Source: Podospora anserina (lineage: Eukaryota). Taken from it: a DNA stretch of 64,000 nt. Under the pieces are notes generated by a model. The model worked only from the letters and a program-made list of their open reading frames with translations, did no database searches and was not told where the DNA came from. Below are positions 1 to 64,000 of this stretch, piece after piece; position 1 is the first letter of the stretch, and every line of letters begins with the position of its first letter. The position numbers were made by a program, and so were the translations under genes. Where the stretch lies: positions 4,650,001 through 4,714,000 of the forward strand of contig CM030333.1 in assembly GCA_017654855.1 (NCBI GenBank), given 5' to 3'.

Positions 1-334
1 GCTGCTCATCACTTTGGCCGTTGAGGAACTCGCTGGCGGATTTGGTCAGGATGATACGGATCGAAAGCTTAGCTGCATATGGCGCGAGGGCTTCGACGAT
101 GACGGGGACTGGCAAAAAAGCATTAGGGTCACATATACAAGGCTGGTAGAGGTGAGAGAGGCGCACGTTTGATTGTGGCTACAGAACCCGACGCTCTATC
201 ATACACATTAGTCTCTAGCCTCACATCCAAAGAGTGCCAGGAAAATGGGCAGGCGCATACGCAAGAAGCAGATGCTTCTTCCCATCATGAAGAGCTCGCG
301 CTAGTGAGGCGACGGAATTTGATTCAGAAGTCAT
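1..334 (-). CDS. Phosphopantothenoylcysteine decarboxylase (HFCD flavoprotein, Cab3/Hal3 family), 5' part only; runs off the window start
   Basis: Manual splicing of exons 334-261, 195-167 and 108-1 (GT..AG introns) gives MTSESNSVASLARALHDGKKHLLLAASGSVATIKLPVIVEALAPYAAKLSIRIILTKSASEFLNGQSDEQ. HLLLAASGSVATIK is the HFCD flavoprotein N-terminal motif. Not in the ORF track. Confidence 0.88.
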
Positions 335-1171
335 GAAGTGGTTGTCGTGGGCGTTGCCGACTGCCTGCAGCATGGTGTTATTTTGCAAGAGCAAGTGTGC
401 GAAATACTCCGTGATTGGGGATGGTCGTCAGACCGGATGCCGAACGGGACGTTTGCAACAGCCGAGCTACTTCCTGCTGGTCAGTTTTTTTCGGCAAAAG
501 ATGTCGATTCTTCTTTGATGATACGGCCGATACTTCCCCACATTCAGTTAGTCAAATATATACGTTGAATCGTGATAGTCGCAAGCAGGAAGGTGCGATA
601 GAGCAGTTCAGGTAATGAAGCATGAAGATGCGATGACAAACCCGATTACGGAGGGGTGATCTCATGGTATATCGGTAGGTATTTAGTTCTAGACCTGTCC
701 ACGTTTATACATTACTCACGTCGTATATCAAAGCAAATCTAACCTATTTGCAGCGGGATCGTGCTCTTCTTGCCAAATCTTTGTTTGCTAACATCCGTTA
801 GAGCTCATGCGGTAGCTTACGATGAAGTGACGTTGGGACGACTACACGCCACCAAAGCCTCAGTCAGGGTGAGGGGTCCATCCCGATGAGAACTGGCTAC
901 GTCATAACCCTAACCCGGCGACTGCTGCCTCTCAAGCTTGAGAGCGTGCGTAACAGTGCAACAATGCCAGCCCATTCTGGAGTGTCCCTATGTAATGAGG
1001 CTCAGACAAACAAAGAGCTTCAAATAATACCCCATACACTTGAAATCAAGATCTCTTAGCTCTCAGTGTCTCAGAAGCTTGGTTAAGGCCTGAGCTTGTC
1101 ACCGCTTGGATCGTCCTGCAGGCTGTCCCACTAATAGCAGCACCCCGGATTGCGATTAAGCGTGCAATTAA

Positions 1172-1210
1172 CCAATCAGACGCGTCTGGTGGGCTGACCT
1201 TCGCGCGTCA
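1172..1210 (+). promoter_or_regulatory. CCAAT box plus MCB-like (ACGCGT) elements upstream of the NASP gene
   Basis: CCAAT is immediately followed by the perfect palindrome CAGACGCGTCTG (1177-1188), with a second TCGCGCGTC at about 1202-1210, roughly 230 bp before the ATG. Confidence 0.45.
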
Positions 1211-1414
1211 CAAGCTTCGCATCACATCGCAGGTGCTGCGCAGCTCTCACAGCTCTCACAGCTCTGTCCCTTGACACCGACATATCCAACCTGTCATTTA
1301 ATCGCAACCAACCCCGCTAGTTCTTTCACACTTCCACCCATCAATTGAACCAATTCTACCACTTCATCTCAAATTTACCACTTGAAAATCGTTAAATCAC
1401 CCGAATCACCAATA

Positions 1415-2893
1415 ATGGCGACTCCCACAGCCGCCTCAACAGGCACTGCGACTCCCCTCGAGCTCGACCCTGAGCAAGCCCAGCAGAGCCTCAAAATCTC
1501 CCTCGCCGACCTCGCCGCCAAAGCCGCCGCCCTCTTCGCCCAGAAGAAATACGAAGATGCCGCCGAGCAGTACGCCCGCGCAGCCGAGATGCAAGCCGAG
1601 ATGAACGGCGAGATGAGCCCCGAGAACGCAGAGATCCTCTACCTCTACGGGCGCACCCTCTTCAAAGTCGGCCAGAGCAAGTCGGACGTTTTGGGCGGCA
1701 GCGCGCCACAGGCTAAGAACCAGGCCAAGCCCAAAGCTCCCAAGAAGAAGACCGCTGCTGCCAATGGCGCTAAGAACGGCGAGGGCAGCTCCTCTTCTGC
1801 CGCCGCGAAAGCTGGGGAAAAGGTAGAGAAGGTGGTTGCTGAGGCTGCTGGGAAGGAGGCGGAGAAGGAGTCGGGTGCTGAGATCAAGAAGCCCATGTTT
1901 CACTTTGAGGGAGACGAGAATTTTGTTGATTCTGATGAGGAAGAGGAGGAGGGAGAGGAAGGAGAGGGTGAGGAGGAAGAGGAGGATGACGATCTTGCGA
2001 CTGCGTTTGAGATTCTTGACCTGGCGCGTGTGCTTTTCCTCAAGAAGCTCGAGGCGTCACAGGCCGAGAGCGAAGGAAAGGGCAAGGAAGCTGCCGAGGA
2101 AGGCAGCGATAACCCCAATATTCGTCACTTGAAGGAGCGTCTGGGTGATACCCACGATCTCCTCGCCGAGATCTCGCTCGAAAATGAAAAGTATGCACCC
2201 TCATCACCATCCCTCACCCAAGTTATCACCCGCTAATCTTAGTTGATCAGATACCACACCGCCATAAACGACGCCAAAGCCGCCCTCAAATACAAACAAG
2301 AGCTCTACCCCTTCGAATCCGAAATCATCGCCGAAGCCCACTTCAAAGTCTCCCTCGCCCTCGAGTTCGCTTCGGTGACCAAGCAATCAGACGACGACAC
2401 AGCCGAAAGTAAAGACGCCTCCTCGGGAGAGGTCGACCAATCCCTCCGCGACGAGGCGGCCGCCTCTCTGGAGCAGGCCATCAACTCGACCAAACAGAAG
2501 CTCCAAAACAAGGAAGTCGAGCTCGCCACCCTCCACAACCCCGAGGAGAACGACTCGACTCGTGAAGAAATCTCCAACGTGAAGGAGATGATCAGCGACA
2601 TGGAGCAGCGCCTCAAAGACTTGCGAGCTCCGCCCATCGACATCAATTCTGCGCTTGGGCTGCCGTCTCGATCGGAACAGGAAAAGCAAAAGGCGGATAA
2701 TCTTGTGCTTGGGTCGGTGTCGGACGAGGTCAAGAAGAATGCGAATGATTTGACCGGACTGGTGAGAAAGAAGAGGAAGGCGGAGGAGAGTGTTGCTGTG
2801 GAGGAGGTAAAGGAACAGGAACAGCCTGAGGCGAAAAGGGCCAAGTCGGAGGATGTATTGGGGGCGGCTTCTGCGGCGCCGACTGCTAACTAG
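1415..2893 (+). CDS. NASP/Hif1/Sim3-type histone chaperone (SHNi-TPR protein)
   Basis: ATG at 1415, intron 2191-2250 (GTATGC..CTAAT..CAG). TPR helices (AEILYLYGRTLF, DLATAFEILDLAR, DTHDLLAEISLENEKY) are interrupted by an acidic tract; C-terminal NLS LVRKKRK. Confidence 0.92.
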
Positions 2894-3068
2894 GAAGAGC
2901 AAAGGAGGGTGTGGGAGGAGGAGAATAGGAGGTTGATGGAGAAGTACAAGGCTGTGTGGCCCTGTCGGGGGTGGTCTTGCGTCAATGGAATGTATGAACA
3001 GCAGTGATTTTCTTTTTGTTTTGTTTTATGGGCTTTTCTATATTTGGTACAGGCGCGCTTTTTACTCT

Positions 3069-3070
<2 letters not shown>

Positions 3071-3131
<61 letters not shown>
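3071..3131. repeat. (CT)n microsatellite, about 30 units
   Basis: Perfect CT dinucleotide run in the 3' flank of the NASP gene. Confidence 0.98.
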
Positions 3132-3135
<4 letters not shown>

Positions 3136-3586
3136 ATTCATCATCATCAAAAACTTGGATGGGTTATTCAAGGGGAGCTAAAGTTGGGAATGGGAAAGAG
3201 AAACAGATGTCAAGATGACATGGTCTAGTTGAGGTATATTAACCCTGGACAAACAAGGCTAGCTAGGTAGTCTTTGAATCAACACTCCAAAGAGGTTCAG
3301 AATCAAAAGCAATGTGTGCCACTCTTCAATCGAGCATTGATTAACTAGTCCTGTATATTTGAATCCCGCACCAACTTGACAACCGCACTTTGCTTGCTCC
3401 AGCAGTCCCGTTGCCCCTATCCTCATCTTATAATTTTGTTCAGTTTTATCTTCCCCATGCGTTACCCCCAAATTGTTCCAGCCATCTTTTCCTCCCAAAT
3501 TATTACAACTTGCTATGCTGAAAATGTGACCCCAACCCATAGCACCAGAAGAAAAGCTCGCTCGCCCTCATCCAGTCTTTCATCCC

Positions 3587-5680
3587 TCACAGAGTAAAGT
3601 TCATACTCGCACTCCTACTCCCCTCCCCACCCTGCCCTTTCAAATGGGCACTCGACCCCTTGAATAGACTCTGCCAGATATAGGCTTCACTCAGCAGCAG
3701 CTCAATGTCCTTTTCCGTCCAGTCACCCGTCGGCAACGACTGCAAAAACATCATGATTTCTTGAAAGTCCATCTTTACCAGCTTGTCTGACCACTTTACC
3801 AAAAAGGCGGCACAGACGTATAGGTGGAATTCCGAGAAGCCTTGTTCTTCCGCCTGTTGATTTGTTAGCTTGTTTCTCCCCAGGAATGCAAAGGGGGCCA
3901 GAAGTGCCTACCATGTATGTATCCCACATCCGTATCGTGTTCTTGACACTTATTTCTCTCATCAACAGGCAGTTCATCCACCTGAAACTAAACTGGATGA
4001 ATTCCACCTGCTCCTTCTCCAAGTGCTTCGCCAGCCCGGCATCAATTCTCGCCGTCAGGTCCCGCAGTGCCGAAACCTGTCTCTGGATTCCTGGCTGCGC
4101 CACGATATAATGGTCCTGGATCCCGTCCAGCAATTTAGTCAGACACCAGAATGAATCCGCCTCCACCGCGTCAAGAACCGCCTTAGGGAGCTGCCCCGGA
4201 TCCATACCACTTTCGATATCTGGGTCTGTGATGTATGTTCCCAAGAAAACTTGCCAAAATGGTGTCACTAGGTCGTTGATACCCTGGACATAGCCGCTGG
4301 CCGGGTGACGGACAGCCCAAACGTACAGAATGCGCTCAAGAGACCGCTGCGTAGCTTCGTAGCTGTAGAGTTCGATATGCGGGTTTGTGCGGGGGACATC
4401 GATACTGATTTGATGCCAGATGGCCTCGTCTAGGCCTCGGTTCGTTCCTCGGGGTGGTGCACTGCTTCCTGGCGCTGGTTGCCCGCCTCCTCCGAAGGCT
4501 TGGCGCACGCCGTCAAGGTATTCTTTTCTTTTTCGTTCGAGTGTGGCTACCCTTCTTTCCGAGCTGGTAGGGAGGTAGCTGAGAAGCAGTTGCCAGGTCA
4601 TGGCGCGAACCTCTTCTGGGACGCCAGACCATGCCAGTGACCGGAGATCTGGTAGTGGGATAGTAGAGGCTTGGAGGAGCTTCTTGAACTTGTTTATTCT
4701 TGATATCCTTGAATTTATGGCGTCAACTTCTTTCGGGGTGGCATTGGCGGGTATCGAGGGGTGGTTGATTAGGTGCAAGGCGTTTGCCGGATCGCGCAAG
4801 ATCTCCTTATACTGTGGTCGTAGAATCTTTCCTTCACTCTTCTTCGGCATCGGGTAACTTGCTGCTGGCCTCTCGATCGCTATGTCTTCGCTGTTCGAGT
4901 AGCGTCTTTCTCGACCGCCGCCATTGAGTCCGTCGTCCAGATGCGCCCTGCTTTGTTCCGCCTTTTTTCTTGTCCTCCTCTTCATGTTGGATAGACTGGG
5001 AAGCCCAAAATCGTCTCCGTCGTCCGACTCATAGTCATACATATCCTCTGCTTCGTCGGCGGTCCAGTCATCGTTGGTACTGGAAAGGAAGTTCATGTAT
5101 TGCTTGAAAGGTGGTGATTTGCTGATTCGTGTGGTCGGGGATTGTGTCGGGACTCGTTCAATGGCCGACGTCGCTGATGGCGGGGTTCTTGGGCGCGATC
5201 CGGACCCAGATATATTTCTACCCCCTGATCAGTCCTGCACATGGAAATGTCCTGGGGGAAAACCCACAAGGAATCAAACTTGAGAATGTCGGCATGTGAA
5301 TAGGCGGCGCCGACTACCAGACTCGAGTCGCGTGCTGGCTTCTTTAAAGGCGGGGTGTCCCGCTGAGGGGCCTTCCAGAACGGTGAAGCAGAGCTGTCGA
5401 TGTCACTGTCAGTATCCCTGAGAATACACAGCAGGTTCTTCTAGAAGGTGTATTGCATACTCGGACCTCTCTACAATCCATCCAAGGGTATAGTTAGTAT
5501 GCAGGTATTCTGGGAATCAAAGCGGGCGCGAACTGCACATACCAACTTGCACCATCTCCTGCTGCAGAGCACAGTTCCGTCAGTCGCTGCCAGAGGTACA
5601 TAGGATGGGCTGAGAACAGGCCGACGGAAGCTTACCTGGGGAGTGGCCTTCTTGCCGCCGGCGGAAGAAGAAAACATCAT
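3587..5680 (-). CDS. GYP1: TBC-domain Rab GTPase-activating protein, Gyp1 (TBC1D22) family
   Basis: TBC motifs LAWSGVP, IDVPRT, YVQGINDL and EADSFW; last intron at about 3912-3856 joins ..WDTYM to AEEQGFSEFHLYVC..LLLSEAYIW. Short 5' exons inferred from ATG 5680 (MMFSSSAGGKKATPQ/GTAAGC); the 5' structure is less certain. Confidence 0.9.
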
Positions 5681-6286
5681 GAAGTACTGAAGAGGTCGTC
5701 TTGCAATGGCATGACCTTGGATCAGGAGACTGGTTGATTTATTGGTCTTGGTAGAGAGGCGCCAGTTCAATGTCTGGGCTTCAAGAGAGGCCAGCTGTTG
5801 CCAGCTTGGAGCCAGTTGATGGCCCTTTGATCGCTGGCTGGGCTAACACAGGAAGGTGCATGGCTGACTGACCTGAGGTAGACTGCCTGGCCAGTGCGTC
5901 ATTCCCCATTCCCCGCCCAAGCGCCCGCAGCTGCTCAGATTCCAGGGGCCCAGCCACTGGGTGAATGCCTGGCCAGGCTGGGAGACCCACTTTGACACAA
6001 CAGGAACTGCGCCTTGACTTTTTGGCAAGCTTCGCAGTCGAACTCTGACTTCCAGTCAACAACTTTATCCGTCCTTCACCAACCAGGAACGCATTTTTGA
6101 TTGCCGGTATCGATTTCTTCATTTCGGAGCAGTTGGTCGTTGGCCCTCTTTTCACTTCTCTTACCGACTCTTCGCTTCGTTTGTTTTATATTCGGCGCCC
6201 GTACTTAATTCCACTACTCGGCGCGATACCGCGTTTGACATCTTGACCACCACCACGACCAAAGGCGCGTGGAGAACACCGACATC

Positions 6287-9200
6287 ATGACAGAACCCGA
6301 GAACTTCGACGATGAGCTGTTTGCCGATCTGTAAGTCGCATCTTTTTATACTTCCTGATGGTCATGATGAGCAGGCGCTAACCAGCGACAGCTATAACGA
6401 CGATGATGCGGCACCAGCGCCCAAGCCGGCTGCCGCAGCCCAGCCTGTTCAGTACGCAGCCGTGCAACCGACCATCGAGACCCGGCAGAATGACAGCTAC
6501 GACCCCAATCAGTACAACGACTACGGTGGTGGAGGTGAAAATGGCAACATCAACCAGGACGATGAAGAAGAAGAGGACGATGACGATGACATCGATTTCA
6601 ACCTCGGAAACGGCCCTTCGACCACGCTGGCCCCCCATGACCAGCAAGACTACAATGACAGCCATAACAACAACAACAACAACAACAGCAGCAGCAGCAG
6701 CAACAACAACAACTCTCACCATGAGGAGAGGCAGTCCTACAGTGCGCCCTCGGCGCCTCCTGCTCATACCAAAGGCCCCAATGCCAAAGAAGACGGGTAA
6801 GTCAAAATCTCTGTTTGTTGACATTTGACAAGTGTGCATTATGAATCATGTGAACCGCGCCACTTCGATCGGACCACTATGCCGGTAGAGCAAGGTGGGA
6901 AGGGCTGGGAAAGGGAGGAAGCTGGGCAAGGGCTACGGGATCAAAGGCTGCGGCCTGGCATGGTTGAGGATATGGGAAACTGGGCCAGCAAGAGGCAGGT
7001 CTCGTGGTGGACAAAATCATGCAAAGATGATATTGCAGAGAGCGGTGCGACATGTGTGTTGCCAGGCAATGTGTAATGCCGTCAAGAGGAGGGCTGTGCT
7101 GTGAGGGTTGGCCTCCCAAAGACATACCGAAAACATGCGCCAAAATACGATAATGGATGAGGAGTCATGCTCCTGCCCTCTGTATCCCAGTCGCAGATAA
7201 TCTTAGCTCTGAAGGCTAGAGAAAGATATCGCAGCGAATAGCGCAGCAACCAGGACAGACGTACCTAGCTTGACGATAGGCAAGAAGAGCTCGAGACAGG
7301 AAACAAGAAAGATTTCGACAAGACCTTTTGCTGGCACTCCTGCGCTGCACCTTCCTTCTCAGTTGTGGGAACCTGCTGTGCATCGCATCAGTTCTGAACA
7401 ACGGCTTGAATTCTTCTGCTGCGACCGCCGCCACAATGGAGCATCACAACACGACTCGACCTCCGCCCTCTTCTCCCGAAGACTACATTCCTTTATCACC
7501 AAGCGATGCTTCTGGGGATGACGGTGTACTCGGCCGAGACTACATTCCTCTTTCCTCCAGCGACTCCTCCCCGCCCATCTTTTCAACCTCATCGCCACTT
7601 TCATGCTCGGCCATCTCGCTAGGCACAGCAGAGGAACTAGGAGATCACAGCACCAGTAGCGAGGATGGCGACTCGTGTGATGAACCCTCCCCGAGGATCA
7701 TATACGCGAAGAAAGACAATAGGTGTGAACTTTAGGCAGCGGCGACCAAAAACACACACGGGAAGCAGCATTGGTTCAATGTTTGCTTTTCCAACCCACC
7801 CTCCCATCTTACTCTTTTTTATTTCTCCCGAGCCTGTCTCTCTCTCTCCCCCCCCCCTCTTTTTCCATCCGAACCGGTGTAGTCAGCCGGGTTTGTTTGC
7901 CAGCCAACCCAGCGGACAAGCATTTTGATACACAAAAACACAATCCAAGCTTTCCGGAGGTCGGAGGAGAGCAGGAGGAGGGGAGAAGGGGGGAATTGAA
8001 GGAATGATCTGGCTCTTCTTTTTTTTACTTGGCCGATAAGATGCTAATAAAAACAATGTTTCATGATTGTTATTTCATGAGATAAAAGAGAAAATGAAGC
8101 TAACTCTACGGCACGATGTGCCGCTGTATTTTAGAAAAATGTTCATCGGCGGTCTCAACTGGGAAACCACCGACCAGTCCCTCCGCGACTACTTTTCCAC
8201 CTTTGGGGAGGTGGTCGAGTGCACCGTCATGAGAGATGGCGCGACGGGCCGGTCGCGCGGGTTTGGGTTTCTGACCTTCAAGGATCCCAAGACGGTGAAT
8301 ATCGTCATGGTGAAGGAGCATTATCTTGATGGGAAGATTGTACGTCTTTGTTCCCCCATCTTCCTTCCCTGTTGGTCATTTGTGAGAGATATACTGACTG
8401 GAGATGGGGAAAAAAGATCGATCCCAAGCGCGCCATCCCCCGTGATGAGCAGGAAAAGACAAGCAAGATTTTCGTTGGAGGCGTTAGTCAGGAAACCACG
8501 GATCATGAGTTCAGGGAGTATTTTGCCCAGTTTGGCCGGGTGGTGGACGCCACGTTGATGATGGACAAGGACACCGGTCGTCCGCGCGGGTTCGGCTTCG
8601 TCACGTTCGAGTCTGAGGCCGGGGTGGAGGCTTGTCTCTCTGCCAACCTTGAGATCCACGGCAAACCCATCGAGGTCAAGAAGGCTCAACCGAGGGGCAA
8701 CCTCAGGGAGGAAGAGGAGAATAACCGCCGTGGTGGGGGTGCGGGAGGCAAGTTTGGGAAGCGTGGTGGACAGGGTGGGAATGGAATGGACGATGGGGGT
8801 CAAATGGGCGGGATGGGCGGGATGGGTGGTGGTCAGGGGGCCGGGGGGATGACGCCGCAGGTGATGGCGCAGTATTTCCAGCGGATGCAGCAGGCGATGA
8901 GCATGATGCAGCAGCAGATGATGATGAACCGGAACATGAACCCGGCCATGATGCAGATGATGCAGATGCAGCAGATGCAACAGATGCAGGCCATGATGCA
9001 GCAGGCTCAGGGTGGGAGAGGGGGCGGAGGACAGAACCCCATGGCGGCGATGGGGCAGATGAACCCGGCCATGATGCAGCAGATGCAGGCCATGATGGCT
9101 CAGCAGGCGGCGCAGGGAGGTGGTCCTGGCGGTCCTGGGGGGCCGATGCCTCCTGCTGGTGGCCCTGGAAGTGTCGGTGGTCCTGGTAGTCCCATGGGCA

Positions 9201-9712
9201 TGCACGATCAGGTTGGCAGTCCCATTGGTAGCTCTGGTCAGGGAGGCGGCGCCAAGGCTGGTTTCAACGCCTACGAGCAGCAGCAGTTTGAGCAGCAAAA
9301 GTACGAGCAGCAGCAGCAGCAGGGCCGGAGGGGTGGTAGCAGAGGCGCTCCCGACATGCAGGCTGCCTACAACCAGGGAGGGTATGGCGGCAACGGCGGC
9401 GGCGGTAGCATGAGCTCGCAGGGCGGACAGGGCGCTCCGACCAGCTGGGAGGGCATGTATGATGATGTCCCTCAGCCGATCATGTCTACCGGCGGTGGTG
9501 GCGGCTACGGTGGTGGAGGCCGGAATTTCAAGAACCGCGGACACAACAACCAGCACCAAATGTCCATGTCGCCTGGCCCGTCTGACCCTATGAACGCCCC
9601 TCCTGCTAATGCCCCGACGGGACCCAAGAACGCTGGTAGACCTGGCGCCAACATGTACCGTGGTGGTGGAAGGGGAGGTGCCCGTGGGTACCATCCTTAT
9701 GCCAGAGGCTAG
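6287..9712 (+). CDS. HRP1: Hrp1/Nab4-type two-RRM hnRNP (Musashi/hnRNP A-like) with G/M/Q-rich low-complexity domain
   Basis: Exons 6287-6330, 6392-6796, 8135-8339 and 8417-9712. RRM1 [20 protein letters not shown]2 [18 protein letters not shown] boxes, and C-terminal [14 protein letters not shown]. Confidence 0.92.
7363..7722 (+). other. Putative alternative (cassette or first) exon inside HRP1 intron 2
   Basis: Acceptor CCTTCCTTCTCAG at 7362 and donor AG/GTGTGA at 7723 are both phase 2, like the flanking exons. 360 nt, stop-free, with an internal Kozak GCCGCCACAATGG at 7436. Confidence 0.5.
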
Positions 9713-9992
9713 GGATCTTCTGGCAGGGATAAACGGGAATACCATCATGAGGAATATTACTGTTGAGTTTGGGGGGCGGGTGGTAGTTATGGACATGACG
9801 AGTGATGTAGGAGATGGGGAACTGGGGCAACAGAGGTAATTAACTGGGGAAGGGTTAAGGACAAAAGCCAAAAAAAGCCAAAACATAGGGAGTGGTTAGG
9901 TAGAGGTGTGGTGCCAGTGGGCTTCTTTGTATTATAGCTAGCACCTTTGCGCAATGATATTTGCTTTGATACCAGCGGTATTTGACCTTAGA

Positions 9993-10940
9993 TCACTGAT
10001 ACAACCTCGTGAATCCCCCCTCCGGCGGCTGCAGCCAATTCCTCTCATCATACTTGTACCCCTCCCCCTGCTCAATAACATGAAAAGTATAAATAATCCT
10101 CCCCTTTTTGCTCAAATTCCTCTCACTCTTGTGAAGCAAATTCCCATGAATCAGCACCAAATCACCCGCCTTCACCTCCCCCATGACGTACTCTTCTTCC
10201 TCTACCTTTTTATCCTCCCCATACTTCATCTCCCTCGTATCCCTCGGAAACTGTCTTCCCTCATTCTCCACCATCTCCGCCCCCGTCCTCCCCCCTCTGA
10301 CCAACCTCTGCCTGATCCGACTCCAAAGATGGCTCCCAGGCAAAAAACTCAAACACCCATTCTCCCTCGTCGCATCCTCAAGCGCATACCAAAACCCAAC
10401 CGCAGACGGAGGGTCGGTGTACAGAAACGTGCTATCCTGATGAGGCGGCACCGCTCCCCCTATCTCGGGCTGCTTGCAGATAACCATGCTCTGCAGACAC
10501 CTTGGGTCCTCGAACCCGAGATCCTTTGCTACATCTTTTGGCAACGCCCTCTGCCCTGGCACCCCCTTCAACAGTTCTGCAAACGGGGGGGAGAGGCCGT
10601 GGAGAAAGTGACCGATCTTGTTGACGGCTAAATGTTTGGGTTTTGTGAGTTGGCCGTCGGGGCCAAAGGCGTCTTGCTCGAAGAAGAAGCGGATTTTGTC
10701 GCCCGAGGAGAGGAAGTAGTCGTCGCCTACGTGGTCGGTGCCGTCTTGCCCGCCGGTGGAGAATTTTGTCAGGGGGTGAGTGGTGATGTCGAGGGAGGAG
10801 AGGAGGGAGTGGGTTTCGTTGAGGAGGTTGGTGACGGTGGTGGGGGGGAGGGCCGAGGGGATGATGAGGTAGCCGTTGGTGTGGAAGAAGGAGAGTTGTT
10901 CCGGGGTGAGGCCGGGTTTGGGTTCCGAGGAGGTGGACAT
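9993..10940 (-). CDS. Phytanoyl-CoA dioxygenase (PhyH/PHYHD1-like) Fe(II)/2OG oxygenase
   Basis: 315-aa intronless ORF: LTPEQLSFFHTNGYLII, QSMVICKQPEIGGAVPPHQD (HxD), ENGCL, HGNLLHKSERN. Confidence 0.93.
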   Translation of the reverse strand: MSTSSEPKPGLTPEQLSFFHTNGYLIIPSALPPTTVTNLLNETHSLLSSLDITTHPLTKFSTGGQDGTDHVGDDYFLSSGDKIRFFFEQDAFGPDGQLTKPKHLAVNKIGHFLHGLSPPFAELLKGVPGQRALPKDVAKDLGFEDPRCLQSMVICKQPEIGGAVPPHQDSTFLYTDPPSAVGFWYALEDATRENGCLSFLPGSHLWSRIRQRLVRGGRTGAEMVENEGRQFPRDTREMKYGEDKKVEEEEYVMGEVKAGDLVLIHGNLLHKSERNLSKKGRIIYTFHVIEQGEGYKYDERNWLQPPEGGFTRLYQ

Positions 10941-11553
10941 TGTATATTGAAGGGTATATCCAAAGTCCGAGGTGATGAGGTGAGATGAGTGCGATGGTGG
11001 TACGTGAGATGTGAAGGTGAGGGTGAGATGGGCAAGCTGTGAGTGACGGGAGCTACCCCGCTAGAGATACACCGATAACCGTTGATATCCGTGCCCCTCC
11101 TGATAACAAGGAGACATCACCACCACGGCAACACACAGGATCAAGTCAAGATGAAATCTTGAGGTAACAATGAGAAATGTATTCATATTCGCCAGGAAAA
11201 ATCAAGCTTGCTTCAGGCCAGAAACTTCCATTCCTGACCCCCATCCCTAGCCCTTGTGATATCAACTCAAAAACCTTCAATGTACCTCGCCATAAAGAGA
11301 GAGCAATATACACACAGCAATGTCCCAAATTTGCGATTCCCAAGCCAAGCGAAAAAGTCAAAGCCCAAGTCCGTAGATATCAACCGGTTCAAGTAAATCA
11401 TCGCGCAAAAGAGTCAGGTATCCGAATAGAAGCATCGCACCGCAAATGACACCGCAACATCACAAGCCAAAAATCCAGTAACATCAGTCAGAAACCATCA
11501 ACCCCGTGCCGCCATGTCCAACAACGCCATCCACCTTTTCCTTCTGCATCCGC

Positions 11554-12904
11554 TCACTTCCTCAAGACGGCATCATAGAAGCTCACCAGCCCACCGACTG
11601 CTGTGCCGACAAGCACACCCTTCCACCCCGAGTAGACAGCCCCGTTGATTCTCCCAACGTTCACTGGGTCAATCAGGCCGCCAAAGGTGACTCCCTGCGC
11701 GTAGACCACATACGTCGCCAAAGCCTTGACGATGCTGAATGTCAACGGATCAACTGCGTACTCCTGTCCGACGTCCTTTCTTGGCCTGCCCCGTGTGGCC
11801 ACAGCCGGTCCAGAAGACGAGTGCGCGGCCGAGAGATTGAAGAAATAGCCAAACAGACTGGGGAGGAGGAACGACGTCAAGAACCACGTAAGCGCCGGGC
11901 CCCAAAATGACGCCGTCACCAAAGCAAACATATCCGGGAGCTTGACGGGATGATCATGCGTGCCCAAAAGGTTGATTGCCGGAATAGTAAACGCATAGCG
12001 GTCTGGTAGGAGTTCTTGGCGGAGCTTGTAGAGCTCAAACAGGGCGATCGTCGACAGAACAGAGTGAACCGTCGAAAGCCATTCTCTCGTTTGGTGCGTC
12101 GCCTCGGGGATCTTGGACTCGAAGTAAAGCGTGTTAAGCCTGGTCTTAACGAGAGCCGTGGAACGCTCCACCGAAGCGGCAACGTCTGCTGGGGTGGCAG
12201 GAAGTTGGGGAAGGCGAGCGGCGAGGCTGAGGGCGCGGCCCGGGGTGCGAACGAGGGCGGTGGAGAGGGATTCAGATTCATCTTCAGGACCCTCCGGAGA
12301 AGTAGCCGGCGATGGGGAAGCAGACTCGGCGGGACTGCGAGGGGTGGTTAGCTACACCAAAGACAAGAGTCAGACAAGGAGGAACATACTCGACCACAAC
12401 CTCCTCTTTGACCGGCAAGGTCTGCCGCCTCTTGGCAACTGTCTTGGTCACAGTCGCATCCAAAGTCACAGAAGGAAACTCCCGCTTCACCGGCGAGTTC
12501 TCTGAACGCGCGCGACTGCTGAAGTACCCCTTCAACTTGGGGTGGGCCTGAAACCGCGCCGGGCTGGCGCTGACGAACTCGTCGATGGCCTGCTCGAGAT
12601 CCGACTTGAGAAGCTTCTCATAGCTGTGAAGGAGGGGGCGCGCGTGTTAGCCATGTCGCGTCATCGCGAGAGGGGGCGTCAGATAAGTTAAAGTGGAATG
12701 CGCTCGGCCAGTGCGTTGCATGCGCGCACGCGCAAAGTGCCAGTGAGGATAAGATAGGGCAAGTCCATCCCTTGCGTGTGCATCTGAACAGTGTATATAT
12801 GATGATAGAGAGAGTAAAACATACTTTGTGAGCCCGATCGCATCCGCCAGATCAACGAGATCCGACTTGCGCTGGCGCGACAGCCATCCGTTTCCGCTAG
12901 ACAT
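11554..12904 (-). CDS. Conserved fungal membrane protein, Gtt3-like (N-terminal WLSRQRKSDL helical motif, C-terminal TM segments)
   Basis: Exons 12904-12825, 12623-12390 and 12334-11554 splice in frame; C-terminal hydrophobic helices (FWGPALTWFLTSFLLPSLFGYFFN, VDPLTFSIVKAL, SFYDAVL). Family assigned by recall. Confidence 0.7.
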
Positions 12905-13463
12905 GTTTTTTCTTGTTCTCTCCGAGTCAAGCGATCAAAAGATATCGAGTTGGACCGCGCAAATGAAGCGATTGGGATAGGTTTCAACCTATGGGTACAA
13001 AAGCGGTGTAGGGCGAAAGATGGGGCGACAACAAGAGGGGTTACTTTTGAGTTGTTTTGTTTGTGTCGCGAAGTGGGCGGGTGGTTGTTGTTTGCAAGAT
13101 TGGGGGAGGGGAGACCGGCAGAATAGGGCAGTGTGGGGAAATGAACTGGGATGATGCCGATGGGGGGAACCACAACAACGTTGGACGGAGCTCTCGAGGA
13201 TTGTGCTCTTTTGGGCTGACGACCTCCCAAACTGGACAAAATTCGGGGGGCTGGGAGAGGATGGCCTCACTGAGGTCATCTGAGGAGGTGATGCGCTGGC
13301 CAATCAAGATTTTCTTGTTGTGACCTGTCAGCGATGGCCCTGCTTGTTGAGCTGTCAACCAGTTGGCCGGGCTATGTGCTGGTGAGGAAGTAACAACGGG
13401 GAGAGCTTTGATGAGAAATCTGGAATTATTCAGATAGTGTATATACGTTTAAACTCTGGCTCT

Positions 13464-15556
13464 CTATGACAGCTTAACATCATTGACAAACCGCTCTTTC
13501 CCTCTCTTCACTATCCTCACAGGCACATGTTTGCCCCCGTGTAACTTGAGCGTCAGGACCGACGTTGCCTTATTCAGTGTCTTTTGCGCTTTTGCCTGAG
13601 CCTTCTTGTAGAGCTCTCTTCTGGCTGCTGCGTCCATATTCTCCACCTCCCCGTCGCTCGCCCACTCGTCCACCGCGAGCTCCACACTATACTTTTGAAA
13701 AATCACCGCCAGCACAGCATTCATCTCCACCATGGCGATTCGGCGTCCCAAGCATGACCGAGGTCCATCACTGAAGGGAATGTAGCTACCCCTGACCGGC
13801 CGATAGAACGAGGCGCTGGTGTCACTCCCCTGAAAGCCGCCATAATCCACCCCATCGCCTTCCTCGTCCTTCTCATCGTCGGTTCCTGTGTTCTGAGTTT
13901 GGTACCACCTGTCGGGCAGAAAATCGTCAAGATCCGTAGGGGCGCCAGTCTTCTCTGATGATTTGGTGGGCCAAAATCGCGGGTTGCGCTGTACGCTGAC
14001 GGCCATCAGGTTACACGAAAGTCCTGAAGGTAAAACATGAGTCTTCCCCTGAGCTGTGATGGTCTGATCCGAGCTGGCCGAGACAACTTTGGGAATAAGC
14101 GTGACCGGTGGCATCAAACGGAGCGTCTCGTTGATGCAGGCACCAATGTGGCTGGCCGTCATGGCATTGATGTTCTTTTCATAGTCCCAGGTTGATGGGT
14201 CGGAGTCTCCAAACAAAGAATCGACATCCTTTTGCAGACGGCGTTGCGTGGCAGGGTTGATTGCGAGCTCGGCAATGGCGAAGTGAAGTGTGTTGGCGGT
14301 TGTTTCATGGCCGGCTACGATCATAATGAAAGCATTGCCGACGATTTCAGCGTCGTCAAGACCGGCTTGTTTAGCTTTTTCAGACGGGGAGAGGCCGTAT
14401 TTCGATTGAACGAGCTGTCCCATGATGTCCATTCCCTCCTTGGTAGATTCGCCAGCCTGGGCCTCCTTCGCCTTGTCGCGCAAGAATTCATCCATGTACT
14501 GGAGATAGTTGGCCTTGGCCTCGTAAGTGTAGCTCGCAAATTTGAAGGGTAGATGTTCTAGGACAATGTAAGTTTGTGATGATGATGATCAAGACCAAAA
14601 AATGGGCAACATACTAAGAAGAAAGTCGGGAAAAACAAGAATGGTGATAATCTTGTCCAAGGTCCGCTCAACTGATTTGGCAAAGGTGATGGAATGTCCG
14701 TCTGGAGGATCCAGACTGCCATACTTGACCAGCTTAGGGTCGGTGTCTTCAGGCATTTTCTGATTTGGCCACAATAAACGAAGGCCAAAGCCAACATAGC
14801 CGATGACATTCAGCGCCCAAGTCATGGTGTCATGCTCGAGTGTTGTGATGGTCTTGGTCGTGCCCTTGGTCTCTCCGCCCGCACCAAAGAGCTCGTCCAA
14901 CATACCACGGGTCTGGTAGATGGCCTCGGAAAAGGTGTGAGCAGCATTCTTCTCGTTGAAACTGGCACTCGTAACCTTCCGGTGTAGCCTCCAGGTCTGA
15001 GCTTCGGTGGTGAGAACATTGTGACCAAACATGCTGAGAAGACTGTATTTGTCAATGTCCTTGGGAAAGGCCTCACGACGCTGCGTGATTCTATGAATGA
15101 CCTCGGCATCTTGAGTATACATCAAGATGTCATAAGGAGAAACAGTCAGGAATGTGTCAGTCCCAAGGTACTCGAAGACTTTCTGACCAGTTGAATAGGC
15201 CCAGTCAGGAGTCATAACCCTACATAGTGTTAGTTGAACAAACGCCTCACCCAAGACTGCTCAACTCACAGTAATCGGTACTCCCATATCCATTTTGGGA
15301 GGATCTTGATCATAGGTGACCAAATCTTGATTCCAAGCTGCCACCATAGTCCTATTGGTGAGGCATCTAGATATCTAGTGTGTCAGTGTTTGATCATGGC
15401 ACTCAAGATAGATGTCGATATCTTTCACTTACGAACCACAAAGTATTTAAGTCCCGTCTTTCGAGCAATGAGCACATTTCGCCGCCATGCCGCAAAATAA
15501 GAGAACACAGCATACGCCACTGCCGCGCTAAGCGCTGCCCATAATGTAAACAGCAT
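13464..15556 (-). CDS. Cytochrome P450 monooxygenase
   Basis: N-terminal TM anchor (MLFTLWAALSAAVAYAVF), three introns, I-helix AGHETTA, K-helix ETLR, PDRW and heme motif FSDGPRSCLG. Confidence 0.95.
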
Positions 15557-18500
15557 TCTGGGGTACACCAATTTGGTATAACAGTGGTGTCTAACGGTTC
15601 TCAGTCAAATCAAGGCCGGTGGTGAGGAAAGGGGGCAAGGGAACAAAGGTGGTCGATAGTGGGAAAGCTAGCTGGTTATTCAATGGGCCGGCCCTGGTCT
15701 AGGGAGGCGGATTTCTTCGTGTGGGCACCCCAATGGTGGTGAGTTGACGATAGGTAGGTGCTGTAAAAGAATCATGAGGGTAATTCGTGGCTCCTTTCTT
15801 GGTTCCAGTGAGACTCTGGGGTTGGCGTGACGCGTTTAGCCAATAGTTTGTGACACTGTGAAACTTGATCTGGTTCCGAGGGCTCGATGGCACGGTGGAA
15901 GGAGGTGCAAGAGGGCTCGTGGTTGGTGAGAGGATCGGGGAAAGTGTGGCAGGGCCCCCACTTTATCAGCTTGGGAACTTCAGGGCCGGGAAAGTTCCCG
16001 TCCGAAGCATTTTCTTTGGGAGATCGACAATGGAAGCGACTTCAAATATGAATAGCCCGCACCTTCATCAACCCTCCAATGGCTGGACCTCTCGGGTTCG
16101 GATTCGAAATTTGGGGGTCAACTGCCCTGAAACGTATCTCTGCCGCTTGGACGCTTTCCAGTCCCCGTCATCGAGCCAACGGCTGTCGAGTGCATATGTC
16201 ACTGATATCGGTTTGCGGTCTCGCATTCCGGAATCTTTCATGTCTCGGCAGTAAGCCAATTCACCTCAGCAAGCTCATCATCAGCCATTCTCGACACCCC
16301 GACGCTGTCGTGCCGTCGTGCTCATGAATGATTGATGAGACAAGCCCCGCCCCCTGACGAACCTGTCCACTGGAGAACGATCCACAGCGGGAATCTTGCG
16401 CCAGGGCTGTTTAAGTTGGCGCAAATCTCAACAATATCGCCAAGACTGTCCATTTCTGGAACATCACATCTTCAACTGCACTTCAGAACTCGACTGCCTC
16501 CAGCTTCGATATTCAATATATGTACATCTCGAAGCTCCGACCAATGCGACATACAAATGCCCCGAGGCATGGTTACATTCTGCAACACCATCCAGCGCAC
16601 GTGGGGAAAGAAGACTGCAATTGTTGTTCATGTCTGACAATAATATTCTTGTTCCAAGATACTGCACACACCTGTGCCGCCATCTGTCCCAAGATTGATG
16701 CAAACATCGGCTGCACCCGTCCCAGTTACACAAACACCATCTGATAATCTGCAAGCAACGCTGGGCACAATTCTCCATTGGGGCCCTGCCACACCTCCCA
16801 TCGAACAAATCTGCAAAGCTAAAATCAACCTCCTCTGTCGATATGGTCGAGCCGTGTCAGCCGTACCGCCGTGGTCCACAGTAAGCCACCACAAAACGGC
16901 CGAGCAGCCACCGAAACGGTCACCCTCTTTACAAAGGTAGTCAGAGCCTGGTCCCTACTTTCTAAAAGGCGTACCGGTACCTATGACTTCCCAGCCTAGA
17001 ACCCTGCCCTTCCCCAGATTTGCGGCATATGAAGGACAGGCCAACCTTGTCAACCACCCCCACCATCTTTCCCTCTTCGCCAGGGCTCATCCCTCCCCCG
17101 GGCCCAGCTCCCGACTCATCGATCGACTCCCCTTGGCAGTTGATGAGTGCTCATCTGGACTGAGGAGGATCTGTCCGGTGTTTGGAAACAAACGATGGTG
17201 GGAGGTCTGATCTTGAGTGGCAAGGCCCCGAGATCAGGCTTGCGGATGGGATGTCAGTTGGGCGCGAGTCAGGCTTCTCACTGGTGTGAGATGATAGTGG
17301 CCGACACTTCCAGCTTAGCTTGATGCTATCAAGGCTGACTTGCACCAATACCTCACACCTGCTGCTGATTTGCCAGATCCAAACCTTGACTACAGACGTA
17401 CCTGCATCCACACCTTGGCCCCCGCATCTAGATAACCGTCTCATGATGACGTCTCATATCAGCCAAAGCTTCCAGCCCAGACGGGATCATGCCCATCTCA
17501 GAAGTCAGAGCGGGATGGCAAGTGACCAGAGCCCACACAGTGTCCAGCTTTCGGTGGGCCATCTCATGAAGGTGAGGGAGTCATCCAAGGAGCTGGCATC
17601 CGGAGAGGGCAGACGTGGATCTGAACTGGGGCCGTTGTTGAGGAGGGTTTGAAGTCATTCCTCTGCTACGTGAGCCCTCTGGTTCCTACAGTTGGGCTTC
17701 ATACACGGGGCTTTCGTTTGTTGACGATATACTTAATGCGAGGGATCCTGTGCTCATTGCTACACTGGAACCTCATCCAAGAACCTTGTGCAGGTTTGAT
17801 ATGCCCGCAGAGTCTGCTGCTAGGTATTGAATGATGTACGGCTGGATCTCTGGCACCAAACAACATACAAAGGCCTTTGTAACAGAATCTTCCAAAGCAT
17901 CTCCCTCCGGCTCTCCCCCTGCTCTTCCCATTTTGGTCTTCCGCCTGTTCAAGGGAGATAAGTGGCTTTCGGCGCAGGGGAGCGCCGGTGTATTCGTAAC
18001 TCCAGTGATATTGAGCTGTCCTTTTGGGAATCCGTGAGGAGTAGACGCGGGGGTTGTACTCGTGTGTTTCTGGGGATTGGCAGTTGGTGTTGGAAGTGAC
18101 AAGTGGAAGAGGTGAGGGGTGGGTAGGAGAATACCTGGTTTTAAAGGAGCAATATCATCATTGAATCCCCTCATCCTAAGTAATTTGGGCATATAGTCTT
18201 GTCAAATCTCTGGTCATTTGGCCACTCTTTTGCTGCTGAATTTGCCCCTTCAATGCCCCAACTTTGGTGGCCTTGTGATATACGAGATAAGGATCCTAAC
18301 ACCCGACCACTTCTCTCAAATCAAATCTGTAGTCCATTACGAGAAGAGATCCATGCGGGCCAACAAAAAGCTGGGCTGGCCGCATAAAGATAGAAGCCTG
18401 TTTTGGCCCGTCTTGGGATGACATTCACCGATGACATGGAGATTTACATTTCCCATAAGTCACAGCACGAGAAAAATCACTGGAATCAACACCTCAGTTC

Positions 18501-19235
18501 AAATTGTCACATATCTCACATCTCCACCCACCAAAACCACACAAAAGAAAAACAAGGATATCTCTTTAATATATATTACACGAACCTCCTCCCTTTTTAT
18601 CTTGTTTCTCTGGACTACCGCCACCCTCACAGTCCCATTTCGGAAAAGACAAGACCCTCTGACCACCTATCCCATCCCAAAAGCAAATGACCGACCTCAT
18701 TAACGTAATCTTCTCTCCCTGTCCCTACCCGTCTCTACTATTCGTCCCGTGTGTTGTATCAAACACAACAGCCCATCCCATAAAAGCTATAAACCTCCTC
18801 AATTGAACTCCGACCCGTCACCTTCCAGTTCTGTGATCCCTATACCATGTTTGCCGAACTTTTTATGAGCGCGCCGAAAGACAAACTGAACTGGAAAAAA
18901 CTGGAAAACGATGAACGAGATGTAGCGAGCCGATTGAAAGGACCGAGAAAAGAAAGGCAGAGAAAGGCATGGCGGGTATAATTGAGAGTGAGGGAAAAGA
19001 GAAATAACCGAGAAATACCGATACCAAAACCGTCGCCGTGAAATGAAATAAAGACAAGGCAATGTGATGAAGGGAAGATGCGCGAAAATGCTAGTAATTC
19101 TTTGCGAGCCGGCACGCAGGGTACTGGCACTTCACGAAACCCCAGATAGTGTTGGTGCTTGTGACTATGCTTTGTATGACGATACTGCCGCACTAAGCAT
19201 GATGGAATAAACTCGGATGTTGGAGGCGTGGATCA

Positions 19236-22200
19236 TCACTGGTGTGAACCAGCAGATCCAGGGGTGGAACCAGGGGCAGCATAAGCCCCTCCATCCTGAC
19301 TGCCATGCTGTGATGGAACCATGCTCGCACGGCGAGCAGGAGCCGGAGCCAGCTGGGATGAGCCAAACGGACTGCCCAAAACGTTCGCGGACGCATGGCG
19401 GGGATCGGGCAGCACGTTTACACCAGACATGGCTGGGATAGTGGGCGTTTGGTAACCCGACCAGCGAGGCTCATAGCCATACGTTGGGGCCGGAGCTGGG
19501 GCCGAAGCTGGGACCGTTTGGTTCACGCCCGAGGATGTGTACCCCGTGGTGCCATACACCGGACTGCTGTGGTTGCGAACATGCTTAATGTTGGAACTGT
19601 GGAAGGCCGAGCCGGGGTTGGAGTGCTGGTTTCGTTGATTGTAGCTATAGCTGCTGTAATCATTTGCACGGTACCCATTGTTGGAAGCGCGAAAGTCAGA
19701 CCCGCTGGATGTAAAGTTATTCATCGGAGCAGGAGCGGGTTGGTAGCCCGAGAAGCTGTTGCTAGGATAACCAGACGCAGCAGGGTAGTTGGATGTTGCG
19801 ACTGGGTAAGCAGGAGTTGAATACCCCTGGGAGAAGGTTGGAGTGGCCCACTGGTTGAAGCTAGCATCTGAAACAGATCGCTGGTGCCCAGAGCGGCGGC
19901 CAAAGTCCAATTCATAGATGCCGTTTCGATCGTAATTGGAAGCACTGCCGTATTGAGGAACTGTCCGGTTGGTCTGAGCATCATATCGCTGCGTATTGTA
20001 TGTCGGCAGAGATGCTTGGTTGGAAGTGCCGGTGCGAGAGTCATACTGAGTGGTGCTTTGAGACAACGTTGGTTCCAGGGTGCGCGGGCTATCGTAAGTG
20101 CGTGCCGTCACATCTGTGTCCCTGGGTACTGGGGGATAAGTAGGGTTGGGATTTCGTTCGAATGTGAATTCAGACCGAGGTGGCCTGGAAAAGTCGTGCT
20201 CGGGCGAAAGGGTGCTGGGTTGGCTAGCTCTACGAGGAGCTGCCGCAGCTCGGGGAGCAGACGTCCTTAACGCGGCACCACTGGACTGTGTGCGTCTGTG
20301 AGCCGAGCTTGTCTTGGCCTTTGTCTTCTTCGCTGTGTGAGCGCCTTCAATGTTTGGGAGAAGCTCAATATCCGGGACAGCAGAAAGAAGGCCGGCGTCC
20401 ATGTCATTGTCAATGCGTCGGAGAATGTCAAGGACTTCAAGCGTGCTGTAGCCACCACGACACAAGCCCTGATACCAATCAGGGACAGGCACCGAGGATG
20501 CCTGGTGGATAGCCGCATCAAGATCAGGCTCATCGGCGTCATCCATCTCATCTTCCTCCGCCTCGGCATCGGCCCGGGTGCGCTTCTTGGATCCCTTTCT
20601 TTTCCCCTTGTCGGCGTCATCGATCCGTTTCGCCTCGCGGCGCCTGACAGCAACCGTCCAATCCTTCAAGATGCCGTCCTTGCCGCTCCTCTCATTGTCG
20701 TTACTCCAGACCTGAATACGCACAACCTGGATGATAATCCTTTGAAGTAAGGTTGATTGATAGTTCATGTCAGATCGATATCTCGCTCGTTGATAGTGCT
20801 TGCGGCACACCATCAGCCAGACATGGTCAGGAACGGCACGGGTGCATGATTTGTTTCTGCCAAAAATATGGGACATGGACTTGCGCATGTTAATCTTGGC
20901 GTCAGGGAGTGTGCAGGGCGTCATGACGGAGCATTCAGGAGGCTTGTCAATGTCGAGCATCCGAACACACTCGGTATGATCCTGGCAAACGTCAGGGACG
21001 AGGTAGTTGTATAGATCTGGTCCGATCCAGAACCGGCCGACGGTGCCAGGAGGCCCGACGGGCAAATTAGGTTCGGATGCCACTCGCCGGTGAGGAATGA
21101 CTGTGTCTTCATTGTTTTCGTAGGAAAGAAGATCGTGAGCGCTGAAAAAGATCTTGTTAGCATTGGAGTATATCTAAGGAGGGTTGTGAGACGTGACGTC
21201 ACCAGCCAATCAGAAATAAAGATCTTATCTCTGATCACTGGCGCACAGATACCCACAAAATGACGAAAGGCCAAGAAATTGTGGCAGAAACCAGTGGGTC
21301 ATTTTCCGCCATTTGCAGGGGCTAACCGCTGCGACGGTAACGGCCGTGCATATTGCCAAGCTCACTGAGCTCTGGCCGTTGAGATATTTGGGTGATAGGG
21401 GGTTTTCGACGATAATGTCGGCGTGGTAGATGATGTGGCAGGACTTGGGAGGAATTGGGAGGAATTGGGAGGAATTGGGAGGAACTGAGGAAAAGATAAA
21501 ACATGTAGTAAGTCAACGTACCTATTCAAGCTCACGTTTGAGTTTGACTGCCCGCGACGGGGGATGATAACGTCGCTGGGTGACTGAGCTCGAAGGGGCA
21601 ATACCTGATTGTGACCGCGGGTTGTGTTGTTATTGTTGCCATTGAAACCGATAGCAGCGGAGCGGTAATTGTCGCTGTGGTTCTCGAGCTTGACACGAGG
21701 CGAAGTCTGAACATCTTCGTCCTCGTCAATATTGGTGAGGTCAACCTGTTCGGTCGCCATGTCCAGATTCCGATGACTGGGACTTGTTCGAAGATCAGGT
21801 GGTTGATGAAATTGATACTGGGCCGATGACCAAGAATCTGATTTGTTCGGGTGCCTGGAGAAAAGTGATGAAGTACGGGAAAAGTCCGAAGCTGTGGTTG
21901 TGGCAGAGGTGAAGGAAGAAAGGGAACTCCTCGACAGAGAGAATTTATGGCCTGGGGAGCTGGGGCTGGCAGGTGGTGACTGACAGGCGGGCCTTGGGCA
22001 TTCACCACTAGTTGGGATAGACTTGGGATCAATACTCAAAGACAATGGTAATGAATAGCCTCCAGCGTCCCACGGCGTGCGATTCCTGTGATTGGTAACG
22101 GCCACGCTCTCGTTGGGAGAGTCGGACCCACTTCTTTGCGAAGTTGCTCTGCTGCCGGGTGGTGACGGAGTGTTGGGAACTGCCGTAGAGGTTGCCGTGG

Positions 22201-22384
22201 TCTCGCCCGTGGCAGAAGGGGTTGAACTGTCGATAGAGTCCCTCCGGTGCGTTTCTCCTTGCTGTGTTCCGTGAAGCGCTCCTTCAAACCCTCCTTGTAG
22301 CCCAACTGGAAGACCTCCCTGGATTCCTCCTTGTAGTCTTCCTCCTACCCCACACGATACGTTCAATAGCGATGTGACGTCCAT
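19236..22384 (-). CDS. Fungal ORP1-like protein of unknown function (S/P-rich disordered ends around a Cys/His-rich conserved core)
   Basis: Exon 1 22384-21522 (MDVTSLLN...), intron 21521-21142 (GTACGT..CTAAC..CAG), exon 2 in frame with ORF 19236-21083. Core RKSMSHIFGRNKSCTRAVPDHVWLMVCRKHYQRARYR..PDIELLP matches a conserved ascomycete family (recalled). Confidence 0.75.
21445..21484. repeat. 10-bp tandem repeat (TTGGGAGGAA) x4 inside an intron
   Basis: Directly visible in the intron of the ORP1-like gene. Confidence 0.95.
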
Positions 22385-25300
22385 TTTGTAGATGGCTGAG
22401 ACGGGCCTCAGGCAGCCATTCGAGGAAACCCTGTTCACCCGACACGCCCCAATGCTTCGTTCGACCAACCAGTTGGCCCTCCCTAATCTCTCAGGGACAA
22501 GATGGAAGCTCCGTCTAAGCTCAGGTCTCCGCCCTGTGTGACCTTCAGTTCAAGATAGCGAGCTAGCGTGTTCCGAAAACGAACGAGACCTCTGAGTAAC
22601 AACTGGAACCTTGACGGCTGGTGCGTGGTCCTGCCCTCGGCTGACTCTGCAAAATGCCACTCGATCCCCTCGGCTCAGTAATCGTCCGCAAGATTACCGG
22701 CTATTTCGGCTCCGATATCGTCGGGCACAGTTGTCAAGCGTGATCCCCGGGTCCGTCACGTAACCAAACAATGAAACCACCCTTTCCCAAATGACGTTTC
22801 AAAATTCCACCAAGATAACTGACTTCAGCTTGAAGTCGTCCAAAGACCTGCGTTTCGATGTCGAGAGTCCCGCTTTGATGGCCGTCCCTGGCAGTTTCCT
22901 TTGGGCCTGTTTCCTTTACCGACACGCCGACCTGTGGATGATTGATCGAGTCCCAGACAAACGCAGGACTCAACCGATCGTGCTCAATAATAAGGCAAGG
23001 ATACACGACTGTTGCTGATGTTGCGTCGCTTTTCTTAACCCCGTCAGGTTGTGTTGCCGCGCTCGCTCTTGTTCTCGCCACCGCTGTCGTCCTCGTCGAT
23101 ACGAAACTGTCACCACAATAAAGACTTGCTTCCGATGTGGTGATCTATAGGGCGAAGAAGGTTCGGAACCAGCAGCCAGGCGAGCTAGACGGGTGGTCCT
23201 CCACCTTATGTTCTCCAGACGGCTCGGCACAAGCGAATATCTGCCCCACGCCGCGGGCGCGGACAAGCTTATCGAAGGGATCGACGTTTGAGACTCGCAC
23301 TGACAGTCCCACAGACAGTTTGATGGGACCCGAAACACCTTGGATCCAGGCACTGAAGAATGGAAGTCGGGTAGCTAGCTCAGGGTTGACAAGGAGGGGG
23401 GGGAGGAAACATTTGGCAGCCAACAGCCCCTCCAAGAAATCTGTAACAGGTATGAGTGGATCGAAACAAAATATAGCAACTTCGCGAGCTGACACTGACT
23501 TGGTAAACAGGTGGACACAAGAAAATAGCTCAAAAGAACCCGCTCCAAGAAACCCGAAGAGCCAACCGGCGGCCGTCTGTCGTCCAGCTCGATCACGATA
23601 CGAAGCCAAGCGAACAGACGAGTGTCAAGAGAACAGCACCAGAGCTGTCGCCGCGTCTCAAGACAGAGGTCGACCAAGATCAGACGGACCGTATAATGTC
23701 GAAGTGGTGATGCCGGGTGTTGGATGGCACCAGTGGTTGCCGAGGCAAGAGGGAGAAAAGGGAAGGAATGAGCTGGTCGCAACAGCTTGGTTGAGCAAAA
23801 GGAAACAACAAGAACAAGTTGAGACGATTCCTTTGGCAGGACACCTCGAGCCAAAAAGAGGAATGGGGATCAATGAGGGGATAAGGCTGGCACTTGGGTG
23901 CATGAGTCGAAGACACACAGTCCAAGGACAGTACGTGTTTGAGTGCGTGGTAGGGTACATCCGGGGACAGCGACCGGGAAGACCTTGAGGGCCGCCGAAT
24001 GTCTTGCTGGGGTGCCAAAGGTGATGTCCTGTGCCCGACTGGGATCAACCAAGCAGCCATGGATCAGAGATCCGGGGCGGGCAGCACGACGCAGGCTGGC
24101 CGAAGCTCTCAGGAACGGGCAGATGACAGACCGTTGCACGGTCGGAGGGTCAGGACGGCAAGGGTTTTGCACAGAGTTTCCGTCTGCAGCGCCGCTCCCA
24201 TGCCCTTGCGCTCCCTTTGCATTGAAGAAGGTGTTAGTCGACGTTTAGGGTTCCCCACACTAGACGCAGTGGTGTAGTGTAATGGTGGTGGTGGTGGTGG
24301 TGGTGTGGTCCTGTGGATGGGACCGGGCTCGCAGATATCCCCCGAGGGGGTGTGTACGTGCTTGGCCAGCAGGTAGCTACCAGACTTTGTGGCTCCTGTC
24401 TTTCTGTGATGAATGTACAGGGTCATGGACCATGGTCCCTGATGTGGCCATCCTTGTGGAGTGCTTGGTGCGGATGCAACATGCCGCAGAGCCTTCTCAG
24501 TCATCCAGATCCCTGGTCACCCAAAGTCTTGGCTACATCCCATATGCCGACCGTTTTCAACATCGCAGAAGCCTACCCGCGCGTCAGATTGGCCCGTTCA
24601 ACATCATGGCGTCAGATATTCGTCTGAAGCGCTACACAGAGGATCACCAGGGCGAGAATCAAAACCAGTAGCTGAAGACCTTGTTGCATTCGTTGCCAAC
24701 AGGCAGAGGAAAAAACCAACACCACTCACATCTTGTTTGGTCTCGCTTTCACAGAAGCACAAAAAGACACATGGGGTTGAGACAGACTCGGAGGCTCTAA
24801 AAAGCACATGGCCCGTATCCGCATGCCCTTGATGGAGACTGCCATCTCAGGATTCGGTGTGGCGCAGCACTTTTTCCAGGATCGACAAGCTGAGACTCCG
24901 AGATGGGGCGTGAAACGTCTTGAGAAGCCATGTTTGCCAGGAGAGTGGAAGACTCGAATGAATCCAGGCACGGTTTCTCGGGTCTCTTCTTGTAACCGGA
25001 TTCATCAATTCACAAGACTGAGAGCTGTCCACGGGCATAGGCGGTCGATCCCATTGCAACGGTGCTAGTGAGAACAACAAAGAAGCTAAAGGCGCGAAAG
25101 GGGTTGCCAGAAACCCGCCGAGGCTAACGGCACCAGAGGAAGGACAGGGTTCAGCAGCGCTGGATCGAAAACGGAGCCGTTGTCGCGGCTAATTTAGCAA
25201 CCTTCTGCAGCCACACGATACCCGAAACGTCATGTTTGGGACGATGTAACCCTATCTTGAACTGGTGGAGGAGAAGGCGTGGGTGTTGATGTTGACGAAC

Positions 25301-28300
25301 CCTCAGTAGAGTTATCGGTGTCGGTTTCTTTTTTCTACTGCTGGGTAGCGACACCACTCGGTATTCGTCACACCATTTCAGAAGATGGGAAGAGTGCTCA
25401 AAGTGCTGCGAGCTATTCTCTTCATGTTTGCTATGTTGGCAAATGGCTTCGCGTTAGATCGCCTGTCACAAGAAAAAAAAGGAACCGGCAGGGGGGTGTA
25501 TGAGAGGGGCTGCCGGGAGTTGTCCGATTTGAATCCGATCGAGCCTAGGCCCAGCCAGCCCAAGGGAAGTAGGTGAGCGTACCTTGAGCAGTATCACCAA
25601 CAAGATTAGGACTACCCTCGTCGAAACAGCATCAGAAACCAAACACAAGTTTGTCGAACCAGTATAGGTTGTGGTGATATCCATTCATGACAGTAGTCTG
25701 AAGTGATGGTGGACAGAAAGCTTGTCTCCATGTCGAGTGGGCGAGTGGGCGGAAGATGGTCCGAGTTGCGATTGGCTCTTCTGGCTCCTGGAGGGGTGTT
25801 TCAGAAGAAGGAAGCTCACCACTGCCCAGCAACCACCTGAAGATGGAGAGCGGGCAATGCAGGGGACGAGATAGGGTGCGTCTACAGATGTTTCAGCGGG
25901 CTCCCCAGTTCATGCGAAGAAGAAAAAGCCAAAGTCTGGGTCGCCAAGACTCCTTCCCGCAGCGGGCGGGAGGCCCACTCTTGATGACCCGGAGAGGGCC
26001 TACTAACCTTGAGTATAGGTGATTTGAATAGGGATAGGTAATAGTATTGGATACTGAAGAAAGTGATATCAACAGGCTACCTACGGTCACGGTACTAAAT
26101 GGACACTTCTCACCTTCCTAGTTGCTCTGGCACACGTCGCTTCCCCTGCTAGGTTCCTACTCTTGACAGGCCGCTGGCGACCCCACCCACTAAACCTTCG
26201 TCCACCAGCTTTCCACTGTGGCAGGTGCGTCTTGGACGATCATTCATTCATGCTTTGCCATGTCTCTTCTGACGGCCCTTGGAACCCGGCGTGCCCGGAG
26301 ACCCCTTTCTTGTTCTCGAAGCTTCAGATTCCCTTGTCGTCGATCAGGCTCTGGAAGCGCACCAACAAGCGAAGGTAACAACATTTCGACCCTGGACCGA
26401 TTGAACCGGCTGGGCTGTCTTGACCTCGAAATAAGGTTGGTTCGTGTGTTTTTGGGAACCTGGGAATCTCTATCTGAATCCCTCGTTTGTGGGTGACACG
26501 AGAATACGGGTGCCTAATTGTCGATCCAGGACAGACAGTTCAAAAATAGCATACGGCATGTTTCTGGAATACTCAGGGAGCCCTCATGCGGAAGCGAGGC
26601 TCAGCTCCGTATCTTTGCCGGCCGCTCCCCTCTACATCCATCACCTCACCTCAGTCGGCCCCGGCCATGGTCCGAATCGTAGCCTCGGATGAGAAACGTT
26701 CAATCAACTACTGTCCCCCGAGTGCAAAGCTTGTTTCTGGCCTTCGGACAATTCTCAACGTCTCGGGCATCACAACATGCCGACTCTGCACAAATCGTCC
26801 TAGCAAGATGCCACACAAGAAACATGCAACACGAGGCACAGGAATATCAAGCAGGTGGCCCCACCCGAACAAACTCTCCGCCGTGTTCCTCGTCTTCGGT
26901 GATACAAGCTCAACTACCAGCCAGCTCTCTTCAGGAAACAGAGCCCGACCCAGTATTCATTCGGGCCATGGCTCCCAAACACATTTGGCATCTCCGATAG
27001 CGCTCCCAGTGCGGCACCTCAGTGGAGCGTTACTCTTTGGAAGCTAAACATAGTTTTTCTAGTATGTGACTAGGTAGACAGTCACATTGAGCATCCCTCC
27101 CCTAAGCATATCGATCCATCGCGCATTCCCAAGCATGCAACCTGGATCTGGAGAATGAGATATCTCTGAAAGTCCCGGCCGAATAAAGCCAGTTGCAAGA
27201 CCGGACGAGATGACTGTGCCACTCAAACCCCGGAATCAGTTCGGACTCTTGATCTAGGCATCTGGCAAAGTCGCCCTACGCCCCCTTTGCGCGGCTTGGA
27301 ACCGAGACGGCACTGTGCCACCGATGGGGATGCCAAAGTCTAAGATTGACAAGTGTTGCGTGGTGTTGTGGTCTCGAAACGGTACACAAAACGGCAGAAA
27401 ATATCCTCCGATTTCACCTTCCTATAGGCCATACGAAAAGCTGATGAAAGCCACGTCCCAAGTCACAAACGGATGTTCGGGTAGGGATGCAAGTTTGGCT
27501 ACTGACAAGGCGACCAGCGGCCAAGCATGGGAACTTCTGATCTGCTGGTCATATCGTCCCCGGCGATGACACTAACTGGACTCTTCCAGGTTCACCATCC
27601 ACACACTTCGATGCACAACATTCAAGACACACAGGGGTTCATCTCGCGGTCTGGTGTCTGCGGAGAATTTCCTACCCGGTTGCGTGTCAGACGGGTGGCC
27701 GCTGTTGTAATGCATGCGGTCAACTTGGAAGTAACAAAGACAGGGCGGCTTTCCTGCCCGGGGAGAGAGCAACCGGGCCTCATGGCCGAGGGGAAGGGGG
27801 TGGATGATGTGGCAATGATCCGATGTGATGATGTGTAGTGCGGAAGATCGGATCGGGGGGTGCCTGCTCCTCAACCGATCGAATAAATGATATCGATGAC
27901 AGTCTCTCTACATCAGACGACCGTCAGATGGAGACCCAAAGGGGGGTCACAACATTCCCCCCCTTTTCTCCTGCTTGCCGACTTACAACACCCGCATTCT
28001 GTTCCCCTCACGGCAGAGTTTCTCTTCCAGTAAGAGACTTGGATTGTAACTGCTGCTCCCCGCCGACCCCGCGTCAAGCAGCGTGGCGTTATGTATCTGT
28101 ACGATACTGCTGTTGCCCGCCACGCTTGCACCAAACTGGAAGGCAACACATGATGGCTGCCCCTTGGTCTGGCCGGACGGACGGGGAATAGCAGCCGATA
28201 ATGATGATGGATACAATGGGTTCTGGAACCACGTTGCGATTTCCCATGTACGCATCGGAAGTCGGAAGCCAACGCCCCCCCCCCCAACAGTCAGTAGGTA

Positions 28301-30341
28301 TTCGGAGACTTGCGTCTAGGATTAGCTTGCCCCTTTTCTTGCTTCCCCTCTATCCACACGACCTGCGGACCATGACTTCACAATGAGCCGGAAGGGGTGC
28401 TCTGAAAGAGTGGAGAAGGGTGTGTACATATGTGAAGGTACAGTACCTTGATGTTGTGTAATCGCCTACTTGCCATCCGAGTCAGGCCAACGTGGGAGGG
28501 TTGGCGGCTGACTGATTCTCTGTGTGTGTGAGGTGTTCATGGATTTGTTGGGGATGTAACTGATCAGGCTGAAGACTGCTGGGCGGGTCGTATTGTTCAG
28601 ATTGATGTGTAGAGCCGCATGGTGTTCGGATGCTTGTAGTTTGGGCCGCGTGCGCTTGTTGCCTCTTTGCACACTCCCTTCGAGAGATGGGTTGTCTCCC
28701 CTTCTTGCAGTGTCTTGTCGCCTGGATTTTTTCCAAGAGCATCAATCAGAGAGGAAAATGGCTCGGCCAAAGTCAGACTTGGTATTCGATTTGGTGTGTG
28801 GTTCTTAAACCGTCGGGTTGTCTTTCATGATACAGTGGGCGCAAGTATCGGATAGACTTCGTGTTTCATGAAGGTGTGATTTCCCTTTAGTTTCCTCAGC
28901 CGCAGATTCATGATATTCCTAGAGATACGCTGGCCAGACCAACGCCATTACTTGATCCAGATCTTGCCAGTGAGGGTATAGGCCATTATTTTGTTGTAAA
29001 TAGCTGTGGTCAGCTTCCGACATAATTGCCCGGTCAAAAGCCCAGACCTGTTGAAAGCTTTGTAGCTGGAAGACTGGCATAGACACAAAAGACTCTAGGC
29101 ATACACGGCAGCAACAGGTGTTCCATTTGGGCTGTGGAGCATCTGATATTTTTGACTCGGCATGATTAGATATAGGTGCCTTTATTTCATTGTTGATCTA
29201 CCAGTTTCATTTTTTAATAGAGCCCTTGATTACCTGCCAGGTCTGCAAATAACCGTGGTACCTCATTCACCACAACCTCAACTACTTCAAGATCCTCTAG
29301 ACACTTCTCTTTTCAACAGCCGCGTCTCCGTGCCATCTCGAATACGATGATCCAAATACCTCTAACCAGAAAGCAGATAAACTTCAAGGCCCAAACTGAA
29401 TCCCCAAAACTCCACCGGAAAAGCACCCAACAGCCGCCACAGTGTCTGTTACTGTTATCCCAGCATTTCCCGCCCAGATTATCGAAGCGATCGAGGCTAT
29501 TGCCGAGCTCGAAACTGTCGAGCCTATGCCCGCCCCAGCAGCGCGAGCGAGCGCACCCGTAGACACTGTAGGCACTGAGCGAAGGAAGTCTGTACTGTGT
29601 CATGAGGTGACATTCGGCCAAAGTCTCGGTTAGCCAAACCAGCGTTCGACTCCCAGGTCGATCACGCATGTTGTATTATTTGGAACGAGGGTGCTCGCAT
29701 ACGGCATCAGAAAGTTTGTACCATATCTGATCTTGGACAGCAACCTTGAAACCGTGAGACTCTAACCATTCGGATTTTTCACGAAGAGGTTGTCCAAAAA
29801 AAATCAGGAGTGAAAGTTACATTTGTCAAGCCAAACACACCAATACTTGTCTCCCAATAGCATACTCCTCTTTCAGTGAGCATCCAGCACCCCCTATCCC
29901 TAGTAACAAGTCAACAAGCTCCCCTACAGCTGCCTGCCAAGCTTCACACCACTCAACTTTCTAATCACCACCCCTCAACTGATCTTTCAAAACTCCTTGA
30001 ATGCTCCCTGAAGCCCTTGAATCCACACCCGATTAGAATCATCACCCAGTCTCCCAACACTTGCCGTAATTTTCCTCCTCCCAACAATAATCTACCGCCA
30101 CAACACACACACAACCCCCCATCCCCATTGAATCTTCCATCCTCCAAACCAAACTCATCCCGTTCCTTGATGATGATGTGCTTCTAAAGACAATGGACCA
30201 TCAAGCCGTCTTGCGCCCCCTCATCCCTTTCACAGTCGCCACTTGGTATTTGTGTACAGTGATGGCGTATGGAATGGTAACCGGGATCCCGTGTACGCCA
30301 TCAGTCCGGATGGATGGCATGGCCGGCTTGTCGAAAGCCTC

Positions 30342-30443
30342 GGCCAGGAAGCCCCAATGGCCAGGAAGCCCCAATGGCCAGGAAGCCCCAATGGCCAGGA
30401 AGCCCCAATGGCCAGGAAGCCCCAATGGCGAGGAAGCCCCAAT
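30342..30443. repeat. 17-bp minisatellite (GGCCAGGAAGCCCCAAT) x6
   Basis: Five perfect copies plus one copy with a C>G change, head-to-tail with no spacers. Confidence 0.97.
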
Positions 30444-31339
30444 GCGTATCGAGCAATAAACTTGCCGTGGCAGGGCAGCAGCCCGTTGGGGGACACGCGA
30501 GGTTGGTGTCTGCGGTGTCTGTATGCTCCCGTGGTGCGAGGTTCTCTCAGGCAAGGGAGAGAGAAAAGGTAGGTAGGAAGGTGGTTGTTGGGTAAGTAGG
30601 TGGGAGGCGTGCAAGAACTGGTTGGTGTGAGGTGGACGAGGTAAGGTAAGCTAAGGTGACCTTGATTCTCTGGGAAGGTCAGGAAAAATTTGTGGTTGTT
30701 TGAGTATATATAGAAGGGGGGAAACGAGTTCAAAGACAAACGCAAGGCTGAAAATGGAGAAATTATGAGTTCAAAAACAAACACATTGCTGAAAATGCAG
30801 AAGGAAAAGAATGGTGTTGGAGAAGAATGTCCGGGGGGTGATCGGATGGCCAGGAGTTGGATTATATGCTTTGGCCGGACAGGACAAACACTACCTAAGG
30901 TAGACTTGGGAAGAATATCCAGACAGAACCAGCCAGTTAGACCCTGGAAAAAGACAAACAGGAGAGTGTGAACAGCACTGACCCGGACAGTCACCAAATC
31001 ACAACACATATGCCTCAGACGGATAGGGCAAACAAATAGATTTGGGAATGCAGTCGAGCAGAACCAGCCAGTCAACTGAAAGCAAGGAGGAAAGCAGACC
31101 GGCAAGAGAAGACATCGGACAACCACGTGTTTCAAAACCCGTTCACAAGCAGCGGTTAGCGACAACCTGCAAACATCACCGCCAGCACAGCATTCGAACA
31201 GCAAGATCATCTTCATCATCCAATCCATTCTTTCTCCGAATACTCTCAGAGTTATCTAATTACCCAAAAAAATAATGAACCACGCAAAAAGCTTTATCAC
31301 AAAATCAGAAAGACAAGAAAACCCCTTTTCATGCGCCCC

Positions 31340-33103
31340 TTAATGGAACTGATCCTCCGTCACACCCTTACCCATAGCAGCCGTACTGCTAATACCACCA
31401 GTCACCATCTTCTGCAGCTCGTCCACGTACGTGGCACCCGACCACTTCTGATGCTTGACCACATCCACACCGCCCTCCATCTCAGGCTCCTGCACCAGCT
31501 CGCCATACGCCCTCATGCCAATCTTGCTGTACGCGCTGGCAAACTTGTCGCTGATAAGGGCGGTGGTGTGAAGACCAGCGAGGGTGATGAACTGCCAGCA
31601 GTAACCCAGGCCAGCCAGGCGTCTGATGTAGGTCTCCTGCTCCTCTCTGGGCATGGCGGTCTTCCAGTTGAAAGAGGGAGACAGGTTGTAGGCGAGCTTC
31701 TGCTCGGGCCAGACGGCGTGGACGCCCTTGGCGAACTCCTCGGCCTGCTTGTAGTCGGGGAGCTTGGACTCCATCCAGATGGCGTCGCAGTAAGGGGCGT
31801 AGGCGATGGCGCGGTTGATGGAGCAGTCGCAGCCGCCCTCGAGACGGTAGTAGCCCTCGCGGGTGCGGGGGGCGTCCCAGTTGAAGTAAATGTCCTTGCC
31901 GAGGATGCCGCGGGCGACGGCGCGGGCCTCCTTGTTGGAGAGCTGCTTGCCGTTGACGCTGTCGCGGTACTTTTGGGCGAGGGCCTTCTGGTTGGGGAGG
32001 TTGGAGGAGAGGATGGCGTCCACGACGTGGTCGTCGAAGCGCTTGAGGTTGGCCTTGGCGAGCCACTGGTCCTCGATGGCCTGGAGCTCGGCGCCGTTCT
32101 TGCCGGCCTTCTCACCAGCAATCATGAGCTCGTTGAGGTCGGGGAGGTCGGCGTTGTTGGTGCCGAGGATGAAGGCGTGGTCGCGGGGATCGATGGTGGT
32201 GGTGATGAGGGTGGCAGCCTCGGCATCAGTACGGGCAATGGCCAGGAGGTCAGAGCCCATGATGTCGGCCTGGGCACGGATGGCAATCAGACGGTTGATG
32301 TGCTCGGAGATGGGGACGAGAACCTTGCCGGCCATGTGGCCGCACTTCTTGGTGCCAGGGGCCTGATCCTCGATGTGAATACCGGCAGCACCCTTCTCAA
32401 TGAAGAGCTTGGTGAGCTTCATGACGGCGGTAAGACCACCGTGACCGGTATCGGCATCGGCGATGATGGGACGGAGGTAGTCGATGTTGGCGAGCTTGGC
32501 GCGCTGCGCCTTGGGAACGGAGAGACGCTCCTGACGCTGCTTGCGGTCGTGGAAAAGCTGGGCCATGAAGAGATGGCCGACCTTGTTGGGGACGGTAGTC
32601 TGGTTCAGTCAGTATTTTGCTGCTCTCGTCATCTCCATGTCACCACACTCACATAAGGGTAATCAGCAAGATCCGGGCCGGGCTCGTCAGAGGCAGAGGC
32701 CGTTGATGATGATTGCCAGCCGGAAACATAGACTGTGTCGAGGTACTTGGCCATTTGGGTCACCATTGTTGGCTCCAAGCAGCCGTATGTGTAACTGGCA
32801 TCCTTGTTCTGTTTTCGAGTCAAGTCAGCGTCGGCTCTTCGGTCATCTTTGTTGACATGACAGTAAACATACCTGGAACCGCCCCTCAAGAATCTTCCAC
32901 AGCTTCTTGGCCTGGGCATTGCTGGCATACTCGATCTTGAGGTTGCCTCTCTTGTTGACGATCTGCTCAGCGGTAAAAGGGCGCTTGGTGTACCGCCATC
33001 TTGGCTCGCTCCACCACTTCTTGACCTCGGCCACCTCCTTCGCGAAGAGCTCGTCCTCAATGTTGGGGTCCACGGCGGGATTGACCATGTTGTTGGCAGC
33101 CAT
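31340..33103 (-). CDS. ICL1: Isocitrate lyase (glyoxylate cycle)
   Basis: ATG 33103 ([13 protein letters not shown]..), introns 32872-32809 and 32652-32600; [16 protein letters not shown], catalytic [14 protein letters not shown] (ICL rather than methyl-ICL type), C-terminal TEDQFH. Confidence 0.98.
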
Positions 33104-34635
33104 GTTGGGCACGCGGTTTTTAGAATTGGTGATGGGTGGGTGTGGCGTATGTAAGACCGTTTACGGTTTCTTTGTTGTTATGTATAATCCAACCGGTGAT
33201 ATCAGAGCCCTTGTGTATGGGATATGGTGGTGGGTGGGATGGCAGGGAAAAAAGGGGGTATAAGACAAACAACTGCAAGAAAAGTATAACCAGCCGAGGA
33301 AGAATTAGGAGGAGGCAGACGACTAATGTATCTCCCCGGCGGCTTCCAAGAAGGCTTATCGGAACAAGGGGCGCAAAGAAAGGGACGAGGGGTTACCGGG
33401 CTGAGGCAGCGGACATTGGTGTGGGCGTCGGGAGAGATCGGTCTAGCGGCTACTCAAAGTAGCCAGAAGGGGATGTAGTCATTGCCCCTGTTCCCCACGT
33501 TCGTTTCCATACCTTCAATCCGGGTCTGGGGACATGGTCGTCAACTGACTCTTGCTCGCGTGGCTGTTCCACGGATACAAGGAACGGACCGGTCACAAAC
33601 GGTCGAGTCTGTCGGTTTTCTTTTGTGTTAGTGTTCAGAGCGTTGGCCATCATCACCACAAGTCATCAACTCGCTAACCTCTTCCCATTGTTTGCCGTGA
33701 CGACAACGACGTACAAAACATGCCCGCATCGAGTGTCATGTCAGAATCCTTTGAGCCGAGCCATGTTCGCCGCAAGTCCCACTATTTCCCCAACAACGAC
33801 CCCACACTCCACGAATGGATGCAAGCCGCACCGCCGTTGACCGAATTGCCGAACCGATGCCGGGGCCAATGCTGCTGAGCGCTGCCGGAATTCAGGCGTT
33901 GCGATTGGCCTGTTGCGCCCTTTCAGCGGCCCCTCCCCCACAATTGAGCCACTGTAAATTTTCATGGAAAATGGCTGGAGATCTGCGTCTTGGAAAACGT
34001 CAGTCAAAGGCTGGGCGCAATCATCAATTCTGAAAAAAGTCTGGTTCCTTTATTATTTTGGGCTATTTCCCTCCCAGTGCCTCCCACTGGCACTGGTCGC
34101 GTGGCCAGACAGACGTGAATCAATTGACTTTCTGCTCGTTTTGTTGATGTGTCTTGCTGTTTTGCCTCTGGAAACCTCCCCCCGCTGTTTGCGTCCGACT
34201 GTTGCTGGTTGCTGGGCCCATCAATGGCATGTGAAGATGCGTCATAGGTTACAAACGGACTCGTACCTGGCTGTAACATTTCGACTGCCCCACCTTTCGC
34301 GGCTCGCCAATATCTCCGTGATTGGCCATTCCCCTTTGGACCGCTTCGACCTCGGTCAACTTTATGTCAGCTGCCACTTCAGCCCGGCCCAGCGACAACG
34401 AGCTCCTCCGCTGTAGCCGTCTGGGACCGACGGGGCGCCGACCAAGCTCCGTCTCGAAACGGTGCTCGGCCATCACATGCAGCACTCAAGCCACGAGAAA
34501 GCACATGTCTAGTGCTGCTGGGTCCTGGCCGTTGAGGTTCACCCCAGGCACCTGAAACCGAATTGGAACAGTCACAAACTTTCTGTCTGGACTCTGAACA
34601 AAAAACCATGCTCATGATTCGGGGGTATCTCAATC

Positions 34636-37600
34636 TCAAAGCTCATCATCCTCATCGTTGTCAGAAAGAAATATCGTCGGCCTCGGCGGGGCAGGAAGGG
34701 TATTCCCAGCGTCCTCATGTACAACGGGACCGTTGCCTTCTCCCTTTCTCATGACCCCCTCCAGCTGAGCACCATACTCCATGACAGCGTCATCTTCTAT
34801 ACTAACAATCGATGGCGATGGCTGCTCCTGTGCCTCAATGACCCTTAGCTCGTCCAGCTCCTTCTCCAAAAGCTTCGCCTCCCTCGACCGATAGAATGTC
34901 TCCAGGCAGTTTCGTCTCTGCTCCTGTGTCCAGCTCTCGACCACCAGCGCAAAACCAGTCGCATTCGCAAACCCAAACTCTTTTGCCATCGAACAAAACT
35001 GCCGTCTCATTGCAGCTGCCGGCGGGTTGAACTTGTAGTGGACTTTCCACACGCTGTCGGTATCGGGAACACTGTTGGCCTGGCTATCTGCAAATAATGC
35101 GCGGTCGCCTCCCAATTCCTGGCTGTCTTTGTTGGCGGCAAGCTCTGCTCTTCGTGATAGCTTTTCCTCCACGCGACTGGTGCCAACCACTTCCGAGTTC
35201 TCGTGCGTGTATTCAACCCCGGCAGAAGCCAAAATGGCGGCGACGGCATCGCTCTGTGGTTTCTGCGTCTTGCGGCTCTTGAGCATGTCCTCCTTGTTTT
35301 CAATCGTGATGAGCTTTGCCAACTGACTCATGCCCGTCTCGTCGCTGTCGTCCTCCTGCTTGACGAGGTTGATCTCGTCATCTTTGTCCTTTGCCAACTT
35401 CTCCAGGTCAATATCGCTGAGCAGGACACCTGCCTTGGCCTCGGCAACGTTGGTCTTGTTGACGATCTCTCGGAGAACGACCTGGTCGGGGTGGTAGCTA
35501 AGGAGGTTGCCGAGCCCGAATATCTCGCCCTTTCGAGTGCTGTCCTTTTGGACGCCTTTGAAATAACGCCTCTCGTTGGATGCGTTGTATCCAATGTTGG
35601 CTTGTTGTTGTTTGTAGATCTGGCGAGCGTAGACAATCTCCTCGATGGTTCCAGCTGATATCAGTCGGAACACGTCCACATCGCGGATCTGACCAATTCT
35701 GTAAGCTCGGTCTTGGGCCTGGAGATCGTAAGCAGGGTTCCAGTGCGGGTCAAAGATGACAACCTTGTTGGCTGAGGTGATGTTCAGGCCAACGCCACCA
35801 GCTTTAGTCGAAATAAGAAAGACAAACTGAGCAGGGTCTGTGTTGAACTCATCCACCACATTCTGGCGCTCCTCGTAGCTTAGTGAGCCGTCTAAGAAGC
35901 TGACATTGTAATTTGTATTGTTGAATAGGTGCCGGAGGATCCGCAGTAGCCTCACGCTGTGAGAAAAGACGAGGACCTTGTCGCCATTGCTGTGCCAGAA
36001 CTGAAGGAGCTTCTTCAAAACCTTCCACTTGCCGCAGAATTCTGGGTTGGCAAGACTGAGCATCGAATCTCGCTCCTGCCAAAGTTTCTCCCATCCATCG
36101 GGGATGCAGGTGCGGAGAGTGCTGAGCTCCGTACTTTGCTTGTCGTTTGGGTCCGCTGAAGATGGTAGAAGGAGTGTAAGGTGGTTGGCAATTTTCTGAA
36201 GTGTCGTGAGGCATGGAAAGGTAAGACTCTTCCAAGGCCTCCCATCCTCGAGAATCTTGTAGCAACACCACCCCTGTTTTCGTCCAGATGCACACGGGCA
36301 AGGTTCCGATGCGCATATGATGTACTGAACCTGATCACCGTCGATAAAGTTTTGATAGGCGTGGCTCTGAATATCTGTCAAGGGACAAAATACCACCTTA
36401 TCCGACTTTTTCGGAAGCTGGTCAGCGATAAGTGTCTTTATCCGGCGGAGAAAGTAGTCGGGCAGCAGGTTGTGCACCAGCTTCTTTGCTGTTGTCCTGG
36501 CGAGACTAAGCTGTTTGAGGGTCGCCTCGTGAGATTGCCCGACAGTCAAAGGCTTGGTGATGGTGGTGGTCCACTCGGCCAAAGTTCCAAAACGGCCCGG
36601 GTTTGTCCAGTTCAACAGCGTCCACAGCTCCTCGTACTTGTTTTGGATGGCCGTTCCTGTAAGGCCTATCCGGCACATCGCGTTAACGCGACCCATGGCC
36701 CTTGTCGTTTCAGACCGCCTGTCTTTCAACTGATGGCACTCGTCGGCAACCACGCAATCCCAGTCGATAGCATTGACAGCGTCGCAATTGTTCTTGTAGG
36801 TCATGTAGGTCGTGATCATAACCTCAAGCCGCCCTGCTTTGGCCGCACCTAGTACGTCTTCTTTCCCAACGCCATGAAATAGGTCGATATGCCACCAGCC
36901 CCAGCGGTTCAACTCGTTCTTCCAGTTCTGGATCAGTGATCCAGGACAAACAATCAAGACTCTTGGGTACCAACAGCCCCCTGCTCTTCGCATTTTTCTC
37001 ATCCGCTTCGCATCACGCTCGTCTCCAGTTTTCCCAAATGCGGCTGTGAGAAATGCGGCCACTTGTACCGTTTTTCCCAGACCCATGTCATCGCCTAGAA
37101 TGCAGCCTTTCTGGTAGATAAATCTCTGGTGAAGAAACCGTACGCCTTCGACTTGGTAGTCACGCAGGTACTGGGCGATCGAAGCTGGGATGATGCCGGC
37201 TGAATACTCCAACTCAATCTGCTTTTTAGGACGACATGGTTTGATTCCGCTCCTTTCGTCAAATTGTGGCCTTTCTGCATGCTGGAATTGGCGTTCGTCG
37301 TCCGAAAAATACAGTTCCGAATAATCTGGTGGTATCTTGAGTCCTCCGGCTTTAAGCTGTTCCCTGTCTCTGTCGAAGCGCCTCCTTCGCTGCTGTAAGT
37401 ACGCGGGCACCTCTGCCTCTTCATATTCCTGCTGTGTCCCCGGATCTTCGATTTTAATGGTCCTCTTCCTTTCAGACCTGACCCCTCCCCCTCGTCCTGC
37501 CCCCCTTGGCCCTCCCCTTCCCCTGCCGCCAGTGGTTGCGGCAGTGGCACGACGCTTAGTTGCCCGTGGCTGGTTGAGCGCTGTCCCATCATCGGGATCA

Positions 37601-37743
37601 TCTGTCCAAACGACCCTTTCCTCTAGCTCAGGTGGGACCGGTGACTTGCGCTTCCCAAGAGAGTTTGTGACGGCGGGCTGGTCTCCATCAACCGAAGAGG
37701 CTGTAAGGTCGTCATCGGAAATCTCAATCTCATCGCCATCCAT
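34636..37743 (-). CDS. SNF2-family ATPase, Rad26-like/ERCC6L2 type DNA repair protein
   Basis: LRDYQVEG, GCILGDDMGLGKTVQ, VADECH, LTGTAIQN, FLISTKAGGVGLN, WNPAYDLQAQDRAYRIGQ and C-terminal GVEYTHENSEVVGTS (VIGSSK-like). Start placed at MDGDEIEISDDD (37743). Confidence 0.93.
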   Translation of the reverse strand: MDGDEIEISDDDLTASSVDGDQPAVTNSLGKRKSPVPPELEERVVWTDDPDDGTALNQPRATKRRATAATTGGRGRGGPRGAGRGGGVRSERKRTIKIEDPGTQQEYEEAEVPAYLQQRRRRFDRDREQLKAGGLKIPPDYSELYFSDDERQFQHAERPQFDERSGIKPCRPKKQIELEYSAGIIPASIAQYLRDYQVEGVRFLHQRFIYQKGCILGDDMGLGKTVQVAAFLTAAFGKTGDERDAKRMRKMRRAGGCWYPRVLIVCPGSLIQNWKNELNRWGWWHIDLFHGVGKEDVLGAAKAGRLEVMITTYMTYKNNCDAVNAIDWDCVVADECHQLKDRRSETTRAMGRVNAMCRIGLTGTAIQNKYEELWTLLNWTNPGRFGTLAEWTTTITKPLTVGQSHEATLKQLSLARTTAKKLVHNLLPDYFLRRIKTLIADQLPKKSDKVVFCPLTDIQSHAYQNFIDGDQVQYIICASEPCPCASGRKQGWCCYKILEDGRPWKSLTFPCLTTLQKIANHLTLLLPSSADPNDKQSTELSTLRTCIPDGWEKLWQERDSMLSLANPEFCGKWKVLKKLLQFWHSNGDKVLVFSHSVRLLRILRHLFNNTNYNVSFLDGSLSYEERQNVVDEFNTDPAQFVFLISTKAGGVGLNITSANKVVIFDPHWNPAYDLQAQDRAYRIGQIRDVDVFRLISAGTIEEIVYARQIYKQQQANIGYNASNERRYFKGVQKDSTRKGEIFGLGNLLSYHPDQVVLREIVNKTNVAEAKAGVLLSDIDLEKLAKDKDDEINLVKQEDDSDETGMSQLAKLITIENKEDMLKSRKTQKPQSDAVAAILASAGVEYTHENSEVVGTSRVEEKLSRRAELAANKDSQELGGDRALFADSQANSVPDTDSVWKVHYKFNPPAAAMRRQFCSMAKEFGFANATGFALVVESWTQEQRRNCLETFYRSREAKLLEKELDELRVIEAQEQPSPSIVSIEDDAVMEYGAQLEGVMRKGEGNGPVVHEDAGNTLPAPPRPTIFLSDNDEDDEL

Positions 37744-38383
37744 TTGCGCGGCGATTTTGCATGTTGCCACTCGTTCTGCCTGCCCGTGGGAGAATATCCG
37801 GAATTGGACGCTGTAAGTGAGTTGGAGAGCCTGACGCGGTTTGAAAGGCAGCACAGACAAAAGGCTGCGCGACAATGGAACGTGAGCACGTGACCACCTC
37901 TGGGTTTTCACTGGACAGTGAGTGACACGGTCCAGAGTAGTTGCTACCAGTAGATGGTCTTTTCTGCTACTATTTCGAAGCTTCATTTTGATACTATGCG
38001 TAAACTTAGAGTATTTCCTACCTTTTTCCGACATGAGAGTCATCACCACAACTGCTTTGTTGAACATCCAACACACAGCTCCAAAGCCAACCCCAACCCT
38101 CTCCCCGTAACTTGCTCGTCCCCCGCAAATCTTGGCACTCTTTGACAGCGGCCTCTTTCCGCCCATGAACCCACCATCCCCGGATTTACAGGGGCAGGAT
38201 GGGACGGAATCCCGGTCAACCAACCACTGAGAAGACAGGAACAACATCCAGTTCAAGGCCGAGGCTCGTGGTCCGCCTGCTTTTGACGTAAATAGCGAAT
38301 ACGTTCTGCTGGTATTCAAAATGTGATTTCACATCATCTACTGCAGTCTTTTTTATCTCAACGAACACGTACCCACCGTTACA

Positions 38384-40378
38384 ATGGAGCCTTCAAGTTC
38401 GAATACTGGTTTTATCCAGCAACAGCCCGTGATCAACAACCAGTTCTATGATGATGTGAGCTACCAAAGAGTAGCCAGATGTATGCTTCCCTGTAGGAAC
38501 TTTCATCACAAAATCACTAACAGCTGATAGTATTCCTGCCATCGGATATCCTTGACAAAATCACACCCGATGCTGCTCAGATCGGCCAAGAGGTCTTGTC
38601 TCAGCAAGTCTTCGATTGGGTAACTGACGCCGAGCATAACCAGCCATATCTGCGCGGAAATGGCCGGGATTCATTCGGCAAGCCCAAAAGCGAGCTGGTT
38701 GTTGGCGAGGGATGGCGAAAGCTTCAAGACTATGGCTTCAAAAAGGGGTAAACGTCTACAAGACCTACATGCCGGGTTGCCGTGCTAATGCCATCGCAGA
38801 GTCGTTGCTTTGAACTACGACACTGACCACGGCCCTTACACTCGCCTTGTCCAGTTTTTGCGGTGCCACCTCTGGGAAGCATCATGCGCCAATACCCTCT
38901 GCCCAGCGGCTATGCAAGATGGCGCGGCCCGTCTCCTTCAACGTCATCTGTTCACTTCCGCCGCGAAGAAACTCTCGCCGATTGAACGTGAGGTCTTTCA
39001 GAATGCCTACAGCCACCTAACCTCCCGTGACCCAACCAAAATATGGACCAGCGGCCAATGGATGACCGAGCGAACTGGCGGCAGTGACGTATCTCAGACA
39101 GAAACCGTAGCCACTTACGACCCCTTTCCTTCCTCAGCCCCAGTCCCCTTGGCATCACAGTCCGAATCCATCCCCCTCGGCCCATGGTCCATCTCCGGCT
39201 TCAAGTGGTTCTCATCAGCCACCGACTCCCACATGACCATTCTCCTCGCCAGAACCCATCCCTCCAAGGGCGTATCCGCCTTCTTCGCCCCCATGCGCCG
39301 CGATAACCCTTCCCTAGTCTCCCACACGGGCGAAAGCGGAAACGGCACCGAACTCAACGGTATCACCATCCAGCGTCTCAAGCACAAATTCGGCACCCAA
39401 TCCCTCCCTACAGCAGAGCTCGAGCTCAAGGGTATGCGAGGTTGGCTTATTGGCGAGGAGGGCAAAGGAATCCAGGAAATCAGCACCATCCTCAACATCA
39501 CCCGCGTGCACACTACCGTCTCTTCCATGGGCTACCTTGGGCGTTCGCTCGGCATCGCCCGGTCCTTTGCCCTTGTCCGCCCCGTCGGAATGGGCAAAGG
39601 CAAGCGAATTGCCTTGTCGTCGCACCCTTTGCATATGAGAACACTGGCCAACATGACGACTGACTACCACGGTATGATGCTGCTGACGTTTTACACAATC
39701 CACGCTCTCGGTCTGGATGAGCGGTTTCTTCCCTCCAACCAAGCGGCGACAAAGGTCCCGACTCCACCTAAGGAGTTGGTCCAGCCTTTACTCAGGGTAT
39801 TGTCCAGTCTTCACAAGTCCTATGTCTGCGAGACAACTGTCCCACTGGTGTACGGCTGCATGGAAGCGCTGGGAGGGGTAGGATACATGCAGAATGTCGA
39901 GTCTGAGCATCTCAATATCTCTAGACTGTTCCGTGATTGCTGCGTTGGTGCTATTTGGGAGGGGACGACTGATGTCTTGGCTAGTGATACGCTTCGTGCT
40001 TTGAAGCACCCCCTGAGCGGGAAGCAGTCAGTTCAAGCTTTGGATTGGCTGATTCTGTCGTCGAAGAATGCAGGGTTGGTGGAGGAATGGCAAGTGTTGA
40101 AGAACAAGATTGATACGGGCAACCAGGAGGAACTGTTGCCTGAGGCTAGGGGGTTGGTGTTTAGGATTGCGGAGATTATCATCTCGGTGCTGTACTTGGT
40201 TGATGCTGAGGCTGATCTGGGGGTTGAGATTGAGGCCATGTGTGCTAGGTTTATGGAGAAGAAGGGTTTCAGTGTTTATGAGGCGCCGGGGAAGAGGGCA
40301 AGGGAAGGAGGATTGAAGCTCGATCAGGCGATTGTTTATGGCGCTGGGAAGGACCTTGCTCAGGGCGCGAAGCTCTAA
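38384..40378 (+). CDS. Acyl-CoA dehydrogenase (AidB-like), peroxisomal (PTS1 -AKL)
   Basis: ATG 38384, introns 38481-38530 and about 38748-38799; WTSGQWMTERTGGSDV, GFKWFSSA, EALGGVGY, IWEGTTDV; ends in AKL. Confidence 0.92.
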
Positions 40379-41210
40379 ATGTTGACTATCATAAACAATC
40401 GCAGCGTGCTTCAACAGTACAGATGTGCTTCCAACAGCCCATAAGACGAGGGTCACTACACCAAGATTTGCTTGCATGCTTTAGTAACTGACACTGAGAA
40501 AGCAAGGAACAAAAGTCATCCTAGCCTCAAGCTCGGTTTCCTTGCCCCCCAGCTTCATCGTCCGAGCATTCTCATACCAGCGTTCGCGAGCCTCGAGTGC
40601 TTCAGCCAAAATATCGAAGAAATGAGAACTGGCCCGTGGCATCGCAAGCAAGCGAGGCGCAACGGATCCGTGTGCGACGTGCCTGGTAGCCTGCTTCCGT
40701 CGATCAGATTTTCGAGTAGGGGGAGGAGAGGATGAAGGAACAGAAGGAGACAGCATGAACCCCAAGGAGGCTCGCCAGAAGGCGAATAGGCGGGCAATCT
40801 TCTGTCTCTATCTCTCTCTCTCTCGCTGGCGTTTCGCAACAGTTCAGCGTCGCCACATGTTGGCACGATTCTCGCCTGCGAGCGCGATTCGTCGGCAGAC
40901 GAATTTCAGCCGAGCATCTTGTACTCTTCTTGTTCATCTGAAGTTGACGTTTGCGGACATTACACTTCTTTTTCGGTAGGTATTTTGAGCCTTTCTCAAT
41001 CTGCCGCCTGAGCTTTTCCTGCTCGAAATGTTGGCTTTCCGAACAGCTTCTTCACTCCACACAAGCATTTGTCTAAGGTACGTACCCTTAGGCAGTGAGA
41101 TGAGCAAAAGTATTGTTGCTTATTTATCAAATATATAGGTATATAACACACCCCGGTGACATCCGACTTTATCCCCATCTCCAACACCGTATTCCCACCG
41201 CAACCACCCC

Positions 41211-41600
41211 TCACTGCCAGTTCTCATCCGGCACCGGGCATCCAATCCTCTGCTGGCAGCCAAACCCAGGATCGGCCCCTCCACAGCAGGTCACAAAGGC
41301 CAAGGCGTGATCATGGTTCGTGCCGGGGCAAAGCTGAAGGTAAAGTGTTGGGACCTGCGAGACTGGGTGAGGCATGAAAGAGGTAAGACATACCTGCTGC
41401 CAATTCAGAGTGTTACCGATGGCAGCGCAGCACGTGGCCGATTTCGAAGGGTCAACGTCTCTGGAGCACCCACAGCTGTAGAAGCAATCACCGGTCATTG
41501 GAGCTGGTAGCGGGTTCGGGGATCTGATGGCGTTGGGGGAGGGAGCGGTGATGGCGGTGGCGGCGGTCAAAACCAAGAGGAGAGTGGTGAAGGTGCGCAT
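41211..41600 (-). CDS. Small secreted cysteine-rich protein 1 (109 aa spliced, 10 Cys)
   Basis: Signal peptide MRTFTTLLLVLTAATA; 60-nt intron 41393-41334 (GTATGT..CAG); mature DCFYSCGC..SATCC..LCPGTN..AFVTCCGG..FGCQQRIGCPVP. Confidence 0.85.
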   Translation of the reverse strand: MRTFTTLLLVLTAATAITAPSPNAIRSPNPLPAPMTGDCFYSCGCSRDVDPSKSATCCAAIGNTLNWQQVCLTSFMPHPVSQVPTLYLQLCPGTNHDHALAFVTCCGGADPGFGCQQRIGCPVPDENWQ

Positions 41601-42254
41601 TGTGGGTAGATCTTTTGGCTTGAGTTGAGTTTTGATGATCTTTTTCTACCTACTTACCTACTTATGAGAGGGAAGGCAGAGCTGTTTGTCGATATATATC
41701 TCGAGTTGTCTCTAAGCAGCGATGGAAACAATACCTCCGAAAGCTGTTGGTCTTTTACCCCTGCTTCTATATACTGTAAATTCCTACCTGTTTACTTGGC
41801 AGGTAGTAGTGATGATGCGACCAGGTACTTTTGCAAACCCGGACAAAGGAAAAGAGACTATTGTGGCATCACATACAGCATAGGCATAAGCAACGCTCTC
41901 AGCGATCTCTCTAAGGGTTAGTAAGAGTGCTTTAAGACCTCGACTACGATTCGGCAGCTCATTACAAACTCTTCAGGTTTTTGTTTCCGTCATCAATTCC
42001 CATTTATTATCCGAGAAATGGGCAGAAACATCATCAAGTGCATGGCTCTTGTGATGGCACTTGGCAGTTGGTGACGCGGCCTTTAGAGCGGAGCGAGCAA
42101 TCTGCAGAACCAAAGAGCATGCAAACCCTGCAGGTTTGAGTCCCATGATGCGAATCGTATGGAATTATCGATTGCATTCAGACGCTATCTTCTTTAAGCC
42201 CCCAGAACTTCATGTTGTTGGGACCAATTCAAGGCTCTCAGGTTGACCCTCAAC

Positions 42255-42738
42255 CTACACCAACTCCCTAACAGGAAGACTCTCTCCACCATTGCCGACA
42301 ACTGCAGTCTCGGGCATTGCAATGTCATACTTCATAACCGTACATCTCCAGTGAGGGCCCCTGTCTACATAGCTATTGCCCCCATCAGGCCTAGGGCAAC
42401 GCGTCTTCTGCGAACACCCATAGCCGTTCTTGCTCCCGCAGCATGTTGCGAACGTCGTAGCGCCAGTGAGGTTCATCTTGACGCAGGTCTGCCTCAATGT
42501 CAGCAAGCCATCCACTCCTCATTCATGGTAGAAATACAGGGGTTGGATTATCATCGAAGGTCCCATCAGTGGAGGCACAGCACTGAGCAGAGAGATCATC
42601 CTCAGCACACCAGCAGTCGTACTGGCACCTGCGATCAATCTTGTCGATTATCGACCAGAGGAAGTCAGGGACATGAAGGGCGGTGGTGGTGCTGGCCAAA
42701 CCGGCCAACGAGAAAAGCAAGGTAGCGGAGACGCGCAT
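42255..42738 (-). CDS. Small secreted cysteine-rich protein 2 (144 aa spliced), paralogue of 41211-41600
   Basis: ATG 42738, signal peptide MRVSATLLFSLAGLA, dibasic RR before the first Cys, intron 42537-42489 (GTATTT..GCTGAC..CAG); CQYDCWC..SAQCC..TCVKMN..TFATCCG..YGCSQKTRCPRP. Confidence 0.82.
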
Positions 42739-43416
42739 GTTGTATTCGTGGTAGTTAAGCTTGTGCGTTATGCCGGCATCCATGATGGTAAAAGTATTCT
42801 GCAAGGAAGGAAAACGCACCTAGTGGACACTGTGGGCAGATGATGAGATGTTAAGACCTACGAGGTAGTGTGTCGAGGAAGCGGATCAGCTTTCGATGAC
42901 GTCTACAAAGCCAGAGTCTTCTTGTTGGACGAATGGTAAGACTGGGCCGAGATACGGAGACCGAAGTTATACTGCTGCCTATGAACTTGGCCTCATCACA
43001 TTGGTTGGAGTGTTTGTTGCAAGGTTGAAAACATGGACCCTGCAGCAACATTTCAACTACATAATCTTTGTGTAACGAGGAGTGTAAACATGGATATTAA
43101 TTGACAGCCTGACTACACGCCACGTTTGAAGACCAGCTTTACCTGTCTTATATTCCTCTTTTCTCGGTTCATTCGACATCACAAGAGATAATCCTCTAGA
43201 TTCCTATTTGTACCTAGGCAGGTGTGTACCGAAACGAAACTAGCTAGATATTCCCCGGGGGCCCCCAATTAACTCTTACCAACGAACCGGAATTTCCACC
43301 ATCACCGTCTATCACCATCAGAACCTCACACTCCAAAGATCTCCCACCATGAGCTTCCATCACTGTCAATCCTTATGACCATCACCAACTCCCTTCAGCT
43401 ACCCCATATCAACTCC

Positions 43417-43788
43417 CTACCACTGACCAGGAGCCGGGCATCCAAAACCAAACCCACAACCATAAACCCCCCCACAGCACTGGGTGTAATCATGAGCCGT
43501 GGTATTATTCATATCGGCGCACCACTATCAGAAACATCACCTGTTAGCAACCGCATGAGGCACCCCGGCAGGAGAAATACATACGCCAATAGACTCATCA
43601 AACCTTCCCCCAGAAGCAACACAGCACTCCTTGCTCTGCTCGACAGAGTCGGCGCAGGTGCAGAGGTAGAGGCATTCGTCGTTGGCGAGAGCGTCCCTGA
43701 CAAGAGGCGAGAGAGCAGAAGACGCAGGAGCGGCGATGGTGCTGCTTGCGAGGCTGAGAGCCATGATGAGGGTGGTGAAGGCGCGCAT
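43417..43788 (-). CDS. Small secreted cysteine-rich protein 3 (103 aa spliced, 10 Cys), paralogue of the two above
   Basis: Signal peptide MRAFTTLIMALSLASSTIA; 60-nt intron 43584-43525 (GTATGT..GCTAAC..TAG); exon 2 WCADMNNTTAHDYTQCCGGVYGCGFGFGCPAPGQW* is not shown in the ORF track. Confidence 0.85.
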
Positions 43789-44418
43789 TTTGGATGCTCT
43801 TTAAGTAGCTTGATTGTGACAAAGGTAGCTGTGTTGTGAAAGCCTGTCTCGGTGATGCTGGGGACAACTCTCTCCTTTGGGTGTTCTTCCTCTCAACTTA
43901 TATGCTCGGCGCCCAAACTCCTGGAAGGTTGGAATATCGGGATGACCCCATAGTATTTTGCTACACCAAGAGGTAAAAAAAGGGGGAAGGCCCAGATTAT
44001 CACCAACAGCATACCTCTGGTGACGCGGCCATAACTACCGTGACGCGGCCATAGCTACTGTATACCAACACAAGTCCCCCTTCCTATTATTCTCTCGGTT
44101 GGCCCCTGATTTCTAGTCCTCACCACACAGCATCACCACAAGTTAAGAACTTGTGTTTGCTCTGCCCCATAACGCATCACACCCTCAAGTCCGCCCCTTA
44201 CGCAACACTCGCCCGGTTAGGTATGCGCTCGCCTCCCCAATAGGGTAAGCCCTCCCTATCACAATCGGCATCAAACATCACAAGCCAACTTGATGGAACA
44301 TCTTGCTGATTCGCCACGAACAGCTCTATTACATGCTGCGGCGCGCTTTGGTCCTATCCTGCTACCCAGTCAAAGCTGTGCCTTTCCCCTTAAACACCCA
44401 GCACAACAACACCCCCCC

Positions 44419-46562
44419 TTAATTCCCCCACCTCGTCACCAGAAAGTTCGCCCACTTCCCAATATCCTCCAATGCCTCCAACACCAACCCAATATCCTCC
44501 ACCCTCCTCGTCCTCCCATTCTTCCCCATCATGTTCCCCTCATCCAGCACATTCTGCGCCTCCACATGGACATGCCCATTCTCCCTAATCTCGAGGAGGA
44601 TGTTCGCCGTCTTGTTCTCACTGAACGGGAACACAATCTGAAGACGCGGAACCGGAAGGATGGTGAGAGTAACATCAATGTTCAAGTCCAGCTTCTTCCC
44701 GGTTTCATTCGCTCCCCGTTCGGTTTCGGCCGCGGCATCATCCTCTTGCCTGATGCCAGCAGAGGAACCCCCGTTCAAGCCGGACTGCATGAAGCCAGAA
44801 AACTCATCCATGTTAGTTTCGGTCATTGTAGTTCCGTCCCCGACAGTCGTTGGCAATACTTTCGTCGAGCTGAACGTGATATTTGTGCCGGCGTCCTTCT
44901 CGAAGCTGTTCTCCAGCAGGATCGACAAAAAGACATATTGCCGAAGATGGGGCAACATCATCACCAGGTGTTGAGGGTGAGAAAAGGTGAGCTCGGTAAG
45001 AGTCTTGCCATAGACTGGCTCGTAGACGTAGAGAGTATTCGTGTGGTTCATGATCTGCACCTCCTCGCTTTCGTTGGGGTGCGGAAAGTTGGGGATCTTC
45101 TTGTGGCATACTGTGGTCCTCGCTTCGGCGTTGGCTTGGTCGCTGCTCTTAAGATTGCCAGTGTTGGGCGCCTGGGGGAGTACCAAGTTGTCAAAGGTGG
45201 TCAGCTTTTCGGGGGCGCTGTCCACCACCCCAACGCCGAGTTGCCGTATCTTGTCCCAGAGATCGGCGGATATGTGAATGGGAGGGTCGAAGATGGCTTG
45301 AAACACGGCTTCAGGAAGACGTGGGGCGTGGAGCAGAACCCCTGGATCTGATTTCTCATCCTCGGGGGTTGGAAGATAGGTCGGGGGCGGGTCGAGCCAG
45401 TCAACGACAGGGCCCAACTCATCCGGCAATGGCATCCTCTCAACGTCCACACTGATCCATTTGTCAGAGATGCGTACTGGGCTGACGGGGTTGTTTGGGT
45501 TTAGAGAGGTGCATCCGATGAGGAGACTCCATGTTTTGCTGTTGTCGATCATCTCGGCGGTTTGCTCTGGGGTTTCGCTCTTGAAATTTCTGCCCTGCTT
45601 CCAATAATCTAGGCTCAGACCTGTCTTGCGGCGCGAGTTCATCGTTGGTCTGCCACTTCTAGTGCAGAGCGCGAGACACTCGATCTCGAAATCTCGTTTG
45701 CCCGCAAAGGCCGGCTCTTCTCTCAGCTTTTGCATTTCCCAATGATGTAGGCGAAGTAAACTTTCGTAGACCCCAGCCACGGCCTCGTACAAATTAAGTC
45801 CAGGGTTCAGGCTGAGTTTGTCTAGCATGGCGAGCCTTTCAAAGTTGTCCGCAAATCCGGCGAGAGACTTGGTTAGGGGGAGCTGGCCGTCTTCCAACTG
45901 CAAATCCTTGAGAAGGATTTCACCGGCTGCCGCGGCGTGCTTGCTGACGATGTCGGCTGATTCGGGGAAGTTGAGACTGAGGGACAGCACGATGTCTTTT
46001 TGGAAGTCGATAGAGAGCTCCAGGGCTGCTCCAGCTATAATCAGGCTCTTTTTCTTTTCGTTGCCGACAGGCGCGTCCCAGAATACTTCCAGGCCGAGTC
46101 TTTTGGCCAGTCGCTCCAGGCCGGCTTCGCTGACGAGGCCTTTTCTTTGCTATGCTGCAGGTCAGAAAAATAGAATAGCAGAAAGAGGCATATGGGCCGT
46201 ACACTTAGGATATCGATCATAGCATCCAGCCTTTTTGCTCGTTCATCCTCTGAAGTTTTGCCCAGGAAGCCTGAAAGGCCCGAGTCCAAGGAGCCCATGT
46301 TGAGTGCGCTGAGAGCAGCTGCGGCTGATGGACTGTCGAAGTTTACGGCTGGTACGGAAGGATGACCACCAAGAGTAGTCGCGGGTGATTTTTTGACTTG
46401 CTGTGGTGAGGATCGTGGACCGTGTGGTGAGAAGGCACTGGCAGCATGGGCGGCGGAGAACGGAGTCGAGACTGGGGGAGTCCCAACAGCGCCGTGTTGT
46501 GACTGGGAGGGAGTCTTGCCCTGCTGTGAAAGAGCATGTTTCATTGGAGTAGGAGTTGTCAT
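44419..46562 (-). CDS. MED1: Mediator of RNA polymerase II transcription subunit 1
   Basis: Exon 1 46562-46203 (MTTPTPMKH..), intron 46202-46150, then QRKGLVSEAGLERLA..; FADNFERLAMLDKLS, FSHPQHL..LPHLRQY match fungal Med1. Confidence 0.85.
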
Positions 46563-46797
46563 TTTGAATTGCGGTTGGCTTTCACCACCTGAATCTTATA
46601 GGGAGCGAGGCGTAGTGTTCAGGATTGCGAGGAGAAGAGCAACGTATTAATTGAACTTAGATCGCGGAGTTTCAACTGGGTTAGTTGTAAATTATATCAC
46701 GGTGAGTGATTGCAATATCATCAGAAATTGACTGGCTCGGCAGCAGTCATGAAAGATGATCTTGGTGGGAAGGGCAAATTGGAATGAAGCAGGAGAA

Positions 46798-46826
46798 TGA
46801 GAGTGAGAGTGAGAGTGAGAGTGAGA
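46798..46826. repeat. (TGAGAG)n hexanucleotide repeat, about 5 units
   Basis: Directly visible upstream of MED1. Confidence 0.9.
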
Positions 46827-47401
46827 ACCACAACCTTGAACCTAGAGCTTGGACCGCGCCCCACTATCTGACCGAAAAGACAGACAGCCAACCCTAACCC
46901 GTGAAGCTGGCATGTATGTATCTTGAAGTTTACAACTAGGTTGAGGATTCAGGCCTTTGCGATTTTTGGGCAATAAGATGGCTCCTAAACTTGATATTCA
47001 TATCTGGATATCCAGGAGAGAGCCCGGCCAGAGGAATATGAAATCTGGATATGCTGCTGGTGTGCGGCTGTCTACCGACATATATGGATGTCTTTGAAGC
47101 GCACCCGCGTCAGGGCGTCCAATGAACCCCTGCGGCCCGAGAAATGCAAACCGACATGCAAGAAACTTCTTTCTAAGAGGAGCTGCATTTATCTTATTTT
47201 CACTTTCACCTCAACGAGGAAAAATAATGTTATTATCGCATGCACAGAAGAACTGCTTGAAGTCCATCCAACGTAGCCACTGCTGGGCTAGGAACACCCC
47301 TGCCACACACGCTAATCTAATTGCTGCAGTGGGCGCTCCCCCAGCTGTTTAGTGGATCAAATAAGTTTGACACCCAAGCGCCGCAACGCTCACCACCCAC
47401 C

Positions 47402-47464
47402 ATGGACTTTCCAGCTCCACCATCCCTCCTCCAGCAGTCGCAATACTCGCAGCATCACCAGCAA

Positions 47465-47523
<59 letters not shown>

Positions 47524-48683
47524 ACAGCAACAGCAGCTACAACTACAGCTACAGCTTCAATACCAGCAACAGATCCAATTCTACGAGCAGCAACAGCATC
47601 AACAGCAGCTCCTAGCCATGAACGGCATGAACGGCGCCAACATGCAGGGAGCCATGGTTGGCGTCCCCATACCAGCCGGCCAGGCATCCGAGTTGACCTT
47701 TATCTACAACATGGTCGACACTCTCAGCGGACAGCTCGCCCAAAACCAGCGCACTCTCGAAGAAGTCATCTCTTGCGTCGGCCGTATTCGCGCACGGGCG
47801 AGGTCACAGTCGCTAGGAAACGAAGAGCTGATCAACCTGTCAGCGGATGAAATCAAGGGTACATCTCCCCATTTTGTATTCCTTTACAAACTCAACCAAC
47901 ATGCTAACCCCTCCCTCTCCAGCCCAAGAAGCAGACCTCGACACCTACATATCAGTCCTCTCAGAAGCCTTCGAGAAAGCCAGATACTCGCGTGACCAAA
48001 ACGCTTTCCTCCTCCACCAATTCGCCGAGAAAATGTCCTCCATGCTCCGAATCTTCCACGAATACAAAGCCAAGCACGTCAGCGACGTCTCGACCTGGCA
48101 CAAGTCCTACCGCAAACAACTAGCCGATGCCCGCGCGGAGAACTCCAGGCTCCGCGAACAAATCTGGGAGATGCAGGCCCACGCCGGCGCCGCGAACGAG
48201 AAGCTGAGGAATTTCCGGAAGAAATACGACGAGGACGAAAAGAGGTGGGAGAAGAGGGTCGAGATGAAGGCGATGAGGCAGGAGTTGAGGTTCTGGAAAC
48301 GGATGGCGATGCCACACTTGGCAGATGACGATCCGTACTGGAGTGACGACGATGACCTAGTGGATGTGGCTGAGAAGCAGAGGCTGCTGGAGATGCAGAA
48401 GATAGCGGCCGAGAACCTGGCGGCAGAAGCGGCGCAGTTGGCGGCTGCACATGCCGAGCTGGGAGACATCACCGGCAACGACGAGGACGGCGGGGATCAA
48501 GAAGGGGATGGGGTTCCACCTCCTGCGCCAGCGCCGCCGTCTACAATGACGCCACATAACTTGGTGCGGTCGCTTGTGGGCGGGGTGCCGATGCAGAGGA
48601 GTGATGATGGGGATAATGCTGGGCCTGTTCCGCCGCCGAGGCCGTTGAGCGCGGCGAGTAGTACCGGGTCTTCGGGGCAGTGA
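47402..48683 (+). CDS. PolyQ/coiled-coil conserved fungal protein; candidate STRIPAK subunit SCI1/SipB (SIKE-like)
   Basis: ATG 47402, intron 47859-47922; N-terminal polyQ from (CAACAG)n, PAGQASELTFIYNMVDTLSGQL motif, coiled coils, ELRFWKRMA..WSDDDD. The STRIPAK identity is from recall of architecture and is unverified. Confidence 0.65.
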
Positions 48684-49547
48684 GTGTTTGCAGTTGATGT
48701 TGGAGGGGTGTAAGGGGCGGATAGCATGTATAATTCCGTAAGATTGATCAGCGTGCCTTTTGATACCACCAAAACAGAGTTTATCGCACCATATATAATA
48801 GCAAGAAGAGCTGTTTGATGCTTACTTGCACTGCAAATTTATTTTGCTTCAGAAACATCTTGACTGCCAGCAGAGAAGCAGGTCCTGGCCAGAATACAAA
48901 TATGTCCACAGACTTGTCCAAGCTCCGAATATGTCTGAGAGAGGTATGCATTGCTACTTTGGGTGCTTTGCACGGCCAGTTCTCAGTATCTTCGCACCGC
49001 ATTACGAGAGAATATCTTTAAGAATACAGCATAACCATCCGTTAGAGTGAATTCGTGAAAGACTGGGACAAGGAAGCGTCAAAAAAGGTAGTTCTCACCC
49101 ACTGGCTTTCATCCGAGTTGTTTGGTCAGAGGTAAGAGTCGACAGGGGCTTGTTTACTTTACCCCTGAGTGGGGCTAGCGCCTCTCGACGTTGGCTCGAA
49201 CTTTTGTTTTTTGGATGGAGCTACATTTTTTGCATAGCCAGCAAGAGTCATGTATCGATTCAGAGTCTGCTGGTAGTATTTCGCATCGTTTCCTACATGC
49301 ATCGAGGAACGGGTTGTATTTTGCCGTCTTACATATCCACAGACCGCACTGCAAGCACTTTGAAGTGCTCAATCGGCATCTGCAACCGAGTGATTGATAG
49401 CACATCAAATTTGTTCCTAAACATGTCCAAAGAAAAATGGAAATACAAAATTGCCGGTACCGTTTTTTATACCTAGGTATCCCTCATAGAGAAAAAAGAA
49501 TCAAGCCGTTATCGCAAACACCCCTCACAATAAACGTATCCCACAGC

Positions 49548-50510
49548 TTACTCCTTCTTTTCCTCTTCCTTCTTCTCGTCTTCCTCCTTCTTCTCGTCTT
49601 CCTCCTTCTTCTCCACCTCCTCTTCCTTCTCCTCCTCGATCACCGCCGCCGCCACCTCCTCCTTCTTCTCTTCTGCCCTCTCCTCATCTTTCTTCCCCTC
49701 TTCTACCACCACCACCTCCTCCTCCCCATTCTCCCCCTTCTTCTCCTCCCCATTCTCCCCCTTTTCTTCCCCATTCAACCCCTCGACAATCTCCCTCACA
49801 ACCTTGACCGTCCCCTCGGGGCTCCCCGCCTGCGCAGCAAGCACCTTCCCCGCCTTATCAACAACAAACACCCCCCTCGTCGTCCCCTTGGGCGCCTTCT
49901 TCAGCCCGATCGCCCCAATCAGCGTCGCGCCGGGGTCACAGAGCAGCTCATACGGCAGCTTCTGCTTCTCCTTGAACGTGGTGTTCGCCTTGGGCGAATC
50001 AGTCGACAAGCCATAAATGTCAAACCCGGACTCGGTTGCCAGGGCGGTGTACTCGTCGCGGAACATGCAGGCTTGGCGGGTGCCTTTATTTTTGGTATCG
50101 TTACATCAGCAATCCATCATTGATATTGGGAAGGGGGGTTTTGGGAACACAAGAAACTCACAGCCAGGAGTGGAAGCCTTGGGGTAAGTAAACAGCACGA
50201 CTCCCTTCTTTGACTTTGCTGCCAGCGCGGCGAGGGTGGTGGAGTCGCCGGTCTGGAGGGCGATCTCCCCCCCGAAACCGTCAAGAGTGATTACATCACC
50301 GACAGCAGGCTTCTCGGCAGAGGCGGCCGCAGCGCCATTGGTGAAAGTGGCCGCTTCGGCGACCTTGGTGACGGTTTCCTTCACCGCGTCCTTCACCTTT
50401 GCCGCGGCCGTCTTGTTGGGCGCAGCGGCCTTCTTGGTAGCGGTGGCCCTTTTGGCGGGAGGCTCAGGGGGAGGAGGGGGAGCTTTGCGCTTGCGGAGTT
50501 CGACGGGCAT
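49548..50510 (-). CDS. DOT5: Peroxiredoxin Q/BCP family (nuclear Dot5-like)
   Basis: Intron 50161-50084 splits YPKASTPG-C-TRQAC (PxxxTxxC peroxidatic motif with resolving Cys); basic N-terminus MPVELRKRK; acidic tail. Confidence 0.92.
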
Positions 50511-51848
50511 TTTTGATGGTTGTGTGATGAGATATCAATATTGATTGGGGGTTGGAGGCTGGAGGTAGAGAGAAAGAGTTGGGGGTCGCGGAGGTTACGC
50601 GACTGGGATGGATTGCAGGTTACAATAGTAAGTGGTTTGGGGAAAGGAGAAAGTCAAAGAGAAAAAAGAAAAAAAGAAGGGGAGAAACCAGAGAAGAAAA
50701 AGAAGAGACGTCGTCGGGGGGAGGTTGCTGTTGCGCAAGCGTGCTGGCCAATCACGTTGCGCGGTGCAGCCCGGGTCAGGGGTGCGAGTGTCAAGGTCAA
50801 GGTGTGTGTGCGATATGCGATGGAGCATAGACAAAGGCGAGAAAATGGAGCTTGTTTTCTGCGCGCGCGCGCGCGCTCTGGAGAATGCGCCCGCCGCCAC
50901 ACACGAGGGACAGGGCAATTCGGACGGGAGGAGCTTTGCTGCAAAACTCGGGGATGAATTGCCCGTCCCCGCGTTGCATGTAGAGGGGGGGGGGAGATGG
51001 GATGGGATGGAGGGTTCCAGTATGTTGCAGACGCAGACCGAGACCGGGAAGGAAAAGCAAAAGCAAGCTATTATCTGAAAGATCAAGTTATTATGATGAT
51101 GAATGAGTACTATGGCACGCCCGTCTGAGGCACGAGTACCGTCTCTGCAACACACAGACAGAAAGGGAAAAGATCTCGATCGGACCGGCCCTACATACAA
51201 AATCCAGCGCACTCCTTGTGCAACGAGAGGGGGCTGGCTGGCTGTTACGTCGAGGGGAGCTTTTGAAATCAGGCGCAATATTCGGCACCCACCTTTCTCT
51301 TCTTTCTCTCTCTTCAAGTTAATGCCGTTAGCCATAGAAATTCAATAGGGTAACAGCATTGACTTTGAAAAAACCCCAAGCAGTCAGGTGATGGAATGGT
51401 GCCATCTCGCTCCCCGTCACAAAGGGTGATCGCGGAGTCGGTCGAGGTTTTGTGAGGAGCCAGGCCAGAGGAGTTCGGTGGTAGGAGGTGGTCCGTGAGA
51501 CGGATGGATCGCTCCTCAGTCCGTTTCCCCAAGAACGTGGTTCTCGAAGTGCCAAGTGCTGGCCCAGGCCAACCCTGTCCGTTTGCGACCCAGCGCCAGT
51601 GGAGCTGCCCGGTCCAGATTCTCCAACTGAAGGCTCGGCATTCTTCACCTTCTTGAACCCGGCTAAACTGCGGGCTCTTTGACATGCTAAGAGCTAAGCA
51701 AGCCAACGCCAAGACCGCAGCAACTGGGAGCATCATCGTGTGTGTGTGAGAGGCAGGCTGGTTGTTGGCAGCAGCGAAGTCCCCATCTTTGAATCTCTGA
51801 ATATCTTCAAGTGGTAAAACCCTACCACAGAACCCCCCAACCGCCAAA

Positions 51849-52573
51849 ATGGCCTCCAAAGCGGTAGCAAAGGCTGCGGCCGGCACTGTCCAAAAGATCA
51901 GCACCGTATGTTTTCAATTGCTTACCTAGTCTCGTAGAATTGCCTCTTGTACTGATATTTCCCCATCCAGAAATACACCGTCCAGTCCACCGGCCTCTGG
52001 GAGAAGCTCCGCGCCTCCCTCTCCCTCGACGCCAACCGCTCCAACGGCGTCCCCCTCAACCCCTACAACCGCTTCCCCGCCCCCGGCCAGAACGATCCCC
52101 TCAAGTACGACGACCCCGTCACCCTCCCGGCCGGCGACCTCGCCGACAACCCGTACTGGAAGCGCGACGCCCGCCGCAACTACCCCCGTCTTTCTGTCGT
52201 CTCCCAGGCCGAGCAGGTTGCTCTCCTGACCGTCGGCTCCGCTGCCGCCCCCCGTGTCGAGCTCATTGGCGAGGAGGGATCCAAGGCTCTGGTTGCCGCC
52301 CAGGAGCAGGGCAAGCAGGCTGGCCTGGCCAACTATATCGAGTCTGCCGGTGTCGAGGCTGCGAAGAGGGTGCTGGAGGCCACTGGTGGCCTGCCACCTC
52401 TGCCGAGCGGGACGACGATGAGCAATGCCGAGGGGAAGTGGGATGTGCACAAGTACAAGCTGGAGGAGGAGCAGAGCTATGGGGAGGAGTAGGTCTTTTC
52501 TCTTTTTATTTCTCTCTCCTATGAAAGAGATGTGCTAACGAATCACAGCTACCCCTGCAGAACCTTTGCCTAA
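51849..52573 (+). CDS. NADH:ubiquinone oxidoreductase 21.3 kDa accessory subunit (NUZM/NDUFA7-like)
   Basis: Exons 51849-51905, 51971-52488 and 52549-52573; KYTVQSTGLWE..NRSNGVPLNP..DLADNPYWKRDARRNYPRLS..YPCRTFA. Correct frame absent from the ORF track. Confidence 0.9.
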
Positions 52574-52775
52574 GGTTGGTCGTTTAGAGAAAGGAGAAAG
52601 AAAGAGGTCACCGAGAAGCTGTACATAAGACCTGCAAAATAGAGGCGGTATAGACAGACGGGGCATGCTGGCTTTGAGACGCGTTTTTCATTTGTTGCTT
52701 TCATTCATGAGATTATGTGCGTGAATGAGTGTATACGTGGGTGTCTATCTACAGCTTCCCTTTCCATCACCACAT

Positions 52776-53315
52776 TCAAACGGTGACCCCCTTACTTGCT
52801 GTCCCTGCCTCCTCCCCTCCGCTTGCTTTCTCCCCGACCATCCTCTCGATAATCTTCGCCTTCCCCTGCCCCCTCTTTATCCTATCATCGAAATCATTCA
52901 CCGCCTCGTCTGTGTTCTCCATGGACAAGCTTTCCGTCTCAACCAGGGCATACAGTGTGGTGATGTGCTTCTCTAGCCTGGGGTTCTTGGGTAGTGGTGG
53001 GAGGTCTTTCTTTTCTGTCTCGGTCTCTGTTGGCACAACTGGTTCTGATGACGCCGGTGGTGATTTTGACGGTGGCGAAGAAGAACGGTTGGGCAGTCGA
53101 TTGGCCCAGACTAACGCCCTTCCGTACAACCTTCCCGCCTCGAGAAATTTCTGGTAGCCCTTTTCCAGACCCAGCTGTCTTCCCTCGGTGCGACCAGCGA
53201 GGACTCCATCGGCGGCGCCTTGGTTGTAACCTTCGGTGTAGAACAGGGTTTCGAGGTGGAGGAGGGAGTCGAAGGGGTCTTCTGCGGAGTTTATGGTTTG
53301 GTGATTTGACGCCAT
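52776..53315 (-). CDS. LTO1: Lto1/ORAOV1-family protein (Yae1_N domain; ABCE1/Rli1 Fe-S maturation adaptor)
   Basis: DPFDSLLHLE..EGYNQG..AGRTEGRQLGLEKGYQKF deca-GX3 pattern. Confidence 0.85.
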   Translation of the reverse strand: MASNHQTINSAEDPFDSLLHLETLFYTEGYNQGAADGVLAGRTEGRQLGLEKGYQKFLEAGRLYGRALVWANRLPNRSSSPPSKSPPASSEPVVPTETETEKKDLPPLPKNPRLEKHITTLYALVETESLSMENTDEAVNDFDDRIKRGQGKAKIIERMVGEKASGGEEAGTASKGVTV

Positions 53316-53384
53316 GGTTTTTATGTGTGAGTGGGAGGGTATAGAATTATGGGATAACCGTGTAAGATGCGGTCAAGAATGACT

Positions 53385-53453
53385 GTGAGTGAGTGAGTGA
53401 GTGAGTGAGTGAGTGAGTGAGTGAGTGAGTGAGTGAGTGAGTGAGTGAGTGAG
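53385..53453. repeat. (GTGA)n tetranucleotide microsatellite, about 17 units
   Basis: Perfect run about 70 bp upstream of the LTO1 ATG. Confidence 0.97.
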
Positions 53454-53835
53454 CGGCTTGATAGGCAAGTAACTATGGCGGGGTGAGCCGAGTTCAAAAG
53501 AGCCGGCCGGAGCGAGCGAACGAGCGCGGGGCAAATTTTGGCCCCGCAGTGAGACGTTTTGGTTGTGTAAGCCGAGCTTCCAGGTTGAGAGCTCATCCTG
53601 GACGGTGTCAGCTTCATTTTTGTTTTTATGCTTTCTTCCTCCAAACCAGTTTCTCATATTGAAGTAAGAGTTTGGGCTGGAAGCATTTAGCATGAGCCAC
53701 CTCGTTTTGCTGGGAACCTCAGCTCACCATAGACAATAAATTCAGCTCAACTCGATAGCATCCGGCCTTGTCTCTAATGATACCTATATCATCTCTCAAA
53801 TATACAAACCATGAACTCTATGTATGAGTGTCCCC

Positions 53836-54721
53836 CTAATGAAGCATAACCATCCCTCCATTAGCACAAACAACCTGTCCCGTAATCCACCCCGCCTCCA
53901 TCCCACACAGCATCCCAACCACACCCGCAATCTCCCCCGTCCTCGCCGCCCTCGTCCCGTCCGGCAGACTCTCATCCTTCACATCCCCCTCCTGCGCCTT
54001 CATTAACGGAGTGTGCTTGATCCAACCCTCAATCCCCTCTAGGAAAACCTCTGCATTACTCGCGTACATCGGCCCCTCCACTGGACCAGGGTTCACCGCG
54101 TTCACCGTGGCATTCTGCGCCAACTCCCGCGACCACGTCCGTGTCATTGCTTCCAACGCAGCCTTGGTCCCGCCGTAGACAGACTGGGTGACGAACCCGG
54201 TAGAGGAGGAGACGGAAGAGATGTTGACTATCCTGCCTGATCTATCCTTAGGGAGGTAAGGCTGGGCGGCTTGGACGAGAAGGAGAGGACCCAAAACGTT
54301 GACGCGGTAGGTGGCTTCGAATTGGGGGATTGTGACGTCGGGGAGGAGGGCGTTTTGGGCTATGCCGGCGTTGTTGATGATGATGTCTATTTGGAAGGTG
54401 TTGTCTGAAGAGGAGAAAGCAGATTTGACATCTTGAACAAGTTTGGCGGGACCTTCCGGGCTGCCAATGTCTGCTTGGATGGGAACGACTTTAATGTTGT
54501 GGGAGGAGGTGAGCTGGGCGGCGAGGTCGTTGGCGATGGAGGTAGAGGAGGGGGAGGTGTAGTTGAGGGCTATGTTGCAGCCTTTGGAGGCGAGGTTTTC
54601 GGCTATGGCTGCGCCAATGCCTGGTGATTGTTAGCATAGTGGTGAGAAGGGACGGTTAGGGACACATACCTCGCGATGAGCCGGTTATGATGGCGAGTTT
54701 GCCTTCGAGAGGGCGAGACAT
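53836..54721 (-). CDS. Classical short-chain dehydrogenase/reductase (3-oxoacyl-ACP reductase-like)
   Basis: MSRPLEGKLAIITGSSRG/intron (about 54669-54622)/IGAAIA; IINNAG, NISS, YGGTK (YxxxK), VNPGP, WITGQ. Confidence 0.93.
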
Positions 54722-55192
54722 GTTCCTGGTGATATCAATGCTATACAAAACTAACACAGATGAGAGAGAGCTCTTTGGACGCGGACAGGGAAGAAAATAA
54801 AATCAATTTGAGGAGATAGCTTCATATATACAAAACAAAGCGGCGTAACCCCCCACGGAATGACAATGCCCTTGATGTATAAGTTGGACATGCCCCGCAT
54901 CTGGCGATGTCGGTCGAGGTCCATCCGGGGAAGCTCTTTACCCTGGGAAGCTGCCCCGCTATTTGCGCGGCTACAGCGCCCACCCCACATGGCTTTCAGC
55001 GGGAAGTCCCACCCATTGGCGGCGTTGAATTTCACCTTGGCCGTCTTGTCAGAAGAGCCCCACCAAACGGCCGTCCCGTCCAGCGTTCAATTCACGCCGC
55101 CCGCATCACGCCGAAGCTTGCCGACTACGAAGCTTTCGATTATTTAGCTATACCGTACATACAAGGCCCGAACAAGTTCAGCTCAAGACACA

Positions 55193-55954
55193 ATGGACAT
55201 CCGCCTCCTCCGCCCCTCCGACATCCCCCTCATCCAGCACGCCAACCTCGAGAACCTCCCCGAGAACTACTTCCTCAAGTACTACCTCTACCACGCCCTC
55301 TCCTGGCCCCAGCTCTCCTTCGTGGCAGTCGACGTCTCCCGCCCCGCAAAGACCCCCTATGACTACCCCAAGATCGTCGGCTATGTCCTCGCCAAAATGG
55401 AAGAAGAGCCCACGGACGGCGTCCAGCACGGCCACATCACCTCCCTCAGCGTGATGCGCACCCACCGGAGGCTGGGTATCGCGGAAAAACTCATGAGACA
55501 GAGCCGTATGTTCCCCCCTTTTACCCCCCCACCCAAATCACAGTGTATTGATGGGTGAACAGAACAAGCAATGGTGGAAGCCTTCAACGCCCGTTACGTC
55601 TCCCTCCACGTCCGCGTCTCCAACCAAGCCGCCATCCACCTCTACCGCAACACGCTCAAGTTCGAGACGGAAAAGACGGAGCCAAAGTACTACGCCGACG
55701 GGGAGGACGCGTTCTGCATGAAGCTCGATCTGGATTTTATCAAGCAGCAGATTTTGGAGGCGGAGAAGGCCGAGGATGAGCAAGACAAGAAGAAGAACAA
55801 TGGCTCGGAAGAGAAGACGAAAGAAGACCAGGACGAGGGCGAACCGGTGGGGGATGTGGGTAGGGATCCGGAACAGGACAAGAAGATCAAGGTCAAGGTT
55901 GGGAGGGGGTTGGGGGTGGGGGAGTTGGTGGAGAGGGACGAGAGTAAACATTAG
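55193..55954 (+). CDS. ARD1: NatA N-terminal acetyltransferase catalytic subunit Ard1/Naa10
   Basis: [41 protein letters not shown], intron 55506-55562, [16 protein letters not shown]. Confidence 0.97.
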
Positions 55955-56334
55955 TTTTGCAGGTGTTTGTGGTGTTTTAAAAAGGGATGTCTAGATATGT
56001 GGGTTCTGTTTTGTCCTTGGTTGAGCGTTTAGAAACGTGGGCAAGGGTGGGCGGGAATACAAAAAGTCTACCGGTCAGGTGTGTTTTGATGTGATATGGG
56101 TGGGTGATGTTGGTTTGTGATTAGACATGAGTGGAAAAGGGGCTCGAACAGGTAAACATTGTTTGTCGATATCAAGGCTCACACAAAGCGGACGGTATAA
56201 ACAGGGGGTTATGGAGCTTACTAATGTCCCATTATTTAACGCTACCTATCGCAAACTCCAACACAAAACGGCCGCTAAGATCTGATGAAAACATGTTTTC
56301 GTGACTGTCATGAACTCACACAAACCCTCACCTC

Positions 56335-58869
56335 TCACCTTTCAGCCCTCATAAACAACCCATGTCTACTCTCTTCCTCCCTCGCCAGCTCCCTCGCAAA
56401 CTCCTCATCCGCCTCCGTCCTCAATCTCTCCATTTCCACCGCCAACTCCTCAATCTCCTTTTCCAGCCCGATCGCCGCCTTTTCGTCCTCCGCCTTGGGG
56501 AATCCCGGACCAGAGATCTTTTCTTGAAGGCTCAATAGATCCGAGTACTTGGCGGTGATCTCATCCTCAATCTCATCGGCTCGTTTGTATTTTGCTGCTG
56601 AGGGCTCTGGGGGTGTGGCGTTGTCACTTTCTTGGGGCCAGGCTCCGGGCGGTAGGGGGCCGGGACGGCCAAGGGGGAATCCGGTGGGTGTTGGGGGGCT
56701 ATTGGCAGCGGCATCGAAGGAGAGACCGCGGTAGGAGGGGGGTGCTTCGGATTGGGGGACGAGGGGAAGAGCTGGTGCGCCAAAGGGGTTTGTTTGAGGC
56801 ATTGGGGGCATCGGGGGCATCGGGGGCATCGGGGGCATCGGGGGCATGTAAGGCGGAAAGCCCTGAGGAAAAAGATGAGACGGTCCATGGGGAGGCGGAG
56901 GGCCAGGCGGTGGTGGACCATGATGGGGAACAGGAAGAGGACCAGATCTATGACCGTGACGGTGAAAGTCCTTCTCTGCCCGGCGCATCTCCTTTTTGGT
57001 TTGACGCTTCTCCCGCTTCTCTTGCCTTCGGCGTTGACGCTTCTCCTTGCGGAGCTGGCGGCGCTGACGCTTTTGCTCCTTCTTCAGCTGCTTCCATTCA
57101 CGCATCAACTCCTTAACCTCACGGCGCAGGGCCTTGCGGTCCTGTGTCATGTTGACTGGCTCGTTGATCTCTGTGGCAGGGGCACGGCGAGCCTCACGGA
57201 TCTGTTGCTTTGCTTGACGCACTCTTTCCCGTGTGATCTGTTGTTCGGGGTGATGGAGGGACTCCGAGAGGTACGTCTTCATGACGGGCAGCTGGGTGTC
57301 TTTCAGGTCGTCATAGTCGGGTAGAGAGCCGATGGTGGACTCAGAACTGCTGGACGACCTTGATGATGTGCTCGATACAGAGCTTGACCGGGAGCGACGG
57401 CGCTCTTTGGAAGGAGACTGGTGTGTCCTTCCACGGTCTTGGCCCTGAGCAGGTTGGTTGGCCGGTTGAACGTTGCCAACACCCTCCTCGCCTTCCCGTC
57501 CACGTTGTGCTGGCTGTTCTGGTTCTGTCGGACCTTGCCCCCAACGGCTGTTCCACCATCCTCCTCGTCCTCCCCGACCAAAGTAGTGATGTTGTCCACG
57601 TTCGGGCCTCTGTCCGCCGCAAGCACCTCTCCCACCAGGACCACCCCAAGTCCATCGAGGCGGGCATGACATCCCCGGCATGATTGGTGGAGGTTGAAAC
57701 CCACGGACATCACCCGGAAGACGACACCAACCCCCAGGTCCTCCTCCACGACCGTGGGGCCCCCCTCTGCCACCAAACATATTCCCAGGATTCCACCCAT
57801 TGATGCTAATCCCATTAGTATCAGCCACTATGCCCCCGATCTTGAGATGGCCAGTCCGACCATCTACCACAAAATTATTCCCGATGCTAATCCTCTCCCC
57901 ATCAACTTTGATTCCGCCAAAGTTGAACCCATTGCCGTTATTGTTATTGTTACTGTTGCTAGGCCCAGCAGCACCACTCCCTCCACCAAAAGGACTAAAC
58001 CGTCCCATCCACCCCCCTTGCCCCCGCGCCTGCTGCTGTCCCTGCCCCGAAGGAGTATCAAACCTCTCCTCCCATCCCCCAGGCATCCTCTCCTCCCTCT
58101 CTCCCTCGCCCTCATACCTAACAACAACCCTCACCCCCCTACTCTCCCAAAACCCCTCATTCCACTCCCTCACCATCCTCTCCACCCTCTCCCTCCTCGC
58201 CCCGACCCCCTCCCCATCACCATCCCTATTACCAACCCCCCTTATCCTCTCCAGCAAGAAAACCTCGGCCTGGCTCCTAGTATCACTCTCCCCCTTCTCA
58301 CTACCAGTCTCAACCCCCTCCGCCCTCAGTTTCCTATCCACCACCCGTTCATTCGTCCTATCCGCAAACCCAGGCAGCAGATAATTCAGAAACGTCATCC
58401 AGTCCTCCCGCGTGATATCCCCATTCTCACCAGCACCACCACCGACAGTCAACCTGTCGATCCCAGCGATGGCCTCTACATCCGTCAGAGCTGGGTCAGC
58501 AGCGAGGGTGATCTCAACTGTTGTCGGGCCACCGACGAAAACACCCGAATGCGGCCGGCTGTCGAAGTATGCCTGCGCCTCTGGGATCCGCCGAGGACGA
58601 GAAGTAGCAAGCGGCGATGAGGGGGCAGCGACAAGGTCAGCAGCAGTGTTGGATTGTGCCGACTGGGGAGTTAGAGGAGGGGTGTAAATAATCTCGCCGT
58701 CGTAGGTGGTGGTGTCGTCCGAGTTGGATGAGTTCCTTCGCAGGGTTGATGTGGTGGTGGGCGGTGTCGGGTTGGTCGGAGATGGGCCAGAGGACGTGTT
58801 GGAGTATATGTCTGTTTCTGAGTATGGAGGGGGAGGGATGTCTTCGAGGGGAGCACGCCGGGATGTCAT
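56335..58869 (-). CDS. Fungal protein of unknown function (about 844 aa): PY motifs, DUF4646/Erf4-like helical domain, G-rich segment, basic coiled coil, (PPM)n
   Basis: Long intronless ORF from ATG 58869; PPPPY, LPDY and PPSY motifs; DITREDWMTFLNYL..VREWNEGFWESRGVRV; C-terminal coiled coil ADEEFARELAREE. Confidence 0.75.
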   Translation of the reverse strand: MTSRRAPLEDIPPPPYSETDIYSNTSSGPSPTNPTPPTTTSTLRRNSSNSDDTTTYDGEIIYTPPLTPQSAQSNTAADLVAAPSSPLATSRPRRIPEAQAYFDSRPHSGVFVGGPTTVEITLAADPALTDVEAIAGIDRLTVGGGAGENGDITREDWMTFLNYLLPGFADRTNERVVDRKLRAEGVETGSEKGESDTRSQAEVFLLERIRGVGNRDGDGEGVGARRERVERMVREWNEGFWESRGVRVVVRYEGEGEREERMPGGWEERFDTPSGQGQQQARGQGGWMGRFSPFGGGSGAAGPSNSNNNNNGNGFNFGGIKVDGERISIGNNFVVDGRTGHLKIGGIVADTNGISINGWNPGNMFGGRGGPHGRGGGPGGWCRLPGDVRGFQPPPIMPGMSCPPRWTWGGPGGRGACGGQRPERGQHHYFGRGGRGGWWNSRWGQGPTEPEQPAQRGREGEEGVGNVQPANQPAQGQDRGRTHQSPSKERRRSRSSSVSSTSSRSSSSSESTIGSLPDYDDLKDTQLPVMKTYLSESLHHPEQQITRERVRQAKQQIREARRAPATEINEPVNMTQDRKALRREVKELMREWKQLKKEQKRQRRQLRKEKRQRRRQEKREKRQTKKEMRRAEKDFHRHGHRSGPLPVPHHGPPPPGPPPPHGPSHLFPQGFPPYMPPMPPMPPMPPMPPMPQTNPFGAPALPLVPQSEAPPSYRGLSFDAAANSPPTPTGFPLGRPGPLPPGAWPQESDNATPPEPSAAKYKRADEIEDEITAKYSDLLSLQEKISGPGFPKAEDEKAAIGLEKEIEELAVEMERLRTEADEEFARELAREEESRHGLFMRAER

Positions 58870-59538
58870 GTTGCTGATGATTGGAAGGTGAGGTAAGATC
58901 AACAAAAAATAGACAACAACCTAAGGTAATGGAATCAGAGGTTCAACGTCCAAAAGAGCCCCAAAGTGGGGTGGACACTGAGATAACTACGGATAGACGC
59001 ACTGGCTTCGGGCAAAGAGAAAAACAGTCAAGGCACAGCAAAAAGGCGGGGCGATTAAGCATTTGTTGGTATTCTTGCGGTGAATGGACAGCTCGCCAAA
59101 AGGATGATGAGAGTCAGATTCATCAAACCAGCCATCATGGGTTGAGGTGAAGGATGTGTAAGCCAGCTCGCTGAACAAACCTTAAAGTCCCCCCGAGTCT
59201 CCGCGCGCTTCGCTGCCATTTGCCAGGGGGCCGTTGCCCACAAGGGCACCGCAAGAGGCTTGGCTGACATAGCCCCATAGTTCGGTCCCCTATTCGCTCC
59301 CCGCAGTCCTTTGTTCTGTGGGTCCCACGCTCACCACACCACCACTCGGCCTCGAAGCTTACGCGGCCCTACCAGGCGTCAACAGTCCACCTAGTCTAGG
59401 CCTGTCAAAGCTCCATTGGGTATAATAAAACGACATGTGAATGGCTCGATTAAGAGCCGCAGCCAGAGGCCACGAAGAGCTGTCGCGTTCTCTGCCCCTC
59501 TCAAGATCAAGAATGTGACGCACAGCACACAGTTTTCT

Positions 59539-60942
59539 TTAAACCTCACCGTCGTGGAGAGAATATCCTATATCTTCCACCTTGTAATGGTCGGCCAAAA
59601 TACTAGCCAAATGATGGCGTGTCTGTGGTCCCCTATTGGAAAGTTAACGAATCGCCAAATCTTAACCGACCATGCATTACAGCAGGGCAACTTACAAGTT
59701 GGTGATGTACACTTCCACGAGTGATGGTGGGATGTAATCGGTCACGGTATTTTCGATATCCAGAGCCTCGACCTCGGGACCGTCTGCATAGCTCACAAAG
59801 CTGGATGGGTTGCCGAGTTCACTAATGACAGCCTCGTCCGATGGATCCTCAGGGCAGAACTTGTAGATGGCACCAAGAACAATGACAGGCTTCAAAAACT
59901 CTCTGGCAGCTTGAGCAGCAATGCAGGCACCGCTGTCTACAAGCAAGCCACCGTTTTGGTAAATCACCTTGGCACCAAAAATGACCTTGTTCACCCTGGG
60001 AATATAGGCCATCAACCCATTGCTGGCCAAGTTGATGGTGGTAACTCCGTGCGAGTTGAGCTTCTTCCTCAATGCCGCATAGGGCTTCTCACCACTTCCT
60101 GGCTCGATAGGGTCGATACTGGCAATGAAGACAGTAAACCGCCGCCTCGTGGCAGCCTTGATGAGAAACCTCTCAACCGTCTTGGTGGGCTGATAGGCAA
60201 GCACATACTCGCCAGGGTGAATCTGGATATCCGCAAAACTCGCAATCTGGTCATCGGCCTGCTGGATCTCGTCCATGATTTCCTCAATCCCATTGATAAC
60301 CTCGGTTCGCAGGGCATGTACACTGGCAGGCTGGGCCTGAGAAAGTGGTGTTGAAGCTCCAGTCATGGGTGTGTCGGCAGCAGTGGCGGCTGAGAGAATG
60401 TTGAACATGGACTTGGACACCTGAAGGCCGCCTGGGGCAGCAGTGTTGGAGCGCATAAGGACTGGGGTCGGGGCAGGCCGTTGTGGTGGAGGGTTGGTAG
60501 GGGCAAGGCTCTGGATATCGGATGCCGAATCGCTGCCCAAGTCGTCGGCATTATTTCTGTCCTCGGTTGCCTCGTCGCGGATGAGGCCCAGCACTCGGCG
60601 CACAATATTTCCAATTACTGGCTCGTGAGGGGCAGCTCGTGCAAGTCTGGACCCAACACTCTGGACTCTGCCCAAGAGCTGGTCAACATCGTGCCATTTC
60701 GATCGCGCAACAACCTGGAGGAGAATGTGGGCTGTCGCAACGGCGCAGTCATCGCCCTTTACCTGGCGGCGCTTGAGGAGACTAACAAGAGAGGAACAAA
60801 AGTCAGAAGAGCTCAAAACACCGCAGCACAAGGCAGTCACCTACAATATTAAAGCTTCGATTGAAGCCTCATAGGGCTGACTCTTGAGGGACTTGATCAG
60901 CTTGTCCAAGCTGGGGGCATAGTTTGCCTGTGATGGTGGCAT
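59539..60942 (-). CDS. GCD7: Translation initiation factor eIF2B beta subunit
   Basis: ATG 60942, introns near 60843-60782 and 59694-59632; LLKRRQV..PHEPVIGNIVRRVLGLIR..VNKVIFGA..TDYIPPSLVEVYITNL/GPQTRHHL. Confidence 0.92.
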
Positions 60943-61677
60943 GGCTTTGTGTGTGTGTGAATATAGACAGTATCAACCGTATAAGCCACTGAGGATCAAG
61001 GATATGTTTTTGAACAAGATGGGTGACCCCGCGGTTCGTGCTGGGAAATCGCGGAAGCTCGAAAACGGCAGGTATGGTGTTTCTCGTTGTCTGTCTCTTT
61101 GCGGTGTAGAATATGGGCTGATCAATTGTTTTGCTGAAGTCTCTTTGTCAAATCACTTGTCTTAACTGACTGGGAATTTGGCTTTTGCTTCCAGAAGAAC
61201 AGAATGAGTCAATGTGTCACTGCAAGCTTTCAGCCTTGGGGAACGAACCGTGGAAAATTATGGTGGGGTACTTTCAGTGTCCCGCATTGAACACCCCACC
61301 CCGCCCACCTTTCGCTCAATCCGGCTCATCTTCGGCCCTTTGAGCCCCCCTCAACACCGACCTTTTTCTCATGATGGTCCGAGCGCCTACACCGCTTGGC
61401 ATCGGGGCACGGGCCTCGACACTGCCGCTAGCGCCAGAAATTCTTGGAGCTGGCGGAACGGGCATACAATTGGCCTACAAAATTTCTGGCTCGCCTTTGC
61501 ATCTGAAAATCTGCAAGTCTCGACTCGTCTGGCGCAAAGGTGGCAGCACTATATTTGTTGATTCCCCCTCTTAATCGACTCAATTGCTTGTATTATCCCG
61601 ACTATTCGGTAATCATATCTCTTATTTCACCCCGCCCGTCTTCGATTTTCACGCGCCGAGCTCAGAAAGTCGCCAAA

Positions 61678-62542
61678 ATGACCACCAAGGAAGTCGTCGA
61701 CATTGTTGACAAGAAGGAGAAGAAGGAGAAAAAGAGCAAGGACAAGTCTGAGAAGAAAAAGGAAAAGCGCTCTGATTCTGCCGGTGTCACTAAGGAGAAG
61801 AAAGACAAGAAAAAGGACAAGGCCAAGCAGGAGAAGCTTGCCCGCGCCGCCGAGGCCCATCTTAATGCTGAGGCCGCTGCTGCGAAGGTGGACAGCGACG
61901 TCGAGGTCGATCCGGAGGATCTTATCAAGCCTGCCGAGGAGCTTGTCCCATTCGCCTTCCCCCTGGCCGATGACAAGACTCACAAGAAGATTTACAAGCT
62001 CATTAAGAAGGGTGCGTGCACAGCAATTGCCTCCAATCGACTCGCTTTTGCGCAGACCGATGCTAATCTGTTTTTTTCCTCTAGGCGCGAAAGTAAAGTC
62101 CATCCATCGCGGTGTTAAGGAGTGCGAGAAAGCTATCAAGAAGACACCTGCGAAGACCCCCGCGACTGCCCCTAGCGACGCCCCCGGCCTTGTCATCATT
62201 GCCGGCGACATCTCTCCTATGGATGTCATCATGCACTTCCCCCTCCTCTGCGAGGAGCACAACGTTCCCTACTTGTTCATCAAGTCCCGCGCCGACCTCG
62301 GTGTTGCCGCTTGCACCAAGCGCGCCACCAGTGTTGTCATGTTGAAGCCTTCAGGCAAGAAGGCTGGCAAAGACACCGAGATGACCGACGCTGATAAGAA
62401 GTCGTCGGCTGAGGAGTACCTCGAGTCCTACAAGGAGGTCCTGAGGATTGCTCAAAAGGAGTGGGATGCCCAGGTTCAGCCGTGGGTCAAGGGCACCCAC
62501 TCTAAGCAAATCGCCTACCGCCAGGCCAACAAGCAGCAGTAA
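61678..62542 (+). CDS. NHP2: H/ACA snoRNP protein Nhp2 (L7Ae family) with KKE/D-rich N-terminus
   Basis: ATG 61678, intron 62012-62084; PFAFPLAD..IHRGVKECEKAI..IAGDISPMDVIMHFPLLCEEHNVPY..TKRATSVVM. Confidence 0.92.
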
Positions 62543-64000
62543 ATCGGCGCTGCCTGAGCTCCCTGTTGCTGTTTGACTTCAAGGCAGCACGTTTTCTTGC
62601 TACATTCTCAGCAACCAGCATGATATACCCATACGGATACCCAGCTCCCCTTACTTGTCACGCGACTCTACCTCGGCATCGTTTGTTGGGCATGTCAGAA
62701 GCAGGGTTATCCTCCTCTCGATCTCTCCGTCTCTTCAGTCTTCCCTTTGCATCAAGTTTCTTCGACAACATGAGCAAACTGCGTATTCACACTATTAATA
62801 TTGCAAGAGCTTATCGTTCAGTCTTTGGAACAGCATCAATGGGGAATACCATGAGGGGCTTCAATGAGAGAATATCAGAACCAGAGGATATTTTCTTTCT
62901 TTCTCTGAACATCAATTTGAAGCATCTTGTCATTTTCTCGATGGCATGGTAGTCGTTGATTTGGCTTCCATTGGGTGTCAAACAAAAAAGGCCGGCGTTC
63001 AGGGGACATACTGGGGGGTTTTGTTCATTGTTTTCTTTTTTCGGCATTTGTTGAAGTACAAAACAAAAGGGAATGGGGGTTAGCGGTTAGCTTTCAGCCT
63101 TTTTGTAGGGTGTATAAAATATCACAAACACCGGATGGTGTTTTATATTCAATTTTGTTCATTTTGCTTTTGTGTGCTCCGACGAGAATGATAGACACCG
63201 TCGACAGAAGTACCCATCAACATTTGTCCACCTAGAATCCAACGCAGACTCCCGTCGTCCTATTCCGAAGCAACCTGCAACACGGCAGACCATCGCCAAT
63301 CTATCAGCACAAGAGATATACCACCCATCCCAAACTTACAGACCACAACACCAGCAAGCCTGGCATCAGGTACTCACTCCCATCAACTTCATGAGCATTC
63401 AACTAACAACTCATGAACAGAAAAACAAAACAACGTCCCACACATCCCAATGTCACACCTTCACCTTAACCACCTAACCACCTAACTCTCTATCAACTCC
63501 TCGTTACAGACAAACACAGCAACCCAACACCGCTCGGGAAAATTGCCCTCACTAAATCAACCCCATGCAGAGATGAACCCATGAGCCCCCTCATCAACAA
63601 CACTTGACACAACAACACTTGACACAGACAGACTCAAGATTCAACCCGTCTGTTTCAATGACGATACCCCCTTGACAGCCCAGCTTGGCAGGTTGAAAAA
63701 CACACCAACAACTACCGAGAACACCGTGACACGAGGATTTATCACAGCAGCCCGTGCTGGGCCTCCTGTGCCAATAGAACCGCGAATATCCCCTGTCTTG
63801 TTCGCGTTTGCTCGGATAGGTGATAACGAGTACTGTCGATTCCACTTTCTAGAAACGAGGGTGCTCTCTCATGTGTGTTTGGTGGTTTACTGAGATTCCA
63901 GCCATGTTTCAAGTTCGTCGGCTGAGAAAAGCCTTACGTGTTTAGCATGGGGATGTTGTTGGGAGCCAGAGAATTAGTAATTTTCATGATCACCACGGCA

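What the first reader, a model, noticed from the sequence alone, without database searches (positions are those of the whole stretch)
7363..7735. Hidden frame-compatible exon with its own Kozak ATG in the 1.34 kb HRP1 intron
Seen: intron 2 (6797-8134) is about 20 times longer than typical introns here. It holds a stop-free 360-nt segment bounded by a pyrimidine-rich acceptor (7362) and a donor (AG/GTGTGA, 7723), both phase 2 like the constitutive junction. Splicing gives ..YAKKDNR-KMFIGG, echoing the constitutive ..NAKEDG-KMFIGG. A textbook Kozak (GCCGCCACAATGG) lies at 7436. Inference: three outcomes are possible. These are a +120-aa cassette isoform, an alternative first exon giving a different N-terminus on the same RRMs, or an RRM-less product ending at TAG 7733-7735 if the weak donor is skipped. 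A second AG at 7391 would give a poison exon (stop at 7519-7521). This looks like an autoregulatory splicing switch in a 3'-end-processing hnRNP. No canonical branch point is visible before 7362.
Basis: partly seen in the sequence, partly recalled or inferred. Interest (0 to 1): 0.72.

Follow-up and report, generated by a model that had tools for sequence, protein, structure and literature searches.

The report
Alternative first exon inside HRP1's long intron
The open frame inside the long intron of this fungal RNA-processing gene (HRP1) is most likely a real alternative first exon that gives the protein a different N-terminus, and it sits just downstream of a stretch of non-coding DNA conserved across distant fungi.

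Summary
The window is Podospora anserina-complex chromosome 2, and the gene is the HRP1/Nab4 orthologue.

RNA contigs from 4 studies confirm the junction 6796>8135. They also show that the 1338-nt intron persists in RNA, while introns 1 and 3 do not.

The exon is not hidden. ATG 7436 and donor 7722 form the first coding exon of the public models (QC761-764_212560). The P. anserina annotation splits the gene in two, with exons 1-2 called Pa_2_12550.

The orthologous intron is 1103-1364 nt in 11 distinct related fungi. As a whole the ORF peptide is not conserved. A short acidic motif, (E/D)(Y/F)I(P/S)L followed by S/D/E, recurs in frame at the same place. It also occurs in alternative N-termini annotated in six genera of three orders.

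Directly upstream, 7214-7379 is a non-coding block with a 55-nt core that reaches Leotiomycete-like loci.

Verdict: alternative first exon, about 0.6. The cassette and poison-exon readings are not supported.

The parts
6287..6330 (+). HRP1 exon 1 (canonical start, [14 protein letters not shown]..)
   Evidence: RNA contigs start at 6060-6085 and skip 6331-6391 in 4/4 runs. The N-terminus is shared with orthologues. It is the CDS start of Pa_2_12550 by the Table S1 arithmetic.
6392..6796 (+). HRP1 exon 2 (acidic, low-complexity N-terminal region ending ..NAKEDG)
   Evidence: Joint 6796>8135 in 4/4 runs. The junction AKEDG|KMFIGG is conserved in orthologues. dN/dS is 0.066 between L008 and L067.
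6797..8134 (+). Intron 2 of the transcript from the upstream promoter (1338 nt). It also persists in RNA.
   Evidence: GT..AG skip in 4/4 runs. An unbroken RNA contig 6767-8163 occurs in 3 runs and 6767-7981 in the fourth. Bin arithmetic shows no contig cover in introns 1 and 3. Orthologous introns are 1103-1364 nt. An in-frame TAA lies at 6798-6800.
7214..7379 (+). Conserved non-coding block, with the core at about 7224-7283
   Evidence: It is the only blastn-alignable part of the intron (74-82% identity, 9 loci). nhmmer finds it in 12/12 mapped introns. The core is found in 21 loci at E<1e-7 and 12 more weakly, always on the + strand upstream of RRM1. Most copies have stops in every frame. 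There is no covariation, the folding z-score is +1.55, and there is no Rfam match.
7350..7362 (+).
   Evidence: The CT-rich run is conserved, but the AG is kept in only 2 of 9 aligned sequences.
7436..7722 (+). Coding part of alternative first exon 1b (MEHH...YAKKDNR, ending in phase 2)
   Evidence: It is the annotated first exon in four sibling species. ATG-led ORFs start 57-88 nt after the block in orthologous introns. No RNA joint was seen.
7481..7513 (+). Motif copy 1: [11 protein letters not shown]
   Evidence: The same motif occurs in orthologous ORFs and in annotated alternative N-termini.
7538..7570 (+). Motif copy 2: [11 protein letters not shown], 57 nt after copy 1 and in frame
   Evidence: Six of the 9 differences between the copies are at third codon positions, by my count.
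7723..8134 (+). Intron of the exon 1b transcript (donor GTGTGA, shared branch point and acceptor)
   Evidence: From the sequence only. The junction is used in the public models. It was not seen in RNA contigs.
8135..8339 (+). Exon 3 (RRM1, [12 protein letters not shown]..)
8417..9712 (+). Exon 4 (RRM2, M/Q-rich region, ..HPYARG, TAG 9710-9712)
   Evidence: Pfam RRM_1 at E 6.5e-17.

Best explanation
The gene is the HRP1/Nab4 (cleavage factor IB, hnRNP-type) orthologue of the Podospora anserina complex. It has two alternative 5' ends that converge on the RRM1 exon at 8135.

The upstream promoter gives exons 1-2 (6287-6330 and 6392-6796). These carry the acidic ..[10 protein letters not shown].. 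N-terminus and are spliced across the 1338-nt intron.

Inside that intron lies a second first exon, exon 1b. It has its own ATG at 7436 and a weak in-phase donor at 7722/7723. It replaces the canonical N-terminus with a disordered S/P/D/E-rich one. The only constrained part of that N-terminus is a short linear motif, (E/D)(Y/F)I(P/S)L followed by Ser/Asp/Glu, which is present twice here.

The 166-nt conserved non-coding block at 7214-7379 ends 56 nt before the ATG. It is most simply the promoter or 5' leader of exon 1b, or a cis element that decides the fate of the intron.

Shown: the gene structure, the persistence of the intron in RNA, the conservation of intron length, block, ORF position and motif, and the identity with public models.

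Inferred: that exon 1b is transcribed from an internal start, spliced to exon 3 and translated, and what the motif and the block do.
For: 1. Four sibling-species models read MEHH..YAKKDNR|KMFIGG, exactly ATG 7436 plus donor 7722.

2. The orthologous intron is 1103-1364 nt in 11 distinct relatives (12 loci, L039=L040).

3. In 8 of 11 introns (window included) the longest + strand open run has shuffle P 0.016-0.076. In 7 of these it lies downstream of the block; in L039 it lies upstream. The other three have P 0.27, 0.37 and 0.54. On the - strand only 1 of 11 is below 0.05.

4. The first ATG of these ORFs lies 57-88 nt after the block's end in window, L008, L067, L015, L071, L078, L072, L014 and L039.

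5. I noted the motif in the window before I saw any orthologue. The strict pattern [DE][YF]I[PSA]L occurs in 4 of 10 orthologous introns on + frames and 0 on - frames. The shuffle mean total is 0.032, and 0 of 1000 shuffles reach 4. L008, L015 and L067 are related to each other.

6. Further in-frame copies are L009 EDYISLSPSSD and L001 GFIPLESEGDESDED, with weaker ones in L078 and L014.

7. Leu is encoded by TTA, CTT, CTC and TTG, Ile by ATT and ATC, and Pro/Ser by CCT, CCC, TCG and TCT. That is conservation at the residue level.

8. Of 110 annotated HRP1 models, 16 have a non-canonical N-terminus longer than 25 aa. Eleven of these carry the motif directly upstream of KMFIGG: Podospora x4, Thermothielavioides PDFIALDSDDD, Mycothermus PEYIAIDSS, Daldinia EEDYIPFNSDD, Anthostomella EEEYIPLTSD, and Diaporthe x3 EEDYLS(L/F)KVED (four of the eleven were read by eye).

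9. In-phase GT sites lie shortly before the ORF's stop in window, L071 and L078. A shared AAG|GTYGGG occurs in L008, L067 and L015.
Against: - No 7722>8135 joint was found in RNA contigs of 4 runs from 4 studies. Contigs drop rare forms, so this is weak evidence.
- Table S1 of PMC9801653 lists no StringTie transcript for Pa_2_12560 from any of 37 datasets.
- A search of short proteins found no transcript-derived protein carrying the junction peptide (4 hits of 19 candidates, all RRM1 only).
- The whole-exon dN/dS between L008 and L067 is 0.77, the same as in shifted frames (0.72-0.76). For exon 2 it is 0.066. The exon diverges (0.13) as fast as the flanking intron (0.077 and 0.146).
- Codon usage and GC3 look non-coding.
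- phmmer against 1.84 billion representatives gave 0 hits. tblastn against 80 loci gave 0 HSPs.
- L039, L072 and L068 show no motif. Leotiomycete-like loci show no such ORF or motif.
- In the species complex 8 of 96 exon 1b columns vary, against about 5 of about 499 in the rest of the protein.
- Gene predictors will take any ATG-led ORF with an in-phase GT, so the models themselves are not independent proof. Only the shared motif is.
Confidence: 0.6

Rival explanations
1. The ORF is non-coding sequence in a regulated, partly retained or prematurely terminated intron. The public models that start at MEHH are artefacts of a predictor that could not bridge a 1.3-kb intron, and the motif is kept for a reason at the nucleotide level. 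The functional part is the conserved block. That block would be a binding platform, perhaps for Hrp1 itself (it holds three invariant UAGC), which holds the intron in the RNA or ends transcripts there. This would yield a truncated mRNA (Pa_2_12550, 149 aa, stop TAA 6798-6800) and lower full-length HRP1.
For: - The intron is covered by RNA contigs joined to both flanking exons in 4/4 runs, while introns 1 and 3 have no cover.
- StringTie transcripts for Pa_2_12550 end inside the block at window 7372 and 7317 in 2 of 37 datasets (my coordinate arithmetic).
- The block is far better conserved than the ORF: 1 difference in 163 against 33 in 254 between L008 and L067.
- dN/dS is about 0.77, and codon usage looks random.
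- Yeast HRP1 is negatively autoregulated by an attenuator in its own mRNA (passages of PMC12247754).
Against: - The Leu, Ile, Pro and Ser codons of the motif vary synonymously among lineages whose introns are otherwise unalignable.
- The motif always lies in the frame of the ATG-led long ORF and never on the - strand.
- It recurs in annotated N-termini of three orders.
- A regulatory intron and a coding exon 1b do not exclude each other.
Confidence: 0.2
2. The ORF is translated on its own as a small protein of about 99 aa (MEHH...CEL, stop TAG 7733-7735). It would be made from unspliced intron-containing or internally started RNA and would not be joined to the RRMs.
For: - The donor GTGTGA is weak.
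- A 99-aa ORF call with this reading exists in the protein collection (P0126).
- Orthologous ORFs run on for variable lengths after the candidate donors.
Against: - In-phase GT sites recur just before the stop.
- The parts after those sites are not conserved, even between the close pair L008 and L067.
- P0126 is an ORF call on a contig, not evidence of translation.
Confidence: 0.1
3. The segment 7363-7722 (or 7392-7722) is a cassette or poison exon included between exon 2 and exon 3. It would form an autoregulatory splicing switch coupled to nonsense-mediated decay.
For: - The phase arithmetic works, and the 7391 acceptor would bring in a stop at 7519-7521.
- hnRNP and SR genes of animals and plants often use such switches. 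This rests on general knowledge and on abstracts in the search listing.
Against: - The AG at 7361-7362 is kept in 2 of 9 aligned sequences.
- No branch-point consensus lies upstream.
- The frame relation between the block and the motif differs among loci.
- No 6796>7363 or 6796>7392 joint was seen in 4 runs.
- No protein of 217 aa or more holds the ORF peptide together with a canonical N-terminus; only the P0003 cluster was found.
- Table S2 of PMC9801653 lists no splicing event for Pa_2_12550 or Pa_2_12560.
Confidence: 0.05

Closest known systems
Public gene models QC761_212560, QC762_212560, QC763_212560 and QC764_212560 (Podospora bellae-mahoneyi, pseudocomata, pseudopauciseta, pseudoanserina), and the P. 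anserina pair Pa_2_12550 / Pa_2_12560
   Same: The models use ATG 7436 and donor 7722 joined to KMFIGG. They are 94-95% identical to the window's ORF. The CDS of Pa_2_12550 maps exactly onto window 6287-6800.
   Different: The models treat exon 1b as the only N-terminus. In P. anserina, exons 1-2 are a separate 149-aa gene. RNA contigs show exons 1-2 spliced to exon 3, and orthologues carry that N-terminus. I did not see the sequence of Pa_2_12560 itself; I infer its start from the sibling models.
Saccharomyces cerevisiae HRP1/NAB4: negative autoregulation by an Nrd1-Nab3-Sen1 attenuator, and an N-terminal TIM-like motif
   Same: It is the same protein family, with two RRMs, an M/Q-rich region and a C-terminal PY motif. 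The acidic aromatic N-terminal motif is conserved among fungi. The gene senses its own product through its own RNA. All of this comes from passages of PMC12247754.
   Different: The yeast gene has no such intron and no alternative first exon in what I read. Whether the block here is an attenuator or a promoter is untested. The likeness of YIPLSPS to the Pol II CTD heptad YSPTSPS, and to Nrd1-interaction motifs, is my own reading from recalled knowledge.
Conserved intronic or exonic elements through which animal and plant RNA-binding proteins regulate their own pre-mRNAs (unproductive splicing, poison exons, retained introns)
   Same: It is an RNA-binding-protein gene with an unusually conserved non-coding element in an intron that persists in RNA.
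   Different: No poison-exon junction, no structure signal and no binding data are available here. For these systems I saw only titles and abstracts in the listing.
Magnaporthe oryzae Hrp1 (PMC4288187)
   Same: It is the orthologous protein of a Sordariomycete. It is nuclear, non-essential and regulated post-transcriptionally under carbon starvation (passages).
   Different: The 12 of 36 passages I saw do not mention a long intron, an alternative N-terminus or a conserved element in HRP1.

Membership tests
Alternative first exon (alternative promoter isoform) | Own start codon in a usable context at the head of an open frame | tested here: met
   ATG 7436 lies in GCCGCCACAATGG and opens a 99-codon ORF. 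ATG-led ORFs start 57-88 nt after the block in orthologous introns.
Alternative first exon (alternative promoter isoform) | Donor in the right phase, joined in RNA to the shared downstream exon | tested here: inconclusive
   The in-phase TAG|GTGTGA is present and is used by public models. No 7722>8135 joint was seen in contigs of 4 runs, and contigs drop rare forms.
Alternative first exon (alternative promoter isoform) | Own transcription start upstream of the exon | not testable with these tools
   Contigs cannot show RNA starts. Only a conserved block with a CT-rich 3' edge lies where a promoter would be.
Alternative first exon (alternative promoter isoform) | Coding constraint on the exon | tested here: met
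   This is met for a short motif and for the ORF's position only. It is not met for the exon as a whole, where dN/dS is 0.77.
Cassette or poison exon coupled to NMD | Conserved 3' splice site and branch point upstream of the exon | tested here: not met
   The AG is kept in 2 of 9 aligned sequences. There is no CTRAY in 7300-7362.
Cassette or poison exon coupled to NMD | Inclusion junctions in RNA | tested here: not met
   No 6796>7363 or 6796>7392 joint was seen in 4 runs. This is weak evidence, because the runs are contigs.
Retained intron | The intron is present in RNA, contiguous with both flanking exons, while the gene's other introns are removed | tested here: met
   Contig 6767-8163 occurs in X1, X3 and X6, and 6767-7981 in X8. 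The bin figures equal exon cover alone for introns 1 and 3. The strand, and the share due to internally started RNA, are unknown.
HRP1/Nab4 orthologue (hnRNP-type cleavage factor IB) | Two RRMs, an M/Q-rich region, a C-terminal ..HPYAR(G/S), and an acidic N-terminus with LFADLY | tested here: met
   Pfam RRM_1. The protein is 100-55% identical to proteins that their sources name HRP1 or nuclear polyadenylated RNA-binding protein. See also the alignment A2. Function was not tested.
Structured RNA family (Rfam) for the conserved block | A match to a covariance model, or covarying base pairs | tested here: not met
   The best Rfam matches have E 0.35-4.8, far below gathering scores. None of 22 predicted pairs is compensatory. 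The folding z-score is +1.55.
TIM-, NIM- or CTD-like docking motif | Binding to a TFIIS-N-terminal-type domain or a CTD-interacting domain | not tested
   There is only a resemblance: an acidic run plus Y-x-P-x-S-P-S. The yeast TIM-like motif is described in passages of PMC12247754.

The most novel reading that the evidence does not exclude
Sordariomycete HRP1 switches its N-terminal docking motif by promoter choice. The upstream promoter gives the TIM-like ..DELFADLY.. motif known from yeast Hrp1. An internal promoter gives a CTD- or NIM-like acidic YIPLSPS motif. This would re-target the same RRMs to a different part of the Pol II elongation and termination machinery. The switch, together with the persistence of the intron in RNA, would be governed by a non-coding element conserved between Sordariomycetes and Leotiomycetes, possibly bound by Hrp1 itself as a feedback sensor.
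Probability: 0.2. Interest if true: 0.75.

Novelty: new member of a known kind. Interest (0 to 1): 0.55.

Why it matters
Hrp1 links mRNA 3'-end formation, termination and decay, and its dosage is tightly controlled in yeast. If filamentous fungi make two N-terminal isoforms, each with a different short acidic motif, this gives a natural handle on what the N-terminus of Hrp1 docks to.

It also shows that the current Podospora annotation cuts one gene into two (Pa_2_12550 and Pa_2_12560), and that many fungal HRP1 models lack an N-terminus. In one search, 46 of 110 models start within 25 aa of MFIGG.

Non-coding conservation across fungal classes is rare. The 55-nt core makes a regulatory element directly testable by deletion, CLIP or reporter assays.

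My searches and the passages I read found no description of this intron, exon or element. The library lacks most subscription journals, so this is not proof that it is unpublished.

Tried and rejected
- **RNA runs.** No listed holder is on record as RNA. I laid four 'RNA?' runs, and three GT..AG skips show that they hold spliced RNA. No joint was seen at 7363, 7392 or 7722, and contigs cannot show absence.
- **Depth.** Depths are one figure per contig, so I do not rank parts of the gene by them.
- **Whole genome.** None is held for this window.
- **Earlier findings.** Nothing was found.
- **ORF peptide searches.** phmmer of the ORF peptide against 1.84 billion representatives gave 0 hits. The 'longer' search found only the P0003 cluster. 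The 'shorter' search around the junction peptide gave 4 hits, all on the RRM1 part only.
- **Pfam on the ORF and exon 2.** Nothing.
- **Protein atlas.** Best score 0.80, which is uninformative.
- **tblastn of the ORF against 80 loci.** 0 HSPs. This first led me to call the ORF non-coding. I revised that.
- **Rfam, RNAalifold and single-sequence folding of the block.** No signal.
- **Block as a coding exon.** Rejected, because most copies have stops in all frames and three different frames link it to the motif.
- **dN/dS of RRM1 exon 3.** Unusable, because that stretch probably holds an extra intron in those loci.
- **Pa_2_12560 in the literature.** 0 papers.
- **Tables S1 and S2 of PMC9801653.** No entry for Pa_2_12560. 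The two pptx supplements could not be read and may show this locus.
- **A second weak core match.** It lies at window 15521-15541 on the - strand (E 0.017). I took it as chance.
Full report
**What is there**

- Intron 2 runs 6797-8134 (1338 nt).
- A stop-free + frame covers 7280-7735.
- CAG ends at 7362.
- TAG|GTGTGA has its G at 7723.
- Both ends of 7363-7722 are in phase 2.
- The ATG at 7436 lies in GCCGCCACAATGG.
- TAG lies at 7733-7735.
- The alternative AG at 7390-7391 leads to a stop at 7519-7521.

The gene is the HRP1/Nab4 orthologue. Exon 4 is 100% identical to a Podospora bellae-mahoneyi protein and 55-88% identical to proteins that their sources name HRP1 or nuclear polyadenylated RNA-binding protein. 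Pfam finds the RRMs.

**RNA**

No run is on record as RNA. Four 'RNA?' runs from four studies nevertheless hold spliced RNA. Joints 6330>6392, 6796>8135 and 8339>8417, all GT..AG, occur in 4 of 4 runs.

The same runs hold a contig that reads straight through intron 2. It spans 6767-8163 in X1, X3 and X6, and 6767-7981 in X8. For introns 1 and 3 the bin figures equal exon cover alone. For example, in X1 bin 6223-6363, 647.9 x 108/141 = 496.3. So the cover over intron 2 is not DNA carry-over.

Read through from exon 2, the frame stops at TAA 6798-6800. Contigs drop rare forms, so this shows only that such forms are not major.

**The exon is already annotated, and the gene is split**

Four sibling-species models (QC761/762/763/764_212560, 595-596 aa) begin [11 protein letters not shown].. 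and read ..YAKKDNR|KMFIGG.

Table S1 of PMC9801653 gives Pa_2_12550 transcripts with these values:
- TSS 4610332 and 4610356
- TES 4611646 and 4611591
- 5' UTR 230 and 206
- 3' UTR 573 and 518

With an offset of +4,604,274, checked on Pa_2_12570 (window 9993-10940), its CDS is window 6287-6800. That is exons 1-2 plus the TAA just inside the intron. The two transcript ends fall at window 7372 and 7317.

No transcript is listed for Pa_2_12560. The paper's method keeps only predictions that fully overlap one CDS. No splicing event is listed for either gene. The pptx supplements could not be read.

Orthologues from Sordariales to Helotiales carry MTEPENF..LFADLY..AKEDG|KMFIGG. So exons 1-2 belong to HRP1.

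**Chance and coding tests on the window alone**

These tests do not show coding.
- Open-run P is 0.054 and 0.064.
- The codon score is within that of stop-free random sequence (P 0.18 and 0.13).
- GC3 is flat.
- phmmer gave 0 hits.
- In the species complex 8 of 96 ORF columns vary, against about 5 of about 499 elsewhere.

**Relatives**

A metagenome scan gave 80 fungal HRP1 loci. Fourteen hold exon 1. In 12 of them (11 distinct) I could place both ends of intron 2, and it is 1103-1364 nt in all.

tblastn of the ORF peptide found nothing. blastn of the intron found a single block, window 7214-7379, at 74-82% identity.

nhmmer finds the block in 12 of 12 mapped introns, in mid-intron and on the + strand. 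A 55-nt core occurs in 21 loci at E<1e-7 and in 12 more weakly. It is always on the + strand, 360-745 nt upstream of the MFIGG codon.

The core reads GGCAGCG.ATAGCGC ... GTACCTAGC(A/T)T(C/G)ACGATAGCAA(A/G)AG.

By best match to named proteins, the loci that carry it sit next to these groups:
- Cercophora
- Chaetomiaceae
- Phaeoacremonium
- Xylariales
- Helotiales (Hyaloscypha, Drepanopeziza, Lachnellula, Mollisia)

In three Helotiales-like loci the core again lies inside an intron of about 1 kb at the same position.

The block is non-coding and shows no structure signal.

**The turn**

Downstream of the block, most orthologous introns have a long + strand ORF. Shuffle P is 0.016-0.076 in 8 of 11 introns, and in 7 of these the run lies downstream of the block. 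The first ATG of these ORFs lies 57-88 nt after the block's end.

These peptides share the motif I had noted as an in-frame repeat in the window:
- window: [10 protein letters not shown] and [10 protein letters not shown]
- L071: EDYIPLSS
- L009: EDYISLSPSSD
- L008, L067, L015: DFISL..SDS
- L001: GFIPLESEGDESDED

With the window excluded, the strict pattern occurs in 4 of 10 introns on + frames and in none on - frames. The shuffle mean is 0.032, and 0 of 1000 shuffles reach 4. L008, L015 and L067 are kin. The codons vary synonymously.

Independently, 11 of the 16 annotated HRP1 models with a non-canonical N-terminus carry the motif just upstream of KMFIGG. They come from six genera of Sordariales, Xylariales and Diaporthales. 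One of the 16, P0088, is canonical by eye. Four of the 11 motifs were read by eye.

**Against the coding reading**
- The whole-exon dN/dS is 0.77, as in shifted frames, while exon 2 gives 0.066.
- L039, L072 and L068 lack the motif.
- Leotiomycete-like loci show no such ORF.
- No junction-bearing protein fragment exists in the collection.

**Reading**

The most likely reading, at about 0.6, is a real alternative first exon. It would encode a disordered N-terminus whose only constrained parts are a short acidic motif and an open frame. The conserved block would be its promoter or leader, or a cis element that controls the intron's fate.

The rivals are:
- a non-coding ORF in a regulated intron (0.2)
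- a stand-alone product of about 99 aa (0.1)
- a cassette or poison exon (0.05)

Yeast Hrp1 has an N-terminal TIM-like motif and is autoregulated through an attenuator in its own mRNA (passages of PMC12247754). The likeness of YIPLSPS to the CTD heptad is my own observation and is untested.

**Literature**

I found no description of this intron, exon or element. Passages were read from PMC12810187, PMC8216456 and PMC4288187 (12 of 36 places).

Noticed in passing
window 6287-6800 and 7436-9712: The P. anserina annotation appears to split one HRP1 gene into Pa_2_12550 (exons 1-2, with the stop just inside the intron) and Pa_2_12560. RNA contigs join exon 2 to exon 3 in 4/4 runs.
   Followed up: yes
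window 7214-7379; L001-L080 (33 loci): A non-coding block whose 55-nt core holds three invariant TAGC. It is conserved from Sordariales-like to Helotiales-like HRP1 loci, always on the gene's strand and 360-745 nt upstream of RRM1. Its function is unknown.
   Followed up: partly
window 7317 and 7372: Two StringTie transcript ends from Table S1 of PMC9801653 fall inside the conserved block. One lies about 10 nt after a conserved AAGAAA, within TTCG(A/G)CAA. This could be an intronic poly(A) site or only a drop in cover.
   Followed up: partly
L008 versus L067 introns: The 5' half of the intron differs at 0.077 per site and the rest at 0.13-0.146, below the synonymous distance of exon 2 (dS 0.34 on about 70 sites). 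The whole intron may be under some constraint.
   Followed up: no
window 7800-7870 and 8040-8060: A long CT-rich, poly-C tract lies at 7800-7870, and further on there is an AT-rich stretch with AATAAA, both in the 3' part of the intron. The read tool reported that contigs seem cut at 7829-7867.
   Followed up: no
window 6640-6720: CAA/CAG/AGC repeats in exon 2 encode runs of N and S. RNA contigs break there (6656-6719).
   Followed up: no
annotated HRP1 models P0003-P0125: 46 of 110 annotated HRP1 models from many fungi start within 25 aa of MFIGG. They lack any N-terminal exon, probably because predictors fail on the long intron.
   Followed up: partly
window 3726-5228 (-) and 9996-10940 (-): The neighbouring genes are a RabGAP-TBC protein (E 1.8e-39) and a phytanoyl-CoA dioxygenase family protein (E 4.3e-51).
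   Followed up: partly
window 15521-15541 (-): A weak second match to the core profile (E 0.017). It is probably chance.
   Followed up: no
L031, L003, L047, L080, L024: In Helotiales-like loci an ATG lies 41-46 nt after the core. In four of the five (L024 has none), an in-phase GTnnG site follows 12-15 codons later. This could be a very short alternative first exon without the acidic motif.
   Followed up: no
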